Assembly: GCA_965215015.1 (NCBI GenBank)
Contig: OZ244042.1
Coordinates: forward strand, 2,080,001 to 2,144,000
Length of the DNA stretch: 64,000 nt
From: Candidatus Poribacteria bacterium
Lineage (GTDB): Bacteria; Poribacteria; WGA-4E; PCPOR2b
Direction: 5' to 3'
Part shown: piece after piece, positions 1-64,000 of the stretch
Layout of the letters: each line of letters opens with the position of its first letter
How positions within the stretch are numbered: position 1 is the stretch's first letter
Program-made: the position numbers and the translations under genes
Notes under the pieces: model-generated
Told to the model about the DNA's origin: nothing
Databases searched by the model: none
The model's input: only the letters and a program-made list of their open reading frames with translations

Positions 1-861
1 CGCCATCAGTTTCAGAGCATCAACACACTCTGGCGTCAGGCTGCCGTAATCTTTCCCCACATAAGCGTCGGAGTTACGCACATCGTCATCGTTGATAGCA
101 AGGTTAAGCCCCAAAATCGCTGCGGCATCGTTTGCAGCGTTTTGAATGCGCCCTGCTCGATCCGCCCAACCGATTGGTGCAATTCCAAAGGGTTTCAGTT
201 TCATCCCCAGGGCCTTTGTTCCGAGAATCAAGCCTCCCTGCGTTCCGCCCGCCGAAGCCGCGTAAATCCAGTCGGCATCGATTCCCATTGCTTCTTGTTG
301 TTCGTGGATTTCAGCGATGCACCACGAAAAGGCAACCGCGGCAAGAGCCGTCGACCTGGGGGCGGCAAGGACATAGGGCTTAAGTCCCTGCTCCTTCAGT
401 TCTTCGGCGAGGGCATATTTAATCGCGTCGAGTTCGGGGCCCATAGGCGCATCGACAAATTCAACATCCGCACCAGCCAAATCGTCTAGCAATACATTTC
501 CCTGCCTCACGCTTTTGTTGTCACGAGAGAGCCGGAGGTAGCACTTCAAACCCAACTTTGCCGAAGCGGCGGCAGCTTGCCGACAATGGTTCGATTGTGA
601 GGCAGCACCTTGAATGATTGTGTCCGCTCCTTGATGGACCCCATCACCGATTGTGAAGGTCAATTGGCGCACCTTGTTCCCCCCAAACGCAAGGCCTGAA
701 CAGTCTTCACGTTTGATGAGAATGCGGGGACCGCCCAAGGCCTCTGATAGGCGCGGACACTCCTCCAAGGGCGTGGGGAAATGCCCAATATCGACCCGCG
801 GCAGTTGTCCCATTTTTTCGCAAAGTTGTTCTCTAGTAACAACAGCATTTAACGAACTCAT
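1..861 (-). CDS. PLP-dependent D-cysteine desulfhydrase/ACC deaminase family protein (3' end runs off window)
   Basis: Not in the ORF track. Manual translation from ATG 861 gives MSSLNAVVTREQLCEKMGQLPRVDIGHFPTPLEECPRLSEALGGPRILIKREDCSGLAFGGNKVRQL, with the family PTPL and KRED..G...GGNK motifs. ATGA overlap with the upstream ORF stop. Confidence 0.88.
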   Translation of the reverse strand, partial: MSSLNAVVTREQLCEKMGQLPRVDIGHFPTPLEECPRLSEALGGPRILIKREDCSGLAFGGNKVRQLTFTIGDGVHQGADTIIQGAASQSNHCRQAAAASAKLGLKCYLRLSRDNKSVRQGNVLLDDLAGADVEFVDAPMGPELDAIKYALAEELKEQGLKPYVLAAPRSTALAAVAFSWCIAEIHEQQEAMGIDADWIYAASAGGTQGGLILGTKALGMKLKPFGIAPIGWADRAGRIQNAANDAAAILGLNLAINDDDVRNSDAYVGKDYGSLTPECVDALKLMA

Positions 862-1253
862 GAACTCTCCTTTTCAGCCAGCAATTCTTTCAGTAAACTG
901 GTCAATTCTTCGTTCCCTGACGTTAGTTCAAATACACGTTTTATTTTATTTTCGCGGCTGGACTCGGACATCCCACCATCCGGTTCCCAGATAATCTCGA
1001 ATTGCCTAGGGTTCAGACGGTCATAATTGACTTTGACGATGGTCAGAGGGTAATTATCCGGCACCAATATAATCCAGTCGACGGTCTCGCCCCGATCCGA
1101 ATATTGCCGATCTGTTGTCAACCGTCGATCCTGATGCGGGACATTCTGCTTAAGCCACTGTTTGCGCCCGAACGAGTCTGTCTCATAACGTCCCACTTCC
1201 AACCAACTGCGCCCCGCACCGTTGGGTTTGGTCGTAACATTAATCTGTGGCAC
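858..1253 (-). CDS. hypothetical protein
   Basis: 131-aa ORF packed between same-strand genes; purine-rich RBS (GGAAGGGGG) upstream. Confidence 0.7.
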   Translation of the reverse strand: MPQINVTTKPNGAGRSWLEVGRYETDSFGRKQWLKQNVPHQDRRLTTDRQYSDRGETVDWIILVPDNYPLTIVKVNYDRLNPRQFEIIWEPDGGMSESSRENKIKRVFELTSGNEELTSLLKELLAEKESS

Positions 1254-1272
1254 GGTTGAACCCCCTTCCTAT

Positions 1273-2298
1273 TTAACCTCTTTTAATTTCAACTGAAGCA
1301 CTCTGTTCGTGGCTATCAGCAATCGCTTGGCAGATTCGCATCACCTCGCAAGCGTCAGCAAGGCTCGCCCGAGGTTGCCGGCCAGCAAGGATTGACCGAG
1401 CAAAATGCTCCAGTTCTTCGAGGTAGCCGTGACGTCCGTAACCACGATAGTGAGTTCCTTGATTCCATTCCAGCGTCGGGAAATCCTGATAACCACCGAC
1501 GCCCTGCCACGCATCTGGCTTGAGATACTGAACCCGCTGCATGTTGTGCACCTGGATTACATGGCCGCCGTCGCCAGCGACCATCACCGATGTTTCCAGG
1601 GTGGGTGCCCCCGCAACCATATTCAGCGTGCCGACCGCTCCATTGTCAAACTGTAGAGAGACTGCAAACGCCATTCGTCCGTCCGCGCCGAAATGCTCAA
1701 AAGCGCGAAGCTTTGTCACGTCGCCCACCAGATACCGCATGCAATCCACAATATGAACACCCTGATCCAGTAGGTACGCCCACTCCAGCGTTTCATGGGC
1801 CCCTCTCGGACTTGGGGCTAGGTAGTGCCCTTCAAATAGAAGGGGCTCCCCAAATTCCGCTTGCGTGATAATTCGCCGCGCCATCCGGTGTGCCGGCGCA
1901 TGGCGCCACATCGTCGCAACCATGCCAAATTTTCCCGTTCTTGCCGAGGTTTCGGAGAGCCGTTCAGCATCTTCTACATTGATTGCAGGGGGCTTTTCAA
2001 TGAAAACGTGTTTTCCTAATTCCATACAAGTAATCGCCATATCGGTGTGCATGATTTTGGGGTGCCCAACAATCGCAACGACATCCAGTTCTTCTGTCTC
2101 AATCATCGCCCGGTAATCTGTATACCACTGTTTGGCACCAAAGCGTTTAGCGTTGCTCTCAGCCTTCGCGGCTAACATATCGCATGTCGCAACAAAATCA
2201 ATTTCGGAGATCAGCCGAACACACGGTTGAAGATTCTGGGTCGAATGTGACCCACAACCGATAAAACCCAATTTAATTTGTGCCATGACAACCTTCAC
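1273..2298 (-). CDS. Gfo/Idh/MocA family oxidoreductase
   Basis: GFIGCG Rossmann motif, HVFIEKP, and DQGVH motifs. Confidence 0.92.
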   Translation of the reverse strand: MKVVMAQIKLGFIGCGSHSTQNLQPCVRLISEIDFVATCDMLAAKAESNAKRFGAKQWYTDYRAMIETEELDVVAIVGHPKIMHTDMAITCMELGKHVFIEKPPAINVEDAERLSETSARTGKFGMVATMWRHAPAHRMARRIITQAEFGEPLLFEGHYLAPSPRGAHETLEWAYLLDQGVHIVDCMRYLVGDVTKLRAFEHFGADGRMAFAVSLQFDNGAVGTLNMVAGAPTLETSVMVAGDGGHVIQVHNMQRVQYLKPDAWQGVGGYQDFPTLEWNQGTHYRGYGRHGYLEELEHFARSILAGRQPRASLADACEVMRICQAIADSHEQSASVEIKRG

Positions 2299-2341
2299 CT
2301 ATATCTTCAAGCTCTTTTCCTCTCAACCTTCTTAGAGAGGC

Positions 2342-3247
2342 TCATTCTAAAGTATATGCCAACGTCGTTTTTACCCCATCGTTTACGGCCGATTTGCCCG
2401 CCGCTTCAATGAAGGCAACGATTTCTATACTTTCGGAGATGTCGATCGGCGGCTTTCCGGTCTCAAACATCCGGACAATCTGTTTGAGCAGTTCACGGTA
2501 GATATAACTTGCATTTATCGAAGTTCGGACGATGGATTTTTCGCAATATGCGGTGAAACCGTAACCTTGTGTTCCTTTTCGGATGCCGCGCAGTGTCCCG
2601 ATTCGTCCATCCCTCCAACTTCCGGTTACGACATCCGCGTCAGCGTTTGAGACCGACCAAACCGATTCACACCCGGGACCCATCAGGGCGTATAAGGTCT
2701 CTACGCCGTGAAGTCCATAATGAAATAGCCCCGGATTGCGCGGATGCAGCGGTGCCGGTGAGCAAACTTCCACACCGATAATCTTGCCAGTTTCGTTCTC
2801 TTTATTCTTTAATTCTACAACTTCTAGACCATAGCGCAACGATGAAGAGGTGAAAATTGGGACATTTTTTGATTGGGCGAGTGCTGCTAAAGCCTGTGCC
2901 TGCGCTAAGTCACAAGTAAAGGGCTTATCCACAAATACAGGCAATCCTGCTTCCAGAAACGGCACCGTCCGTTTATAGTGGAAACTGCCTTCGACCGACT
3001 CAATCAGCACCGCATCGATCTGTCCAATCATCTCCTCCGGTGTGTCTATCAACGGTACGTCGTACTCCTGCATTTGCTTTATATAGCCGGGGATGCGTTC
3101 AGGCGATAGTAACGATTCTCCCGGACAACCAACGACAACTTTGGCCCCCTCTACCCACTGCTCCTCACCTATATCAATATGGTTAAGCCGTCGTGTGAAT
3201 TCAACCACATGAGACGTATCAAAATCAACAATTCCGAGCCGGATCAT
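2342..3247 (-). CDS. Gfo/Idh/MocA family oxidoreductase
   Basis: GIVDFDTSH, PVFVDKPF, SSSLRY and YGLHGVE motifs. Confidence 0.88.
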   Translation of the reverse strand: MIRLGIVDFDTSHVVEFTRRLNHIDIGEEQWVEGAKVVVGCPGESLLSPERIPGYIKQMQEYDVPLIDTPEEMIGQIDAVLIESVEGSFHYKRTVPFLEAGLPVFVDKPFTCDLAQAQALAALAQSKNVPIFTSSSLRYGLEVVELKNKENETGKIIGVEVCSPAPLHPRNPGLFHYGLHGVETLYALMGPGCESVWSVSNADADVVTGSWRDGRIGTLRGIRKGTQGYGFTAYCEKSIVRTSINASYIYRELLKQIVRMFETGKPPIDISESIEIVAFIEAAGKSAVNDGVKTTLAYTLE

Positions 3248-3511
3248 TCATCCCTCCAAGCTATGTTACTAGCAAGCCTTTGGTTAATGATATTAACTTT
3301 CTCGAGGAATTTCTTGCGGACAATCACAATACAGAATTTTCGCTGATTTCCCACTGTTTTGTCAAGGTGTTTTTCTCTATACGTGGCACTAGGGCTATGA
3401 TACAATATCAAAAATCGGTTAGTATTCTCAAATTATTGGTGTTGGGGCGTGTTATCCTTATTTTTGCGTGAGATGAATCGGCTCCCTAACCTTTCGGCTT
3501 TCCAATTCGTT

Positions 3512-4327
3512 ATGAAATCAATAGTGACAAAACAGGTTATACGCTGGCGTAATGCCCAACCATCCCCGGTTAAGGACTCGCTCGTAGTCGAGGAACCGCT
3601 CGAAATTCGGGTAGATGGGCAGAGTCTGATCGTTGTGATGCGAACGCCAGGGCATGACTTTGATCTGGCTGCAGGATTTCTTTACACCGAAGGACTGATA
3701 ACATCGTCCGATGACATCGGAACAATCGCCTACTGTGAGGCCGAGGATATCGAAAGTCCGAATCTACAAAATATCATAAACGTTCATCTGACAAATGGGC
3801 AGATCCTCGAAGAACAGGAAGGGTGGCAACGGAACTTCCACGCGAATGCTAGTTGCGGGTTGTGCGGCAAAATGACTATCGAATCGGTTAAACAGGAGAT
3901 TCCACCTATAACATCGAAAATTCGGATAGATTCGGATATCTTATACCTGCTCAACAATAGGCTGCGATCGACGCAATCTATTTTTGAAGCAACCGGCGGC
4001 TTGCACGCCGCCGGATTATTTGATGATCAGGGTGAACTGCAAATCATACGCGAAGATGTCGGGCGACACAATGCAGTAGACAAGGTGATTGGACAGGCAC
4101 TACTAGTTGAGAAACTTCCTTTAGATCGACACATTTTGATGGTGAGTGGACGCGCTAGCTTCGAGATTATTCAAAAAGCCTTATTCGCCCGCATACCGGT
4201 GATTGTAGCTGTTTCTGCGGCATCAAGTCTTGCTGTTGAATTGGCGCAGGAGGGGGAAGTCACGCTGATTGGGTTTATGCGCGGCAAAGGCATGACTGTC
4301 TACAGTCATCCGAGCCGGATTCGGTGA
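3512..4327 (+). CDS. fdhD: formate dehydrogenase accessory sulfurtransferase FdhD
   Basis: VEEPLEI, MRTPGHD, SCGLCG, TGGLHAA and REDVGRHNAVDK motifs. Start placed at ATG 3512. Confidence 0.95.
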   Translation: MKSIVTKQVIRWRNAQPSPVKDSLVVEEPLEIRVDGQSLIVVMRTPGHDFDLAAGFLYTEGLITSSDDIGTIAYCEAEDIESPNLQNIINVHLTNGQILEEQEGWQRNFHANASCGLCGKMTIESVKQEIPPITSKIRIDSDILYLLNNRLRSTQSIFEATGGLHAAGLFDDQGELQIIREDVGRHNAVDKVIGQALLVEKLPLDRHILMVSGRASFEIIQKALFARIPVIVAVSAASSLAVELAQEGEVTLIGFMRGKGMTVYSHPSRIR

Positions 4328-4487
4328 ACTACCGAAGAATGGCAATAACGTTACAATCAAGTCTGGAACATGCAAAAAAACTCAATATAAGTCTTTTCAG
4401 AAAACTCGGTCCTAGTCGAATCCGATTCCTTGATTTCTCACAAATTCGGCTATGTTCAATGTATATGGTGAAGGAGGATTATTCTAA

Positions 4488-4763
4488 ATGGAAGCGATTT
4501 TAGGCGCAGCCCAATCATTGGTGAATTTTCTATTTTTAGTTGTTGTACTGGGGACAGCGGGAGTCTCGTGGTGGCTATCCGTCAAATATCGTGAACGGTA
4601 CGCGGAATTTCCGTGGAATAAAGCAGCGATTATTCTCGCAATTGAGGTTTTAGCCTGGATTGCGTTCAACATCTTTTGGAGTTGGGTTACACATAATTGG
4701 TGGATTGCCATCGTCCTGATTGTTATCATTATTTTTGTACTAAAAAAGCGGAGACGCGAATGA
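4488..4763 (+). CDS. small membrane protein (about 3 TM helices)
   Basis: Strong RBS AGGAGG, hydrophobic segments and basic C-terminus KKRRRE. Confidence 0.8.
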   Translation: MEAILGAAQSLVNFLFLVVVLGTAGVSWWLSVKYRERYAEFPWNKAAIILAIEVLAWIAFNIFWSWVTHNWWIAIVLIVIIIFVLKKRRRE

Positions 4764-4846
4764 GCAAGAAAGGGAGTAAATCCCATGGGTAGAGTCAAGC
4801 TGGGCGTATTGACCCAGGATAATCGCCCCATAGTGTCTGGTATTCC

Positions 4847-4950
4847 ATAGTGCAATGTGCTCGGTATTGTCGGTTTTGGAAAATCGACCGACACATTGAA
4901 AACGTTCGGAATGGGGATCGGTTCAATTTATCAAATGTCAACAGAATCTA
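4847..4950 (-). mobile_element. MITE-like element, CTAG/GTTCTGTTGACAT family (degenerate)
   Basis: Both ends match the 27121-27292 copy in reverse orientation (ATAGTGCAATGTGCTCGGTATT and AATGTCAACAGAATCTA). Confidence 0.55.
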
Positions 4951-4953
4951 CGT

Positions 4954-5120
4954 TAGGAGTTACGCGTTTGAGTTTGTAATAACGTAATTCATTGCGCCTC
5001 TTTAAGGTAGTGGTAGGCATACGGCGTATGTCGTCCCCCCCTTCCCCCCGCCGGGGGCTAGGGGGGTAGGGTCTTAGGGTTCTTAGAGAGGGGTGTCGGT
5101 ACGGCGGAGCGTGCCGATTC
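4954..5120 (+). repeat. TAGGAGTTACGC-family MITE left part carrying REP-like and poly-C/poly-G hairpin modules
   Basis: Aligns with 47579-47712 and 33613-33760. Right end not located. Confidence 0.65.
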
Positions 5121-5302
5121 TTCTGGGATTCACTGTCGCCACCCGCTTCCTCGGGCGTTGCGAGGCATGTTCACCGAACTGGTCTTTTGTCAATTTTATA
5201 GTGCGCTATTACCTAATCTCTTTGGATTGTTGAACACTACCTAACGGGGTGTGCCATAGAAACCTTCGCGTCAGTAAATCGGATCGGGAGCATTAAGCTG
5301 CG

Positions 5303-6823
5303 TTACTTGAATTGAAAAGAGTAGAGCTTAGCGTTTTTGAAGTAGAAACGCAGCTTTATCGGCTTGCCCGCCAGCGTGCTCACGTCGGAATTGCCATTCC
5401 ACGAGACAACGTGCGCGATGCCGGATTGCGTGATTGGGTCCGCGTCGTTGAAGCTAAATCCGGGCAACTTCTTATGATTCGCCCTTAAAATTTCTACCTT
5501 TACCTCGCCGGGCCCCGGTCCCGCAGCAATCGGTGCCATGCTTGTGTTCAGATACAGATGCGATCCGGAGAACCCGAACGGGCGGGTCGTCATCTGACCG
5601 AAGGATTCAGGCTCCTGGAAAATTTGCCGCTCGGCATAAATGTGTCGCAGCTCCTCCTCAGACCTATCCTTAACCACCCAACCCTTCCCACTGTCCAGAG
5701 ATACAAACCCATCCAGACGTGAGATTGCCAGTCCAATGCCCTCCGCGGACTTGTCGCCCAACTCTAAAGCAATTTCAGGCGATCGGCTGTTCGTACCGAT
5801 GTAATAGGTGAAGATATGATCTCCGTGAACGATGAGGGCTTCAGCGTAAACGCTGCTGGAGTCGAACTCCGCCCGCGAACCGCCGCGTGGGATGAAAGGC
5901 TCTCGATAGTTCCGTTGAAAGTGGAATCCATCTCGACTGAAGATAATCTCTGGATGATGGGTCACGTTCGTGGTGCGGAAGATCCACAGCAACCCGACAT
6001 AGATACCCTCGTAGGCTATGATCGGCAGACTGTAGAACTCGGTGTCAGGAAAGTCGTTCTCGTCCGGCACAAGAATAATCTCCGGCTCGCTCCAGTGAAT
6101 CATGTCTGGACTCTCTGCCCTGCCGATAAGCCGTTTGCCGTAAGGGCCCCGCCAGTGGTGGCTGGCTTCCATAGTGACGTAGTACGTTTCCCGTATCGGG
6201 TCCCAGCCTTGGAAACGACCCGCCCAGCGTCCCAACTCCTGGCCGGTATCAATGACTGGGTTGCCTGCGTAGGGAGTCCAGTTAAGGGCATCCGGAGAAT
6301 AGAAGAGATCGTATTGCATCCCCCGTGTCTGCGTGCTACCGATCATCTGCAATGCCTTGTATCGTTTGGCGGGATCTTTCTCGTGCAGGTCTTGAAAGGC
6401 TGGGGCGGTGGGTAGACCCTCTCTTTCGGGGAGGATGTTGTTGTCCGTTGAGCCGTCGAACTGGACGAGTCCCAGCGATGGCCGCTCCCAGTGAATCCCA
6501 TCCTGAGAGGTCGCCAAGCACATCACATTGCCCCGGCTGTCCAAGACAAGCCCCGCGGGTCCACCCGGAACCGGCTCCCCATTTTCAAGGCGTACGGTGA
6601 TGGTTGAGGAGGAATACCACATCTTGAAGATCCGATCGATTGGGTCAAAAATCACCTTGATGGGCCTCATGAAGTTTCCCTCCCACGGACGCTCCGGCCG
6701 GAGGACGGGATTGTCATCCACCTTGACTGCGGGGTTCAGTCCTTGTTTTGCATTGACCAAGCTCTCAATCAGGTAATCATCAAAGAAGAGCTGCTTGGTC
6801 GATCCAATGTTGAGCATCGGCAT
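5303..6823 (-). CDS. five-bladed beta-propeller glycoside hydrolase-like protein
   Basis: Repeated Asp-box-like S.DG..W motifs (TSQDGIHW, SPDALNW, SPDMIHW, SRDGFHF); C-terminus KLYSFQF. Confidence 0.75.
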   Translation of the reverse strand: MPMLNIGSTKQLFFDDYLIESLVNAKQGLNPAVKVDDNPVLRPERPWEGNFMRPIKVIFDPIDRIFKMWYSSSTITVRLENGEPVPGGPAGLVLDSRGNVMCLATSQDGIHWERPSLGLVQFDGSTDNNILPEREGLPTAPAFQDLHEKDPAKRYKALQMIGSTQTRGMQYDLFYSPDALNWTPYAGNPVIDTGQELGRWAGRFQGWDPIRETYYVTMEASHHWRGPYGKRLIGRAESPDMIHWSEPEIILVPDENDFPDTEFYSLPIIAYEGIYVGLLWIFRTTNVTHHPEIIFSRDGFHFQRNYREPFIPRGGSRAEFDSSSVYAEALIVHGDHIFTYYIGTNSRSPEIALELGDKSAEGIGLAISRLDGFVSLDSGKGWVVKDRSEEELRHIYAERQIFQEPESFGQMTTRPFGFSGSHLYLNTSMAPIAAGPGPGEVKVEILRANHKKLPGFSFNDADPITQSGIAHVVSWNGNSDVSTLAGKPIKLRFYFKNAKLYSFQFK

Positions 6824-6999
6824 CTTTTTTCTCCTTTTTCCAATTTCGGCAAGTAAATGTTCATATAGGATTCATGCCGCTGAACCACTAGCAAACAATC
6901 CTCACAAGATATTCGGCTTGAGATTCAAAGTAAAGATCAAGTTTCTTCTACGAGATGGGACAACCGCCCTACAATCTCAGGTGCCTCCTTTAATTTACA

Positions 7000-7163
7000 G
7001 AGAGGTGTTAATTGTTCAATGATATTAAGAGTTAAGCCGTTGAACGCTCAATGCCAACACCAGAAAAGGGAGCGCAATATTCACGGTGGGTTGAAAACAC
7101 CCGGACCCTCGCGCGACGGTGTGGGTATCCTCCCGATTCAGACAATAATTATGAACACCCTTC
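7000..7163 (+). mobile_element. MITE-like element, GAAGGGTGCTCATAA family (degenerate)
   Basis: Left end GAGAGGTGTTAA, right end GATTCAGACAATAATTATGAACACCCTTC, matching the 48945-49345 copies. Confidence 0.6.
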
Positions 7164-7169
7164 AATTGC

Positions 7170-7397
7170 TTATGATGACCCCATCTTCATAAAGAGGCAC
7201 TGTTGTTTAACCAACCCACTATTCAATCGCAACGCCCGGTGTTCAAAAGTCCATTGTAACATCCCGTCCACAACCGCTTGGTTTTGGGCGAGATTATAGG
7301 TACGGAGTTCTTGACGTTTCACAGCTTTTAAGGCAACCGATGCACGTTTCCAGCTTTCAATCCATTGTTGAGCGTTCTCTTGAGGCAAAATCTTCAT
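7170..7397 (-). CDS. small hypothetical protein
   Basis: 75-aa ORF with AAGGAAG RBS; W..SWK.A...L and SGLV.QQ..F pattern. Confidence 0.65.
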   Translation of the reverse strand: MKILPQENAQQWIESWKRASVALKAVKRQELRTYNLAQNQAVVDGMLQWTFEHRALRLNSGLVKQQCLFMKMGSS

Positions 7398-7484
7398 AGC
7401 AATCTTCCTTTTTTTATCGATGTAAATGGCAATCAGCCCGTCATAGGGGCATCGTTACGAGCCCCGCGAAACGAGAATCGGCAT

Positions 7485-9539
7485 CTACTGGACCGAATGA
7501 ATTGTGACCGTCACGCCTGATACCGGGCTTTCTAAGTTGCCACTGTCGTCGACAGCTCGACTTAAGATGGTAACGGCTCCCTGCTGTGTCGGCAGCCATT
7601 CATAGCTCCAAGTCTGGCATCCACTTGCCGGATGCCAATTGACACCGTTATCAACGGATACTTCGACCGCGGCGACTTGACCGGCCGCATCTTGAGCGGT
7701 CCCACTAATTACCAAAATTCCCAGAGGCAGCGTCGCACCATCGGAGGGAACCAGTACCGTTGAAGTTGGAGGTTGATCATCGGTGGACGCGCTCGCCGGC
7801 GTCAAATCCTCCTGTAGCGTCTGAGGTTGAACACCCATGTCCGCAAATAGATTGACGGTTGCTTGTTGAATGTTTCTATCCGGACCGTTCGGATCGACAC
7901 CTACCCGGGTAGAGCTGGGATTTGCACGCTCCGGCGGTATACCAGTCTCGGTATCGTGGTGTGCATCTAAGCCCCAAGACCACTGTACTGTGCCTGCACC
8001 AAAGACCAGCGCACCGCGGGGACTTCCACTCCCTTTATTTGAAGCTTGTTGGCCCAACTTGGGGGGCTCGTGACGATAGAGTGTTAAGTGGTGAGTCGCG
8101 GTGCCTGAATCATAGACCGAGCCGTGGTCCTGAATGTAGGGAACGTTGTCAATGGTCGTCTCCGATAGGTGAAATAAACCGGGGGGGCGAAACCCGTTGT
8201 CCAAATCTTCGTCCCACTCATGACCAAGTAGGCCCTTCAGTAAAACGGCACTTTCACTTGACTTGAGTCTAGCGACCTCTGTGTTACGCCAGAATCGCAG
8301 GGCGGCGTATTTGGCCGGCACGATGAGCGGGTCATTGCGCCATGCGTTCACCGTGAAGATGGTCCCGGTTAGGGCGTTTTCCGGCCGCGGCCCCTCCGGA
8401 TTGAAAAGTCGTGAGTCCCGCCATGTCCCAGTCCAAACGTCAGCGATGGGGTCGATCTTGGCGTTATCATGCGTTTCCTTGTAGGTTACCAACGTCCGAT
8501 GAGGAACCTGTTCTCCATCAATGGAAGCTTCCCAGCGGGTTTTCCAGAATACTTCGTTACCGCTGAAAAAGGCAAGGTGAACGCCCCCATCGCGCGCCGC
8601 CTCGACATGCCGCCTTTGATCAAGAGACCAATATTCGTCGTGGCCGACCGACAGGAATAAGCGGTGTTTGCGAATCTCCTCGCCGCGCCGATCGCTATCG
8701 ACACCGGTGGAGTAGGTGACATCGTAGCCATTGGACTCAAGCCAACGGACAAAAGGATATTCGGCATTGAAAACCATGTTGACCGCCCGAAAGTGGCGTG
8801 TGTTGAACGGGCGGTTGTAGCTCACCTTGTAGGCACGAGGAGGGACGCCGAGCGCACGCGGGTAGTCTGGATCAAGCCGACCGTAGGTACAGTAACCACC
8901 GTAGCGATTGTAAGCCTGCCAAGTGGTATCAGAAGTTTGGAAGATAATATCAGAGTGGCTGTCATCGTGCCTCACAACGAAATAGATGTGGCTTGCTCGC
9001 GGTTCACGCAGTGCATTGGCAAGCCGACCGTGGCCCAACGCCCCGTAGGCATGTGACGAAGCAGGAGGGCTTGCCTCTGGGATTTCTCGACTGTTGTCCG
9101 CCCGCCAACCTACAGGGCCCGAATCCTGTCGTACCAAACGCGCAAAATAGATTCCCGACGTCGCGTCTGAGGGCACTTGCCAAGACGCTGAAACGGCCCA
9201 GTTGCCGCAATCGTAAAGGTGAGTGACAGCGTCCCTCAGACCTTCCGGCTGAAATTGGGGAAGTTTAACCGACGGCTCAATGGTGTCAACGCGACGGGCA
9301 CCCATTCCACCGTAGTATCCCATTCGATAGATGTCTATCCGATAGTCCGTCGAATCAGTTTTGATCTTGAAGAAGATTGTCTCACCGCGATTGATGCTGA
9401 TATCATGACCGAAGCCTTGAATGGTCGAATCGCCCCAACCGTTTATGTCCCACTCGGTTGGCAGATTCCCCGGCAGACGGTTTTCTCGGACGATGTCGTT
9501 GGCTGTTTGGGTGTCGTGATCCATCGGTTCGAGACTCAT
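7485..9539 (-). CDS. N,N-dimethylformamidase beta-subunit family (DUF6605-like) protein with C-terminal Ig-like domain
   Basis: IYRMGYYGG, TWQAYN.YGG, VSYNRP, SVGHDEYWS, FFSGN and GAGTVQWSWGL motifs; C-terminal SRAVDDSGNLE Ig domain. Start chosen at ATG 9539 after AGAGGGG. Confidence 0.85.
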   Translation of the reverse strand: MSLEPMDHDTQTANDIVRENRLPGNLPTEWDINGWGDSTIQGFGHDISINRGETIFFKIKTDSTDYRIDIYRMGYYGGMGARRVDTIEPSVKLPQFQPEGLRDAVTHLYDCGNWAVSASWQVPSDATSGIYFARLVRQDSGPVGWRADNSREIPEASPPASSHAYGALGHGRLANALREPRASHIYFVVRHDDSHSDIIFQTSDTTWQAYNRYGGYCTYGRLDPDYPRALGVPPRAYKVSYNRPFNTRHFRAVNMVFNAEYPFVRWLESNGYDVTYSTGVDSDRRGEEIRKHRLFLSVGHDEYWSLDQRRHVEAARDGGVHLAFFSGNEVFWKTRWEASIDGEQVPHRTLVTYKETHDNAKIDPIADVWTGTWRDSRLFNPEGPRPENALTGTIFTVNAWRNDPLIVPAKYAALRFWRNTEVARLKSSESAVLLKGLLGHEWDEDLDNGFRPPGLFHLSETTIDNVPYIQDHGSVYDSGTATHHLTLYRHEPPKLGQQASNKGSGSPRGALVFGAGTVQWSWGLDAHHDTETGIPPERANPSSTRVGVDPNGPDRNIQQATVNLFADMGVQPQTLQEDLTPASASTDDQPPTSTVLVPSDGATLPLGILVISGTAQDAAGQVAAVEVSVDNGVNWHPASGCQTWSYEWLPTQQGAVTILSRAVDDSGNLESPVSGVTVTIHSVQ

Positions 9540-9605
9540 ATCTCCCCTCTTTCTGCTTTTACCCATCCGCGCTGCATATCGACCCGTCATCGCAGGGCAG
9601 CGTTT

Positions 9606-10517
9606 CTATTTTCCGTGTGCTTCCGCCCAAGCCCTCAACGGAACATCGTCCGAATTCTTTGTAATCCAGTATTGAGAGTGAGGCTGAAAATCAGGAGAAG
9701 CACCCAGCGGATGGTCCCCCGTCGCCAATGCGCCGAGTAATTGCTGCCGTATTGGCGAACTGTTAGCGATTAATTCCGGTGACTGCTGAATGTAGTCCGT
9801 CGGACGGAGCCACCGGTAGTGGTAGCCGACGTGCATAATCTTGCGGGTTTTGTCCGATAGATTCGGCCCAACACAGTGCCAAGTCGCTGTACGCCACAGG
9901 ACCGCAGCCCCCGGCTTCAACCTGAGCTCAACCGCCTCCGAGAGATCGAGTTTACCTTTCACTTCGCGTAGCTCTTGTAGGGTGCGCTTGTGGCTACCCG
10001 GCATCAACCAAAGATTGCCGGAATTAGATTCACTCAAATCAGAGAAGGCATAGAACACCTTGATCTCCATAAAGGGCAACCGTCCGTCCAGCGACGGGCC
10101 TTCAAAGAGCTCTTTGCCTGACAGATCCGGGTGCCAGCCGAGGTTGTTGTACCCAGCCTTCTGGTCGTCCCCGTCACCGACGCCAATTTCGCCGGGCTCC
10201 AGGTCCTTTGGGTAAGGTGGGCGATAGTCGAGGTGCGTGGTACGAATCTGAATGTTCCAACCGATGGCGTCAACGACCAACGGCAGCATTCTGGGATGGT
10301 CAATCAGATCAAGGAACGCCTCGTGATGGGCTAACGCATTGCGGATAGTGAAGGGGGCATTGGGCTCACTGCCCTCAGCACGACGGACCCTAACTTTCAC
10401 CTCGTCAACAGCCGACAGTAATCGGTCTAGCTCCGCTTGGGTCAAGAAATCTTCGAGGATAATGTATCCCTTTTCCTCAAAGTCCTTCTCTTGCTGTTGC
10501 GTCATTGCTATCAACAT
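9606..10517 (-). CDS. phytanoyl-CoA dioxygenase (PhyH) family protein
   Basis: WHPD iron-binding motif, PGSH, WH..GPN.S...R. Confidence 0.9.
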   Translation of the reverse strand: MLIAMTQQQEKDFEEKGYIILEDFLTQAELDRLLSAVDEVKVRVRRAEGSEPNAPFTIRNALAHHEAFLDLIDHPRMLPLVVDAIGWNIQIRTTHLDYRPPYPKDLEPGEIGVGDGDDQKAGYNNLGWHPDLSGKELFEGPSLDGRLPFMEIKVFYAFSDLSESNSGNLWLMPGSHKRTLQELREVKGKLDLSEAVELRLKPGAAVLWRTATWHCVGPNLSDKTRKIMHVGYHYRWLRPTDYIQQSPELIANSSPIRQQLLGALATGDHPLGASPDFQPHSQYWITKNSDDVPLRAWAEAHGK

Positions 10518-10658
10518 CAGTCTGTCTCCTTTCGATAGATTCGTGAAATACTACATGATGACAACATCTAGGCAAGCCCAAGCATTTATGCTTGGGTCCA
10601 ATGGGTTAATTTTTGTTGATTTTTCCCGATAAATATAATGGAATAGGTTAGTCTTGCA

Positions 10659-10859
10659 ATGGAAGAATACAGCTGTGGTGCGTGTAGTCATACGCAAGAC
10701 AGAAACCTTAACGCTGCAATAAATCTCAGAACCCTCGCCGGGGGACACACGGAGCGGCTAAACGCTTGTAGAGATTCCGTAACACCTCAGCCGTCGAGGC
10801 ACGAATCATCGAACCAAGAAGATAGCACGGGACAATTGCTACTGTTCAGTCTATCATAA
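10659..10859 (+). pseudogene. tnpB: TnpB C-terminal (zinc-ribbon) remnant
   Basis: YSCGACSHTQDRNLNAAINL..LA....RLNAC signature; the rest of the gene is absent. Confidence 0.8.
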
Positions 10860-10901
10860 GAATCCCAATTTCTACACTAGGAGCAGCCAATCTACTGCTC
10901 A

Positions 10902-11297
10902 TTATAGGGACGGATAGGTTAAGCGATAAATCCAGAGGCCTAGAACAAGGATGATTCCAATCCCCGCGAGACAGTTTCGGATAGGAGCGGAGAGTTTTAG
11001 CCAAATATCTCGGAGCCAGATCGGAGCACATGAGATACCAAGGGCTAGCGGAACAACAAAAAACACAAACGGATGATAGTGCCAAGCTGCGGCGAATTTA
11101 CCCTGTACGAGAGAGACACAGGCGCGAGTCATGCCACAACCGGGACACGATATACCCGTGATGAGGCGAAATGGACACGGAATGAGCGTCATCTTGTCAG
11201 GCAATATATCTGACCATGCCGTGTATACGCTGACAAGGGCAAGTCCAATAAGGAAAATACGTGCAAGATGTATGTGATTAAACGTCTTCGCGCACAT
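10902..11297 (-). CDS. DUF2752 domain membrane protein
   Basis: CPFRLITGISCPGCGMTRA...A..YHP motif. Confidence 0.88.
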   Translation of the reverse strand: MCAKTFNHIHLARIFLIGLALVSVYTAWSDILPDKMTLIPCPFRLITGISCPGCGMTRACVSLVQGKFAAAWHYHPFVFFVVPLALGISCAPIWLRDIWLKLSAPIRNCLAGIGIILVLGLWIYRLTYPSL

Positions 11298-11661
11298 GGT
11301 AGAATCTGTTGATTTCCCACTGCTGGATTGCAAGAGACGCTATACCAATACCAAAAATTGCGAGCAAGACACAGGTCACCGCTAAGTGATTGCTCACGGT
11401 CAAACCGTTGTTAGCTTGAATTTCGTTGATTCCTACCGCCATCTTGTATTCGTAGTAAATGGCAAAGATACCACATGTTAAGATGCAGAGGAGTAACCAA
11501 AGCCCAAAACGATAATCGGTCCGTCCTAACCATCCGTTGAGCGTTTCCATCTGTTTGTACTCCCAATACAGAGAGTAAATCCCACAAGTCAGAAGGCTGA
11601 AAATGATTCCGAGTGCAATGCTTCTCACACCCTCAGCCCTCGGATACGGGTAATCCCGCAT
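11278..11661 (-). CDS. DUF4234 domain membrane protein
   Basis: Two L..LTCGIY/F...W/Y.YK repeats; GGAGG RBS. Confidence 0.88.
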   Translation of the reverse strand: MRDYPYPRAEGVRSIALGIIFSLLTCGIYSLYWEYKQMETLNGWLGRTDYRFGLWLLLCILTCGIFAIYYEYKMAVGINEIQANNGLTVSNHLAVTCVLLAIFGIGIASLAIQQWEINRFYHVREDV

Positions 11662-11939
11662 GATAGACCTCCTGCTTTCAAAATACGCTTATGTAAAGAA
11701 ATCGTGCAACAGAAACCGTAGGGGCAACCCTTGTGGCTGCCCTGACAAAAACTCGGTCGCTCGTAGCGTTCTGCTCTCTTTTTTATGCCTCCCGTAAGTC
11801 AGGTTTCCTAGCTCGACTGCGCTAATAAACCCATTTCACCTTTTCCGCTCTTGGTGTCTTCCACTTCCTTTCCGCATGCGCCTCAAAATATTAATGCAAT
11901 GAGTAGATAGGGAGCTCTGAATTAACGTAAAATCGCCCT

Positions 11940-12040
11940 CCCCTACCCCCTCAGTCCCAAATATCCACACGGTTCTTTTCCCTCCGCTTGCCCCCCTCCC
12001 CCTGCTTGCGGGGGGACCGAGGGGGGTCTTAGGTTCTTAA
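11940..12040. repeat. CCCC(C/T)GCTTGCGGGGGG palindromic module
   Basis: Related copies near 5036 (degenerate), 20396, 20756, 33726, 33858 and 47660. Confidence 0.7.
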
Positions 12041-12061
12041 AATAAATAGACATAAGCCTTC

Positions 12062-12796
12062 TCAGCGCCCATAGACCGATACGCAGTTGCTACTAGTAGA
12101 TGTGAATCGTTCTTGCCTCCAGCCAGCCCAACGCTGCTTCAAACGCAGCCCGGCGATGCGCGCCATGAGATCCAGCTCACTGGGCCAGGCGTATCGCTGA
12201 ACGACTGGGTTCAAGCGTATCCCCGCGGAAGAAAGAGACACGTGGCTCTCCTCTATCATCTGCCTCGCCATGTCATGGCGCAGCACATCGAGCCGGACTT
12301 CATCGACCCCGATAGCTTCCGCGTCCACGTATTGATTGTTGTGCAAACGATGGAGAAACGCGGGCACAAAGGCCTCTACCACAAAGCAACCGTCGTCGGT
12401 AAGATGGTCGGCGACATTTCTAAAGCAGTGGACCTGCTCGTCTTGCGACAGTAGGTTGAACAGCGTGTTGAAGACCAAGTATATCAAGCGATACCTGCCT
12501 TTGACCGCAACGTCGGCGAAGTTGCCCATCGTAACAGCGATCTGCGTACCACCCGGTTTAGCGCGCAACTTGGCGATCATCGCAGACGAGAAATCGATGC
12601 CCTCGACGCGGATTCCCCGGGCGGCTAACGGTAACGCTATCCGCCCGGTGCCGATTGCAAGTTCCAGCGCAGGCCCCCCTCGGGCTAGCTGCTCCAGGAA
12701 CGCGACGGTCTCCATCTCGTTCCCACGTTCTGAGACATCGTCGTAAACCTCAGTAGCAGCCTCGTCAAAGCTCATGACTGGCTTATATTTCTTCAT
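12062..12796 (-). CDS. class I SAM-dependent methyltransferase
   Basis: ALELAIGTGRIA motif I, GID.S..M. Confidence 0.92.
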   Translation of the reverse strand: MKKYKPVMSFDEAATEVYDDVSERGNEMETVAFLEQLARGGPALELAIGTGRIALPLAARGIRVEGIDFSSAMIAKLRAKPGGTQIAVTMGNFADVAVKGRYRLIYLVFNTLFNLLSQDEQVHCFRNVADHLTDDGCFVVEAFVPAFLHRLHNNQYVDAEAIGVDEVRLDVLRHDMARQMIEESHVSLSSAGIRLNPVVQRYAWPSELDLMARIAGLRLKQRWAGWRQERFTSTSSNCVSVYGR

Positions 12797-12920
12797 ATGA
12801 CGCGTTCCCTGAACTGATTCTTTAGAATATGAAACCAGCCTTTTAGGTGTAATAACATATTGACGCTATTAGAGAAGAATTTAACCCTTGTCAGCGGATA
12901 ATCGGTGACACTCTCAAGTA

Positions 12921-14591
12921 TTACGGTGTCCATGCGCGCGGGGCAATACCTTCAACGTGCGTTTTGACATCGACGACCACCGGCCTCCCCGCAGAAAAAG
13001 CCTGATCCAATGCGCTTGAAAGTTCACTGGGCTTGTTGACCGTAATTCCGAGGCAGCCCATTGATTCGGCGATTTTGGCGAAATCGGCATCCGGAAACAG
13101 CCAGAGCTCATCGGAACCAGCCGTGCGTCCCCCGTAGACAGACTCAACACCACCCTGTTCCTGGTTCAGAGAGTGATTGTTGTTGACCAGAATAACAGCA
13201 TTGATTTCGGATTTCACAGCGGTTTCCAAATCTGCTAGATGATACCAGATACCCCCATCGCCGGTGAAGCAGAGCACGGGCCTGTCCGGTTGGGCACATT
13301 TGGCACCCATCGCCGCAGGCAGCCCCCAACCGAGCGAACCAGAACAACGAATGAATATCTGATCGGGATGTTTGAGATCGAGCATCGTGCCAGTCCAGAC
13401 ACCGGAATGCCCTGTGTCGGAGACCAGAATTGCATCAGATGGCAGATAGTCGGTCAGCTCTTTGCAGAGGCGTTCCGGGCGCATCGGCACAATATCCGAG
13501 TTTGCTACTTCGCTAACGCTCGCTTTCCAGTTCCGAACCAGTTCCTGCACTCGGTCGATCCATTCTGCCCGCGGCGCAGCGGTTGCCGCATTTTCAATCA
13601 TGCGGCGCAGCGAATTTCTTATATCGCCCTGCATTCCCAGCTGAATTGGGTAATTGCGTCCTAACTCCTCCGGATTGATATCGAGTTGGATGATCGGCGT
13701 TCCCTGTGGTGGGATACTGTATCCGTTGGTCACCTGTCCCCCGGTATGACTCCCGATGAAGAACACCAAATCCGCCTCACAGACAGCCTGGTTGGCACAA
13801 GCCCGCGAGTATGAACCGGGTACACCGACCGCCAACGGATGATCGTAAGGGAACATCGCCTTCGCGTTGAGAGCGGTCGCAACCGGAACGGAGAGCTTCT
13901 CTGCAAGGGCGATGAGTTCGGCACGAGCCCCTGAAGTGGTCACACCTCCACCGGCAACGATGATAGGGCGTTTGGCATTGGTGAGCAGTTGGATGGCTTC
14001 TGTTACTGCTTCGATCTCCGCTTCCGGTCGGAAAGGCGGAAGCTGGGTAAAAGGTTCTTCGATGATGACTTCCAGATCCGCCTCACGATCTACAACCGCC
14101 TGTCCGGCGAGCCCTTCCAGATCCAAGTGTACCGGTCCCGGCGTGCCAGAAGTGGCAGAACGGAAGGCTTGACGCAGATAGACCGGGAGCTGTTCCGGCG
14201 TAGCAACAAACGCGCTATATTTGGTCACCGCCGAGAACGGATTGATGTGATCAACCTCCTGATAGGCGTGACGTTGTTGGTTAATCTGGTTCTCCCGGCC
14301 GGTAATAGCGATGACCGGCGAGCAAGCGAGGTAGGCATCTTGTAGTCCCGCAGCGAGGTTGACCGCACCCACTGACTGCGCCATACAGAGACCGGGGCCG
14401 CGGTTGACGCGGGCGTAGGCATCCGCCATGTATGCAGCCCCTTTTTCTCCGTGGGTTTGAACGCGTTTTATCCCCAGTTTTTCCATCTCCATCAACGCTC
14501 TAGGAGCGATATAGGGCATAAAAAAGACGTGGGTAATTCCGTAACCGTGGACTGTCTCTGCGATGAATTTACTTCCTGTCATTTGAGGCAT
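12921..14591 (-). CDS. thiamine-pyrophosphate-dependent enzyme (acetolactate synthase large subunit-like)
   Basis: HGEKGAAYMADAYAR, PGPVHL and GDGG...NN TPP motif. Confidence 0.92.
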   Translation of the reverse strand: MPQMTGSKFIAETVHGYGITHVFFMPYIAPRALMEMEKLGIKRVQTHGEKGAAYMADAYARVNRGPGLCMAQSVGAVNLAAGLQDAYLACSPVIAITGRENQINQQRHAYQEVDHINPFSAVTKYSAFVATPEQLPVYLRQAFRSATSGTPGPVHLDLEGLAGQAVVDREADLEVIIEEPFTQLPPFRPEAEIEAVTEAIQLLTNAKRPIIVAGGGVTTSGARAELIALAEKLSVPVATALNAKAMFPYDHPLAVGVPGSYSRACANQAVCEADLVFFIGSHTGGQVTNGYSIPPQGTPIIQLDINPEELGRNYPIQLGMQGDIRNSLRRMIENAATAAPRAEWIDRVQELVRNWKASVSEVANSDIVPMRPERLCKELTDYLPSDAILVSDTGHSGVWTGTMLDLKHPDQIFIRCSGSLGWGLPAAMGAKCAQPDRPVLCFTGDGGIWYHLADLETAVKSEINAVILVNNNHSLNQEQGGVESVYGGRTAGSDELWLFPDADFAKIAESMGCLGITVNKPSELSSALDQAFSAGRPVVVDVKTHVEGIAPRAWTP

Positions 14592-14701
14592 ACTGTTTTC
14601 TCCTATGAACGATGTGATAGGGCCCCAGTCTAGGGTTAAACAGCTTGCGATTGATAATCAGCAGGCTGATGAGCCGGGGGGTCTCATGAAACGATTTTTT
14701 T

Positions 14702-15490
14702 CTACAGTTTTCGTGGTGTGCCACCATCAATGTTTATGATTTCTCCCGTTATGAACCGGGACTCATCGGAAACAAGGAAAAGTACTAAATTCGCTACATC
14801 TTCCGGATAACCCGGACCCTCAAGTATCTGAGACAGATCGAAGATAGGCTTGAAAAAGTGATGGTCTCTGCCACCGGTTGCACCCGGGGTAAGGATTTGG
14901 CCAGGGCGTACGCAGTTGACTCGAATATTATGCTGTCCACCCATACTCGATGTGTACCGAGTAAAAGCCTCAACGCCTGCTTTTGCCACATAGTATGAGG
15001 ACGACGGTGTCCCGCCAGTTATATCATACATGTTCTTGCTAAATCCGATGACAGCGGCAATAGATGAGTTATTTACTATGGCACCGCCGCCCGCCTCCAC
15101 CATGTGGGGCCAAACCGATCGAGACATGTAGAAAGTGCCTGACAAGTTGACGTTAATTACCCGATCCCAGCCTTCATCTCCTTCGTTGGGGAAGTTCTCG
15201 CCGGCTCCTCCGCCCGCGTTGTTAAAGAGGACATTGATCGTGCCATATTTTGAGGCAGCCTCTTCGACTGCTGAATCAACGGCACTACTGTCCGAGACAT
15301 CACAACGGATGAACGTTGCTGCGCCTCCTTGACTATTTATAGCCTCTTCAACTTGAGCACCCTCCTCCTCCCTTCTTGCCATTATAGCGACTTTTGCCCC
15401 TTCTTGGGCAAAGAGATGGGCGGTTGCTTTACCGATACCGCTGTTTCCCCCTGTGACAATTGCAACTTTACCTGCTAGCCTGCCTGACAT
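14702..15490 (-). CDS. short-chain dehydrogenase/reductase
   Basis: TGGNSGIG, NNAG and Y...K motifs. Start at ATG 15490 after AGGAG. Confidence 0.93.
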   Translation of the reverse strand: MSGRLAGKVAIVTGGNSGIGKATAHLFAQEGAKVAIMARREEEGAQVEEAINSQGGAATFIRCDVSDSSAVDSAVEEAASKYGTINVLFNNAGGGAGENFPNEGDEGWDRVINVNLSGTFYMSRSVWPHMVEAGGGAIVNNSSIAAVIGFSKNMYDITGGTPSSSYYVAKAGVEAFTRYTSSMGGQHNIRVNCVRPGQILTPGATGGRDHHFFKPIFDLSQILEGPGYPEDVANLVLFLVSDESRFITGEIINIDGGTPRKL

Positions 15491-15539
15491 GATTTTCTCC
15501 TTTGCACACGACCCACAGTTTATCTGTTTGACATCACCT

Positions 15540-15917
15540 TCAGTCTTCATACTCAACAACGACGTCATCGCCCTTGATCTTAACTGGGTAGGTTTTGGCT
15601 CGTATCTCTGGATCTACCAAACAACGCCCAGTCGCAATATCGAACGCCCACTGATGCCACGGACAGCGCAAAATCTCGCCTAAACCATCAACGTTGATTG
15701 TGGAGCCGCGGGTAGAGGGCGGCGCATCGGTACTAACTCGACCACTGAGCTCACCGGTGCAGAGGGGACCGTTCTTATGAGGACAGATGTTGCGAACAGC
15801 GTAGAACGATCCATTGATGTTAAAAACACCAATGCCAGCCCTGCCCCGGAACGGTACAACGATTTTGCGCGACCCCGGTGGGATGTCCGCTACTTTACCG
15901 ATAACAACCCTTGCCAT
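15540..15917 (-). CDS. Rieske [2Fe-2S] ferredoxin
   Basis: CPH...CPWH motifs. Confidence 0.93.
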   Translation of the reverse strand: MARVVIGKVADIPPGSRKIVVPFRGRAGIGVFNINGSFYAVRNICPHKNGPLCTGELSGRVSTDAPPSTRGSTINVDGLGEILRCPWHQWAFDIATGRCLVDPEIRAKTYPVKIKGDDVVVEYED

Positions 15918-15919
15918 AG

Positions 15920-17086
15920 CTAATTCCCTGTGTCTAGCCGGAGCATATCGAGCGCATTACCGGCAAAGATTCGGTGGTGAAGATTATCCTCAAGCTTGGG
16001 GAAGGTTGTTACCGGATCATTCCAATCGAAGTGCGGAAAGTCTGAGCAGAATATCAGCGTTTCGTCCGCGTGTAGCATCTCCAACATCTGGTACATCTGC
16101 TCCGGTTTCTCCGGCTCGTGCATCGGCTGCGAGCCGATTCGGATGTGCTCCCGGAAATATTCGCTCGGTAGTCGCTTGAGCCACGGTGTCTGGTCGCGTA
16201 GTGCCTTCCAGTCTGTATCTAAATGCCACATCACAGAAACCGCCCAGAGTTGCTGCGCTTCGATGAGGGCAAACTTGAAATTCGGGAACTTCTCGAATAC
16301 ACCTTCGCAGATCAACGAGGTTGCATGGGCACTGGCAACCGTCGGGCGGCTCATTCGCGATTCCATATAATAGGTCGGATAGCCGACTGGGGTTGGTGTT
16401 GTTCTAGCTGCACCGCCGCCACCACCGATGTGGGAAACTACCGGCAGCCCATGCTGCTCGCACGCCTCCCAGATGGGATGGTAGAAGCGATTACCGAAGG
16501 GCATACTGGTACCCATTGGGACCATCACCGCAACGGTGTCCTTACGGTCAGCCAACCGATTGATTTCCTCTACCGCTTGGACCGGGTCTGAAGGCGAAAC
16601 GAGGATCGCGTTGACCACACGCTCGTCGCGGTCAAGCCAATATTCGATAGTCCAATCGTTGAACGCCCGACACAGTGCGGCAGCCCAATCCGGATCAGGC
16701 AGCCCCGAATATCCGTAAAAAGGTGGTGGACCCGTCAGCAACCCGTAGTCGATATTCCAAGGGTTCAGGTGTTCCTCTTGCAGAAATTCCAGCGTGAAAT
16801 TGAAATCGCGCGGATCGCCACCAGTATCCTTCTTCTCTCTGCAATCTGTAGGCTGCGCCCGCCCTTTCAGATCCGTGCGGTTGGTCCGAATGGGAATGTT
16901 GGGATAGCCACCCAGATGCAAACCTTGGTCTAGCAGATGCTCCTGATAGAATGTTGACAGATATGGCAATAATTGCTCAGGACGACGAAAGTTGTGGTGA
17001 ACATCACAATCGACAATTGCGACACCATTCTTGGGCTTGGCCGTCCAGCCCGGCGCAGTAATCGGTGCGGCCCCTATTTGGCTCAT
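15920..17086 (-). CDS. amidohydrolase-2 family protein, possibly an amidohydrolase-related dinuclear oxygenase
   Basis: DCDVH, SHIG and SDFPHFD motifs; 2-bp gap to the Rieske gene. Confidence 0.88.
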   Translation of the reverse strand: MSQIGAAPITAPGWTAKPKNGVAIVDCDVHHNFRRPEQLLPYLSTFYQEHLLDQGLHLGGYPNIPIRTNRTDLKGRAQPTDCREKKDTGGDPRDFNFTLEFLQEEHLNPWNIDYGLLTGPPPFYGYSGLPDPDWAAALCRAFNDWTIEYWLDRDERVVNAILVSPSDPVQAVEEINRLADRKDTVAVMVPMGTSMPFGNRFYHPIWEACEQHGLPVVSHIGGGGGAARTTPTPVGYPTYYMESRMSRPTVASAHATSLICEGVFEKFPNFKFALIEAQQLWAVSVMWHLDTDWKALRDQTPWLKRLPSEYFREHIRIGSQPMHEPEKPEQMYQMLEMLHADETLIFCSDFPHFDWNDPVTTFPKLEDNLHHRIFAGNALDMLRLDTGN

Positions 17087-17255
17087 ACAAATGCCTCCTT
17101 ACTCTTGAAGTCCGCCGTGGAAAATCCTAATAATTCCATTATAAGATACCATACATGGGGGGGCGGATCAACCATTTATTTTTAGGGGTAGGGATTTGTA
17201 CTGAGGAATTAGCTGCTTGACAAAGTGACCATATTATTGGATACCAGTGGATAGA

Positions 17256-17340
17256 TAGGGATATTTAGTTTTCGGTTTTCTCCCCGTCTGAGCGATGTGT
17301 CAGGATTCGGAAATCTCTCCTACAGAAGAACTAAATCCCC
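17256..17340 (-). mobile_element. MITE-like element, TAGGG(T/C)CATTTAATT family
   Basis: Reverse complement aligns with 49346-49485 (TTCTTCTGTAGGA...GAATCC.GAC...AGAAAACCGAAAA.TAAAT..CCCTA). Confidence 0.6.
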
Positions 17341-17590
17341 CGTTCCCCTCCCAGTGGTCTCTGACACGACCGATCCCCCATTGGCCAAAGGACTGACCGG
17401 TCGCTTTGTCTGCCAATTTGCCTCCCATTCCCTCATTCTCTCCATCATCGTTTTGTTAGGTCCCTGCGTCCGGCCGCCATGAGCAGAGCTGCTTGCTATG
17501 CCGCCACATCGCATAAGCCCTGCATGGCTTGCCATCCTTCTTTGTTACTGTGCACCGGCGCAACGCCTTCGCTTTTTGTGTGTATGCCAT
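17320..17590 (-). pseudogene. frameshifted Cys/His zinc-finger protein (HGG-motif type)
   Basis: GGAG RBS, then MAYTQKAKALRRCTVTKKDGKPCRAYAMWRHSKQLCS, with HGGRTQG continuing in another frame. Confidence 0.55.
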
Positions 17591-17792
17591 AAAAATCTCC
17601 CTGGAAACTATCTGTTACCCAGGCGTTGGACAGCTACCCAGCTTGACATCCGTGGGTAGACGTCTGCCGCCACGGCCGCCAATTCCAGGGACGTTGTGTG
17701 TAAAAACCGCCATGACTCCCCCAGATGTGGACCAAACGGAACCCGAGCGCATCGAAAAACTATTCGCCAAACTCAGAGCAACCATGAGACAT

Positions 17793-17843
17793 AAAAAAAG
17801 GGGAGTGTCCGCTGTGATGTGAGTCTCTCACCAGACACTCCCC
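17793..17843 (-). terminator. intrinsic terminator
   Basis: Minus strand GGGGAGTGTC...GACACTCCCC stem followed by a T7 run, downstream of the 17896-19038 gene. Confidence 0.7.
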
Positions 17844-17895
17844 TATCTCTGTTTATTCCCGCTCCGATAGATTCGGTTGCAAGCACGCTGCTGGA

Positions 17896-19038
17896 TTACG
17901 GCGAATCATCTGGATGCGTATGACCCTTTGGCGCATCACGGGAAGGTGTACCTCTACGCTCAAATCGCTGTGCAGCGTCAGGATCCATCTCCCTCAAGCG
18001 ACGAAGCCCCTCCTCCGTGCCATATTCGTCTATCAACTTAAGCAACTTAAGTGCCGTATCAAAACGATCGGGGGATAACCTCTCGCGATCGTCCGTTTCT
18101 TGACTTGGTACAGGGGGGAAATTAGACTGACGGGGCAATAGGCGATTTACCTCGCCGGGGAGGAGAGGTTCGGGCGAAGAGCTATTAAGCCACGCCTCAA
18201 CCTCCCCCGGTTTGATTTCTGAACTTACAGACAGAGGCTGCTCAACCTCATATAAGTCAGGACGAACAGCGTGTAGTAGATTCAGATTGATTCCTGTTTC
18301 CTCGGGTGTCATCGTTTCGTGGGAAAGTTTCACGATGAGTTCGTGGGTCGCAATCATCTGTTCAACCTCTTGCACAGAAGTTTTCAAAGTTTTCGCCCAA
18401 ACTATTTTTTGCAGCGCATATTCGCGCGCGTATTCATCGGCTGCTGTTTCCGGGGAAATATCATATCTTTCCCCATCTATCTCTATATAGTTACCCTCCT
18501 CGTCCTTGACGTTTTCGATATATTGAGGGGACACACGGTCCCCTTCCCGAATCTCCATGCCGGGAACGGCGAAGGTCTTGACAACCTCCCCATCAGGAAG
18601 TTCCACCCACTGTGACACGTGCTCATCATTAATCCAAGTCCCATCCGGCACGGGGGGGCGAGGTTGGCTTTCTACCCGCACCGCAGCGTTGGGATCCCCG
18701 TCACTGTATAGTGCTACTTCTTTGGGTGTCATTATCCTCACCTTCACAGGCTTTTTTGATTTACCTTCTCCAGAAGCTTTTTCCTGCCCCGTTTGGTCGG
18801 TGAATACCCCGCTTGTCAGGGATACAGTGTTACCTCTACTCTGTATGTTTTTTGAATCAGTTGAATCTACCCCCGACTGAGTATCTTTACCAAGGGATTG
18901 TTGAAATGACACCGATCGAGACATAAATTCATCCAATTCAACATGGCTTTGATATGCTCTATAGCCCCAATACAGAGCAGAAAGCAACGAAAGAATACCT
19001 GCTGCAATAAGATAGTGTGTGGAACGCCGCTTAAACAT
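17896..19038 (-). CDS. N-terminally anchored/exported hypothetical protein
   Basis: 380 aa, GGAGG RBS, N-terminal TM helix, C-terminal LIDEYGTEEGLRRLREMDP. Confidence 0.85.
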   Translation of the reverse strand: MFKRRSTHYLIAAGILSLLSALYWGYRAYQSHVELDEFMSRSVSFQQSLGKDTQSGVDSTDSKNIQSRGNTVSLTSGVFTDQTGQEKASGEGKSKKPVKVRIMTPKEVALYSDGDPNAAVRVESQPRPPVPDGTWINDEHVSQWVELPDGEVVKTFAVPGMEIREGDRVSPQYIENVKDEEGNYIEIDGERYDISPETAADEYAREYALQKIVWAKTLKTSVQEVEQMIATHELIVKLSHETMTPEETGINLNLLHAVRPDLYEVEQPLSVSSEIKPGEVEAWLNSSSPEPLLPGEVNRLLPRQSNFPPVPSQETDDRERLSPDRFDTALKLLKLIDEYGTEEGLRRLREMDPDAAQRFERRGTPSRDAPKGHTHPDDSP

Positions 19039-19398
19039 GATGATTACCTCCCTTATAATAGAAAAATGGTAGTTTAGGCAACTTAACCAGCTCTGTGGAG
19101 CTCCTGCTTGTTTTTTTGCTTTGAGTTGACCACTGACCGTGAATAAGGTGCATATGGGTAGTCACGGTATCTATTTTCGTTTTTGTTGTCGTTGTTGTAC
19201 GCGTTCGCCAAGCTGTTTTACATGCTGAGCACTTTACCTGTTTTGTGGTTTTCTTTGTTTCCCTTTGTACTGTTGTGTCAGTTATAGTCCGCTGTATAGG
19301 GGCATTCCCATCTCCACCGGCATCTAAAGCGTGAAAAGCCGCATACATCCCCAACCCAACAGCGTTACTTCCAACCGTCCTTTTGGTGTAAACATCAT
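19031..19398 (-). pseudogene. small Thr/Lys-rich putative exported protein, probably frameshifted
   Basis: GAGGAG RBS and ATG at 19398 (MMFTPKGRLEVTLLG) are out of frame with the 107-aa ORF that contains CSAC and Thr-rich segments. Confidence 0.45.
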
Positions 19399-19925
19399 TT
19401 TTCTCCTCACTGCCATCGTTTCGTTCTGAAAACAGAAAAAGGACTGCTTGGCGGTCATCTCAAATCGCTGCAGCCCTTCTATTTCAGATTGAAACCAATA
19501 ACATAAAGAGTTAAACTATTAGAAGATTGTTAAGTTGACAACTAACAATCAACGAAGCGATTTGAGGCACACACTCAATCGTTTCTGGGAGCTCCGAGAA
19601 GAGCACTTGGGGCTCCCACTTTTCTGATTGATAAGAAGTACCTACCAATTCTATACTATTAGAAACGATTTACATTTGTCTGTCAACACTTTTTTGCACC
19701 TCATTTACCCCCATTTTTTTTATGGTATAGATTTGAGTTATTTTTATGAGTTAGGATAGTGAAAATAATTGTCATTAAGGGTGTTGGAGGGTATCTCCCC
19801 GGCAGGGATTGAGCCACCACCCACCCCACGCCTCAGCCACCCCGCGCTTTATCACCGTAATCAGTGAGTAGATTTTTGTCCGTGTGTTGAATGCTTTTGC
19901 CCATATCCAGATCTGAAGCGATTCA

Positions 19926-20351
19926 ATACCAGAGCTCGCCCAAGCAATCGAAAAGCCGCCATATCACTTTACTAAAGAGGAACTATGGAGAGCCTACGAG
20001 CAGTTGGATCGATCGAAAGTCAAGGGAGCGGCACCCCAAAAGCTGTTGACCGATATCATCTCGTTGGTCCGGTTTGCGATTGGAGAAACCGCAACACTTG
20101 AACCTTACAAACAGACCGTGGATCAACGGTTTCAGGGATGGATCGCCGATCAGAAGGAGACATTTTCGCAAGAGCAGTTGACATGGTTGGAGATGATAAA
20201 GGACCACATCGCCACATCGCTACGCATCGAGATAGATGATTTTGAATACGCACCGTTTCAAGCAAAGGGCGGGGCAGTCAAGCTGTATCAGTTGTTTGGC
20301 GATGCGCTAGATACAATTCTTGAGACGTTGAATGAGCGGTTGGCGGCGTAA
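19926..20351 (+). pseudogene. hsdR: type I restriction subunit R, C-terminal (EcoEI_R_C-like) fragment
   Basis: ELAQAIEKPPYHFTKEELWRAYEQLD...LTDIISLVRFA...F..EQ..WL.MIKDHIA...LNERLAA; no helicase or nuclease part upstream. Confidence 0.85.
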
Positions 20352-20366
20352 GGTAGAAACCTCAAT

Positions 20367-20973
20367 TAATCATGCTTGCTCATAAGCATATGCTGTCCCC
20401 CTGCTTGCGGGGGGGCTAGAGGGGGGTATAGATCGTGCGCCCTTTTCTGGTGTTGGTGTCCAAGATTTAACTAGGTGCGGCCTCTTGTCCCATCTCTCAC
20501 CTGCGCCCCCTATCTGTATCCATGTTTTCTGGGTCCTCCCTTTCCGCCAGGATTCAGACAATAAGAAACCTCCTCCCTCAGACCTATCTCAGCGTTTAGA
20601 TATGAACGTGAAGCCTCTAATCCTGTGAATCCTTAAATCCCGAAAATCTTGATTCAGACAATTAAGCGGCACAGGAGTCAACCGTCGCTCAATTACAAGA
20701 TATCATCAATGAACATGGACAACCCTTAATCATGCTTGCTCATAAGCATATGCTGTCCCCCTGCTTGCGGGGGGACTAGAGGGGGGTATAGATCGTGCGC
20801 CCTTTTCTGGTGTCGCATCTCTCGCCTGCGCGCCCTATCTGCCTCCCTTTCCGCCACGATTCAGACAATAAGAAGCCCCCTCCCCCCAGACCTATCTCAG
20901 CACTTAGATATGAACGTGAAGCCTCTAATCCTGTAAATCCTTAAATCCTGAAAATCTTGATTCAGACAATTAA
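20367..20973 (+). repeat. imperfect direct duplication (20367-20665 and 20727-20973)
   Basis: Both units begin TTAATCATGCTTGCTCATAAGCATATGCTG and end AAAATCTTGATTCAGACAATTAA. Confidence 0.9.
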
Positions 20974-21304
20974 ACGGGATGCCTACCTTAAAACACTACA
21001 GGACGTTTTAATCTGCGCCGCCAACTCGAATCCACGAATATGGGAGGATTACACCGAAGGGCCCCATTGCCAAGTTGAGGCGGAGGTTCATCGAGCGAGA
21101 GAAAAGACAGACAAGGTGCTTCAGATTTTCCTCGATGAATGGGAAAGGCGCGGCGGTGACGCGGCTCAACTGCTAGATCCATCGAAGCGGAAAGGGAGAA
21201 GCCGGCGGAAAAACCCTATGATACCCTCAAAGGGTTTCAAGATTTCCTTGAGTAACGATTCGCAACGACCTACCTTGTCGAAACCGTCAGAAACAGAGAC
21301 CTGA
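20957..21304 (+). CDS. hypothetical protein, possibly 5'-truncated
   Basis: 115-aa ORF whose TTG start lies inside the repeat end. Confidence 0.35.
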   Translation: MIQTIKRDAYLKTLQDVLICAANSNPRIWEDYTEGPHCQVEAEVHRAREKTDKVLQIFLDEWERRGGDAAQLLDPSKRKGRSRRKNPMIPSKGFKISLSNDSQRPTLSKPSETET

Positions 21305-21387
21305 GATTTTATCAGAATCTTTCGATCTAAACCCCGTTTTTTAAGATGAAGATACAGATTGGCAAACGGTATTCAGTCAAAAAACGG

Positions 21388-21416
21388 TTGAAATTGCAGG
21401 CAAAATGGGGTATACT
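21388..21416 (+). promoter_or_regulatory. sigma70-like promoter
   Basis: TTGAAA-17bp-TATACT. Confidence 0.55.
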
Positions 21417-21501
21417 TGTTTTGCGTTTCATGAGGAATTTTCACCCTACCACTTGGGAGTGTCCCTCACCCCCAAGTGAAATGGAGATGAAAGCCGCTCC
21501 G

Positions 21502-21570
21502 ATGAAGACCCACCAGTTCAAAATGTATAGCCATCACGGCAACCGTGAGTTACACAAGATGCTAGACAGA
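21502..21570 (+). pseudogene. probable TnpB N-terminal stub
   Basis: MKTHQFKMYSHHGNRELHKML resembles TnpB N-termini; preceded by a hairpin (CACTTGGG...CCCAAGTG) and cut off at the inverted repeat. Confidence 0.45.
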
Positions 21571-22844
21571 ACTTACCTGAGAGGTGCTCATAAATCCCAT
21601 TCGTGAAATCGTGCCAGCGGAGGGGGCACATTTTTCAGACGTTGGCATGGCAAAATAGGAGTATCTACATAACAGATGAATGAGGAAATACAACTCGAAC
21701 CGCTAGATCCATCTACATATGAAGAAGAGCCCGGATATGAATTCAAATCTATGTTTATTGGCAGTGATCTGTCATATACAGTAGTGATCCGCTTTGTGGA
21801 TCTAACAACTATTGTGCCAGGCATTAACCTACATTCGTATTCTAAATCTGATACGTTGATTAAATATTCTGAAGCACGATTTTCACCTGTTTCATCAGAT
21901 CCAGCGAACTGCATTCAACTTGCAACACCCTCTTACTATCGGAAACTTGAAGGAGGAGAGAATTTAGAGCTCATAGCGGATGATAGAGAGAGTGCATACA
22001 TTGAGTCACTTAATTGGAATAGTTTTAGCAACAATCCAAGTGGAAAAATAACATGGGCGCGAAATAACTTTTGGTTGTACTGTGCTTCAATTGACCCGAA
22101 TATAAATTATACAAGAAAAAAACAAATGAAGCATCTTTCTCCAAGCTATAATTTCATGACAAAAATAAAAGAACCATCCGAGTTCGCTAAACAGTTAGGA
22201 CGCGATTTTGGAAAACAGATCGAGTTGGATAGGGACTTAGGGTGTGACTCTCCTGGTTGGCACACTATTTTGACAAAGCAAAGCAAGTCTTTGGGGGACT
22301 ATTTCGTCACCGTTGATCATGGTCCGGTCATTTATTTGGATGATGATAAAATCGAAAGATTATTTAACGATTATTCTAAACAACATTGGGGGAGCATTGT
22401 TCCATTTGTGAAGCGTAAAGAGTATAACAAGCAACGAGAGTACAGATTTCTTATTAGCGTCCAGTCTCATAGTCCAAATCAAAATACCTTTTATCTAAAG
22501 GTTTCGGATGAACTCAAAAGTTTGATGGTACCAGAAGAAAGTCTATGGCATTGATTGAAAATACGTTGTGGTAATTGAACTTCCGGATTGGGAATATGTC
22601 AGATATGGAAAAGCACGCTGTTTTGAATCTCCCGACTTGTCGAGGATTTCTCCGATTCTCGGAGTTCTCGGAACGAAATCGGCGTTTCTAGGCCCCGATG
22701 AGACTTGAAACGCCGGAGCCGAGCGACCTGTCCCAACCTATCGGAGAGCATCAGGGTAATAATCCGCGCCATCTGTTTAATCCGTGATTCAGATTGCTAT
22801 TAAGAAACCTGAGTATCCTAATTATGAGCACCCTTCAGGTAAAT
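21571..22844. mobile_element. segment bounded by GAAGGGTGCTCATAA-family inverted repeats carrying one gene
   Basis: TTACCTGAGAGGTGCTCATAA (21573-21593) versus TTATGAGCACCCTTCAGGTAA (22822-22842): 19 of 21 positions inverted-identical. Confidence 0.65.
21676..22554 (+). CDS. hypothetical protein (AT-rich cargo gene)
   Basis: 292 aa, visibly AT-richer than host genes; LYCAS and F.KR..Y..QREYRF motifs. Confidence 0.8.
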   Translation: MNEEIQLEPLDPSTYEEEPGYEFKSMFIGSDLSYTVVIRFVDLTTIVPGINLHSYSKSDTLIKYSEARFSPVSSDPANCIQLATPSYYRKLEGGENLELIADDRESAYIESLNWNSFSNNPSGKITWARNNFWLYCASIDPNINYTRKKQMKHLSPSYNFMTKIKEPSEFAKQLGRDFGKQIELDRDLGCDSPGWHTILTKQSKSLGDYFVTVDHGPVIYLDDDKIERLFNDYSKQHWGSIVPFVKRKEYNKQREYRFLISVQSHSPNQNTFYLKVSDELKSLMVPEESLWH

Positions 22845-22943
22845 AACCGGCAGGCAGCAAAACCGTCTGTTTATACCAGATGAAATACTCAATCTAATCA
22901 TGACAGAAAGAACAAAATCAATCAACCCAAGGCAGGATGTGAT

Positions 22944-23672
22944 ATGAGCCAAACGGATGTAGGTCTATCCAATCTGCCCGATAGGTGGGTGTGGACGACG
23001 TTGGAAGAAGTAAGTGAACTGAATCCGAGAATGGATAAGCAAAGTATTGACGATAATTTAGAAATCACATTTCTGCCGATGAAAAACGTCGAAGCATTCA
23101 GTGGGAAAATAGATTTATCTGAAACAAAACAGTTTTCAGAGCTGAAAACGAAAAGCTACACCCCCTTTCAAGATGGCGATATTCTCTTTGCGAAAGTGAC
23201 TCCGTGTATGGAGAATGGCAAAATCGCCATTGCCCATAACTTGAAAAACGGAATTGGCTTCGGTTCGACAGAGTTTCATGTGATTCGGTTGTCAGAAGAC
23301 CAATCAAAGCAATTCTTTTTCTTCTATTTTTTACAACAGCAGTTTAGGCAAGAAGCCAAAAGGGCAATGACCAGTGGAGCGGGTCTATTGAGAGTACCAA
23401 CTGATTACATGCGAAAAGTTCCGATTCCCCTTCCTCCACTCCCCGAACAACAAGCCATCGTTTCCGCAGTTGAATCTCGACTCTCCGTCGCAGACGAAGT
23501 GGAGAAAACCGTTACGGTGGAATTGAAACGCGCCGAGCGATTGCGTCAGTCAATTCTCAAAAAAGCCTTCTCTGGGCAATTGGTGCCGCAAGACCCAAAC
23601 GATGAGCCTGCCAGCGTCTTGCTTGAACGGATTAAGTCTGGCCCAGTACCTGATCCGGAAGCAGAAAATTGA
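22944..23672 (+). CDS. hsdS: type I R-M specificity subunit, half-length (single TRD)
   Basis: LPDRWVWTTLEEV, GDILFAKVTPCMENGK, GSTEFHV, PLPPLPEQ and LRQSILKKAFSGQLVPQDPNDEPASVLLERI. Confidence 0.9.
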   Translation: MSQTDVGLSNLPDRWVWTTLEEVSELNPRMDKQSIDDNLEITFLPMKNVEAFSGKIDLSETKQFSELKTKSYTPFQDGDILFAKVTPCMENGKIAIAHNLKNGIGFGSTEFHVIRLSEDQSKQFFFFYFLQQQFRQEAKRAMTSGAGLLRVPTDYMRKVPIPLPPLPEQQAIVSAVESRLSVADEVEKTVTVELKRAERLRQSILKKAFSGQLVPQDPNDEPASVLLERIKSGPVPDPEAEN

Positions 23673-23874
23673 AGGCACAACCGCAAAAACAACACTCTTG
23701 AAAGTGGAAAACCAGGACCCAATTGGAGCAATCCAGTTGAACGTTAAAGATGCAATTGGCATTTTTAACAGTATAGTCTTATTTTAACATAATAACGTTA
23801 TAAAAGATGCAGTTGGAATAGTGGTCAGTGGAAACCTATGCTAAACTGATTTCAAAATAGGTTGGTGAAATATT

Positions 23875-24693
23875 ATGAAAACCCCACAAAAGAAACTCGA
23901 TTTCGCGCACCCTCCCGTAGACGAGGTAGTGTTAAGTGTGCTTTTCAAGCCGCTTGATAAGTTCCTCGCGCCCCATCTTGGTGAGATCTGGCATGAATAT
24001 AAACAGATTGGCTTTGTGCACGTCACGGAACAACCTCCGGTTCCTCCCGCGGTAGAAAAGTTTCCAAATTCAATCAAAGAGCGGCGGGTGCATATTAGTA
24101 ATCTCCCTAATCTTGCACGAATTTGGTTTATCCACGAAGATGATAGCCAAATCATACAGGTACAACGTGATCGATTTATGTTCAACTGGCGTAGAACCGA
24201 GTCGGCTCAGAAATACCCCGGCTTTTCAGCTATTTTTGAAAAATTTGAGGGGTTCTATAACCGTTTCGGTGAAATCATCAAAAATATGGAAGTTGGTGTG
24301 ATAACTCCGTTGCAGTATGAATTGACCTACATTGATCAGCTATTTCGCGGGGCCGGTTGGGAAACGCTTGATGATATTGGGAAAATTTACAACCTGTTTA
24401 TTCATTCCCAACAATCGGATTCATTTTGGTCAGGTGCCGAATCTGCGATTTTGCGCACATCATTTCCCGTTGAGGATTTACACGGCCGGCTATATCTGAC
24501 CATCAGTAATCGAGTAAAGATGCCTCAACAACAGCAAACGCTACAAACAGACTTTACAATGCGTGGTTTTCCTGAGAACGCGGAATATGCAATGGGAGCA
24601 TGGTTTAAGTCGGCGCGTGATCGGATTTCCGAAAAATTCGCCAGTATATTTACGGAAGACATCCAAACACAAGTGTGGGGGAGGAAATCATGA
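23875..24693 (+). CDS. TIGR04255 family protein
   Basis: F..PPV.EVV..V.F N-terminus, R.WF......IIQVQ.DRF.FNWR, YP.F, LTYID and C-terminal F..IFT.......W. Confidence 0.8.
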   Translation: MKTPQKKLDFAHPPVDEVVLSVLFKPLDKFLAPHLGEIWHEYKQIGFVHVTEQPPVPPAVEKFPNSIKERRVHISNLPNLARIWFIHEDDSQIIQVQRDRFMFNWRRTESAQKYPGFSAIFEKFEGFYNRFGEIIKNMEVGVITPLQYELTYIDQLFRGAGWETLDDIGKIYNLFIHSQQSDSFWSGAESAILRTSFPVEDLHGRLYLTISNRVKMPQQQQTLQTDFTMRGFPENAEYAMGAWFKSARDRISEKFASIFTEDIQTQVWGRKS

Positions 24694-25166
24694 GCTTGTC
24701 TAGTATCGATGAACCAACAGCTGACTTTGGACAGAGCCAAAACTATCGGCTTCAAAGACCAAAGGACGAGCTAGTAACTCACCTATCCACCGAGACTGAC
24801 CCGTATCTTTCTCGCATAAACTTCGTTGAACGACAACTAGAGGAAATACGGCGAGATGCTGAAGAAGCATATCGTTTGGATAATGGAATTGATCTTGTAC
24901 CGAAATCCGCTTATGAGGATGCACGTCGGTTAATAATGGAGATTTATCATGAAATCCCAATGCCTGATATCATGTGGTCCGAAGATGGAGCGATTGGGTT
25001 GGAATGGCGCCCGGGCAACGGTATCGCAACGATGAGTCTATACGGAGACAAGCTTGTCATCTACGGTGCTTTTTTTAGTAACGAGCGTCAAGTCGAAGGA
25101 GTTTGTGCACTGTCAGATACTGTCTTATTGCAAGGTTTTCTTACAACGTTGAGTAACCTCTTTTAA
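24690..25166 (+). CDS. acidic hypothetical protein
   Basis: ATGA overlap with the TIGR04255 gene; P.PDI...EDGAIGLEW motif. Confidence 0.8.
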   Translation: MSLSSIDEPTADFGQSQNYRLQRPKDELVTHLSTETDPYLSRINFVERQLEEIRRDAEEAYRLDNGIDLVPKSAYEDARRLIMEIYHEIPMPDIMWSEDGAIGLEWRPGNGIATMSLYGDKLVIYGAFFSNERQVEGVCALSDTVLLQGFLTTLSNLF

Positions 25167-25179
25167 TAAAAGGCTTGAT

Positions 25180-25575
25180 ATGAATGTTCCCCCGGCTGAG
25201 AGACTCACTCGTTTTATTTTTTCTAAAAGTCATTTTTCCGTTGAAAACAAGAAAGTCAAATTTCAGGCGTTTATTCCTCCTTCAAATAGTGAGGATCTAT
25301 CTGTGTATCGTATTTCAGGGCTCTCAGACAGCGAAGTGTGGGCGATTGGCCGGGAGTATGTCCAACGCAAAGAAAGGCTTATAAAAGCGAGGGCGGATTT
25401 TTTGGCAGAGGTTGTTGAGGTTGCTTATGAGAATCATCTGACAGTCATTCCAGATACTGCCCCGCATAAACGACATGCGAATATCACACCGTTCCCGGCA
25501 GACAAGATCGCGCGCAATCGCATCGCAAGAAAACTAGCTCTTGCCAGTCAATTGGTAATAATGCCGCCGGTATAA
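25180..25575 (+). CDS. basic hypothetical protein, possible ADP-ribosyltransferase-like toxin
   Basis: ERLTRF, AF.P, DLSVYR and H.RHANI pattern; 13-bp gap from the previous gene. Confidence 0.7.
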   Translation: MNVPPAERLTRFIFSKSHFSVENKKVKFQAFIPPSNSEDLSVYRISGLSDSEVWAIGREYVQRKERLIKARADFLAEVVEVAYENHLTVIPDTAPHKRHANITPFPADKIARNRIARKLALASQLVIMPPV

Positions 25576-25615
25576 ATGTATTATCTTACACAACCGCAGG
25601 AGAATCATCCCGAAA

Positions 25616-27070
25616 ATGCCAAACCATTCATCAGCCATCGTGCAAAAACTGTGGAATTATTGTAATGTCCTTCGCGATGATGGGATCAGCTACGGCGACT
25701 ATGTGGAACAGTTGACCTATCTTCTATTTCTAAAAATGGCAGACGAGCAGGCCAAACTACCGTATAGAGATGAGTCCGTTGTGCCCGTGGGTCTAGACTG
25801 GGAAAGTCTCGTTGACAAGGAAGGCGATGCTCTTGAAAAGCACTACCGCCATATCCTCAATACACTGGCTCTGGAAAGTGGTACGCTCGGTGTAATTTTC
25901 AGAAAATCCCAAAACAAGATTCAAGATCCCGCCAAACTCAAGCGAATCATTCAACTGATCAACGATGAAACATGGATCGGGCTGGATATCGATGTGAAAG
26001 GGGATATCTACGAAGGTTTGCTGCAGAAAAACGCAGAAGATATCAAAAGCGGCGCGGGCCAATACTTCACGCCCCGCCCCCTGATCCAAGCAATTGTGGA
26101 GGTGATGAGGCCGGAACCGATGCAAACCATCTGCGATCCAGCGTGCGGCACCGGAGGCTTCTTCCTAGCAGCCTATGACTATCTAGCAAGCAGAAGCGAT
26201 CAGCTGGACAGGGAACAGAAACAGTTTCTCAAAGATAACACCTTTCACGGTGTGGACCTGGTGGACAGTGTAGTGAGGCTATGTGTGATGAATCTGTACC
26301 TTCACGGTATCGGTGGAGACAAAAGCCCTGTCCGAACAGGGGATAGCCTGATTTCGGATACGGGGCAACGCTTTGACATGGTGTTGACCAATCCGCCCTT
26401 CGGCAAGAAGAGTAGCATCACGATTGCGGACGAAAAAGGGAGAGCGGGAAAAAATTCACTTATCTATGAGCGGGAGGATTTTTGGGCGACTACCTCCAAC
26501 AAACAACTGAACTTCCTGCAGCATGTCAAAACAATTCTGAAAATCAATGGCAGGGCAGCGGTTGTCGTACCAGATAACGTCCTGTTTGAAGGAGGTGCGG
26601 GGGAGACCGTTCGCAAGAAGTTACTACACGAGTGCGATGTCCATACATTGCTCCGACTCCCGACCGGCATCTTTTATGCACAAGGCGTCAAGGCAAATGT
26701 CCTGTTCTTCGATCGCAGAACCGCAAGCGAAACCCCACGGACAGAGAAACTGTGGATTTACGACCTACGAACCAACCGGCGATTCACACTGAAAACGAAA
26801 CAGATGCACTACGACGACCTGCACGATTTCATCGCCTGCTACAATTCCGACAACCGCCATGATCGGAAAGAGACCGAACGGTTTAAGTCGTTTTCCTACG
26901 ATGAGCTGATGCAGCGAGACAAGGTCAGTCTTGATCGCCTCTGGTTGCGAGACGAAAGCCTTGAGGATACCGAGAATCTGCCGGAACCTGATGAATTGGC
27001 AGAGGATATCGCTGCGAATCTGATGGCAGCATCAGAGCAGTTTCAGGACATTTATGAGGGACTCGCTTAG
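25616..27070 (+). CDS. hsdM: type I R-M DNA methyltransferase subunit M
   Basis: KLWNYCNVLRDDG, GQYFTPR, DPACGTGGF and NPPF motifs; full length. Confidence 0.96.
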   Translation: MPNHSSAIVQKLWNYCNVLRDDGISYGDYVEQLTYLLFLKMADEQAKLPYRDESVVPVGLDWESLVDKEGDALEKHYRHILNTLALESGTLGVIFRKSQNKIQDPAKLKRIIQLINDETWIGLDIDVKGDIYEGLLQKNAEDIKSGAGQYFTPRPLIQAIVEVMRPEPMQTICDPACGTGGFFLAAYDYLASRSDQLDREQKQFLKDNTFHGVDLVDSVVRLCVMNLYLHGIGGDKSPVRTGDSLISDTGQRFDMVLTNPPFGKKSSITIADEKGRAGKNSLIYEREDFWATTSNKQLNFLQHVKTILKINGRAAVVVPDNVLFEGGAGETVRKKLLHECDVHTLLRLPTGIFYAQGVKANVLFFDRRTASETPRTEKLWIYDLRTNRRFTLKTKQMHYDDLHDFIACYNSDNRHDRKETERFKSFSYDELMQRDKVSLDRLWLRDESLEDTENLPEPDELAEDIAANLMAASEQFQDIYEGLA

Positions 27071-27120
27071 TAAACCTCTTCTCCAAGTGCCCCGAAGTAG
27101 GGAAAAATAATTGTTGCTCT

Positions 27121-27292
27121 CTAGGTTCTGTTGGCATTTCATTGCAACCAGATAATCGCAGGGTCTGCACAGACGCATGGCCCTCCGTAGGGGGTGGGTC
27201 CCCCAACCCTCGGTTTACACATCAGGGACAACCCCGGACCGCTGGTGGTCAATTTGCCAAAATCAAAAATACCGAGTACATTGCACTATAGT
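27121..27292 (+). mobile_element. MITE-like element, CTAG/GTTCTGTTGACAT family, with internal GTAG REP-like hairpin
   Basis: Starts CTAGGTTCTGTTGGCATTT; contains GTAGGGGGTGGGTCCCCCAACCC. Confidence 0.55.
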
Positions 27293-27415
27293 CTGGGTGT
27301 TTCTCAATGAGACCGGCGTGTAAGGCAACATATAGGGTATTTTCGGGGCATGAAGCCGCGCAATCCGCTTCATCAGTTTAATCCGTGATTCAGACAATTA
27401 TTATTAGCACCCCTC
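27293..27415 (+). mobile_element. degenerate GAAGGGTG-family MITE
   Basis: Right end AATCCGTGATTCAGACAATTATTATTAGCACCCCTC. Confidence 0.5.
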
Positions 27416-27434
27416 ACATAAGTGTCAATATACC

Positions 27435-27998
27435 CTACCCGTTCAGGAAATTCTTCAACAGCTTTTTCCCTTCGCTGGTCAGGATCGACTCCGGATGGAA
27501 CTGCACCCCCCAGATCGGATAATCTTTATGCCGAACCCCCATAATTTCGTCTTGGTCCGTCCACGCAGTGAGTTCAAGGCAATCCGGCAGCGTCTCCTTT
27601 TTCACAATCAGAGAATGGTAGCGTGTCGCCTCAAACGGGTTTTCAAGGTCGTCGAAAATTTGCTCACCGTTGTGGTGAATCATTGACGTTTTGCCGTGCA
27701 TCAAGCGGCCCGCACGGACGATATCGCCGCCAAACACATCGCCGATACACTGATGCCCCAAGCAGACGCCGAGAAGGGGCACACGCCCGGCAAAATGACG
27801 GATCAGATCGCAGGAAATGCCTGCCTCCCGAGGTGTGCAGGGCCCCGGCGATATGACAATCTTCTCCGGCGGGAGGACGTCAATCTGGTCGAGCGTGATT
27901 TTATCATTGCGATGGACGACAAGGTCCGCACCTAACTCGCCGAGGTATTGCACGAGGTTGTAGGTAAATGAATCATAATTGTCAATCATCAATATCAT
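27435..27998 (-). CDS. trpG: anthranilate synthase component II (glutamine amidotransferase)
   Basis: [22 protein letters not shown] and QFHPES motifs; same operon as trpE. Confidence 0.93.
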
Positions 27999-28009
27999 AG
28001 GTTTGTCTC

Positions 28010-28390
28010 CTAACCCTGCACCTTTCCCACCTCAAAATCCTCTAAAAACTTCCTCATGGTCTCAAGGCGGAAGCGCCCACAATGCGCTGGATCTAAAAAG
28101 AAATCCCAGACAAAATTGGCAGAGTTTTGTTTCACCTGAGAGATGAGGGTATCGTAATTCTCTTCAATTCTTTCCTCAATCTGCGCTTTTGAAAACGAAT
28201 AGATTGGGTCAATTGATAGCACCGTATTTCCCAGAGCATTCATTTCGCTGTTAAAACTAGCAGGTCCGTCACCAACGCCGAGTAGGCATAAGTTCAGTTC
28301 CGCATCAGAGAGATTGAACATCCGCTTATACTCTTGTAGCGATCTGCCCCAAGGGATGACTTGGTTAAGTGTCACACTCACGGTTTGCAC
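28010..28390 (-). pseudogene. SAM-dependent methyltransferase-like N-terminal fragment
   Basis: PWGRSL.EY..MF.L and GDGPASFN motifs, but only 126 aa. Confidence 0.6.
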
Positions 28391-28402
28391 CCTATTGCCG
28401 AT

Positions 28403-29887
28403 TTATTCCAGGCCAGCCTCTGCGAGTTCAATTGCTCGTAACCCCGCCCGCGCCTTGTTGACCGTTTCCGCGTATTCCGTTTCGGGCACAGAGTCTGCGA
28501 CAATCCCGCCGCCCGCCTGGACGTAGGCAATCCCATCTTTGACGACGAGCGTGCGAATCGTAATCGCTGTATCTGCACTACCCGAGAAACTGAAGTAACC
28601 AACAGCTCCGCCATAAGGGCCCCGCCGTGTCGGCTCAAGTTCATCGATAATCTCCATCGCCCGGATCTTGGGGGCACCGGATAGCGTCCCGGCAGGCAAG
28701 CAAGCGCGAATCACATCAAAGGGGGTCTGCCCCTCGCGCAATTCTCCGACAACATGCGAGACGATGTGCATCACATGCGAGTAGCGTTCGACCACCATCA
28801 TCTCACTCACGCGCACAGTGTGGTATTCGCAGACGCGCCCCAAATCGTTGCGTCCAAGGTCAACGAGCATGACATGTTCAGCCCGCTCCTTTGGATCGGC
28901 GAGAAGTTCCATTGCCAACGCCTCATCTTCAGCCGGGGTTGCGCCACGCGGGCGGGTGCCTGCGATTGGACGCATCTCCGCAACACCGTCCTCAACGCGC
29001 ACCATCATTTCAGGCGAGGCACCAGCAATCTGGAGTTCATCAAACTTGAGGTAATACATATAAGGTGAAGGGTTCACCGTGCGCAACGCGCGATAAGCAT
29101 CGAATGTATCGACTGATAGCGGCACGGTAAAACGTTGAGACGGCACGACCTGAATGATGTCTCCCGCGGCGATATACTCCTTTGCCCGAAGGACAACCTG
29201 ATGGTAATCTTCCTTCGTAAAGTTTGACGTGACAGGCACATTGCTTGGACTTGCAAGAGGCTTATTAGTATAATTCGTCAACAATGGCTGTTTGAGTTTA
29301 GCCATGAGTCCGTCAATCTGATCAAGCGCGTGTTCGTAGGCTTGGTCAACATCACCGTTAATATAGGCATTGGCGACCACCTTGATCTGATGGTTCACAT
29401 GATCAAACACAAGAAGCGTATCGGTGACCATGAAAAAGCAATCGGGGAGTTCCCGATCATCTTCGGTAGTGTCAGGGAGGTCCTCGACGAAACGCACCAT
29501 GTCGTAGTTTAGGTAGCCGACTGCCCCACCGTGAAACCGCGGCAATCCCTCGACCTCAACGGGTTGGTAGCGACCCATCAATGCTTCAAGCTCCGCTAAC
29601 GGGTCCTCACTTTCCAATTCAACCGTACCCCCGGTTCGGAGGTCATCAATCTGGACCAGATTGTCCCTGCTCCTAAGTAGGATTGATGGGGCACTGCCGA
29701 GAAACGAATACCGGGCGACGTGTTCTCCTCCTTCAACGCTTTCCAGCAGGAATGCGTGATCACTGGCTCCAATCTTGTAAAACGCGGACACAGGCGTTTC
29801 CATATCCGCCAGAATCTGTTTATAAACAGGAACCAAGTTTCCGTGTCGCGCTTTTTCTCGAAAAGCCTCTAAGCTTGGGTAATACAT
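28403..29887 (-). CDS. trpE: anthranilate synthase component I
   Basis: FLLESVEGG, GDIIQVVPSQRF, NPSPYMY, PIAGTRPRG, KERAEHVMLVDLGRND and GTLSGAPKIRAM motifs. Confidence 0.97.
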   Translation of the reverse strand: MYYPSLEAFREKARHGNLVPVYKQILADMETPVSAFYKIGASDHAFLLESVEGGEHVARYSFLGSAPSILLRSRDNLVQIDDLRTGGTVELESEDPLAELEALMGRYQPVEVEGLPRFHGGAVGYLNYDMVRFVEDLPDTTEDDRELPDCFFMVTDTLLVFDHVNHQIKVVANAYINGDVDQAYEHALDQIDGLMAKLKQPLLTNYTNKPLASPSNVPVTSNFTKEDYHQVVLRAKEYIAAGDIIQVVPSQRFTVPLSVDTFDAYRALRTVNPSPYMYYLKFDELQIAGASPEMMVRVEDGVAEMRPIAGTRPRGATPAEDEALAMELLADPKERAEHVMLVDLGRNDLGRVCEYHTVRVSEMMVVERYSHVMHIVSHVVGELREGQTPFDVIRACLPAGTLSGAPKIRAMEIIDELEPTRRGPYGGAVGYFSFSGSADTAITIRTLVVKDGIAYVQAGGGIVADSVPETEYAETVNKARAGLRAIELAEAGLE

Positions 29888-29907
29888 GGAAGTCTCCTTA
29901 AAATCTA

Positions 29908-30288
29908 TCAGTACACTGCATCCGGATCAAAAACCTTTTCACCAACAATACGGGTAGAGTTACCATCGGGGGAGACTTCCCGAAAGAAACAGGAGCGGTA
30001 GCCGACGTGGCACGCCCCACCTTTCTGTTCGACTTTGATGAGCAGCGCATCACCATCACAATCAAAGGCGACCGTTCGCACCGTTTGCGTGTGCCCTGAA
30101 GTCTCCCCCTTGATCCAGTATTCCTGGCGGGAGCGGCTCCAGAAGCAGACACGCCCTGATTCTAATGTTCTCCGCACTGCCTCGCGGTTCATATAGCCGA
30201 CCATGAGAACCTCGTTGTTCCGGTCATCCTGTATAATGGCTGGGATTAAGCCGTTCTGGTCGGTTTTGAGTTGATTTAGAATTTCCAT
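29908..30288 (-). CDS. hisI: phosphoribosyl-AMP cyclohydrolase
   Basis: WSRSR..W.KGETSGH, DCDGD and ACH.G..SCF motifs. Confidence 0.97.
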
Positions 30289-30319
30289 TTTTTTTCCTCG
30301 TTTGGCAGAAAATAGACAT

Positions 30320-30360
30320 AAAAAAAGCCGTAGACAACGGGGGGCGTATGCCTACGGCTT
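30320..30360 (-). terminator. attenuator terminator hairpin
   Basis: Minus strand AAGCCGTAGGCA-loop-TGTCTACGGC followed by T7, ending about 31 nt before the hisI ATG. Confidence 0.85.
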
Positions 30361-30386
30361 CAGTTTCTAGATATGAGTCCAAAGGT

Positions 30387-30485
30387 TCATCTCAGCAAAG
30401 GCACACCACTTCCCTCAACACACCACCACCAATGCCAATGATGAAATACGATTTGAAATTGTGGTTGTCGGTTCAGAGTTTGCAT
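30387..30485 (-). CDS. His/Trp-rich leader peptide (32 aa)
   Basis: MQTLNRQPQFQIVFHHWHWWWCVEGSGVPLLR*; RBS GAAAGG; too short for the ORF track. Confidence 0.85.
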   Translation of the reverse strand: MQTLNRQPQFQIVFHHWHWWWCVEGSGVPLLR

Positions 30486-30521
30486 AGTACCTTTCAACTG
30501 CTTCTTTGTCAGATTGCTTAA

Positions 30522-30551
30522 AGCATATCATAATTCCAGTTTCTGTGTCAA
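30522..30551 (-). promoter_or_regulatory. sigma70-like promoter of the leader-hisI-trpE-trpG operon
   Basis: TTGACA-18bp-TATGCT with TG extended -10. Confidence 0.65.
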
Positions 30552-30572
30552 GAAAATTCCGATGCAGTGTTC

Positions 30573-31385
30573 TCACCTAACTAACGGCTTCAAAAACTCG
30601 ATGCTTTGACGCGCAATTGTCTCTGGATCCGGTTCAAAATTGAAGACTTCGGTTGAAAGATAACCGGTGTAATTAATCTCCTTCAATGCCTCGATAATTG
30701 GTGGATAATCCACATTACCGGAACCGGGGAGATAGCCATTATCGTCGTTGGTGTGAAAATGTGCCACGTGTTTGGCGTATTTGCGGATCTGCGTGGGCAT
30801 GTCCAAATTTTCGGCGGCTGTACTCGTCACGTCAAGAATTATCTGAAAATTCGGGTTATCGACCGCTTTGACCATTTCTACCGCTGCCGCCGGTGTGTTG
30901 ATGAAATTTGTGCTTTGACTTGTCAATGGTTCCATGCACAAGATAACATCCTGTTCTTGAGCAGATTCGGCGCACGCCGCGAAGGTTTCCTGCGCATAAC
31001 GCCACGCCTGCTCCTGTGTCAATGGATCCAGTATGTTCCGTTCATTGGGTGAACCGATAACCATAATCTTCCCACCCAGATCGGCACAACACGAGATCAG
31101 CGCAAAAAAATAATCTCGTGTTTGCTCGCGAATGGCTCCATCAGGGTGATTAACGTGCAACCCCTTTGGCGAGACCAACAGCCAGTGAAGACCAGCGATT
31201 TCGATTTTTGCTGCCTCCGCTGCTTTTCGGATCCGATCTCTTTCGGTTTGATTGATGTCTAACACCGACTCTGCGAGCGTGAAAGGTGCAAGCTCCACCG
31301 CATCGTAGCCGAGTTTGGCAGCACACAGAAAGACATCTTCAATCTGCCAATCCTCAAACATTTCGTTGCAGATAGCTAGTTTCAT
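30573..31385 (-). CDS. sugar phosphate isomerase/epimerase (D-psicose/D-tagatose 3-epimerase-like)
   Basis: G.DAVELAP, CMEPL, HFH.ND...PGSG and Y.GYLSTE motifs. Confidence 0.9.
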   Translation of the reverse strand: MKLAICNEMFEDWQIEDVFLCAAKLGYDAVELAPFTLAESVLDINQTERDRIRKAAEAAKIEIAGLHWLLVSPKGLHVNHPDGAIREQTRDYFFALISCCADLGGKIMVIGSPNERNILDPLTQEQAWRYAQETFAACAESAQEQDVILCMEPLTSQSTNFINTPAAAVEMVKAVDNPNFQIILDVTSTAAENLDMPTQIRKYAKHVAHFHTNDDNGYLPGSGNVDYPPIIEALKEINYTGYLSTEVFNFEPDPETIARQSIEFLKPLVR

Positions 31386-31408
31386 GATCAACTCCTGATT
31401 CCGTTGAA

Positions 31409-32005
31409 TTAAAGACCTTCTTGCCACCGTTGGATGAGATTTGCATCAATGTCAAACTGATCCAGTACCTTCGTGACGACGAAATTAATCATATCATCAA
31501 CCGTTTTGGGGAAGTGGTAAAAGCCCGGCATCGCAGGAAGCACCACCGCACCGAGTTGGGACAACTTGAGCATATTCTCGAGATGGATGGCACTCAGCGG
31601 CGTCTCACGGGGCACGAGGACCAATTTACGCCGCTCCTTGATGCAGACATCGGCAGCGCGATGGATGAGGTTTCGGGAAATGCCTGCGGCTATTGCGCCG
31701 ATAGTCCCCATGCTGCATGGCGCAACGACCATACCCACAGTGCGGAAGGAGCCGCTGGCAATTGAGGCCCCGATGTCGGACTGATGGTGATAAATCACCC
31801 GATCTGAAGAATAGCCAATTAAGGATTCAAGGCAGAAATTGCCCAGATCCACACAAATCTGCAGCTCTTCCCACAACGCCCTTGCGCCGGAGTCGGAAAT
31901 CGTCAAATGAATTTCAGTGCCATCACATCGGGTGAGGATCTCCAGCAGACGCACACCGTAGATAACGGCACTCGCTCCTGTTATTCCGAGAATTATACGT
32001 TTCAA
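31409..32005 (-). CDS. ubiX: flavin prenyltransferase UbiX
   Basis: GITGAS, IASGSF, PCSM, RAADV..KERR and PRETPL motifs. Confidence 0.95.
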   Translation of the reverse strand: MKRIILGITGASAVIYGVRLLEILTRCDGTEIHLTISDSGARALWEELQICVDLGNFCLESLIGYSSDRVIYHHQSDIGASIASGSFRTVGMVVAPCSMGTIGAIAAGISRNLIHRAADVCIKERRKLVLVPRETPLSAIHLENMLKLSQLGAVVLPAMPGFYHFPKTVDDMINFVVTKVLDQFDIDANLIQRWQEGL

Positions 32006-32121
32006 CCAACCCTCCGGCTTCTAAGACGTAATGTGTGAAAGTCTGATTCGCCCCTTAATCAGTCTGTGAAAAGCAGTGTTTGGGGTTTCCTTTGAGGGTT
32101 CAACTGCGTAAGTCCTAACTC

Positions 32122-33378
32122 TTAATGGAACGGCGGTAGGTTGCCATCAGTGTCAAACGTGAATGGTTTCAGTTCGCCGACGACCTCCAGATCGGTGCGG
32201 AGTTTTGCGTCTTCGAGCAGAGCTTCGGAGATGTCCACCTCTGCTAGACCGAGGGTGCTTTCAATTCGCACCACTTTTGTCTCTTCGGGTGGAGTCAGTC
32301 CAACTGTGTTCAATGCAACCTCAATAGCCTCCCGGTCCGTGTCGTAATAGAAGGGCGTTTTCGACTTCTGAGGTCCCATCCCGGTGATGCCATTCATGTA
32401 CGTAGCGTGCCGATCCATCTTTTCCACAAGGCGCGTCGTAGTGAAGTCTGCCAACCCAACACCTGTCGCGTTGCCGTCGCTATCGTCTGTCAAATCTCGG
32501 ACAAAAATTCGCACAATCGCAGGCTTCTCCGGCTCCGGTTCAAGGATCTGCATCATGCGCCCGATGATGTTGGTATCCATCCCGGTCCCGCTGATGTTCT
32601 TACCCATCCAATCCACGATTAAAAGATCGAAGGCATCAAACGGAAGGCGTCCCATCAACGACTTGGATTCGACGAGGAGTTCTCGTTCGCGACGCATTAT
32701 CTCATCAGCGCGCATCGCGGCAACCCTCGCTGTCTGTTCGTGTGCGTTTTCGACCAACCCAACGCCAAAAGCGACCTTCCCGGCATCTAAGAGCAAACCG
32801 GTTACGGTCCGAATAACATGCTCAAACCCGTAATGGAAGAAGGCGCGGTGGTACATATTCGCACCGTGCTGCTTACCAAATCCAATCGTCAACATCTTCA
32901 GCAGACCGCTCTCGATCGTGCCGCTGAAATCGGTGTGCGCTTTAATCCGATTGATTGGGACAATATGATCTGCGTCGGCGGCGTGGGTGTCAAGGAAAAC
33001 CGGCAACCCATCGGCGGTCTGACCGATTTCAACAACCTCCATCGTCGCCTTGATCGGTGCCCCGACCGTCTCTTCGGTGACGCCGTAATGCTCCAGTACG
33101 GCTCGCTGTCCTTCCGCGGTTGCACCGCCGTGGCTCCCCATCGCTGGCACAACAAACGGTTTGGCACCGATGCCCTTGAGGTAATCCACCGTTGCCTTAA
33201 TGACGACAGCAATGTTTGCAACGCCGCGGCTGCCACCGCCAATAGCGACGCTATCCCCTACCCCGATAATTGATGCCGTGCCAATCTGATCCAATTCCGC
33301 TCTAACTGCTGCGGGTAAATCTGCGAGGACAGGGGCATCAAAATGTTGTTTTATACGAATCATTCTTGGTAGTGCCAT
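32122..33378 (-). CDS. lactate racemase N-terminal-like (DUF2088/DUF362) protein
   Basis: GSRGVAN, PAMGSHGGATAEGQ, NRIKAHT and GKNISGTGMD.N motifs. Confidence 0.85.
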   Translation of the reverse strand: MALPRMIRIKQHFDAPVLADLPAAVRAELDQIGTASIIGVGDSVAIGGGSRGVANIAVVIKATVDYLKGIGAKPFVVPAMGSHGGATAEGQRAVLEHYGVTEETVGAPIKATMEVVEIGQTADGLPVFLDTHAADADHIVPINRIKAHTDFSGTIESGLLKMLTIGFGKQHGANMYHRAFFHYGFEHVIRTVTGLLLDAGKVAFGVGLVENAHEQTARVAAMRADEIMRRERELLVESKSLMGRLPFDAFDLLIVDWMGKNISGTGMDTNIIGRMMQILEPEPEKPAIVRIFVRDLTDDSDGNATGVGLADFTTTRLVEKMDRHATYMNGITGMGPQKSKTPFYYDTDREAIEVALNTVGLTPPEETKVVRIESTLGLAEVDISEALLEDAKLRTDLEVVGELKPFTFDTDGNLPPFH

Positions 33379-33720
33379 TGGTTTAGGCCTCCATATCTGT
33401 AAAATGTTGCTACCATGTTACCAGAAGTTAGGGTGAATAACAAGAGAAATCTGATGCCCTTTTGATTTCGTTTCTATGCCATGTTGTTCCATGTTCCGTC
33501 CAATCCCCCATAAATACTGAAGTTTCCATGCCCAGAAACCCTACTCTACGGAAAAACGCCCACTTATTCCCCCAACAACGCTACCCCACCGATTTTCCGT
33601 CGTTTATTTAAGTAGGTATTACGCCCTTGAGTGTATAGTAGCGCGTTCATTGCGGTTCTTTAATGTAGTAGACATACGGCGTATACCGTCCCCCGCCTAC
33701 GTTCTTTCCCCCCCACCAAC

Positions 33721-33986
33721 AAATTCCCCCCGCTTGCGGGGGGTTAGGGGGGGTAGAGCACGGTCTGCCGGCACCTTTAGAATCCACTAGAGTTGCCAGA
33801 TTCATCGTAAGATAAGGTGCAAATCAACGCGCACTAAAATATCCGTCCACTTGAAATTCCCCCCCGCTTGCGGGGGGTTAGGGGGGTAGAGCACGGTCTG
33901 CCGGCACCTTTAGAATCCACTAGAGTTGCCCGATTCATCGTAAGGTAAGGTGCAAATCAACGCGCACTAAAATATCCGTCCACTTG
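33721..33986 (+). repeat. tandem duplication of about 133 bp including the last aroF codons
   Basis: 33721-33853 and 33854-33986 are near identical; both end CTAAAATATCCGTCCACTTG. Confidence 0.9.
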
Positions 33987-34986
33987 CCTCAATGAACGGT
34001 TGAAGTTCCTTAACCAATCGCCGGAATTTATCTGGGCGAAGCGATTGCGCTCCATCAGACAACGCGTTTTCAGGATCCGGATGGACCTCAATCATCAACC
34101 CATCCGCGCCTGCAGCGACCGCAGCTTTTGCCATTGGATTGACATATTCCCAATGCCCCGTCCCGTGGCTCGGATCGGCGATAATGGGCAGGTGACTCAT
34201 TTTCTTGATTACCGGAATTGCGTTCAGGTCAAAAGTGTTCCGGGTCACCGTTTCAAACGTACGGATGCCTCGCTCGCACAGGATGACGTTGTAATTCCCC
34301 TCGGAAAGAATGTATTCTGCTGAAAGTAGAAGTTCGTTGACTTCCGACATCATGCCCCGTTTGAGCATCACGGGCTTTCTCGTTTCACTGAGGCGTGAGA
34401 GGAGGCCGTAGTTCTGCATATTCCGTGCCCCGATTTGGATGATGTCGGTGTACTGCTCAACAAGCCGGAGGTCATGGCTATCCATCAATTCTGTGATAAT
34501 CAAGAGCCCGGTTTTGTCTCGCGCTTCGGCGAGGTGCTGCAGACCTTCCTCCCCAAGTCCTTGAAAACTATACGGCGATGTGCGCGGTTTGAACGCTCCG
34601 CCTCGCAAGATCTGTGCGCCCGCCTCCTTGACGATTTCTGCCGATTCCAAAATCTGCTCCCGACTTTCAACAGAGCAGGGACCTGCCATCAAGATTAACG
34701 TATCACCGCCGATTTCAACCTCTCCGACCTGTATCTTCGTTCTTTCGCCAGGCCGAATCTCGCTGCTTGAGAGCTTGTACGGTTCTAGGATTGGTACAAC
34801 TTTATCAACACCGCGCATTGACTCTAACTGCTGCAACTCGTGCTTACCGCGTTCATCTCCAATCGCTGCGATGACAGTACGCTCTGTACCCTGAATCGGG
34901 TGGGGTGTGTAGTTGAGTGCTTTGATTTGAGCGATGACCGCGTCAATATATTGCTGTTCCGCTCCTGCTTTCATAACGATGACCAT
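33967..34986 (-). CDS. aroF: DAHP synthase (class I-beta, with N-terminal regulatory domain)
   Basis: [41 protein letters not shown] and DPSH motifs. Start at ATG 34986. Confidence 0.95.
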
Positions 34987-35027
34987 GATATATCTCCTTG
35001 CAATCCGTTTCACCTTCTAAGAGGCGG

Positions 35028-36608
35028 CTATTTTTTACATAGGTTCAGCCGCTCAACTCCTTCAGATTCTATACGCAGCTCCCTCCAATCTGACTCTGCT
35101 TCTATATCTGTCTTAGGGCGCCAAGAAAAGGATAACGTCGAATCGCCGCCATTATAAAATAACACATCCCCTTGACCGTCTACAGGCGGCCGAATAAGTG
35201 ATAAGAGATTCTGTGGTAGGTGATTTTTGCCCTCCTGCGCCTGCACTTCCAGTGTTGGCACAACCGCGCTCTGCAGCTCACGCGTACCGAGCAGAAGTGG
35301 ACCGTAGCACGAGGTGACCGCTCCATGCCCCCAATTCCGCCCGTGCCCCGCTGCGACTGAGCAGATAGCACCGCCCATATCCGCGTGTTCCCTGCCACCC
35401 CGAAGCACTCTCCGGGCTATCCTCAGACGTGTCAATGCGCTTCGGAATGCCCGCATAGCAAACTCCGGGCTACCGGTGATCTGGTAGGCGAGCGTCATGG
35501 CTGCTGTCGACGGCTCCCGGATTGGCTGCACGGAACCGTCGTCTGACCATTCACCCCAATATGCCATATCTGCTCGGCGACCAACGCCCAGCTCCCGGCG
35601 ACGGACCTCCTGCGGAAAGATGAGCGCGAGGTGCTCCGGGGCGGGCGGCACCCCATCTAGCTGATCGCGAATACACGAATCAAAAGCAGTATCCCCGAAT
35701 GTCCAACGATAGTAACTGATCGCGGCAGCACCGGGGTCGTGGTACGGGTCAAGTACGGATTCAATCAGGGGTTCAACAATTCGCTTTGCCGCATCTCTGA
35801 AAATCGTATCCCCCGACAGATGGTAGAGATCTCCCAACGCATAAATCGCTCCGGAAGCGAGCAGGTTCTCAATTCCCGCCAATGGATCGCCTGAAAGGTG
35901 ATGCGTGCCGTGAGCAGCTATCCGGTGTAGCTTTCTGGCTTCAACCTCTGATTCGCCTAAGCCATTTCCATCCAAATCCCAGAGCAGCGGCATTGGCGAT
36001 TTGGCAGCGATAATCCGTTCTGCCCGTTTCCGACCATATCGCAACGACCAATCGAGGTAACGTTCCTCTCCCGTAATCCGATATGTTGCCAGGGAGATGT
36101 GGATGAATCGGAAGTGTTCGGCAACCTCGTATGCTGTCTCTCTGTCATTGTGAACCGTTCGGCTCCCGATGTAGTAGCCGCAAAACGTATCGCGAGCATA
36201 ATCGTACCAAGCGGGAATCTCCTCGACCCAATTCCCGATGTGCTCAGCGGCATCCACCAGCATTGAGCGTGCTTCCTGATCGTCCGGTACAAGATCTATG
36301 TATCGCGGCAAGAATAGCAGAAATGGCTCCGTGCCGTGATGTGCCTCTGCCTCCGGTTCATAACCGTGCAGACATTCGCGTTCAACCCAACCCGCCAATG
36401 CGGATTTCAGGTCCCCGAAATGTTTCAAAACGGTTTTATCACCGGTCACAAGGTAGTGCGGAAACCACGCTAGGGTATAATTGGCTTCATCTTCGCCGCC
36501 GCCGTTTGGTCCGGGGGGATCGAGAGCCATACTCTGCTTCAGCCACTGATCCATCTCTTTGCGGAGATCTATGTAGTATTTGTAGCATTCTTGAAGGGTA
36601 TTGTCCAT
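35028..36608 (-). CDS. hypothetical protein, possible alpha/alpha-toroid fold
   Basis: 526 aa with repeated Y..TG...Y helical-hairpin motifs. Confidence 0.8.
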   Translation of the reverse strand: MDNTLQECYKYYIDLRKEMDQWLKQSMALDPPGPNGGGEDEANYTLAWFPHYLVTGDKTVLKHFGDLKSALAGWVERECLHGYEPEAEAHHGTEPFLLFLPRYIDLVPDDQEARSMLVDAAEHIGNWVEEIPAWYDYARDTFCGYYIGSRTVHNDRETAYEVAEHFRFIHISLATYRITGEERYLDWSLRYGRKRAERIIAAKSPMPLLWDLDGNGLGESEVEARKLHRIAAHGTHHLSGDPLAGIENLLASGAIYALGDLYHLSGDTIFRDAAKRIVEPLIESVLDPYHDPGAAAISYYRWTFGDTAFDSCIRDQLDGVPPAPEHLALIFPQEVRRRELGVGRRADMAYWGEWSDDGSVQPIREPSTAAMTLAYQITGSPEFAMRAFRSALTRLRIARRVLRGGREHADMGGAICSVAAGHGRNWGHGAVTSCYGPLLLGTRELQSAVVPTLEVQAQEGKNHLPQNLLSLIRPPVDGQGDVLFYNGGDSTLSFSWRPKTDIEAESDWRELRIESEGVERLNLCKK

Positions 36609-36630
36609 TAAGTCCTCTCACAGATTAAGG

Positions 36631-37644
36631 TCAAGCATCTGACGGGGCCGGCAATTCAGGGATGTACTGATATTCCGGATCCGTCTTCTGTTTCTTTAGT
36701 ATTGTAATAATCTGCTTCCAAGTTTTATAAAGACCGACTGGGCAGTGTGGGAGCTCGTGCTTGATTAGCTGATGCAGTTTTCCTAGGTTGTAGCATGGAA
36801 CTGCAGCATACATGTGATGTTCCGTGTGAAAATTCATGTGCCAGTATAGGAACTGGATCAACGGATTCAGGATAATCGTCCGGCAGCAAAGCCGGAAATC
36901 CGGCACATTGTCCTGAAGCCCTACATGTTGAGTGGTGTTGCAGAGGTAAAGCAACCAGCCACCGTACCCCGGAGCCAACGTAATAAGAACCGGCACCAGC
37001 CAGAAACCGAAGTAGAGCGAGACACCAACAATCAGGGCGTGACCCACGAGCTGAATACGAGCCCAGTTGAACAACTCTCGTCGCTTCTCCATATCCGATT
37101 CAGGGAACATGACCGTTGCCTCATGATCCTCCAGCTTGCCGAAACTGAGCCGAATGATTAGCTTCCACCGCGCATAGAATCCCCACGGGTTCACAACCGC
37201 ACTTTTGAGGAAGCCGGTGAATGTCAATTTTACCGGGAACACCACTTCATAATCGTCCGGAGGGTGCAGGGTGTATTTGTGATGATCAGAGTGGCTCGCC
37301 CAGAACCGAACGTGGTTATACAGACCAAGAAAGCTAAAGATTCTCAGGAAGAAGGTATTCAAGAATTTCGTCTTGAAAACCGTGTTGTGACAAAGCTCAT
37401 GGAATCCGTTCAAGAGGAATGCGTAGACGGTCCCATGGAGAAATAGAATCAGCAATAATACCGGCAAAGGAAAGCGCGCTGCGGCATAGAAAGCACAGAT
37501 TCCTGTCAGCGTGAGCAATCCGAGATGACCAAGAGTTTGGAGCATTCCTTTCCAGTCGCTGCGTTGGTTAAGGGATCTGAGCACTTCACGATCAATCTGC
37601 GGTTTGTACCAAGTAATTTTTCGTTGATTTAGGGCATTTTGCAT
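36631..37644 (-). CDS. fatty acid desaturase family membrane diiron enzyme
   Basis: His boxes HELCH, HSDHH and HTEHH. Confidence 0.9.
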   Translation of the reverse strand: MQNALNQRKITWYKPQIDREVLRSLNQRSDWKGMLQTLGHLGLLTLTGICAFYAAARFPLPVLLLILFLHGTVYAFLLNGFHELCHNTVFKTKFLNTFFLRIFSFLGLYNHVRFWASHSDHHKYTLHPPDDYEVVFPVKLTFTGFLKSAVVNPWGFYARWKLIIRLSFGKLEDHEATVMFPESDMEKRRELFNWARIQLVGHALIVGVSLYFGFWLVPVLITLAPGYGGWLLYLCNTTQHVGLQDNVPDFRLCCRTIILNPLIQFLYWHMNFHTEHHMYAAVPCYNLGKLHQLIKHELPHCPVGLYKTWKQIITILKKQKTDPEYQYIPELPAPSDA

Positions 37645-37720
37645 AGGACATATTTCCTTTCAATTTAGTGGTAAACTGGGAGGTACAAATTTGCCCCTAT
37701 CATAGCTTACAGTGTGCACT

Positions 37721-38647
37721 TTACCCGCCTGCCTCCACTTGCTTTATCAGCTGTCTGAGATTAGCAAAGTGAATTCGCATCGCGACTGCGCCAGAGCCAT
37801 TCGGTGGGAGGTCATGTGTGGCAACTGCGAAAACGACATCGCAGCGGTGGCCGCGGAGGTTGCACAGCACCGTCAGGTAATCGACATCACCTGCGCCTAA
37901 AGGACAGTACTCAAAATCAAGTTTGAAGCCATCAATGACGCGCAAATCCTTCACATGGAGCGAATGAAGATACGGGCACACATTAATAAAGCCTACCGTT
38001 GCTGAATCCGATTCCCCGGCGATCAGATTATCGGACGGATGCCACATAATTTTCATCCGATCGGACCCGACCCGTTCAACCAGAGCACGACAGTGGCTGG
38101 TGGTTTTAGTATAGTGCCACAGATTGCCGAGGACAACATCAATATTATATTTTTCAGCTTGATCTGCCACGATCGAGAACACTTTGACCAATTTTTCCAT
38201 ATCAACGTCAGCGATGATACTCCCCGCGTCAGCCAACGCATTGGCCAGGGCGGCTTGCCGGCTGAATATTCGCAGGGCCAAGCAAAAGCGTAAGCCAACA
38301 CAGAATCCGCACCGAGACGGTTAGCAGCTCGCATGCTCTGAATGAGGAGGTTGAAGTCTTTGCGAAACTCAGGATCGTCCTGCGGTATTTCTCATTCCAG
38401 ATCCGCCAAGTGGATTTTACTGAACGCACCACCGGTGCCAATCATAAACAGCTTGACTCCATGCCGGGCAGCACACTCACCAAGCCTATCGACGCCGGCA
38501 TCGGTTACTTCGCCGCTGATTGCCCAATCAAGGTCAGTGAACCAACCATACTCTGCACAGAAGCTCCGCCGCGAGGGCAAGTTCTTGGTCAGAGGGTAAC
38601 CCCGTCAGTTGAAGGAACATCTCAATTTTGAATCGGTAGTCGCTCAT
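37721..38647 (-). pseudogene. sugar phosphate isomerase/epimerase, multiply frameshifted
   Basis: Domain pieces lie in different frames (38392-38580, 38053-38334, 37721-38281); LHVKD and G.GDVDY motifs. Confidence 0.75.
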
Positions 38648-38724
38648 CGGTTATTGTCTTCTGTTTACGTTGTCTTAGGCACTATATTGATATACTAATT
38701 ATACCATAAAATTTTCAAAAATTC

Positions 38725-38895
38725 CTAGGTTCTGTTGACATTTGGCAAATTAAACCAATTTTGATGTATCCCCGATGAGATCGAGATTCAAAGCAACTTG
38801 AGGCTATTTCGGACAACTGCCTCGGTTTTTGGCGGGTAGCGCAATGCTTACAGTGTTACTCAAATTCACAACAGCAAAATGTCAACGTATCCTAG
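38725..38895 (+). mobile_element. MITE with CTAG flanks (IS5-like ends)
   Basis: CTAG-GTTCTGTTGACATT ... AATGTCAACGTATC-CTAG. Confidence 0.75.
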
Positions 38896-38923
38896 CAACT
38901 TAGGTTAGTTAAGACTTACGCAG

Positions 38924-39618
38924 TTGACCCCTCGAAGCCAACACCGGAAAAGGGCACACAATGTTCCGTTCAATGATTACGCATCTCCACAATTTTTTCA
39001 GCGCGGTATTAACGCCATTAAGCGAGCGAACCGTAAACATTCACGAAAGGTTAGAGGGTCAAAGAATCGGCAACGGGCAAGGGTCAACCAAGCGAGAAAA
39101 CACCGTAAGATTGCGAGCCAGCGACAAGACTTCCACCGGAAACTTGCCCATGACCTCACAGACAGATGCTACTGGCTTTCACTGGAGATCCTCAACCAGT
39201 ATGAAACGCTTTTGGGGACGTCAGGCCTCTGACTTCGGTTTTCTGACTTTGTGCAGAAACTCAAGCACATTGCCTAAAAGAAGGATAGAGACATCCGTTT
39301 CATTGTGATAAATGGTATCCTTCATCAAAGACTTGTCATGTCTGTGGCGCAATCAATCCAGACCTAAACCTTCGTGATTAGAACCCGGCAGTGTCCAAGT
39401 TGCGATACACAGTTGGATAGAGACCGCAACGCGGCGATCAATATCCATCGGGTAGGGGCGTCTACCTTCTCAGGAGAAGTGATAAGTCCATCTTCCAATG
39501 GCTCACTTTGACGGTTGTTAGGCTGTTCGTTAGGTGAAACCGAACAGACAGGATAGAGCAATTCCGCTCTAAAGAAACAAGTAAGAACCCCAAGCCTTTA
39601 GGGGTGGGAGTACGTCAA
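38924..39618 (+). mobile_element. tnpB: IS200/IS605-family remnant: decayed tnpB 3' part plus right end
   Basis: SRKVRGSKNR.RAR...[19 protein letters not shown] and DRDRNAAINI across frameshifts; right-end hairpin CCCCAAGCCTTTAGGGGTGGG followed by AGTACGTCAA. Confidence 0.88.
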
Positions 39619-41555
39619 TATATAAACCCGTACATTCGTCTGCCAAGTATAACACCCAGTATGCTCCAGAAACTGGCAAGCGTGAATTCTCCTAAAATTA
39701 AACCAAGGAAGAAATATATCGCTTGGCGATGTCCTTTCAGGCCCCCGTATTTTAGAATAAGCCATTTGGCGAACCAACTAAGGAAAATGGAAAACCAGAA
39801 GGGGTTTATTGCATAGCCAGCCGATATAACGTATCCTGCAGGATGGAGCGTCCACCACAGGAATCTCATCCGCATTACCATGAGGAAGATGACGCTTACA
39901 AACCCGGTAATCATACTAACCAAGTCCCCTGTCCTACCTTCTGTGGGAAAGGTCAACCACTGCTCAAGCCGGCGAAAACCATCGGCAGCAAAGCGCATCA
40001 GTGAACTTCCACCGTCCTTGTATCCGATATGTAGATAAATCCAGAAGAATATAGACGCACTGAATGCCGTCGCTATGAGTATGGCGGAGAGTAATATTCT
40101 ATTATTTAACTTGGCTTCTTGTGCTAGTTTGAACGACTCAAGCTGGTGCGGCATTGGATGCGGTCTGTAGGTACGGTTAAAGTAAAAGAAAAAGGAAAGT
40201 ATTGTTAGATTGGCAGATCCAATGCGTCGGGTGCCAAGTGCATTAACCATCATAATCGGTGGATCACCATAAGCAAAGTCGTGTATGGGAGTCCCAAATT
40301 CCACGCGTATTCGGGTGATGGCTATTGAGAAGGCAAGGTATAGGAAAAAGAAAAGCAGAATAATTCCTATCGACATCCCGGCCCTGTAGCAAAATAGGGT
40401 GATGAAAGCCAGTCCACCAAGGATTCCGCAGATCGCCCATCTGTATCGGATCGGCTCATTAGAATCATCAATTTCTGTTTTACCGATGATTGTTCTGAAA
40501 ACCCGTACGAGATGTCTTCGACTCAGCCAGAGTGCAATTACTGCTATCCCCATAGCACCTCCAAAGGTCTGCTGGTTCAGTTGGGCGAGATAAAAAGAAC
40601 CACTCAGCCCAGCGACCCCACGAAAACCTATCATGCTTCCAACAACTTTCTGGGTTTTCCAGAACAGATAGAAAAACCAGCAGGAAAAGGACATATCCAA
40701 AGGCATAAAGAAGGCAAGCCCCGCAATACAAGGGACAAGCCCTACCGGCATCCAACCGATGGCATTCCACGGCTTTTCTGTTAGATAAGCACCGATATTG
40801 TGGCGATAAGGGTTGAAACCGAGGTCGGGTATTACGGGATATAGGTAATTGAGTCCGTTGATCAGGTTGATACTACCACCAACTGCAAACCCAAGCCACA
40901 TCAACTGATTAGAGAAAAAGCCCTCCCCAACTTTTGTCATTTCGAGCGGTAACTGGATGATGGGATAGCTGAGTTTTTCCTCCTCAACCCACTGTCTCCT
41001 TATGACTACATTAATGCAGAGCATCACGAAAACCAAGACAATTGTAAAACTGACCCATGACAATGCGGGTACAAACCACCCCTCAATATACCGGAGGTTG
41101 TACAGGCTAGAATCACCTTTGTAGTAGGCTTCCAATATCCGCTTGTCACTTACCGCTATCCAAGTGGGGATGTATTTGTGAAAAAGGGTTGCCCAATCGT
41201 TCTCAATAGTTGCAAATCCAAAGGCATGTTCTATGACAGGGGCGAGCGTTTGCATCATGTCGGTTCCACTTACAGCCGATGCGATACTCAACATCGCGTA
41301 GATGACAATCAAGTCGCCTTGGGAGAGGGAAATTTTTGGCAGGTACTTTCTCAGCAGCAGGTTCAGAGCGGCGAGGAGGAAAATGAACAAAATGACATTG
41401 AAAAACAGTGCCATGTTCGTAGAAACGGCTTGGTATTGGTAGGGTTGTTTGGAGAGGACAAGCCAATAACTATTTAGGGGTATCAGGATTAGCCCAATGG
41501 TGATTCCACGTAGCGTATTTCCCGATGACTTCTTCGTCACCATATCTTCTTCCAT
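39615..41555 (-). CDS. DUF6785/DUF6784-like multi-pass membrane protein
   Basis: RRQWVEEEKLSYPIIQLP, TRIR.EFG.P, PHPMPHQLE, LHPAGY and FFLGLILG motifs. Confidence 0.85.
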   Translation of the reverse strand: MEEDMVTKKSSGNTLRGITIGLILIPLNSYWLVLSKQPYQYQAVSTNMALFFNVILFIFLLAALNLLLRKYLPKISLSQGDLIVIYAMLSIASAVSGTDMMQTLAPVIEHAFGFATIENDWATLFHKYIPTWIAVSDKRILEAYYKGDSSLYNLRYIEGWFVPALSWVSFTIVLVFVMLCINVVIRRQWVEEEKLSYPIIQLPLEMTKVGEGFFSNQLMWLGFAVGGSINLINGLNYLYPVIPDLGFNPYRHNIGAYLTEKPWNAIGWMPVGLVPCIAGLAFFMPLDMSFSCWFFYLFWKTQKVVGSMIGFRGVAGLSGSFYLAQLNQQTFGGAMGIAVIALWLSRRHLVRVFRTIIGKTEIDDSNEPIRYRWAICGILGGLAFITLFCYRAGMSIGIILLFFFLYLAFSIAITRIRVEFGTPIHDFAYGDPPIMMVNALGTRRIGSANLTILSFFFYFNRTYRPHPMPHQLESFKLAQEAKLNNRILLSAILIATAFSASIFFWIYLHIGYKDGGSSLMRFAADGFRRLEQWLTFPTEGRTGDLVSMITGFVSVIFLMVMRMRFLWWTLHPAGYVISAGYAINPFWFSIFLSWFAKWLILKYGGLKGHRQAIYFFLGLILGEFTLASFWSILGVILGRRMYGFIY

Positions 41556-41691
41556 AGAAGCTAGGCAGACAAAAATTTAAGTCCCCGATTCTCGGATGAG
41601 CACAACAAAAATTTGCTCAACACCGCAGATTTCCGTCCCCAAATTCAATCGCGTAAATGAAACAGTAGTGAACTGCTCGTTTTCTACACCT

Positions 41692-42768
41692 TCACCCTAT
41701 CCGCAGATTCCGGTCTTCTAGGGGCAGGTCTACTCGCACATTACCGCGTCGATGGGATTCGCGCATACCAATGGCAATCTCTAAAGCCTCTCTGCCAAAC
41801 TCTCCCGGACAGATCCGCTCTTCCCCGAGCTCAATAGATTTGCAAACCCCTTCCATCGCATCTACCAGTGAACTTCGTGGATACCAAGGGTTGGGGAATT
41901 GACACTGAATGGGGCCGCCATCTTCCGGATGCGTACTCCAGAGTTCAAACTGTGCATGGGCATGGCGCGAGACGATGCGTCCTTTGTCACCGAGAAACTC
42001 CAGCGTCCACCCATAGCTTGAAGTGTCAGCTCGGCTGTTCATGTATGCACGCACACCGTTCTCGTAGACGATGTATCCAGATCCGGAAAGATCACTCTCA
42101 GTTGCCGCCGCTTCGTCGCTATCCATCACACCGAAAACCCACGTGGCGGGTGCACCGGCAAAGAGGCGAAGGAGGGCAAAGGTATGGCTGTGCAGATTTG
42201 ACAGACTGGAGGTGCTATGGCAGATCATCGATCGCAGTTCACCGATTGCTCCGTCATCGATCGCCTGTCGTGCGTTGGTGTACCAGTTGTACCAGTTGAG
42301 GTGACAGGCAATTGCCAGAATTGTGCCGTGCTTCCGACACGCTTCAATCATCTCGTCCGCTTCGGCAAGGCTAGGACACATCGGCTTGGTGGCAAAGATT
42401 GCTTTGACGCCTAGCTCTGCCAAGCCTATGGTTACCTCTGCCCGTTCCGCGGGGCGGGTTGTTACGGAAACAATATCAGGTTGCTCTTTTTCGACCATCT
42501 CCCGATAGTCGGTGTAAAGGGCTTCGACCCCCCAACGCCGCTTGAAATCATCGAGTTTTGATTGGTCGACATCCGCAGCGGCAATCAGATCGATGTTCCT
42601 GGCCTCAAGCATCCCCGGTGCATGGGCAAAAGGCCAAGGGTAGTGTGGGTTACCGATTACTTCATCGTCGATGGTGCTGCCCATCCTGCCACAACCAACA
42701 ACGGCACCGCGGTAGGCACCTTTGGGCTCACTTTCATTGATAACTCGAAATGCTTCACCTATAGCCAT
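41692..42768 (-). CDS. Gfo/Idh/MocA family oxidoreductase
   Basis: VGCGRMGSTIDDE and ATKP motifs. Confidence 0.9.
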   Translation of the reverse strand: MAIGEAFRVINESEPKGAYRGAVVGCGRMGSTIDDEVIGNPHYPWPFAHAPGMLEARNIDLIAAADVDQSKLDDFKRRWGVEALYTDYREMVEKEQPDIVSVTTRPAERAEVTIGLAELGVKAIFATKPMCPSLAEADEMIEACRKHGTILAIACHLNWYNWYTNARQAIDDGAIGELRSMICHSTSSLSNLHSHTFALLRLFAGAPATWVFGVMDSDEAAATESDLSGSGYIVYENGVRAYMNSRADTSSYGWTLEFLGDKGRIVSRHAHAQFELWSTHPEDGGPIQCQFPNPWYPRSSLVDAMEGVCKSIELGEERICPGEFGREALEIAIGMRESHRRGNVRVDLPLEDRNLRIG

Positions 42769-42820
42769 GCGATTTTCCCTTTCCTGATTGGAGTTGATTA
42801 GCAATTACGTTTGATGTGTA

Positions 42821-43819
42821 CTACCCACTCCTTAGGCTTCGATCGGCTAGGGGCAGTTCAAGTTTCTCACCACCCCGCAGGTGCGATTCCCGCATCGCGA
42901 TACCGATTTCAAGGGCTTCACGCCCGTATTCCCCGGGACACAGTGTATCCGTGCCTTCGTCAAGATCTTTGACGAGTGCCTCAATAGCAGCTTGCTGAGA
43001 GCTGATGAAGTGCTTCGGGTTGGGAAACTGTCGGCGAACAGGCTCTCCAGTCTGAGTACTGATGGAGCGATCCGGGTAACGGGTCCACATCTCAAAGTCC
43101 GCATGCTCGTTGCGGGAGGAGAGCCAACCGTCGCTACCGATGAAATCGAATTGATGCCACCCGCCGGTGGTGATGAACCCCCGGATATCATTCTCGTAAA
43201 GAATCATACCGCTTCGCCTGTTATCGCTGTCGATATGCCCAACGACCCACTTGGCGGGTGCACCAGCAAACAGGCGAAACAGAGAAAGTGTGTGACCGCC
43301 GTGGGTGTAGCTACAGAGCATTGATGTAAGCTTACCAATCTCTCCCGCTTGAATGGCTTCCAGACAGGCTAAAAACCATGGACTCCAGTTCTGGTGACAG
43401 GCAATTACTAGAAGGATGCCATGCTGCCGACATGCCTCGATCATCGCATCAGCCTCGGCGAGACTTGGGGCTATCGGCTTGGTCGCATAGATTGCCTTCA
43501 CCCCACCCACTTCTGCTGTTCCGATAACAACCTCCGCTCGTTCTGCAGGTCTAGTAGTTACACTGACAATGTCGGGTTTCTCATTGGCAAGCATTTGCCT
43601 GTAGTCGGTATAAAGAGCGTTGACACCCCAACGGTGCTTAAAATCCTCCAACTGGGCAGGCAGCAGGTCTACGCCCGCGACCAATTCCACTCCCTTTGCT
43701 TCGACGTAGGCGGGCGCGTGCGCCATCGGATAAAAAAAATGAGGTCGCACGTCGGCTTCGTCGTCGATAGTGCTCCCAATCCGTCCACAACCGATAACGG
43801 CTGCTCGATAGGCTGCCAT
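42821..43819 (-). CDS. Gfo/Idh/MocA family oxidoreductase (tandem paralog)
   Basis: IGCGRIGSTIDDE and ATKP motifs; shares CPGE.GREALEI.I.MRESH with the neighbouring gene. Confidence 0.9.
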   Translation of the reverse strand: MAAYRAAVIGCGRIGSTIDDEADVRPHFFYPMAHAPAYVEAKGVELVAGVDLLPAQLEDFKHRWGVNALYTDYRQMLANEKPDIVSVTTRPAERAEVVIGTAEVGGVKAIYATKPIAPSLAEADAMIEACRQHGILLVIACHQNWSPWFLACLEAIQAGEIGKLTSMLCSYTHGGHTLSLFRLFAGAPAKWVVGHIDSDNRRSGMILYENDIRGFITTGGWHQFDFIGSDGWLSSRNEHADFEMWTRYPDRSISTQTGEPVRRQFPNPKHFISSQQAAIEALVKDLDEGTDTLCPGEYGREALEIGIAMRESHLRGGEKLELPLADRSLRSG

Positions 43820-43985
43820 ATCAATTACCTCCTCAAAGCGTTCCGTGGGATATCTTTTTGAATTGTTCTAGTAAACAAAGAGGGCAATCCCCTTTCTGGA
43901 GTGACAGACCGTTACCGCAATAACAAGGAGACCGCCCTCTTAGATTTCTACTTTGATTCCACGGACGGAATAAACTATCCCGTGG

Positions 43986-44777
43986 TTAGTGTAAGGCTTT
44001 GATTTTTCCCCATGTTGTAGTAAGGCTGTTGGCAGGATTGACGGCTAAGAAGTCGTCTTGTCCTGTCAGCATATTTGCCTTAATCTCCTCCTCACTCAGC
44101 TGCCGTGTCCAGAAACGAAATTCGTCGAGGAGGCCTTTGTAGGGGTTGTTCCCGTCAACGCGTTGTCCGAGATGAATGCCGAAAGCCTGGTTTCTGGTAA
44201 CAGAAGCTTCGTCTCCCTTACCTGAACCGACCTTTCTGCCATCAACATATATGTCAAGTGTAGCACCTCTGCGCACAAAAGCGTAATGGTGCCACTGGCC
44301 ATCGTTATACGCCTTCGGTGTTTCCACGATGGGACCATTAGGCTCCACGCCATCCCAGAAGAGACATGTAATATTATTTGGAGGGTGTGTTCGGATCCAA
44401 AATTGGGGTTCGCCGCCGCCCACATTGAATCCCCATATTAAACTTCCAGCATTCGCTCCTTCGTCATAATTGAACCAAATCTCTGTGGAGAAGTCGTCAG
44501 CCCCAACATCCATGGAGTCATGCCAAGGCATGTCCACATAGCTGCCACCTTTCCCATCCAGTTCAATTGCGCCGCCGTATTTTCCGTTGGGAACAAACTT
44601 GGCATCCTTAATTAACTTTCCGTCGTTCGCCCCCAAGGTACTCATATCTTCTGCCACATTTCCCTTTTCCTCATCCATTGAAAGGTAGATAATCAAACCG
44701 TCGATGTCTGCCGCGGTGTGTCCCACGATGGGTATTAACACAACGACTAACAATGCTGCAATGACATAGTTAAACAT
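43986..44777 (-). CDS. secreted LamG-like jelly-roll protein
   Basis: Signal peptide, G.YGGA, WHH.A, LDEFR.W; C-terminal AVNPANSLTTTWGKIK. Confidence 0.9.
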   Translation of the reverse strand: MFNYVIAALLVVVLIPIVGHTAADIDGLIIYLSMDEEKGNVAEDMSTLGANDGKLIKDAKFVPNGKYGGAIELDGKGGSYVDMPWHDSMDVGADDFSTEIWFNYDEGANAGSLIWGFNVGGGEPQFWIRTHPPNNITCLFWDGVEPNGPIVETPKAYNDGQWHHYAFVRRGATLDIYVDGRKVGSGKGDEASVTRNQAFGIHLGQRVDGNNPYKGLLDEFRFWTRQLSEEEIKANMLTGQDDFLAVNPANSLTTTWGKIKALH

Positions 44778-44843
44778 CAGTTATTCCTCCTTTGACATAT
44801 TCTCAAACCTAAAGGATTCAAATTCTTCCAAATCCGTTCGTTA

Positions 44844-45006
44844 TAGGAGTTACGCACTTCAGTACGGCACACCAACCGATGTCCCCTACGGACTCCTGAT
44901 GGAATCTCGGCTGTAGTTGCCCGATTCATCGGGCATTGGAAATTGTGTTCTGCAGCGATAAATCCCCGAACTACAAGGCATTGAGCATTCAACCGCGTAA
45001 GTCCTA
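44844..45006 (+). mobile_element. MITE, TAGGA(C/G)TTACGC family
   Basis: TAGGAGTTACGC ... GCGTAAGTCCTA; internal GTAGTTGCCCGATTCATCGGGC. Confidence 0.8.
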
Positions 45007-45512
45007 CGTTAGTGATATTCTGTTATCAATAACATTTGCTATTCAAAGGTAGTTTGACGGCACCTCCCCGATGCAAGGTCGGGACTGAGAAGCGTGCCAT
45101 GGACGATGTTTCGCCCACATTTACAAGAAAACATTGTAATCCCGGTTTTTATTCCTAGTGATTACAGAGCATATTAGCTACGAAACCCTTGTAAATACAA
45201 GGGTTCGGTTTCGTTGGGTTATCCCTATCTCCGGCCCTTGATGGAGAGGCGACGCCCTTACGAAACCTCCGGTTTGGTTGCATCACACTGATACCTACCA
45301 AACCGTGAATCCACGATTTTGTAAACGTTATCCCAACGCAACGGAATCGGGACTACAGTTAGTCTATCTCCCAAAGCTAAAGCATTGGGAAATAGATCTA
45401 AAGGAGTTTTCTTAAGACCACGCTCTTAAGAGTGCAAACTTCAGTAAAAATAGTACCACTGAAGTTCAACATTATCAATTAAAATATTGAGATTTCTAAA
45501 AAAGTGTGTTAG

Positions 45513-45664
45513 CTAGGTTCTGTTGACATTTGGGTATCGAGATATGAATCTTGACCTACAAGCTATCTGCCGCTATTGGACAGATGGGAGGGTCGGACAA
45601 GCTGAAAATCTCAATCTTATCGGGGATGCCCACCTACGTGTTGTCAAGTGTCAACACACTCTAG
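45513..45664 (+). mobile_element. MITE with CTAG flanks
   Basis: CTAG-GTTCTGTTGACATT ... AGTGTCAACACACT-CTAG. Confidence 0.7.
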
Positions 45665-45742
45665 TAGGAGGTCGAATACAAATCTATTACAAGATAGCAA
45701 GTACCATCGGGAACACTTCGTCAGTCAATGCTATCAACCTGA

Positions 45743-46573
45743 TTACTCAAATCGCGCTTTAATCTGTCCCCAAGTTGTGGTTAACATGCCATCGGGAGAA
45801 ACACCCAGAAGTGGACCGAATCCCAACCTCATGTTGTCTGAAATCTCATTCACGGGAAGCGCACGATTCCAAATGCGAACCTCATCGATGATGCCGTGGA
45901 AGTTTCTGAGGCCGGCAAAAGTTCCACCGACTCGGAGGTCGTTGTCTACATCTTTCAATGGAAGTGCCTCGTTTCCCTTATCCTCGAACACCAATTTCCC
46001 ATTGAGGTAAACACGATGTTCGCCCTTCTCCCAGGTCCCGGCGGCATGATACCAGACATTGTTATTTATAGCAGCGGCCGGATTCGGGTCATTGTTTTTC
46101 CTTGACCCCTTTTCCACACTGAGTTGGAGGTTAAATTTTCCATGCCTTCTAAATTTGAGTGCAAACCCCCCCCGCAACGGGTCGCAGTCACAATGGTCAT
46201 TAGTAATTGATTCCTTGGCAATGAGTCGAGGGGCGGTAGAGATTCCCTCCCCTTTCATCAGGAACCAACACTCCGCTGTGCCTTCGGATTCATGCAATTG
46301 GAGTTCTTTGGAATCTTTCGTTTCGATGATTACAACATCGTCATCTCCATCAAACTCTAGTGCCTTGCCATGCTTGCCTGGAACCCATTGTGGGGGGCCT
46401 TCCAATTTGCCATGGGTGCCAAGTCTAGACCGATCAAAAGCTGTATCCCCCTCTCCCTCATCAAATGGAAGGTACAGGATCAAAGAGGCGTCATTTGCAT
46501 ATTTCTGAGCGTTGGTCAAAGATGGAAGCATCAAAAGGTTGACTATCGTCAAAGTGAGAAGCAATGTCCTCAT
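45743..46573 (-). CDS. secreted LamG-like jelly-roll protein
   Basis: Signal peptide, GK.GKALEFDG, WYH.AGT, IDEVRIWNRAL; C-terminal VSPDGMLTTTWGQIK. Confidence 0.92.
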   Translation of the reverse strand: MRTLLLTLTIVNLLMLPSLTNAQKYANDASLILYLPFDEGEGDTAFDRSRLGTHGKLEGPPQWVPGKHGKALEFDGDDDVVIIETKDSKELQLHESEGTAECWFLMKGEGISTAPRLIAKESITNDHCDCDPLRGGFALKFRRHGKFNLQLSVEKGSRKNNDPNPAAAINNNVWYHAAGTWEKGEHRVYLNGKLVFEDKGNEALPLKDVDNDLRVGGTFAGLRNFHGIIDEVRIWNRALPVNEISDNMRLGFGPLLGVSPDGMLTTTWGQIKARFE

Positions 46574-46828
46574 GACCTTATCCTCCTATTCCTAATTTCG
46601 GTTAATTTTTAACTTTCACGCTCTACGACAAAATGGGGGAGATATACCCCAAAACGGTTAAGGAATGAGCATTTAACCACTGATACGTTTCGATCGACTC
46701 TTCCTAATTACTGCTTCGTAAGGAACAACTCTTCCTTTTGCGAAGGAGGGGTCAGAGCGGGGGAGCGACTGACTCATTTAGTTGTTAGTCCTAAACAACT
46801 TCTAACCCCACTCTGGGTACCACCCCTG

Positions 46829-46893
46829 TTGACGTACTCTCACCCCTAAAGGATTGGGATGCCTACCCGTTCCTTTAGGGGGCGAATTATGCT
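46829..46893 (-). mobile_element. 65-bp IS200/IS605 mini-element (PATE-like)
   Basis: Minus strand TTGAT|AGCATAATTCGCCCCCTAAAGGAACGGGTAGGCATCCCAATCCTTTAGGGGTGAGAGTACGTCAA; its 3' part matches the right end at 39584-39618. Confidence 0.7.
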
Positions 46894-47192
46894 ATCAACA
46901 CGGATAGCGAACCGAAGCCCGTCTGACAACCGCTACGGCAATGGACAACGCCCCGCCCATGGGCCACCCCTTCGCACAGCCACATCCCCTGCAACACACT
47001 GCCGGAGCAGTATGAGAAAACCGCCAAGGCTTTTACCCCTGATGACCATTTTCCGTGGGCGGTATAGCTATAGGTCAATTATACCCCCAAACGTTTTTGA
47101 GAACAAGAAAAACCAATGCGAAAGCAGGGGTAACACCCCTAAAGGATTTTTGATAAAACTGCATGAATTGAAAACAAAGCGTCCAAACTTAA

Positions 47193-47322
47193 TAGGACTT
47201 ACGCAATTGAACCCTCAAAACCTTATAGTTCGGTGATTCATCGGGCAACTACAGCGGGGGCACCATCTAAGGCTCGCGTAGGAACACTGATCGGTGTGCC
47301 CTACTGAAGTGTGTAACTCCTA
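47193..47322 (-). mobile_element. MITE, TAGGA(C/G)TTACGC family
   Basis: TAGGACTTACGCA ... GTGTAACTCCTA; reverse copy of 44844-45006. Confidence 0.8.
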
Positions 47323-47332
47323 CTTGAATGAT

Positions 47333-47343
47333 ATTATAGCACA
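47333..47343 (-). promoter_or_regulatory. extended -10 promoter facing the left LamG paralog
   Basis: TGTGCTATAAT on the minus strand. Confidence 0.5.
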
Positions 47344-47449
47344 AATCCCCAAAAATAGAACATAAACTGGACATTTCTAGCTGTAAGATGGGAGTGTCTG
47401 CAAAATTCCAGCACGGTTTTTCATATCCTTCTGGGATTTTACCATTTTT

Positions 47450-47478
47450 TTGTCACTCTTTTAAATCTGTGCTATAAT
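47450..47478 (+). promoter_or_regulatory. sigma70-like promoter facing the right LamG paralog
   Basis: TTGTCA-17bp-TATAAT with TG extension. Confidence 0.65.
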
Positions 47479-47578
47479 ATCAATGGTTCCAGTCTAAGAG
47501 TACAATTGGAAATTGTTCAACAGTTTTGGGGTGATATTTGCCCCGTTTCATAGTGGGTTGTGTGTACGTTTTGGAAAG

Positions 47579-47883
47579 TAGGAGTTACGCACTTGAGTTT
47601 GTAGTAACGCAATTCAACCCACGTCTTTAAGAGTAGTAGGCATACGGCGTATGCCGTAACCCCCCCGCTTGCGGGGGATTCGAGGGGGGGAGGGCACGGC
47701 GGAGCGTGCCTACTCCTGGCGAATGTAGTTGCCCGATTCATCGGGCGTCATGAGTTGTATAGATACCAACACTGTCGTGCAACATCGACCGGCTCAATTC
47801 ACCAAACCCTGTCGAGTAACACACCCAGTATTTGATGAGTCGCCGCCCTACGAGGGTTTGGACGTTCAACTGCGTAAGCCCTA
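47579..47883 (+). mobile_element. long MITE, TAGGA(C/G)TTACGC family, with stacked REP-like modules
   Basis: TAGGAGTTACGCA ... TGCGTAAGCCCTA. Confidence 0.8.
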
Positions 47884-48076
47884 GAAAAGATTAAAGTAGA
47901 GCGGTGCCACCAACTCATTCAAACAGTAGCATTGAAGCACATGAACCAGCGAGCAGCAGAGCCTGTCCTTGATGTAATCAAGATGCTGTGGTGCATGTCC
48001 AAACTAATTTTGTGGAGCAGTCGTAGAAGGTAAAGGTTAGAAACTACCGGAAAATAATAAATAGGAGGATAAGGTT

Positions 48077-48904
48077 ATGAGGACATTGTTTCTCGTTTTG
48101 GCAATAGCTAGTCTTTTGATGCTTCCGTCTTTAACTCCTGCACAGAAATATGCAAATGATGAGTCTTTAATCCTGTACCTTCCATTTAATGAAGGGGAAG
48201 GAGATACAGCCTTCGATAGGGCCAGATTTGGTCACCATGGTAAGTTAGATGCACCACAATGGGTGCCAGGAAAGTTTGGTAAGGCGTTAGAGTTTGATGG
48301 AGAAGATGATGTTGTGATTATCGAAACGGAAAATTCTAAGGAACTCCAGATGGAAGGGTCAGACGGTACACTGGAGTGTTGGTTCCTGATGAAAGGAGAA
48401 GGAAACGCAAATCTCCCTCGACTCATTGCCAAAGAATCAGTGACTAACGACTGGGTCGTCACGCATGGGCGAGGCGGTTATACGCTCCGGCTCCAAAAGT
48501 ATTCTAAATTTAACCTCCAACTCAGTGTGGAGGAAGGATCGCGGGAAATTAATAAAGAGAAAAAGGAGGCTGGTGTAGATTTCAATGTCTGGTATCATGC
48601 CGCTGGGACCTGGGAGAAGGGCGAACATCGTGTTTACCTCAATGGGAAGTTGGTAAATGAGGATAAGGCACCAGATCTAACGTTTCCAGTGGAAGATAAG
48701 AGGAACGACCTCCGAATCGGCGGGACTTTTGCCGGCCTCAGGAATTTCCACGGCATTATTGATGAAGTTCGCATTTGGAATCGTGCGCTTCCCGTGAATG
48801 AGATTTCAGACAACATGAAGCTAGGGATTGGTCCGCTTCTGAGCGTTTCTCCGGCCTGGCAGCTAACCACAGCTTGGGGACAAATCAAAGCATGGCGAAA
48901 GTGA
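48077..48904 (+). CDS. secreted LamG-like jelly-roll protein (close paralog of 45743-46573)
   Basis: Long identical stretches such as WYHAAGTWEKGEHRVYLNGKLV and GGTFAGLRNFHGIIDEVRIWNRALPVNEISDNM. Confidence 0.92.
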   Translation: MRTLFLVLAIASLLMLPSLTPAQKYANDESLILYLPFNEGEGDTAFDRARFGHHGKLDAPQWVPGKFGKALEFDGEDDVVIIETENSKELQMEGSDGTLECWFLMKGEGNANLPRLIAKESVTNDWVVTHGRGGYTLRLQKYSKFNLQLSVEEGSREINKEKKEAGVDFNVWYHAAGTWEKGEHRVYLNGKLVNEDKAPDLTFPVEDKRNDLRIGGTFAGLRNFHGIIDEVRIWNRALPVNEISDNMKLGIGPLLSVSPAWQLTTAWGQIKAWRK

Positions 48905-48929
48905 TAGGGATTCTGGTATACTACAAGCC

Positions 48930-49485
48930 TAGGGCCATTTAATTGAAGGGTGCTCATTTAAGTAGTAGGCACGCTCCGCGGGCCCTAAACCACACAACCT
49001 CTACGACATATGGCTTGGCTAACACGCAACTGCCATTAAACTCGCACCCATAACTTGAAAAACAAAGCACCTCCAACCCCGTCGGTGGGGCATCGTGTCC
49101 CATCTACCGCCTGAGACCCCTATCTGTATCTGTGTTTTCTGTGCCCTCTGTTTAATCCGTGATTTAGACAGTTATTATGTACACCCTTCATCTAATTGAC
49201 GGGTGTGCATAATTCGAGACACATTATAGCTGAATGCAATCGTAGGGGCTTGGTTTCCAAGCCCGACGGGCTGGGAGCCCCACCCTCTACGCATCGAGAG
49301 ATGTTGAGAAGTATACGCATCAAAACCTACTTATGAGCACCCTTCATTTAATTCTTCTGTAGGAAGGATCTCTGAATCCCGACCCTTCACTGTAGGTGCT
49401 TGCAGCCCGATCTATCGAGGAGCGACTGCCCGATAGAGACTTTTCCTACATAACCAACAGAAAACCGAAAATTAAATGACCCTAA
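48930..49485 (+). mobile_element. nested MITE cluster: two GAAGGGTG-family elements inside a TAGGGCCATTTAATT element
   Basis: ATTTAATT-[48945-49189]-ATCTAATT-[49198-49345]-ATTTAATT; outer ends TAGGGCCATTTAATT and AATTAAATGACCCTA. Confidence 0.8.
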
Positions 49486-49536
49486 CTACAAGCTCAAACA
49501 TCATTGCTTAAATAAAAAGAGAGGTGGTACACTGGA

Positions 49537-49965
49537 TTAGAAGCGAATGAGTCCACGTGCAACCTCCCCGTTCAGCATGTCACTAAACGCTTCATTCACC
49601 TCTTCTAATTGATAGGTTCGGGTAATCAGTTCATCCAACTTGAGCATACCAGTGCGATAAAGTGCGAGTAGACGGGGCCTGCCATACCGTGGACGCGCCG
49701 AACCGTAGTTACTGCCCATTATCGTTTTTTCGCCCCAGAACACAATTGCCGCGTCGAGGGACAGCGGTTCGAGAGGTGGAACGCCAACCCAGATTGCTTT
49801 TCCTCTATTTCGTATTGCACGCACTGTTTGTTCATACGTGGGGTGTGTGCCGATTGCCTCAAACGCATAATCTGCGCCCAATCCATCCGGCAAGGCTTGG
49901 ATCTCTGGAATCGGATCGACTTCGCTGGCGTTGATTGTATGGGTGGCACCAAACTGGCGTGCCAT
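49537..49965 (-). pseudogene. Zn-dependent alcohol dehydrogenase, C-terminal fragment
   Basis: A..FGATH.IN, GADYAFEAIG, LDELIT..Y.LEEVNEAF; the 5' part is replaced by repeat sequence (49970-50066). Confidence 0.85.
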
Positions 49966-50237
49966 CGTTACGGCATACGGCGTATGCCTACTCCTGTCGG
50001 GCAATTTATGGTCTATGGTGATGCGGGTTGAATTGCCTTACGACACACTCAAGGGCGTAACTCCTACTACAATCCGATAGATTATCAATGGCTAGCAGCT
50101 TGCGTTATTTTAACATTTTCAGTTAAGCCAATACCAACCAATCAAATAACACAACTAGATCATTACTAAGTTGTATCAGTTTTTGTTATCTCCGCCTAAA
50201 ACAGAATACTGTATACTGTGAAGGTGTGCCCCAGCAC

Positions 50238-52175
50238 CTACCTTGAGCCACCAAAGAAGATTCGCATGTGGATAATGTCCCCGACGATCGTCCAGAAGCC
50301 CCCAACCATATACCCTCCCAAAATCAATCCGAGAAAGAATGGGCGCGCCTGGCGATGAAGCTTGAGCCCGCCATATTTGAGGACGATCCACTTGGCGAAA
50401 AAACCGATAAGAACAGAGAACCAAAAGACATTGATGTCATGACTATTTGAAATGGCATATCCCACCGGGTGAAACGGAAACCATAAGAATAACCTTCGCA
50501 TCACAGTGAAGAAGAGGACAAACACAAAGCCAACACCCACCGCCCCCGCACCGGTATAGTCAAATTCAGACGGATTAAGCATCCAGTTTTGTAAGCGAAC
50601 ATATCCGGCATTTGCAAATCGTTCAAGGGAGCTGCCTCCGGACTCGAAAGCAATATGCAAGTAGACCCAGAAGAAGCTGAGGCTTCCTACAATCAAGGCG
50701 AGAATCATAGCAATAACCAGCCCACTAGTACCCCTCCTTGTTCGATTGGCTAAAGCGAATCCTTCAATTTGATGGGGCATTGGGTGCGCGCGGTAGGTAA
50801 AGTTAAAAAAATTGAGCATTGTCAGCACTGTTAAATTCCGAGCACCGAAACGACGAGACCCCAAAACATCGGGCAAAATCTGATCGGGGCCCGTGAAAAC
50901 AAAATCGTGAAACGGAGCACCAAATTCGGCTCGAATTCGCGTCACACCAAGTGATACAAGGTAATACAGAACAAAGAAAGTGATACCAATCCAAACAGCG
51001 AGTCCTGCCCGCCAGAGAAAAAGTGTTAGGAAGCCTATGCCACCGATACCACCGATGAGCGCAGTTTTATAGCGCATTGGTTCATGAGAATCGTCCAATG
51101 TACTATCGCCGAGTATACGCTTAACAATCGCGATGAGGTGTCTCCGGTTTGACCACAATGCCACCAATACAATGCCGAGGAGCGCGCCAAATGATTGCTG
51201 AATCTGAACAACGGCATAGGAACCTGCAACGAACTGAAGTCCCATTGCCACAACAATCACTTTCTGAATCTTCCAGAACCAATAGAAAATCCAGCAAGAA
51301 AAGGACATCTCTAACGGCATGAAGAAAGACAAACCAACCATCGGCAGGATAACGCCAGTTGGTATCCATCCCATGGCACTCCACGGTTTGGCTGTGAAAT
51401 ATCTACCCAAATTATGATAGTAAGGGCTCCATTTAATGGACGGAATAGTCGGAAAAATCCAACCCAACCCATTAATCAGTGCCACTCCGCCTGAAATACC
51501 AACCCCAAGCCACAATCCCTTATTTCTGAATATTGCGAACGTCGAATCTGTCATCTCTAGGGGGAGTTGAATAATCGGATAGGATAGCTTCTCATTTTCA
51601 ACCCATGCCCTTCTGACAATTACATTGATACAGATCATCACAAAAACTAGCACCACGACGAAAGCTGACCACCATAGACAGGGCATCAACCAACTGTTAA
51701 TATGTTTGTCAATATAGAGGGTTGAATCTCCCTTATAATACGTATCTAGTATATTTCTATCGCTCACCGAAAGCCATGACGGAATATGTCGCCAAAACAA
51801 CTCTCTCCACTCATTTTCGGACGTGGCGTGCCGGAAGGGGACCTCCATGATGGTAGTAAGCGTTTGCATCATTTGGAACGATTGAATCGCAGAGGTCAAG
51901 CTTAATAGAATATAGATTGTTATCAATTCCCCCTGGGTCAGAGCAAGCTGGGGTGCAAATCGTTTCAAGGGGAGGTTAAGAAATAGCAGCACGCCGATAA
52001 TGAAAATGACGTTAAAGAAAGGTGATATAATTGTGGGAACGGATTGATACTGGTAGGGTTGTCGAGAAATTACCAACCAATAGGCATTGATGGGGATTAG
52101 AACCAGACCCAGCCATATAGCGCGCGTAGAAATGATTGAGGGCAAAGAAGCGGCTGATGAACGTTTTGAGTTCAT
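50238..52175 (-). CDS. DUF6785/DUF6784-like multi-pass membrane protein (paralog of 39615-41555)
   Basis: WVENEKLSYPIIQLP, TRIRAEFG.P and HPMPHQIE motifs. Start uncertain (52175 or 52244). Confidence 0.85.
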   Translation of the reverse strand: MNSKRSSAASLPSIISTRAIWLGLVLIPINAYWLVISRQPYQYQSVPTIISPFFNVIFIIGVLLFLNLPLKRFAPQLALTQGELITIYILLSLTSAIQSFQMMQTLTTIMEVPFRHATSENEWRELFWRHIPSWLSVSDRNILDTYYKGDSTLYIDKHINSWLMPCLWWSAFVVVLVFVMICINVIVRRAWVENEKLSYPIIQLPLEMTDSTFAIFRNKGLWLGVGISGGVALINGLGWIFPTIPSIKWSPYYHNLGRYFTAKPWSAMGWIPTGVILPMVGLSFFMPLEMSFSCWIFYWFWKIQKVIVVAMGLQFVAGSYAVVQIQQSFGALLGIVLVALWSNRRHLIAIVKRILGDSTLDDSHEPMRYKTALIGGIGGIGFLTLFLWRAGLAVWIGITFFVLYYLVSLGVTRIRAEFGAPFHDFVFTGPDQILPDVLGSRRFGARNLTVLTMLNFFNFTYRAHPMPHQIEGFALANRTRRGTSGLVIAMILALIVGSLSFFWVYLHIAFESGGSSLERFANAGYVRLQNWMLNPSEFDYTGAGAVGVGFVFVLFFTVMRRLFLWFPFHPVGYAISNSHDINVFWFSVLIGFFAKWIVLKYGGLKLHRQARPFFLGLILGGYMVGGFWTIVGDIIHMRIFFGGSR

Positions 52176-52279
52176 AGCTTCACCGAAAAAGGTCCCCTGT
52201 GTTTGTGAAGCAGATTGTGAATTTGCCCCACAAAAGAGTTGCATCTATATCTTCAATATAGTAGTATAAGGCGCACAGA

Positions 52280-53823
52280 CTATTTGATGATTATCATCTT
52301 CTTCGTTGTGGCAAAGTTGCCTGCTTGCAGGTGATAAAAATAGATGCCGCTGGACACAGGTTTACCTGTGTCGTTACGACCATCCCAGTAAATCGCTCTC
52401 TCTTTTGATGTATACATAGCAGCGGGTTGATGCCCGACTTCAAATGTGCGGACAACGTAACCTGTCAAATCAGAAACGGTCAAAGTAACCAAGGCATCTT
52501 CTGCCAATTGGTACGGAATCCACGTCTCGGGATTGAACGGATTTGGGAAGTTTTGGTACAGGGCATTTCTGCGTATCTGTCCCCACAAGACAAGCTGCTG
52601 CCCGAAGGGTTCGACTGAAACGCAAAATCGTCGGAGACATTATAGATATAGGCTACACCCGTACCGCCATTTTTCAAGCTAGAACCAGTGATGGCATGAT
52701 TGACACCGAGGGAGACGGAAACGCCGAATCTATCCCCTGCCTCTACGTCGCTAGCAGTCACTTTCGCCCTTTCAATCCAAGCTCCACCCTTACGTAAAAA
52801 GGAATAGACCGCGCCGGAATTGTTTCCTTTACCATCGTGTCGGTACGATCCCACGAGGGCAGCAACGTTTCCGGTAGTTCCATTGATGGAGACAGAAATT
52901 CCAAAGTCGTCCTTTGCTTTCCCGTCGCTGGCTGTAAGTTTTGCCTCTTCGATCCAAGTTTCGCCGTTGCGCACGAAGACATACGCCGCACCAGTACCGC
53001 TATTGTGCGAATGCGCCCCGACAATAGCGTACTTTCCACTGATGTGAACAGAAAAGCCAAACTCAGCGTTCCTCGCCCCGTCGTTGGCAACGAGCTTCGC
53101 CTCCTCTTTCCAAACTTTCTTGCTGCGCCTGTAGATATACGCCGAACCGGACCGATTTCCTTTATCATCGTCCCAAAGGGACCCGATGATAGCATAGTCA
53201 CCGTCGATGGAGACAGCAGAACCAAAGATGTCCCCTGCCTCTACGTCGCGGGGTGTAAATTTTTGTTGCTCTACCCATTTGTCCTTAACGCGTCCGTAGA
53301 CATACACCGAGCCGGAGTCATCGCCTTTATCATTGTCTTGGGGCATTCCGGCAATGGCGGTGTCCCCACTAAGGTCGACAGAAAAACCGAAACTGTCATT
53401 TGCTTCCCCATCGTCGGGATCGAGTTTGCCGTGTTCTTTCCAATTTTTGCCATCGTGCTGGTAGATATAGGCTGAACCAGACCACACATCATCATGATGA
53501 GAACTGACGATCGCCCAGTCGCCGTTGATGGAGACCGAACGACCGAAGAAGTCTCCTCCCGCCCCATCTTTGGCGGTGAGCTTCGCCTGCTGGACCCAAA
53601 TCCCTCCATCAAGCGCGAAAATATAGGCTGAACCAGACCGGTCTCCATCATCATCGTTACCCGGAGCACCGATAATGGTGTAGTTTCCGCTGATGGAGAC
53701 AGAAGTGCTGAAATTGTCAGCCGCCGCCGCATCACCGGCGGTCAGTTTGACTTCTGCAGTATGAGTTATGGTTGCTTGACACATCGCCAACATTACAACA
53801 AACAGGATCGGTAGTTTTTTCAT
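52280..53823 (-). pseudogene. secreted FG-GAP repeat beta-propeller with C-terminal FlgD-Ig-like domain, split by a 1-nt frameshift near 52619
   Basis: Seven D.FG.SV...G....G...AY repeats. Adding one T joins DFAF to SVEPFGQQLVLWGQIRRNALYQNFPNPFNPETWIPYQL...WDGRN..G..V.SGIYFY. Confidence 0.8.
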
Positions 53824-54049
53824 GATTGTTTTCCTTTGGTTTTTCTCCTCACCTTGGATAGGTCAGAGAATTGCGATCAGTTTGCAGGAACATGCGAATG
53901 AGTAGTTGAGCAGATAAACAAATCTGAGCCCTCAGAGTTTTACCAACCTCCTTAGGTTGAACGAAGTGAAGTTCGGATTGATTGGGACAATTCAAATAGC
54001 AGATTGCTGGAGTGAAATTGACGCAACAGCAATCTTTTTTAGATTTTGA

Positions 54050-54350
54050 CCGTTCTCACTTTCCACTTTTTTTCGTAATCCACGCGTATTGCATGTGCGG
54101 CGTTGTGCCCGGGGGCACCACTGACTTCGCTCCCCGTGATGTGTCTCAGCACCGCACATATACATTCCCTCAATCGGTGTGCGATTGCCACTACCTTTGA
54201 ATAACCGGGCACCTAGTAGCTGCCCAGGAAAATGACTGGTGTGATGGATGTTACCATCAGTCAGGTACACCCAGTGCTCTAAATCAATTGGTGTATACAC
54301 TAGCCAATTGATGATGATAGATTTGCGGAAATTTGGTGCGTATTTGGTCC
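54050..54350 (-). pseudogene. phytoene desaturase-like FAD oxidoreductase, C-terminal fragment
   Basis: YAPNFR...TP.DLE....TDGNIHH...RTPIEGMYMCGA, with GAPGHNAA in another frame. Confidence 0.75.
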
Positions 54351-54375
54351 ACGGATTTCACTCCCAAGTCAAGGA

Positions 54376-55437
54376 TTACTCCTCCGCATATACTACGCCT
54401 TCAATGTCGCGTGTCTCCGAGCCTTGGTTGCCTCCCCAAGACATGAAGTAGAGAATCATAAAACGGTCATCATTCAGTGGGATGATGCTGGAATAGCCGC
54501 CGATTGTACGACCAAGGGTTACTGGTTCGTGGACAGAGCGGGTTGACCATACCAGTGTCGGTGAGTTGCGCCATGTACCATTCCAGTCGCCTTCGTGAGA
54601 GTAGTCGCTGAATCCAACGCCGCACCAGCCTTGATCCAAATCGCCAACCCAGCGGTATGAGCAAAGCAGGGTGCCTTTGCGGGTAAGAAATAACGTCGGC
54701 GAGTGTCCATAGATGGGATACATGGTCAGTTCCAAGTCAGACCATGTGCGTCCTTTGTCTTCTGAGAAGGTCCAATAGAGGGGCATCATGCCGTGCCCCG
54801 CGGGGGAGTCGTCACTTGCGACCATTGCCATCAGTCTGCCATCGGGTAGTTCGATTACCTCGTTTTGGGCGATGACGCCGCGGCAGAGGATGACTCCTTC
54901 ATCCCAAGTACGACCACCGTCAATTGACCGTAGCTGAGCACTTGCTGCAACCCGTTCACCTCGAAGACGGCCCCACACCGGCATGAGCAATGTACCGTCG
55001 GACAACTCGCGAATCTTGCCGTAGGTATGCACGTCGGACCAATCAAAGGCGGCAATCTTTGTGCCGACAAGCTCAGGCTCCGACCACGATTCACCGGCGT
55101 CCGTAGACCGGCACAGATACACACCCTGATGAGGGCCTCCTATACCAGAAATGGGTAACAGTATCGTTCCATCGCTAAGCTCCGCTATGCCATGATAAGC
55201 TAGAAATGACGTTGGATGGTCAAAACGCGACGGAATAAATTGATGGATGGGCCCCTCCCACGTTTTTCCATCGTCACGGGAACGCTTCATTCCTGAGATG
55301 GTTCGTGGCTGTTTTGCATGGAGATCTGGATAACGCGCAGTAATGAGGATATCGCCATTCTGCAATCGCTCTCCGCCGGGTGTGGCGACATGACCCTCCC
55401 AGACGACGACGCGACTTTCACGGTGGAATTGTGGCAT
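54376..55437 (-). CDS. sialidase/BNR-repeat protein
   Basis: Asp boxes SRDDGKTW, STDAGESW, SIDGGRTW and SEDKGRTW. Confidence 0.88.
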   Translation of the reverse strand: MPQFHRESRVVVWEGHVATPGGERLQNGDILITARYPDLHAKQPRTISGMKRSRDDGKTWEGPIHQFIPSRFDHPTSFLAYHGIAELSDGTILLPISGIGGPHQGVYLCRSTDAGESWSEPELVGTKIAAFDWSDVHTYGKIRELSDGTLLMPVWGRLRGERVAASAQLRSIDGGRTWDEGVILCRGVIAQNEVIELPDGRLMAMVASDDSPAGHGMMPLYWTFSEDKGRTWSDLELTMYPIYGHSPTLFLTRKGTLLCSYRWVGDLDQGWCGVGFSDYSHEGDWNGTWRNSPTLVWSTRSVHEPVTLGRTIGGYSSIIPLNDDRFMILYFMSWGGNQGSETRDIEGVVYAEE

Positions 55438-55661
55438 GTCCGCCTCCTCAAAAAATTATCGGATGATTAAAAACAGGTTGACAAGACCATGTTATAGCAG
55501 AAAATCAAGCTTGTGTCACCATCAAAAATGCTGATTTTTAACCCTCACGCTTCAACCGTGAGAAAAATCCATCCAGCAACATTCCAACCTTATTGACCTG
55601 CCACATTTGAATAGATCGCCGTAGTTTAGGCCCGCATCCGTGGGTTGCCTACAGAGTCGGT

Positions 55662-56468
55662 TTATAGTGGGCCCTCTCTTACCCAATGTCGAAACAACGG
55701 CTTTACATCGTTGGGGAAAGTACCGTAAACGTCCGACGGAATGAGGGGCACGTTATTCTCCATTCCACCCGCCTCGTCTACAATGCGGGCCCGTTCATCT
55801 GAACCGGCCATCAGTACATCCAGATTCAGCCACCACGGTGCGTAACGTACCACCACCGAAGTCCGCGGTTGGTCAGTGCGATTCGGAGCGGTGGCATGCC
55901 ACATACGACTGTCCATTACGAGTACACTGCCGGCGGGACCGGTCGCCTGCATTTCGGTCGGGTAAGGGTCATTCGGATCAACGCCGTTATTTCCAGTCGG
56001 GTTGTTGTTTGATCGATGGCTGCCCGGGACAATCAGAGTGCCCCCGTTTTCGCGGGTGAACGGTGATAGCATCCATAGCGTCGTGATGTGCATCGTTGCG
56101 TCAGGATAGGGGGCGGGGATGTGCCCCGCGTTGTTCTGATTAAAGGGCCAATCGCCGTGCCACCCTCCGCGTTCATTTCCCGGATAATTGATCGTCCCAG
56201 TGGTAAAGGATACTCGCACATGGGGTCCCAACACTGCTTCGACAAGAGCGAGCATGCGTCGGTCCGCCAAGTACCGGGCTATTGATTGATCATAGCGGAT
56301 AAACCCCGGCACATGACCGATACTGTCAGGGGCGTTGGGGTTGCGATGTACAACAGTCGATCGCTCGACGCTCTCGCGTACGGCCTCAACCGCGTTTTCT
56401 GGGATGATGCCTTCCATAACACACCACCCATCAATTTTCAGGTGTTGTAGGGCTTGATCTAGATTCAT
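55662..56468 (-). CDS. phytanoyl-CoA dioxygenase (PhyH) family protein
   Basis: WHGD, PGSH and WH...PN.T...R motifs. Confidence 0.92.
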   Translation of the reverse strand: MNLDQALQHLKIDGWCVMEGIIPENAVEAVRESVERSTVVHRNPNAPDSIGHVPGFIRYDQSIARYLADRRMLALVEAVLGPHVRVSFTTGTINYPGNERGGWHGDWPFNQNNAGHIPAPYPDATMHITTLWMLSPFTRENGGTLIVPGSHRSNNNPTGNNGVDPNDPYPTEMQATGPAGSVLVMDSRMWHATAPNRTDQPRTSVVVRYAPWWLNLDVLMAGSDERARIVDEAGGMENNVPLIPSDVYGTFPNDVKPLFRHWVREGPL

Positions 56469-56480
56469 TGTAATCGCCTC

Positions 56481-57536
56481 CTACCAATCCGGGCGACCGA
56501 CATAAAGCCCCCGGTTGACCATCGGTAACGACACGCGCATACCGCCCAGACGGTCGGATTCGATCATCCCCATCAGCATTTCTTGGCTGCGGCGTGCAAG
56601 TTGAATCGGTCCCTGCGTCTCGTCCCCGGTGTCCAACGCCTCTGCGAGATTTTTAATGCCCATCTCTGTGCCGCTCTCGCGGGGTACTTCTGGAAAAGGC
56701 ATCTCCTCTAGGATACGAGAGGATTCCGCCACTTTGCGAAATTGACAGGTCATCCCGTTGTTAATGGTACGCATTTTTCCTGTTGTGCCACATACCTCAA
56801 ACTCAGGACCGGTGCCTGCTGTGTTGTAGCCGTGGACTCCGTTGGAAAAACGGACATAGCCGCCGGCGATTCTAGGGTCGGTATTGAGACGGTTTCCGTC
56901 CCAATCTTCGGGGTCGCAAATAATTGAACCTTGAACGAAGTCAATCTCTACATCACCCGCGAGATATAACAGCATATCGGCGGCATGGGTCAATCCCCAC
57001 AGGGCAGAAGTAGCACCGTATTGGGCGATGACGCATTGAACGTCGCCAATCTCTCCCGAGTCGATTAATTCGCGCATCTTGCGATAAAACGGCATAAAGC
57101 GTCGTTGCGTTCCGTAGTTAAACTTAGTGCCATTGCGCTCAACGGCATCTACCATGGCATCCGCTTCCTCCATTGAGCAGCACAGCGGTTTTTCGGCGTA
57201 GATACCTTTCACACCATGGTCAGCCGCGAAAACTGCTACTTCGGCACGTTGTGGTGGGCGGGTAGCGATGCAAACGATATCCGGTTGTTCCTTTTCAATC
57301 ATTTCGCGGTAGTCGGTATAGGTGTGTTGCGCCCCATAGCGTTGGCGAGCAGTTTCCGCCTTCTCGGCGATTACGTCCGACACTGCCACCAGATCGGTTC
57401 GATCACACGCTACGGCTGCCGCTGCATGGGAGTAAGGAATCCAGAGGAAACGCTCCGGACGGCCCGCCATTTCATCATCAATTGTGGCACCCATGCGCCC
57501 ACATCCAATTAAACATGCACGGTATTGTTTTGCCAT
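56481..57536 (-). CDS. Gfo/Idh/MocA family oxidoreductase
   Basis: IGCGRMGATIDDE and AEKP motifs. Confidence 0.92.
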   Translation of the reverse strand: MAKQYRACLIGCGRMGATIDDEMAGRPERFLWIPYSHAAAAVACDRTDLVAVSDVIAEKAETARQRYGAQHTYTDYREMIEKEQPDIVCIATRPPQRAEVAVFAADHGVKGIYAEKPLCCSMEEADAMVDAVERNGTKFNYGTQRRFMPFYRKMRELIDSGEIGDVQCVIAQYGATSALWGLTHAADMLLYLAGDVEIDFVQGSIICDPEDWDGNRLNTDPRIAGGYVRFSNGVHGYNTAGTGPEFEVCGTTGKMRTINNGMTCQFRKVAESSRILEEMPFPEVPRESGTEMGIKNLAEALDTGDETQGPIQLARRSQEMLMGMIESDRLGGMRVSLPMVNRGLYVGRPDW

Positions 57537-57575
57537 CGTATACTCCTTTCGTGGAATAATTGCATGGTTGTTATG

Positions 57576-59330
57576 CTACCTTGCTGCTCGCAACTCCTCT
57601 GTAGCAATCTCGTCTACCTCGTCGGTCTGCGGGTTAATGACCACACCGTAAGCATCGCGGGCATGTGCGAGCGTAACTTTCTCTTCGAGAACATCTCTCA
57701 GCACCGCTTGTGGGTCGCGCTTGAAGGGATTTCCCCACCCGCCTGCGCCCGCAGCGACGTGACGGAATACATCGCCACGTTGGATGGTCAGCGTCGGTTT
57801 GGGGGGCAGGTAACGAGCTTCGTCGTTAGGATTCAAGATATTTTGTGATGCGGCACCGGTGCCTCCTCCTTGTAAACCGTAGGGTTGATATTTTGTACGG
57901 TCTGCGCGAATTTGCAATGTCGCTTCTTCAGCTAGCAGACGAAAGTCTCTTATCAGACTCAGGCCCCCACGGTGGAGCCCCGCGCCGCCGGTATCGGGCA
58001 AATAACTATAACTTTCAATGCGGAGCGGCAGCTCAGCTTCCAATACTTCAGCGGGATTGTTGGAGAAGTTGACCACACTGCTCGCCACCCCGTCAATCCC
58101 ATCCTTATCCAATCGCCCTCCCCATGAGCCGTAGAGAAATTCAAGGAATACAAAGCCGCGCAATTCCGTTTTTCCATCTTCCACGATACGCTCGTAGCCT
58201 CCAATGCTGACACCGGTATCGCCTCCGATTTCGCAAGCGGGGACCCGATCTGGCGCGGCTTGGGCGAGTGCACCAAAGACTACATTGGCGATACGAAAGC
58301 CGGTCAAGCCGCGTGCAGCGACGGGACCCGGGGACAATGGATTGACAATTGTGCCCTCTGGTGCAATGACTGTAATCGGGCGGAAATAGCCCCCATTGTT
58401 CGGAACATCTGCCCCCATCAAGCAGCGCACGCAGGCATAGGCTGTGGATTGCGTAAATGAGAGTGGGCAGTTGATGCCGCCTCTGACCTGTAGTGATGAG
58501 CCTGTAAAGTCAACGGTCATTTGGTTGCCGGTAATCGTGATGGTAACCGCAATCGGAATCGGGTCGGGGTCTATACCATCGTCGTCGAGGTAATCCGTAA
58601 ATGAATAAATACCATCCGGTAGCCCATCAATTTCTGCTCTTGCAGTTCGCTCGGCATAGTTGAGCAACTCTGCGAAATAGGCTGAGAGTTGCGCTGCGCC
58701 GTATTTCTCGAATAACGCCCGGACGCCTTCTTGACCGACATGCAAACATGCTAGCTCCGCTCGTAAATCACCAAGTACCTGACGCGGGATGCGTACGTTG
58801 CGAGCGATGAAATCGAATACCGTTTGATTCGCTTCGCCTTCGTCGTAGAGTTTGAGTAGTGGGATGCACAGACCTTCCTGATAAAGTTCTGTTGCGTCAC
58901 ACCCATTTCCACCCGGCGTTTTGCCCCCAATGTCGGTATGGTGCGCGATGCAGACGACGAAGGCAATCGGGGTTGAATCGTCCAGAAAAATGGGTTTGCA
59001 CAGATACATGTCGGGCAGGTGCGACCCACCTTCATACGGGTCATTGGTGATATAGATGTCACCCTCACGCATCCCCTCGCCAAACTTAGCGATAACCGCC
59101 CGCATAAATTCGGGTACAGAGCCAAGATGCAGCGGCAGCGTTAAGCCTTGCGCGATGAGTTGCCCTTCTGCGTCACACACCGCTGCAGACAAATCCATCG
59201 CATTTTTCAAATTGGATGAATACGCCGTCCGTACCAGCGTCAGGGCCATCTCATCTACCAGCGCATCCAGTGCATTTTTAATAAGTTCTGATGTAATGGG
59301 GTCAAAGGAATTTGCCGTGGCATTCATCAT
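57576..59330 (-). CDS. hydantoinase B/oxoprolinase family protein
   Basis: RTAYS, NDPY.GGSHLPD, HH.DIGG, E.YQEG and GGAG..RGG motifs. Confidence 0.93.
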   Translation of the reverse strand: MMNATANSFDPITSELIKNALDALVDEMALTLVRTAYSSNLKNAMDLSAAVCDAEGQLIAQGLTLPLHLGSVPEFMRAVIAKFGEGMREGDIYITNDPYEGGSHLPDMYLCKPIFLDDSTPIAFVVCIAHHTDIGGKTPGGNGCDATELYQEGLCIPLLKLYDEGEANQTVFDFIARNVRIPRQVLGDLRAELACLHVGQEGVRALFEKYGAAQLSAYFAELLNYAERTARAEIDGLPDGIYSFTDYLDDDGIDPDPIPIAVTITITGNQMTVDFTGSSLQVRGGINCPLSFTQSTAYACVRCLMGADVPNNGGYFRPITVIAPEGTIVNPLSPGPVAARGLTGFRIANVVFGALAQAAPDRVPACEIGGDTGVSIGGYERIVEDGKTELRGFVFLEFLYGSWGGRLDKDGIDGVASSVVNFSNNPAEVLEAELPLRIESYSYLPDTGGAGLHRGGLSLIRDFRLLAEEATLQIRADRTKYQPYGLQGGGTGAASQNILNPNDEARYLPPKPTLTIQRGDVFRHVAAGAGGWGNPFKRDPQAVLRDVLEEKVTLAHARDAYGVVINPQTDEVDEIATEELRAAR

Positions 59331-59431
59331 CTGCTCTCTTTACCGTCAATCAAGGATAAGTTTGAGATTTAGTAGAGATTCGCTCCCATTGGGTTCGGCG
59401 ATTCAATGGAAGCGAAGGATTTTTTTTCTCT

Positions 59432-59613
59432 TAGGACTTACGCATTTCAGTAGGAAAACCGATTGGCGTTCCCTACGAACTCTTATGGAGTCTTTGTTGT
59501 AGTTACCCGATTCATCGGGCGTTAGGAAGGGGAGCCAGCGGCGATAAATCGCCGAGCTACAAGTCAAAGACTCTCGGAACGGAGGCTTCGAGCGTTCAAC
59601 TGCGTAAGTCCTA
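59432..59613 (+). mobile_element. MITE with perfect 13-bp TIR
   Basis: TAGGACTTACGCA ... TGCGTAAGTCCTA. Confidence 0.88.
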
Positions 59614-59621
59614 TTTCTCTA

Positions 59622-59650
59622 TTGACATAGTACCCTGATAGTGCTACACT
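59622..59650 (+). promoter_or_regulatory. sigma70-like promoter
   Basis: TTGACA-17bp-TACACT. Confidence 0.6.
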
Positions 59651-59789
59651 GTACCGCAAAATCAGAGAAAAATCAAGATAAAATCGGATTGACTGAGAAG
59701 AAGTTTCGGTTAGTGCATCATGGGTTTAGCTTTATCATTTGTTGACAGTGACAAACTCGTTCTAGACTTTATAATATGAGGAGTTAAGA

Positions 59790-60731
59790 ATGAAATACGT
59801 CCTTGCGATCTGCTTAATTGGAGCAAGCACTTTTTTTATTTCATGTCATGATGAAGAGGGAGCAGCACACTATAATCGCGGAAATGCTTATCAGGAAGAA
59901 GGCAGATTTAATGAAGCGATTTTAGCATACAAAAAGGCGATTGAGGTAGACTCCAACTTTGCAGAAGCGCATTATAACTTGGGAAACGCCTATTACCGCC
60001 AAGGGCAAATTGATGAAGCGGTACTAGCGTACAAAAAGGCAATCCGCATCAAGCCGGATTTTGTGGAGGCACGTAACAGCCTAGGACTCGTTTATCGTAT
60101 ACAGGACAACAATGAAGCTGCGATAGTAGAGCTCAAAGAGGCGGTCAGCATTGCCCCGGATAATGCACAAGCGCATAACAATCTGGGCCGCACTTACATG
60201 GAACAAGATAAATTTGAGGAGGCTATTGCTGCATTTGAGCGAGCAATTCAACTCAATCCGGATAGTACATACGCTTACTACTATCTCGGAAACTCCTACA
60301 AAGCACAGGGCAAGTTCGGCCAAGCCATCGCTGCGTTCAAGAAGGCTGTTGCGATAAGCCCTTACGACGCTTTATCTCATCATAATATGGGGATTTCTCT
60401 TTATAATCTGAATCGGTTCGATGAAGCCATAACTCACTTTGAAACGGCGGATCGCATTAGTCCAAACTTGGCAAATCTACACAACAACCTAGGGAATGCC
60501 TACAAAGCACAAGGTAAACTTGATGAAGCTGCTGCTGCGTTCGAGAGAGCAGCGAGCGTCAATCCGAGCGATGCAATAGCATATTACAATTTGGCAAGCA
60601 TCTATGCTGAACGAGGCGACGCTGGAGGTGCTATGAAGCAGTACAAGCAGGCCCTCCATTTGGCTCGTACCAATCCTGACCTTCAGGAACTTATCCCTGA
60701 GCTAGAAGGTCGTATTAAGGCGTTAAAATGA
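59790..60731 (+). CDS. TPR-repeat lipoprotein
   Basis: Lipobox-like FISC and about 8 TPR units (A..NLG..Y...G....A...Y/F..A). Confidence 0.92.
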   Translation: MKYVLAICLIGASTFFISCHDEEGAAHYNRGNAYQEEGRFNEAILAYKKAIEVDSNFAEAHYNLGNAYYRQGQIDEAVLAYKKAIRIKPDFVEARNSLGLVYRIQDNNEAAIVELKEAVSIAPDNAQAHNNLGRTYMEQDKFEEAIAAFERAIQLNPDSTYAYYYLGNSYKAQGKFGQAIAAFKKAVAISPYDALSHHNMGISLYNLNRFDEAITHFETADRISPNLANLHNNLGNAYKAQGKLDEAAAAFERAASVNPSDAIAYYNLASIYAERGDAGGAMKQYKQALHLARTNPDLQELIPELEGRIKALK

Positions 60732-60925
60732 AGTAAACCCTTTCAATAGCGTCGGAGGAAAACAGGCACATTATTGGAATTGGTTATGAGTATACTGTCG
60801 TTACAAGTGCTCACCGTCTCACAAATTAATAAGTTGCCACTTAAAGCCCCAGGGGCGATATGTGTAGCATTGAGTTGATGTACAATAAATCACGAGACTC
60901 ATATTAAAAGAAAGTGCAAAGCACG

Positions 60926-60964
60926 AACAGCCCCCGAGCTTTCGGCAAAAACTCGGGGGCTGTT
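60926..60964. repeat. strong hairpin upstream of hflX
   Basis: AACAGCCCCCGAG...CTCGGGGGCTGTT; no U-tract. Confidence 0.6.
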
Positions 60965-61129
60965 GCACGATTTCTTAACATGAGCCAATCGGGAAAACCA
61001 CTATTGGTAAAGTTTCAAAGGGGAACCAGAAGAATCGCGAAGAAATATCCGGCGTCTGGGTTTAACGGATTAAATTTGATTGCCGAAGCTCGTACTGACC
61101 GATGCACATTATCGCCGAAAGGAGACGAT

Positions 61130-62476
61130 ATGCACGAAACACTGGATACCATGACAGCGGCCCCAACGCAGGGGCTCCTTGTTGGGGTAAAATTGAAAGG
61201 CGAGTTGCAGACCGATGCAGAAAGTTCACTCGAAGAATTAAGACGGCTTGCAGAAACGGCGGGGATGGACGTGCTTGCCGAAATCATACAGCCGAAAGAA
61301 ACGCCCGATCCCGCCTATTTTATCGGACGAGGAAAGTTAGAGGAATTGGAGGCGATAATCAGTGAACTCAAAGTGGAGGCGGTAATTTTTGATAACGACC
61401 TCACACCGGCACAAACTCGTAATTTGGAAAAAGGGCTTGATGTCGTCGTCATTGATCGAACAAGCCTGATTCTACAGATTTTCGCGCAACGTGCACAGAC
61501 CAAAGCTGCCAAATTACAGGTAGACCTTGCCCAACTGCAATATGCGTTGCCGCGTTTGACGCGAATGTGGACACACCTCTCTCGACTTGGCACAGGTGCA
61601 GGCGGCACAGCAGGGGTGGGGGTCGGGCGCGCTGGGGGTGTAGTCCGTGGGCCGGGCGAAACCCAACTTCAGATTGACCGACGGTTGATTCACTCACAAA
61701 TTGCGCGTGTAAAAAAAGCACTCCAGAAAGTTGAAAAGCATCGGCGCGTACAGCGGAAACAACGTCAGAAAATGATTAATATCTCGCTGGTCGGTTACAC
61801 CAATGCAGGAAAATCAACCCTCTTTAACGCTTTGGCGAGCGAGAATCGACCCGCTGAAGATAGGCTGTTTGCGACACTAGATCCAACAACCCGCTTACTC
61901 GATTTGCCGGATAACCAACATGTCTTGTTGAGTGATACAGTCGGTTTTCTCAAAAAGCTGCCACATCATCTAGTAGCTGCATTCAAGGCAACGTTAGAGG
62001 AGGTTGTAGAGGCGGACCTGCTGCTCCATGTCGTTGATGTATCCCATCCCGAAGCGGAGAGTCAGATTGATGCTGTTGATGAGGTGCTTAAAGAGTTGGG
62101 GGCCTTTGAACGACCAACGCTCATGCTGTTCAATAAGATTGATTTACTGGAGGAGGAAGAATACCTCCGGCTATTCCAGAGTAAATATCCCGATAGCCTT
62201 GCAATATCGGCGCAGAATGGCACAGGATTGGAAGCACTAAAAGGTCTACTCGCTGAACGCTTCTCAACTCAGGACGTAGATGTGGCGCTTGTGCTCTCCT
62301 ATCAAGACGGAAAGGCACTAGATTATCTGTATAAGCATGGTGAAGTGTTCGATACGGACTATCAAGGTCAGTCAATCCGAGTCAAAGCGAAGCTTCCACA
62401 ACGCTATTTGAAGGCTTTGGACCGCCTCACAACCAATTCGACCGCTGTCATACTAGATTCAAAGATTAATGCGTAA
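61130..62476 (+). CDS. hflX: GTPase HflX
   Basis: IL.IFAQRA, GPGETQL..DRR, GYTNAGKST, LFATLD, DTVGF and NKID motifs. Start at ATG 61130 after AGGAG. Confidence 0.97.
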   Translation: MHETLDTMTAAPTQGLLVGVKLKGELQTDAESSLEELRRLAETAGMDVLAEIIQPKETPDPAYFIGRGKLEELEAIISELKVEAVIFDNDLTPAQTRNLEKGLDVVVIDRTSLILQIFAQRAQTKAAKLQVDLAQLQYALPRLTRMWTHLSRLGTGAGGTAGVGVGRAGGVVRGPGETQLQIDRRLIHSQIARVKKALQKVEKHRRVQRKQRQKMINISLVGYTNAGKSTLFNALASENRPAEDRLFATLDPTTRLLDLPDNQHVLLSDTVGFLKKLPHHLVAAFKATLEEVVEADLLLHVVDVSHPEAESQIDAVDEVLKELGAFERPTLMLFNKIDLLEEEEYLRLFQSKYPDSLAISAQNGTGLEALKGLLAERFSTQDVDVALVLSYQDGKALDYLYKHGEVFDTDYQGQSIRVKAKLPQRYLKALDRLTTNSTAVILDSKINA

Positions 62477-62529
62477 ATCGAATCCTCGATTCGCTCGGGG
62501 GACTTAACCACATATCCCTAATCAATTGG

Positions 62530-63189
62530 ATGGTATTAGGAATGCTGCGACATCTGTATGGTGAGGTCTATTACTGGACTGAACGCCACGGCAGCCCTGA
62601 AACAATTTATGATTGGAACAGCTACGCGATTCGTATAGATCGGGCAAACGTCTTGGCATTGGTTGATCCGCTACCTTTGACGGTTGGGGAGATTCGACAA
62701 ATTGAGAGAATCAGGGTGCCAACCCACATCCTCTTGACCTGCAACTGGCATCTCAGAGAAGCCGAGATTTTCCGACAGCGATGGGACTGTAAAATTTACC
62801 TTAACACACTCGGATCGGCAGAGGTGGAAACGACGATAGACGGTACGTTTCAGGATCGAGATCGACTGTGGGACGCTATCGAAGCGATTCATATTCCCCA
62901 TGCTGGTTGGACAGAAGAGACAGCGTTTTTAGTGGAGCAGGCTAACGGACTTCTCATCGTAGGAGATGCGGTGTGTGGCGGACGAGCAGATATTGGTGTG
63001 CCTGAAGGTGAGATCGGTATCTTTACCAATCAAATTGAGCATATTCCGGATCGTCAAAAAGCACGAAATTCGTTGGTGAATCTGATGGAATATCCCTTTG
63101 ATGCCATCTGTTTTGCACATGGCTTTCCAATTCTGTATCAGGCGAAAGCGGCATTACAGCGATTTATCGATACAAATACCTTGAAGTAG
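62530..63189 (+). CDS. metallo-beta-lactamase-fold protein
   Basis: ILLT..WH.R, GDA and CFAHG degenerate MBL motifs. Confidence 0.75.
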   Translation: MVLGMLRHLYGEVYYWTERHGSPETIYDWNSYAIRIDRANVLALVDPLPLTVGEIRQIERIRVPTHILLTCNWHLREAEIFRQRWDCKIYLNTLGSAEVETTIDGTFQDRDRLWDAIEAIHIPHAGWTEETAFLVEQANGLLIVGDAVCGGRADIGVPEGEIGIFTNQIEHIPDRQKARNSLVNLMEYPFDAICFAHGFPILYQAKAALQRFIDTNTLK

Positions 63190-63282
63190 GGCGAAGCCCG
63201 ATAAACAATTTAGTTTCCAGAGATGAAAGGTAAATATTGAATGCCTCAAGGCCTCGTAATGACGGTTCAGCCTCCACAATTC

Positions 63283-63379
63283 GTAGGGACTAACGATCGT
63301 TAGTCCCTACATACACATGGCTCCTTAGCCTTTGTCCCTTTCTATGAGCCAGTAGGGAACGCAAATCTGCGTTCCCTAC
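63283..63379. repeat. pair of GTAG REP-like palindromes between convergent genes
   Basis: GTAGGGACTAACGATCGTTAGTCCCTAC and GTAGGGAACGCAAATCTGCGTTCCCTAC. Confidence 0.8.
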
Positions 63380-63410
63380 AATCTGAAGTGCGTAAGCGCA
63401 AATGCAAGCC

Positions 63411-64000
63411 CTACTTTTTTACGCGCTGCCCGCCCTCGATGGCGAGGAGAAACGCCTTTCCATCTTCCGACATTTCTGCCTCTTCGGGCGGTTCACCTTC
63501 AAATTGTTTCTTTAACGCGGGGTAAGCGGTGACGGTGGGCACCTCGTCAAGTTCTGTAAGTGGTGGGATGCGAGACTGGGCAGCTTCAATTATGGGGACA
63601 GTTCTTTCAAGTTTTTGATTCCTGTGTAACTCGTCCCGTTCTTTGAATTCGGGCATGACACGCGATGCGAGTAACTCAAGGGCTTCGCAGATATCCTCGT
63701 GACGGTTGCGACCTGCCTGCTGGATAAAGATCACCTGATCAACACCCATCTCCTCGTACTTCAGCAGATGCTCGCGGAGTTGGTCTGGGGTGCCGATACC
63801 CCCTCTCGCCTCACGGGGAGGCTCTGGAGCTGCCTTATACGACTCCCAAACGTCCGTATGACCGGGGACATGGGACCCTACGACGTAATAGTGTGAGAGT
63901 CCATGCGTGAAGAATCGTAAGCCATCCAAGCCTCGCTTGATAGCTGTCTCTTCATCCTCATGGCATGAAAAGCCACTCACCATTGCAACACTCAGATTCA
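63411..64000 (-). CDS. LLM-class flavin-dependent oxidoreductase (5' end outside window)
   Basis: IGTPDQLRE....E..GVDQVIF..Q.G...HE.IC..LEL....V.P motif. Confidence 0.82.
   Translation of the reverse strand, partial: NLSVAMVSGFSCHEDEETAIKRGLDGLRFFTHGLSHYYVVGSHVPGHTDVWESYKAAPEPPREARGGIGTPDQLREHLLKYEEMGVDQVIFIQQAGRNRHEDICEALELLASRVMPEFKERDELHRNQKLERTVPIIEAAQSRIPPLTELDEVPTVTAYPALKKQFEGEPPEEAEMSEDGKAFLLAIEGGQRVKK

Follow-up and report, generated by a model that had tools for sequence, protein, structure and literature searches.

A putative leader-peptide attenuator with interleaved histidine and tryptophan codons precedes the hisI-trpE-trpG operon of a Candidatus Poribacteria bacterium

The question raised by this locus is whether a single leader peptide could place one operon under the joint control of histidine and tryptophan supply. 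In the window analysed here (the whole stretch of 64,000 nucleotides from contig OZ244042.1 of a Candidatus Poribacteria genome), a 32-codon open reading frame with adjacent His and Trp codons lies between a promoter and hisI, and the original prediction took it for a transcription attenuator sensing both amino acids. Our comparison suggests that the element is very probably a real ribosome-mediated (leader-peptide) transcription attenuator on hisI-trpE-orf126-trpG, and with equal confidence we take it to sense Trp. That it senses His too is probable. As a whole, the best explanation appears to be a leader-peptide attenuator of a mixed His/Trp operon with Trp and likely His as inputs, a reading we favour with measured confidence.

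The promoter, ribosome-binding site, 32-residue ORF, HHWHWWW codons and GC-rich stem with a U7 run before hisI had all been described in the original prediction, and we recovered them base for base on the minus strand. The features of the leader and of the operon are as follows.

30522-30551, minus strand: sigma-70-type promoter, 10/12 matches, TG present
30551-30546, minus strand: -35 box TTGACA, 18-nt spacer to the -10 box
30527-30522, minus strand: TG-extended -10 box TATGCT of the leader promoter
30490-30495, minus strand: Shine-Dalgarno-like GAAAGG, read directly, 4 nt 5' of the leader ATG
30387-30485, minus strand: leader ORF, 32 codons plus TGA, MQTLNRQPQFQIVFHHWHWWWCVEGSGVPLLR, ATG at 30485, TGA at 30389-30387
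30423-30443, minus strand: seven consecutive control codons CAT CAT TGG CAT TGG TGG TGG (HHWHWWW)
30437-30425, minus strand: region 1, within the control codons, pairable with region 2 (RNAalifold)
30393-30406, minus strand: region 2, GUGUGCCU (30406-30399) plus UUUGCUG, inside the last seven leader codons
30346-30353, minus strand: region 3, AGGCAUAC, antiterminator partner of region 2 in the terminator 5' arm
30320-30361, minus strand: predicted intrinsic terminator (from folding), 16 bp, one bulge, CCCCC loop, U7 at 30326-30320
29908-30288, minus strand: hisI, phosphoribosyl-AMP cyclohydrolase, 126 aa (PF01502, 123 bits; NF000768, 178 bits, cut-off 126)
28403-29887, minus strand: trpE, anthranilate synthase component I, 494 aa (TIGR00564, 597 bits, cut-off 517.7)
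28010-28390, minus strand: orf126, a conserved ORF between trpE and trpG, no family assigned
27435-27998, minus strand: trpG, glutamine amidotransferase component II, 187 aa (PF00117; NF005799, 329.9 bits, cut-off 327)

In this layout the promoter is separated from the first structural gene by a short ORF that can be translated, having its own start codon and ribosome-binding site. Within it, at 30443-30423 (minus strand), lies a cluster of codons for amino acids made by the controlled genes; the interleaved His and Trp codons match the operon products hisI and trpE/trpG, as in a multivalent leader. Region 2 can pair alternatively with region 1 or with region 3. On the minus strand GTGTGCCT is found at 30406-30399 and AGGCATAC at 30353-30346, the latter within the terminator 5' arm. 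Region 2 coincides with codons 27-31 of the 32-codon leader, which places a terminating ribosome over it. In the terminator hairpin (30361-30324, minus strand), positions 30361-30345 are paired with 30339-30324; a simple terminator scan overlooked this hairpin, scoring its top as a loop of more than 8. Each of the three core motifs has a single exact copy in the 5.94-Mb genome.

Downstream, hisI starts with an ATG at 30288 (minus strand), is the only PRA-CH match of the genome and is separated from trpE by 20 nt. The second chorismate-binding gene of the genome clears the pabB cut-off and fails the trpE cut-off. The product of orf126 had no match in Pfam or NCBIfam. With tblastn, 13 other loci were found to carry orf126 in the corresponding position, 63-87% identical along most of the ORF, and a 14th matched over 33 residues only; the DNA of orf126 is unique in the genome, and the trpE-trpG spacer is not a repeat. 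The genes hisG and trpD are located elsewhere, and the remaining trp genes are scattered. In regions inspected by eye and with simple filters, no leader was seen upstream of trpC, hisG, one hisA/F homologue, the trpA cluster, trpD or the second chorismate-binding gene. The original prediction had explained the gene combination as a fusion of two PRPP-consuming pathways. That rationale is weak: PRPP is used by HisG and TrpD, whose genes are not in this operon, and not by HisI or TrpE/TrpG. Outside the phylum, too, hisI and trpE are adjacent without such a leader, in 27 of the 47 loci from other phyla. As a separate observation, a genome-wide attenuator scan returned at least 570 hairpin-plus-T-run sites, at least 305 of them with small ORFs nearby, and was too noisy for inference.

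Is the element kept in relatives? Overall, a covariance model (R1) built from 37 distinct leaders matched 136 of 151 sampled genomes of the phylum and 122 of 131 among the high-quality ones. A leader-like ORF preceded hisI in all 30 relatives' loci, with an intact W-x-W-W core in 29. Upstream of the ORF, an alignment of 38 upstream regions showed a CTTGACA plus (A/G)TGATAT box kept across relatives, and GAAAGG is kept in the same-genus rows of alignment A1. The peptide itself behaves differently: in distant leaders it is variable except for the control codons and region 2, as expected of a leader peptide, its N-terminal two thirds are not kept, and the conservation of its C-terminus lies at the nucleotide level, in region 2. 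Apart from weak second copies, the element always sits 5' of Trp, aromatic or His biosynthesis genes or of trpS (the last in two genomes). Two weak R1 matches, L177 and L181, were rejected as plain terminators after other genes. A cmscan of positions 29800-31000 with the 4227 models of Rfam 15 (E up to 10) assigned the element to no Rfam family, leader families such as Trp_leader and His_leader included; its only three matches, to unrelated families, were at chance level. Among the 47 non-Poribacteria loci, regular-expression matches to Trp- or His-rich small ORFs appeared in 11, and there was none in L067, L078 and L082, where a hisF-like coding sequence extends up to hisI.

Compensatory changes support both of the competing helices. 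For the terminator, 94.6% of cells were paired, both partners had changed in 5 of 16 pairs, and none of 500 shuffles reached its score. The original prediction had also proposed that the leader 3' end pairs with the terminator 5' arm. This antiterminator, GUGUGCCU:AGGCAUAC, is kept across the phylum with compensatory changes: in A1, 99.3% of cells were paired and 3 of 8 pairs had changed on both sides; in A3, 97% were paired, with both partners changed in 5 of 8 pairs and in 17 cells, and none of 500 shuffles reached the covariation score. The A3 alignment had been fitted to the competing structure, the terminated one, and controls slid along it were only 14-64% paired; its count includes three reverse-strand rows (the terminator read backwards), which can only lower it. 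The antiterminator and the terminator overlap and are mutually exclusive. With promoter, leader ORF, terminator and antiterminator all kept, and compensatory changes in both helices, the attenuator reading is upheld by the comparison. The 1:2 helix predicted by RNAalifold was 98% pairable and invariant; no pair had changed on both sides, and shuffles scored as well.

Folding under ribosome occlusion agreed with part of the expected behaviour. The model is crude (pair probabilities, one fixed footprint, equilibrium, no kinetics), and within it a ribosome at the stop codon gave an antiterminator probability of 0.00 in 36 of 36 leaders. In the window's own leader, placing the A site on the cluster's third Trp codon (TGG 30428-30426, minus strand) gave a probability of 0.76, against no more than 0.04 for each of the three His codons. 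In same-genus A1 leaders, except the duplicated copy L015, the antiterminator probability rose only at offsets +2 to +5. As a whole, the model gives a mixed picture of stalling at His codons. When the full-length leader was folded with a masked ribosome, the terminator formed at every ribosome position; it always wins thermodynamically when wholly present, so the predicted switch must be kinetic. Minimum-free-energy folding of transcripts lacking region 4 was inconsistent among six leaders, and pair probabilities were used instead.

RNA libraries contained small shares of matching sequence (0.05-0.10), in contigs from relatives that carry no information on habitat. Such contigs span the leader, the terminator, hisI and the start of trpE, with DNA carry-over possible; bridging examples are X3 record 9 (29700-30499) and X1 record 5 (30008-30451). 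In X6 and X8 the bin 30312-30345 was uncovered, and the leader contigs stopped at 30366 and 30350, the stop in X6 being a loose end that resembles library adapter. We rejected these ends as evidence of termination: they do not coincide, and contig depth cannot rank parts of a transcript.

For the steps that involve ribosomes, tRNA charging and read-through, we infer the following course. Transcription would start about 30 nt 5' of the 32-codon ORF. A ribosome that reaches the stop codon would cover region 2, leaving region 3 to pair with region 4, and the resulting terminator would halt the polymerase at U7 before hisI. When charged tRNA-Trp is scarce, the ribosome would stall in HHWHWWW and cover region 1; the freed region 2 would then pair with region 3, no terminator would form, and the operon would be transcribed. 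A shortage of charged tRNA-His may act likewise, though here our confidence is lower. The His codons would thereby make an OR gate, fitting an operon that holds the only hisI and the only trpE of the genome.

How strong is the case for His? Alignment of the hisI upstream regions showed fixed Trp codons, with W at offsets 0, 2 and 3 in 37, 37 and 36 of 37 leaders. In 34 of the 37, two to four His codons stand beside the Trp codons within a 10-codon window. His occupies offset -2 in 32 leaders, -1 in 28 and +1 in 34, with CAT/CAC exchanges (28/4 at -2 and 28/6 at +1), and extra His codons occur at +4 or +5 in eight leaders each. The rest of the peptide, about 22 codons, is free of His in 27 of the 37. 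The clustering of His with Trp codons thus exceeds chance. Exceptions exist among hisI-first leaders, where few or no His codons lie nearby: SYSWYWWF (L028/L060), LYYCERW (L059), CWWPWW (L066/L184) and NDWHWWR (L030).

Related leaders without hisI downstream offered a comparison. They sit 5' of trpE, trpS, an ADH synthase gene, or an AsnC-domain gene plus trpD. Nine of ten have at most one His near the Trp codons, a count that comes from four families only and therefore represents perhaps two or three independent contrasts. These nine carry Cys, Arg, Tyr or Phe codons at the His positions, and the region 2:3 helix still covaries. The tenth, SHAYHWFWWW (L161, on a 3.2-kb contig), has two His without an adjacent hisI. 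In these alignments the mix of control codons appears to reflect which genes the operon contains, even when they belong to different pathways. The original claim of dual sensing thus gained from comparison, since His codons accompany hisI-first operons and are mostly absent without hisI; it lost ground in that part of the His codons may have a structural explanation and in the exceptions above.

The alternative that survives best is an attenuator of Trp only. Here the His codons would be kept for pairing between region 1 (UGGCAU/UGGCAC) and region 2 (GUGCC), or would be inherited baggage, with hisI a passenger that remained from an earlier hisF-hisI-trpE order. A structural cause may indeed underlie part of the His conservation, because two bases of the central His codon (C and A) are paired in the predicted 1:2 helix, UGGCAU in region 1 copies AGGCAU in region 3, and Tyr codons (UAU/UAC) would leave that pairing intact; where extra His codons follow WW, UGGCAU arises again. 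The low modelled antiterminator probability on the window's His codons, the scarcity of His (none or one) in hisI-first leaders such as L028/L060, L059, L066 and L030, and the leaderless hisI-trpE adjacency in other phyla point the same way. A further point against His sensing is that HisI catalyses the third pathway step, not the first. By contrast, the His at offset -2, with its synonymous exchanges, lies outside the RNAalifold 1:2 helix. In a distant hisI-first leader, GHHHWCWWHE (L162, family f7), HHH precedes and H follows a W-C-W-W core with no UGGCAU between the Trp codons; since this core resembles that of the hisI-less leaders, the His codons around it are more than the UGGCAU motif. 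The nine hisI-less leaders that swapped His and kept a covarying 2:3 helix also speak against a purely structural role, and control by Trp alone would switch off the sole hisI in any cell with ample Trp. On balance we regard control by Trp only as possible and somewhat doubtful.

Far less probable is a sensor of the nascent peptide, in which HHWHWWW would stall the ribosome by its own sequence, perhaps on free Trp or a metal in the manner of TnaC, and not through a shortage of charged tRNA. Trp-rich nascent chains can interact with the exit tunnel, and the W-H-W-W core is kept at the amino-acid level through synonymous changes, both of which would suit such a sensor. However, the geometry is that of a starvation sensor: a stall in the cluster would switch on genes for biosynthesis, a response that makes sense under shortage but not under excess. 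In sister leaders the positions separating the Trp codons vary freely (C, R, F, Y), and no second conserved peptide block was found at tunnel distance, the C-terminal conservation being that of region 2 as RNA. Least credible is a non-regulatory origin, in which the ORF would encode a small, stable protein or a peptide precursor and the hairpin would terminate the upstream gene, for although the ORF is kept across the phylum and the terminator scores on both strands in three loci, a conserved promoter separates that gene from the ORF, the N-terminal two thirds of the peptide drift in distant lineages, a covarying alternative helix overlaps the terminator, and the genes that follow are, as described above, those of Trp, aromatic or His biosynthesis or trpS.

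A starvation-responsive attenuator with Trp and likely His input leads to a broader reading, to which we give an even chance: one attenuator chassis within the phylum may have been re-programmed codon by codon to fit the genes it controls, and its His/Trp form would then be the first cross-pathway multivalent attenuator, one leader peptide serving as an OR gate for two unrelated amino-acid pathways. On the same reading, Trp codons stand alone before trpE and trpS, Trp is joined by Phe/Tyr before the ADH synthase gene (common aromatic pathway), and Trp is joined by His where hisI precedes trpE. Leader-peptide attenuation is textbook biology, with most multivalent examples coming from Proteobacteria and Actinobacteria, and it appears here throughout an uncultured candidate phylum, in a leader unrelated to any Rfam family. 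If His sensing is real, changing a few codons could suffice to re-program an attenuator once a foreign gene enters its operon, and nature would have supplied a compact OR gate with two inputs. A ready comparative series is formed by the related leaders of trpE, trpS and the ADH synthase gene.

How does the element compare with known systems? The original prediction knew of no described His+Trp leader, and this still holds for the open literature searched; no Poribacteria attenuator was found there either, nor was either described in the consulted parts of PMC1590026 and PMC10138114. The portion of PMC2965389 consulted names Proteobacteria and Actinobacteria as the only groups in which such leaders were known in 2010, besides the Firmicutes cases reported there, and the consulted part of PMC1262725 reports none upstream of actinobacterial his genes. 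Leaders of trp, leu and ilv in Actinobacteria and the His leaders of hisS/hisZ in Bacillus show that the mechanism arises in several phyla, also before tRNA synthetase genes, as R1-type leaders stand before trpS here; the Poribacteria leader belongs to another phylum and is unrelated to them in sequence. Mixed neighbourhoods are known as well, since the B. subtilis aromatic supraoperon contains hisC and actinobacterial hisI lies near trpE. As here, His and Trp genes stand side by side and are partly co-transcribed; to our knowledge, no single leader peptide with both kinds of codon has been reported from either. Control of the B. subtilis supraoperon is attributed to TRAP in the consulted part of PMC4027176.

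The closest counterpart in design is the E. coli trp attenuator (trpL). Both have a promoter-proximal short ORF with adjacent Trp codons and trpE as a controlled gene, and both have four regions, with a 2:3 antiterminator, a 3:4 terminator followed by a U run and, in trpL and by prediction here, a 1:2 helix; the stop codon is so placed that a finishing ribosome would block region 2. Unlike trpL, the Poribacteria leader shows no similarity in sequence or model (the Rfam Trp_leader family was not matched); it has three or four Trp codons interleaved with His in place of two, and hisI is the first gene. Its host belongs to a candidate phylum without a cultured member, and the other trp genes are scattered and not under the leader. 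The enterobacterial hisL leader carries seven consecutive His codons. The two share His codons in the leader peptide and an intrinsic terminator before a his gene, whereas the present leaders have two to four His codons, never in a pure run and always mixed with Trp. Of the his genes, the present leader would also control only hisI, for the third step, and not hisG or a whole his operon, and hisG has no leader in the region read. Multivalent leaders are represented by thr (Thr and Ile), ilvGMEDA (Leu, Val and Ile) and ilvBN (Val and Leu), in which shortage of any one amino acid relieves termination. Like these, the Poribacteria leader intersperses codons of several amino acids in one control cluster. 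The amino acids of the thr and ilv leaders share one pathway family, whereas His and Trp here belong to separate pathways, and their mixture in the leader mirrors the mixed operon.

The attenuator predicted ahead of hisI was recovered element by element, each at its proposed place, when the minus strand was read, scanned for promoters and folded.

Features of the probable attenuator and its gene neighbourhood
30551-30546, minus strand: promoter -35, TTGACA (promoter scan; 10 of 12 matches, counting the -10)
30527-30522, minus strand: TG-extended promoter -10, TATGCT (promoter scan)
4 bases before the ATG at 30485, minus strand: GAAAGG (sequence reading)
ATG 30485 to TGA 30389-30387, minus strand: leader ORF of 32 codons, MQTLNRQPQFQIVFHHWHWWWCVEGSGVPLLR
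30443-30423, minus strand: control codons CAT CAT TGG CAT TGG TGG TGG, within the leader ORF
30361-30324, minus strand: hairpin of 16 bp with one bulge, followed by seven U (fold)
30288, minus strand: hisI ATG
28010-28390, minus strand: conserved 126-codon ORF between trpE and trpG
25616-27070, plus strand: type I restriction-modification methylase gene (HsdM_N and N6_Mtase domains), just downstream of the putative operon

The hairpin was missed by a simple terminator scan solely through the loop limit of that scan, and the region had no Rfam family match, even at E values up to 10. Below, region 1 denotes the control codons, 2:3 the antiterminator and 3:4 the terminator. Between leader stop and terminator (30383-30368, minus strand; columns 150-165 of A1, an alignment of 37 distinct leaders) lies a spacer motif, UUUGGAYUCAUAU, with 70-90% identity in two families. 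It showed no consistent pairing in any model used; it may act as a pause site or take part in another alternative helix. The terminator 5' arm also has more than 100 near-matches genome-wide (2-3 mismatches), forming a dispersed repeat, (A/T)AGTAGTAGGCATACG, whose core GTAGGCATACG is region 3 of the attenuator; copies occur, for example, upstream of hisG and trpD.

The genes behind the leader were identified as hisI (PF01502; NF000768, 178 bits against a cut-off of 126), trpE (TIGR00564, 597 bits against 517.7) and trpG (NF005799). Because hisI, trpE, the 126-codon ORF and trpG follow one another on one strand with gaps of 20, 12 and 11 bases, we infer a single operon. The ORF has no Pfam or NCBIfam family; tblastn placed it at the same position in 13 other loci, where most of its length aligns at 63-87% identity, and found a 33-residue remnant in one further locus. 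It is variably present, since trpE and trpG stand about 400 nt apart in the window and, depending on the relative, about 720 nt or about 40-60 nt apart elsewhere, and it may be shortened in the window. A 1111-base RNA-library contig covers 29700-30499 and another covers 30008-30451, joining leader, terminator and hisI on one assembled molecule and, in the longer contig, also the start of trpE. These contigs were assembled from relatives 85-99% alike and carry no information on ends or levels; they look as read-through would make them, and may also reflect DNA carry-over.

In the 5.94-Mb genome, hisI was the only PRA-CH match, and a second chorismate-binding gene scored above the pabB cut-off and below that of trpE. 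Megabases separate trpD, trpA, trpC, hisG and the hisA/hisF pair from one another, and no Trp or His leader was seen in the inspected regions upstream of these scattered genes. The enzymes that use PRPP are HisG and TrpD. Both are encoded elsewhere, so the earlier rationale, an operon fusing two PRPP-consuming pathways, does not fit.

Adjacency of hisI and trpE is widespread and not peculiar to the Poribacteria phylum: outside it, 27 of 47 hisI loci (L070-L113; recorded as Verrucomicrobiota, Auribacterota, Omnitrophota, Acidoferrum and others) have a trpE homologue after hisI, in many cases across a gap of 0.5-1 kb. Three such loci were inspected (L067, L078, L082), and in each a hisF-like coding sequence ran straight into hisI without a leader; with these three as the comparison, the leader before hisI was seen only in the Poribacteria phylum. 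There, leader and hisI DNA had a match in 39 of 41 related genomes. All 30 loci fetched carried a leader-like ORF before hisI, with the W-x-W-W core intact in 29. Among 33 Candidatus Poribacteria loci with at least 66% hisI identity, a simple filter found the leader in 27 and inspection by eye in four more, the upstream DNA of the other two being too short to judge. A covariance model, R1, built from 37 distinct leaders (alignment A2), matched 136 of the 151 sampled genomes of the phylum and 122 of the 131 high-quality ones.

Several loci depart from the common arrangement. In one same-genus genome (G005:C1:4527075-4527392, L015/L125) hisI is preceded by two tandem copies of the whole leader-terminator unit, each matched by R1 at 150 bits; the second opens with a MEIL start, resembling that of hisI, to which the leader is fused. 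In another, L016/L039 (G009), a short palindromic in-frame insertion breaks the Trp codon cluster, SHHW-LVPHCEDPENRE-WHC; region 2 and the terminator are intact, and R1 still matches with E 7e-20. In six genomes of genus g10 (L151-L156) a second, weaker R1 copy precedes, at a distance of 150-355 nt, the gene for a 740-aa DUF5916/CBM9 protein. This copy, perhaps an attenuator that has decayed or been put to another use, keeps region 2 and the terminator; its leader, MHFINPHHNNCFRW..., contains one Trp codon together with two His and two Asn codons. In several relatives (L020, L021, L022, L049, L051, L053) 80-390 extra bases separate terminator and hisI; hisI begins 270-590 nt after the leader start there, compared with about 200 nt in the window. 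Where hisI lies away from trpE in L189 and L190 (G030, G027), it is longer (161-167 aa), and two ORFs come after it: one of 75 aa, rich in Cys, and one of 342-344 aa that has a GAGKT P-loop motif.

Covariation supported both competing helices. In A1, the terminator was 94.6% paired, with 5 of 16 pairs changed on both sides and covariation equalled by no shuffle in 500. The antiterminator proposed in the original prediction, GUGUGCCU:AGGCAUAC, held up well: it was 99.3% paired in A1, with 3 of 8 pairs changed on both sides, and 97% paired in a wider 56-row alignment, where 5 of 8 pairs and 17 cells had changed on both sides. That alignment, to which four additional families contribute leaders, includes three spurious reverse-strand rows and was fitted to the terminated structure, not to the antiterminator helix. 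Slid controls there were 14-64% paired, and 0 of 500 shuffles reached the covariation score. RNAalifold further predicted a 1:2 helix of the Trp/His codons (UGGCA...GGUGGC) with region 2, which lies within the last leader codons; this helix is 98% pairable and invariant, which counts neither for nor against it. Placing a model ribosome on the stop codon gave an antiterminator probability of 0.00 in 36 of 36 leaders. Once the full terminator was present, it was always the more stable fold; therefore the choice must fall during transcription, as in the E. coli trp attenuator. In distant lineages the peptide is conserved only at the control codons and the stretch encoding region 2, the latter at the nucleotide level, a pattern expected of a leader peptide and not of a small protein with its own function.

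To quantify the control codons we anchored the 37 leaders on W-x-W-W, counting from its first Trp. Trp occupied offsets 0, 2 and 3 in 37, 37 and 36 leaders; His occupied -2 in 32 (CAT 28, CAC 4), -1 in 28 and +1 in 34 (CAT 28, CAC 6), with an extra His after the Trp run at +4 in eight and at +5 in eight. A 10-codon window held 2-4 His codons in 34 of the 37, and the other ~22 codons held none in 27. R1-type leaders also precede other genes.

R1-type leaders before genes other than hisI
trpE-trpG without hisI: L157 KRWWYTSW, L158 SRWRHIDR, L180 RRWCHISW, L159 RNWCWWWRN, L173 RFWRWWWRS
trpS: L172 GTWCWWRT, L176 GIWRWWCI
ADH synthase gene (TIGR01949, an alternative entry to the aromatic pathway): L160 NNYWRWYWRF, L163 RFWRWWWRFYY
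AsnC-domain gene and trpD: L161 SHAYHWFWWW

Nine of these ten have 0-1 His codon near the Trp codons, and in four of the genomes with hisI-less leaders hisI lies elsewhere without a leader. The distant hisI-first leader L162 (GHHHWCWWHE) has His codons flanking a W-C-W-W core like that of hisI-less leaders, and ISNHWHWW(R/H/Q) precedes hisI in another family (about 100 sampled genomes). Because His is sparse in hisI-less leaders and present in these hisI-first ones, the codon mixture appears to follow operon content; the Phe and Tyr codons that ADH synthase leaders add to Trp point the same way.

Other observations speak against histidine sensing. The hisI-less leaders come from four families, which leaves at most two or three independent contrasts, and L161, whose contig is just 3.2 kb long, carries two His codons with no hisI next to it. 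Few or no His codons lie nearby in several hisI-first leaders (L028/L060, L059, L066/L184, L030, L063, L064). In the central His codon, C and A fall within predicted 1:2 pairs, which the Tyr replacements in L020 and L028/L060 would preserve. UGGCAU duplicates region 3 (AGGCAU), and every extra His after Trp remakes the UGGCAU motif. An occlusion model, which carries little weight either way as it uses one fixed footprint and equilibrium folding, gave the window's own leader an antiterminator probability of at most 0.04 on each of its three His codons and 0.76 on TGG 30428-30426, the cluster's third Trp codon. In same-genus A1 leaders except the duplicated copy L015, the probability rose at offsets +2 to +5 only; several leaders from other families formed the antiterminator whenever region 2 was uncovered.

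Taken together, covariation and phylum-wide conservation make it highly probable that the element is a real, conserved ribosome-mediated attenuator, and we are just as confident that it senses tryptophan. These parts of the proposed dual sensor stand; for histidine the evidence runs both ways, and we lean modestly towards its being sensed as well. The element would then be a cross-pathway multivalent leader from a candidate phylum, apparently in a family whose codon content tracks the controlled genes.

As excerpted, one paper reports leader peptides known in 2010 from Proteobacteria and Actinobacteria, along with the Firmicutes cases that it describes itself (PMC2965389), and the excerpt of another gives no RNA element upstream of actinobacterial his genes (PMC1262725). 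Full-text searches of the openly accessible literature yielded no His+Trp leader and no mention of attenuation in Poribacteria. Six of the seven leader-peptide attenuator features that we tested were found in the window element, and the seventh spoke neither way. The mechanism is textbook; what sets the element apart is its pairing of His with Trp and its place in a natural series of re-programmed leaders, both of them unusual and open to direct test. The working principle would be the same as that of the enterobacterial trp and his attenuators and of the multivalent thr and ilv leaders.
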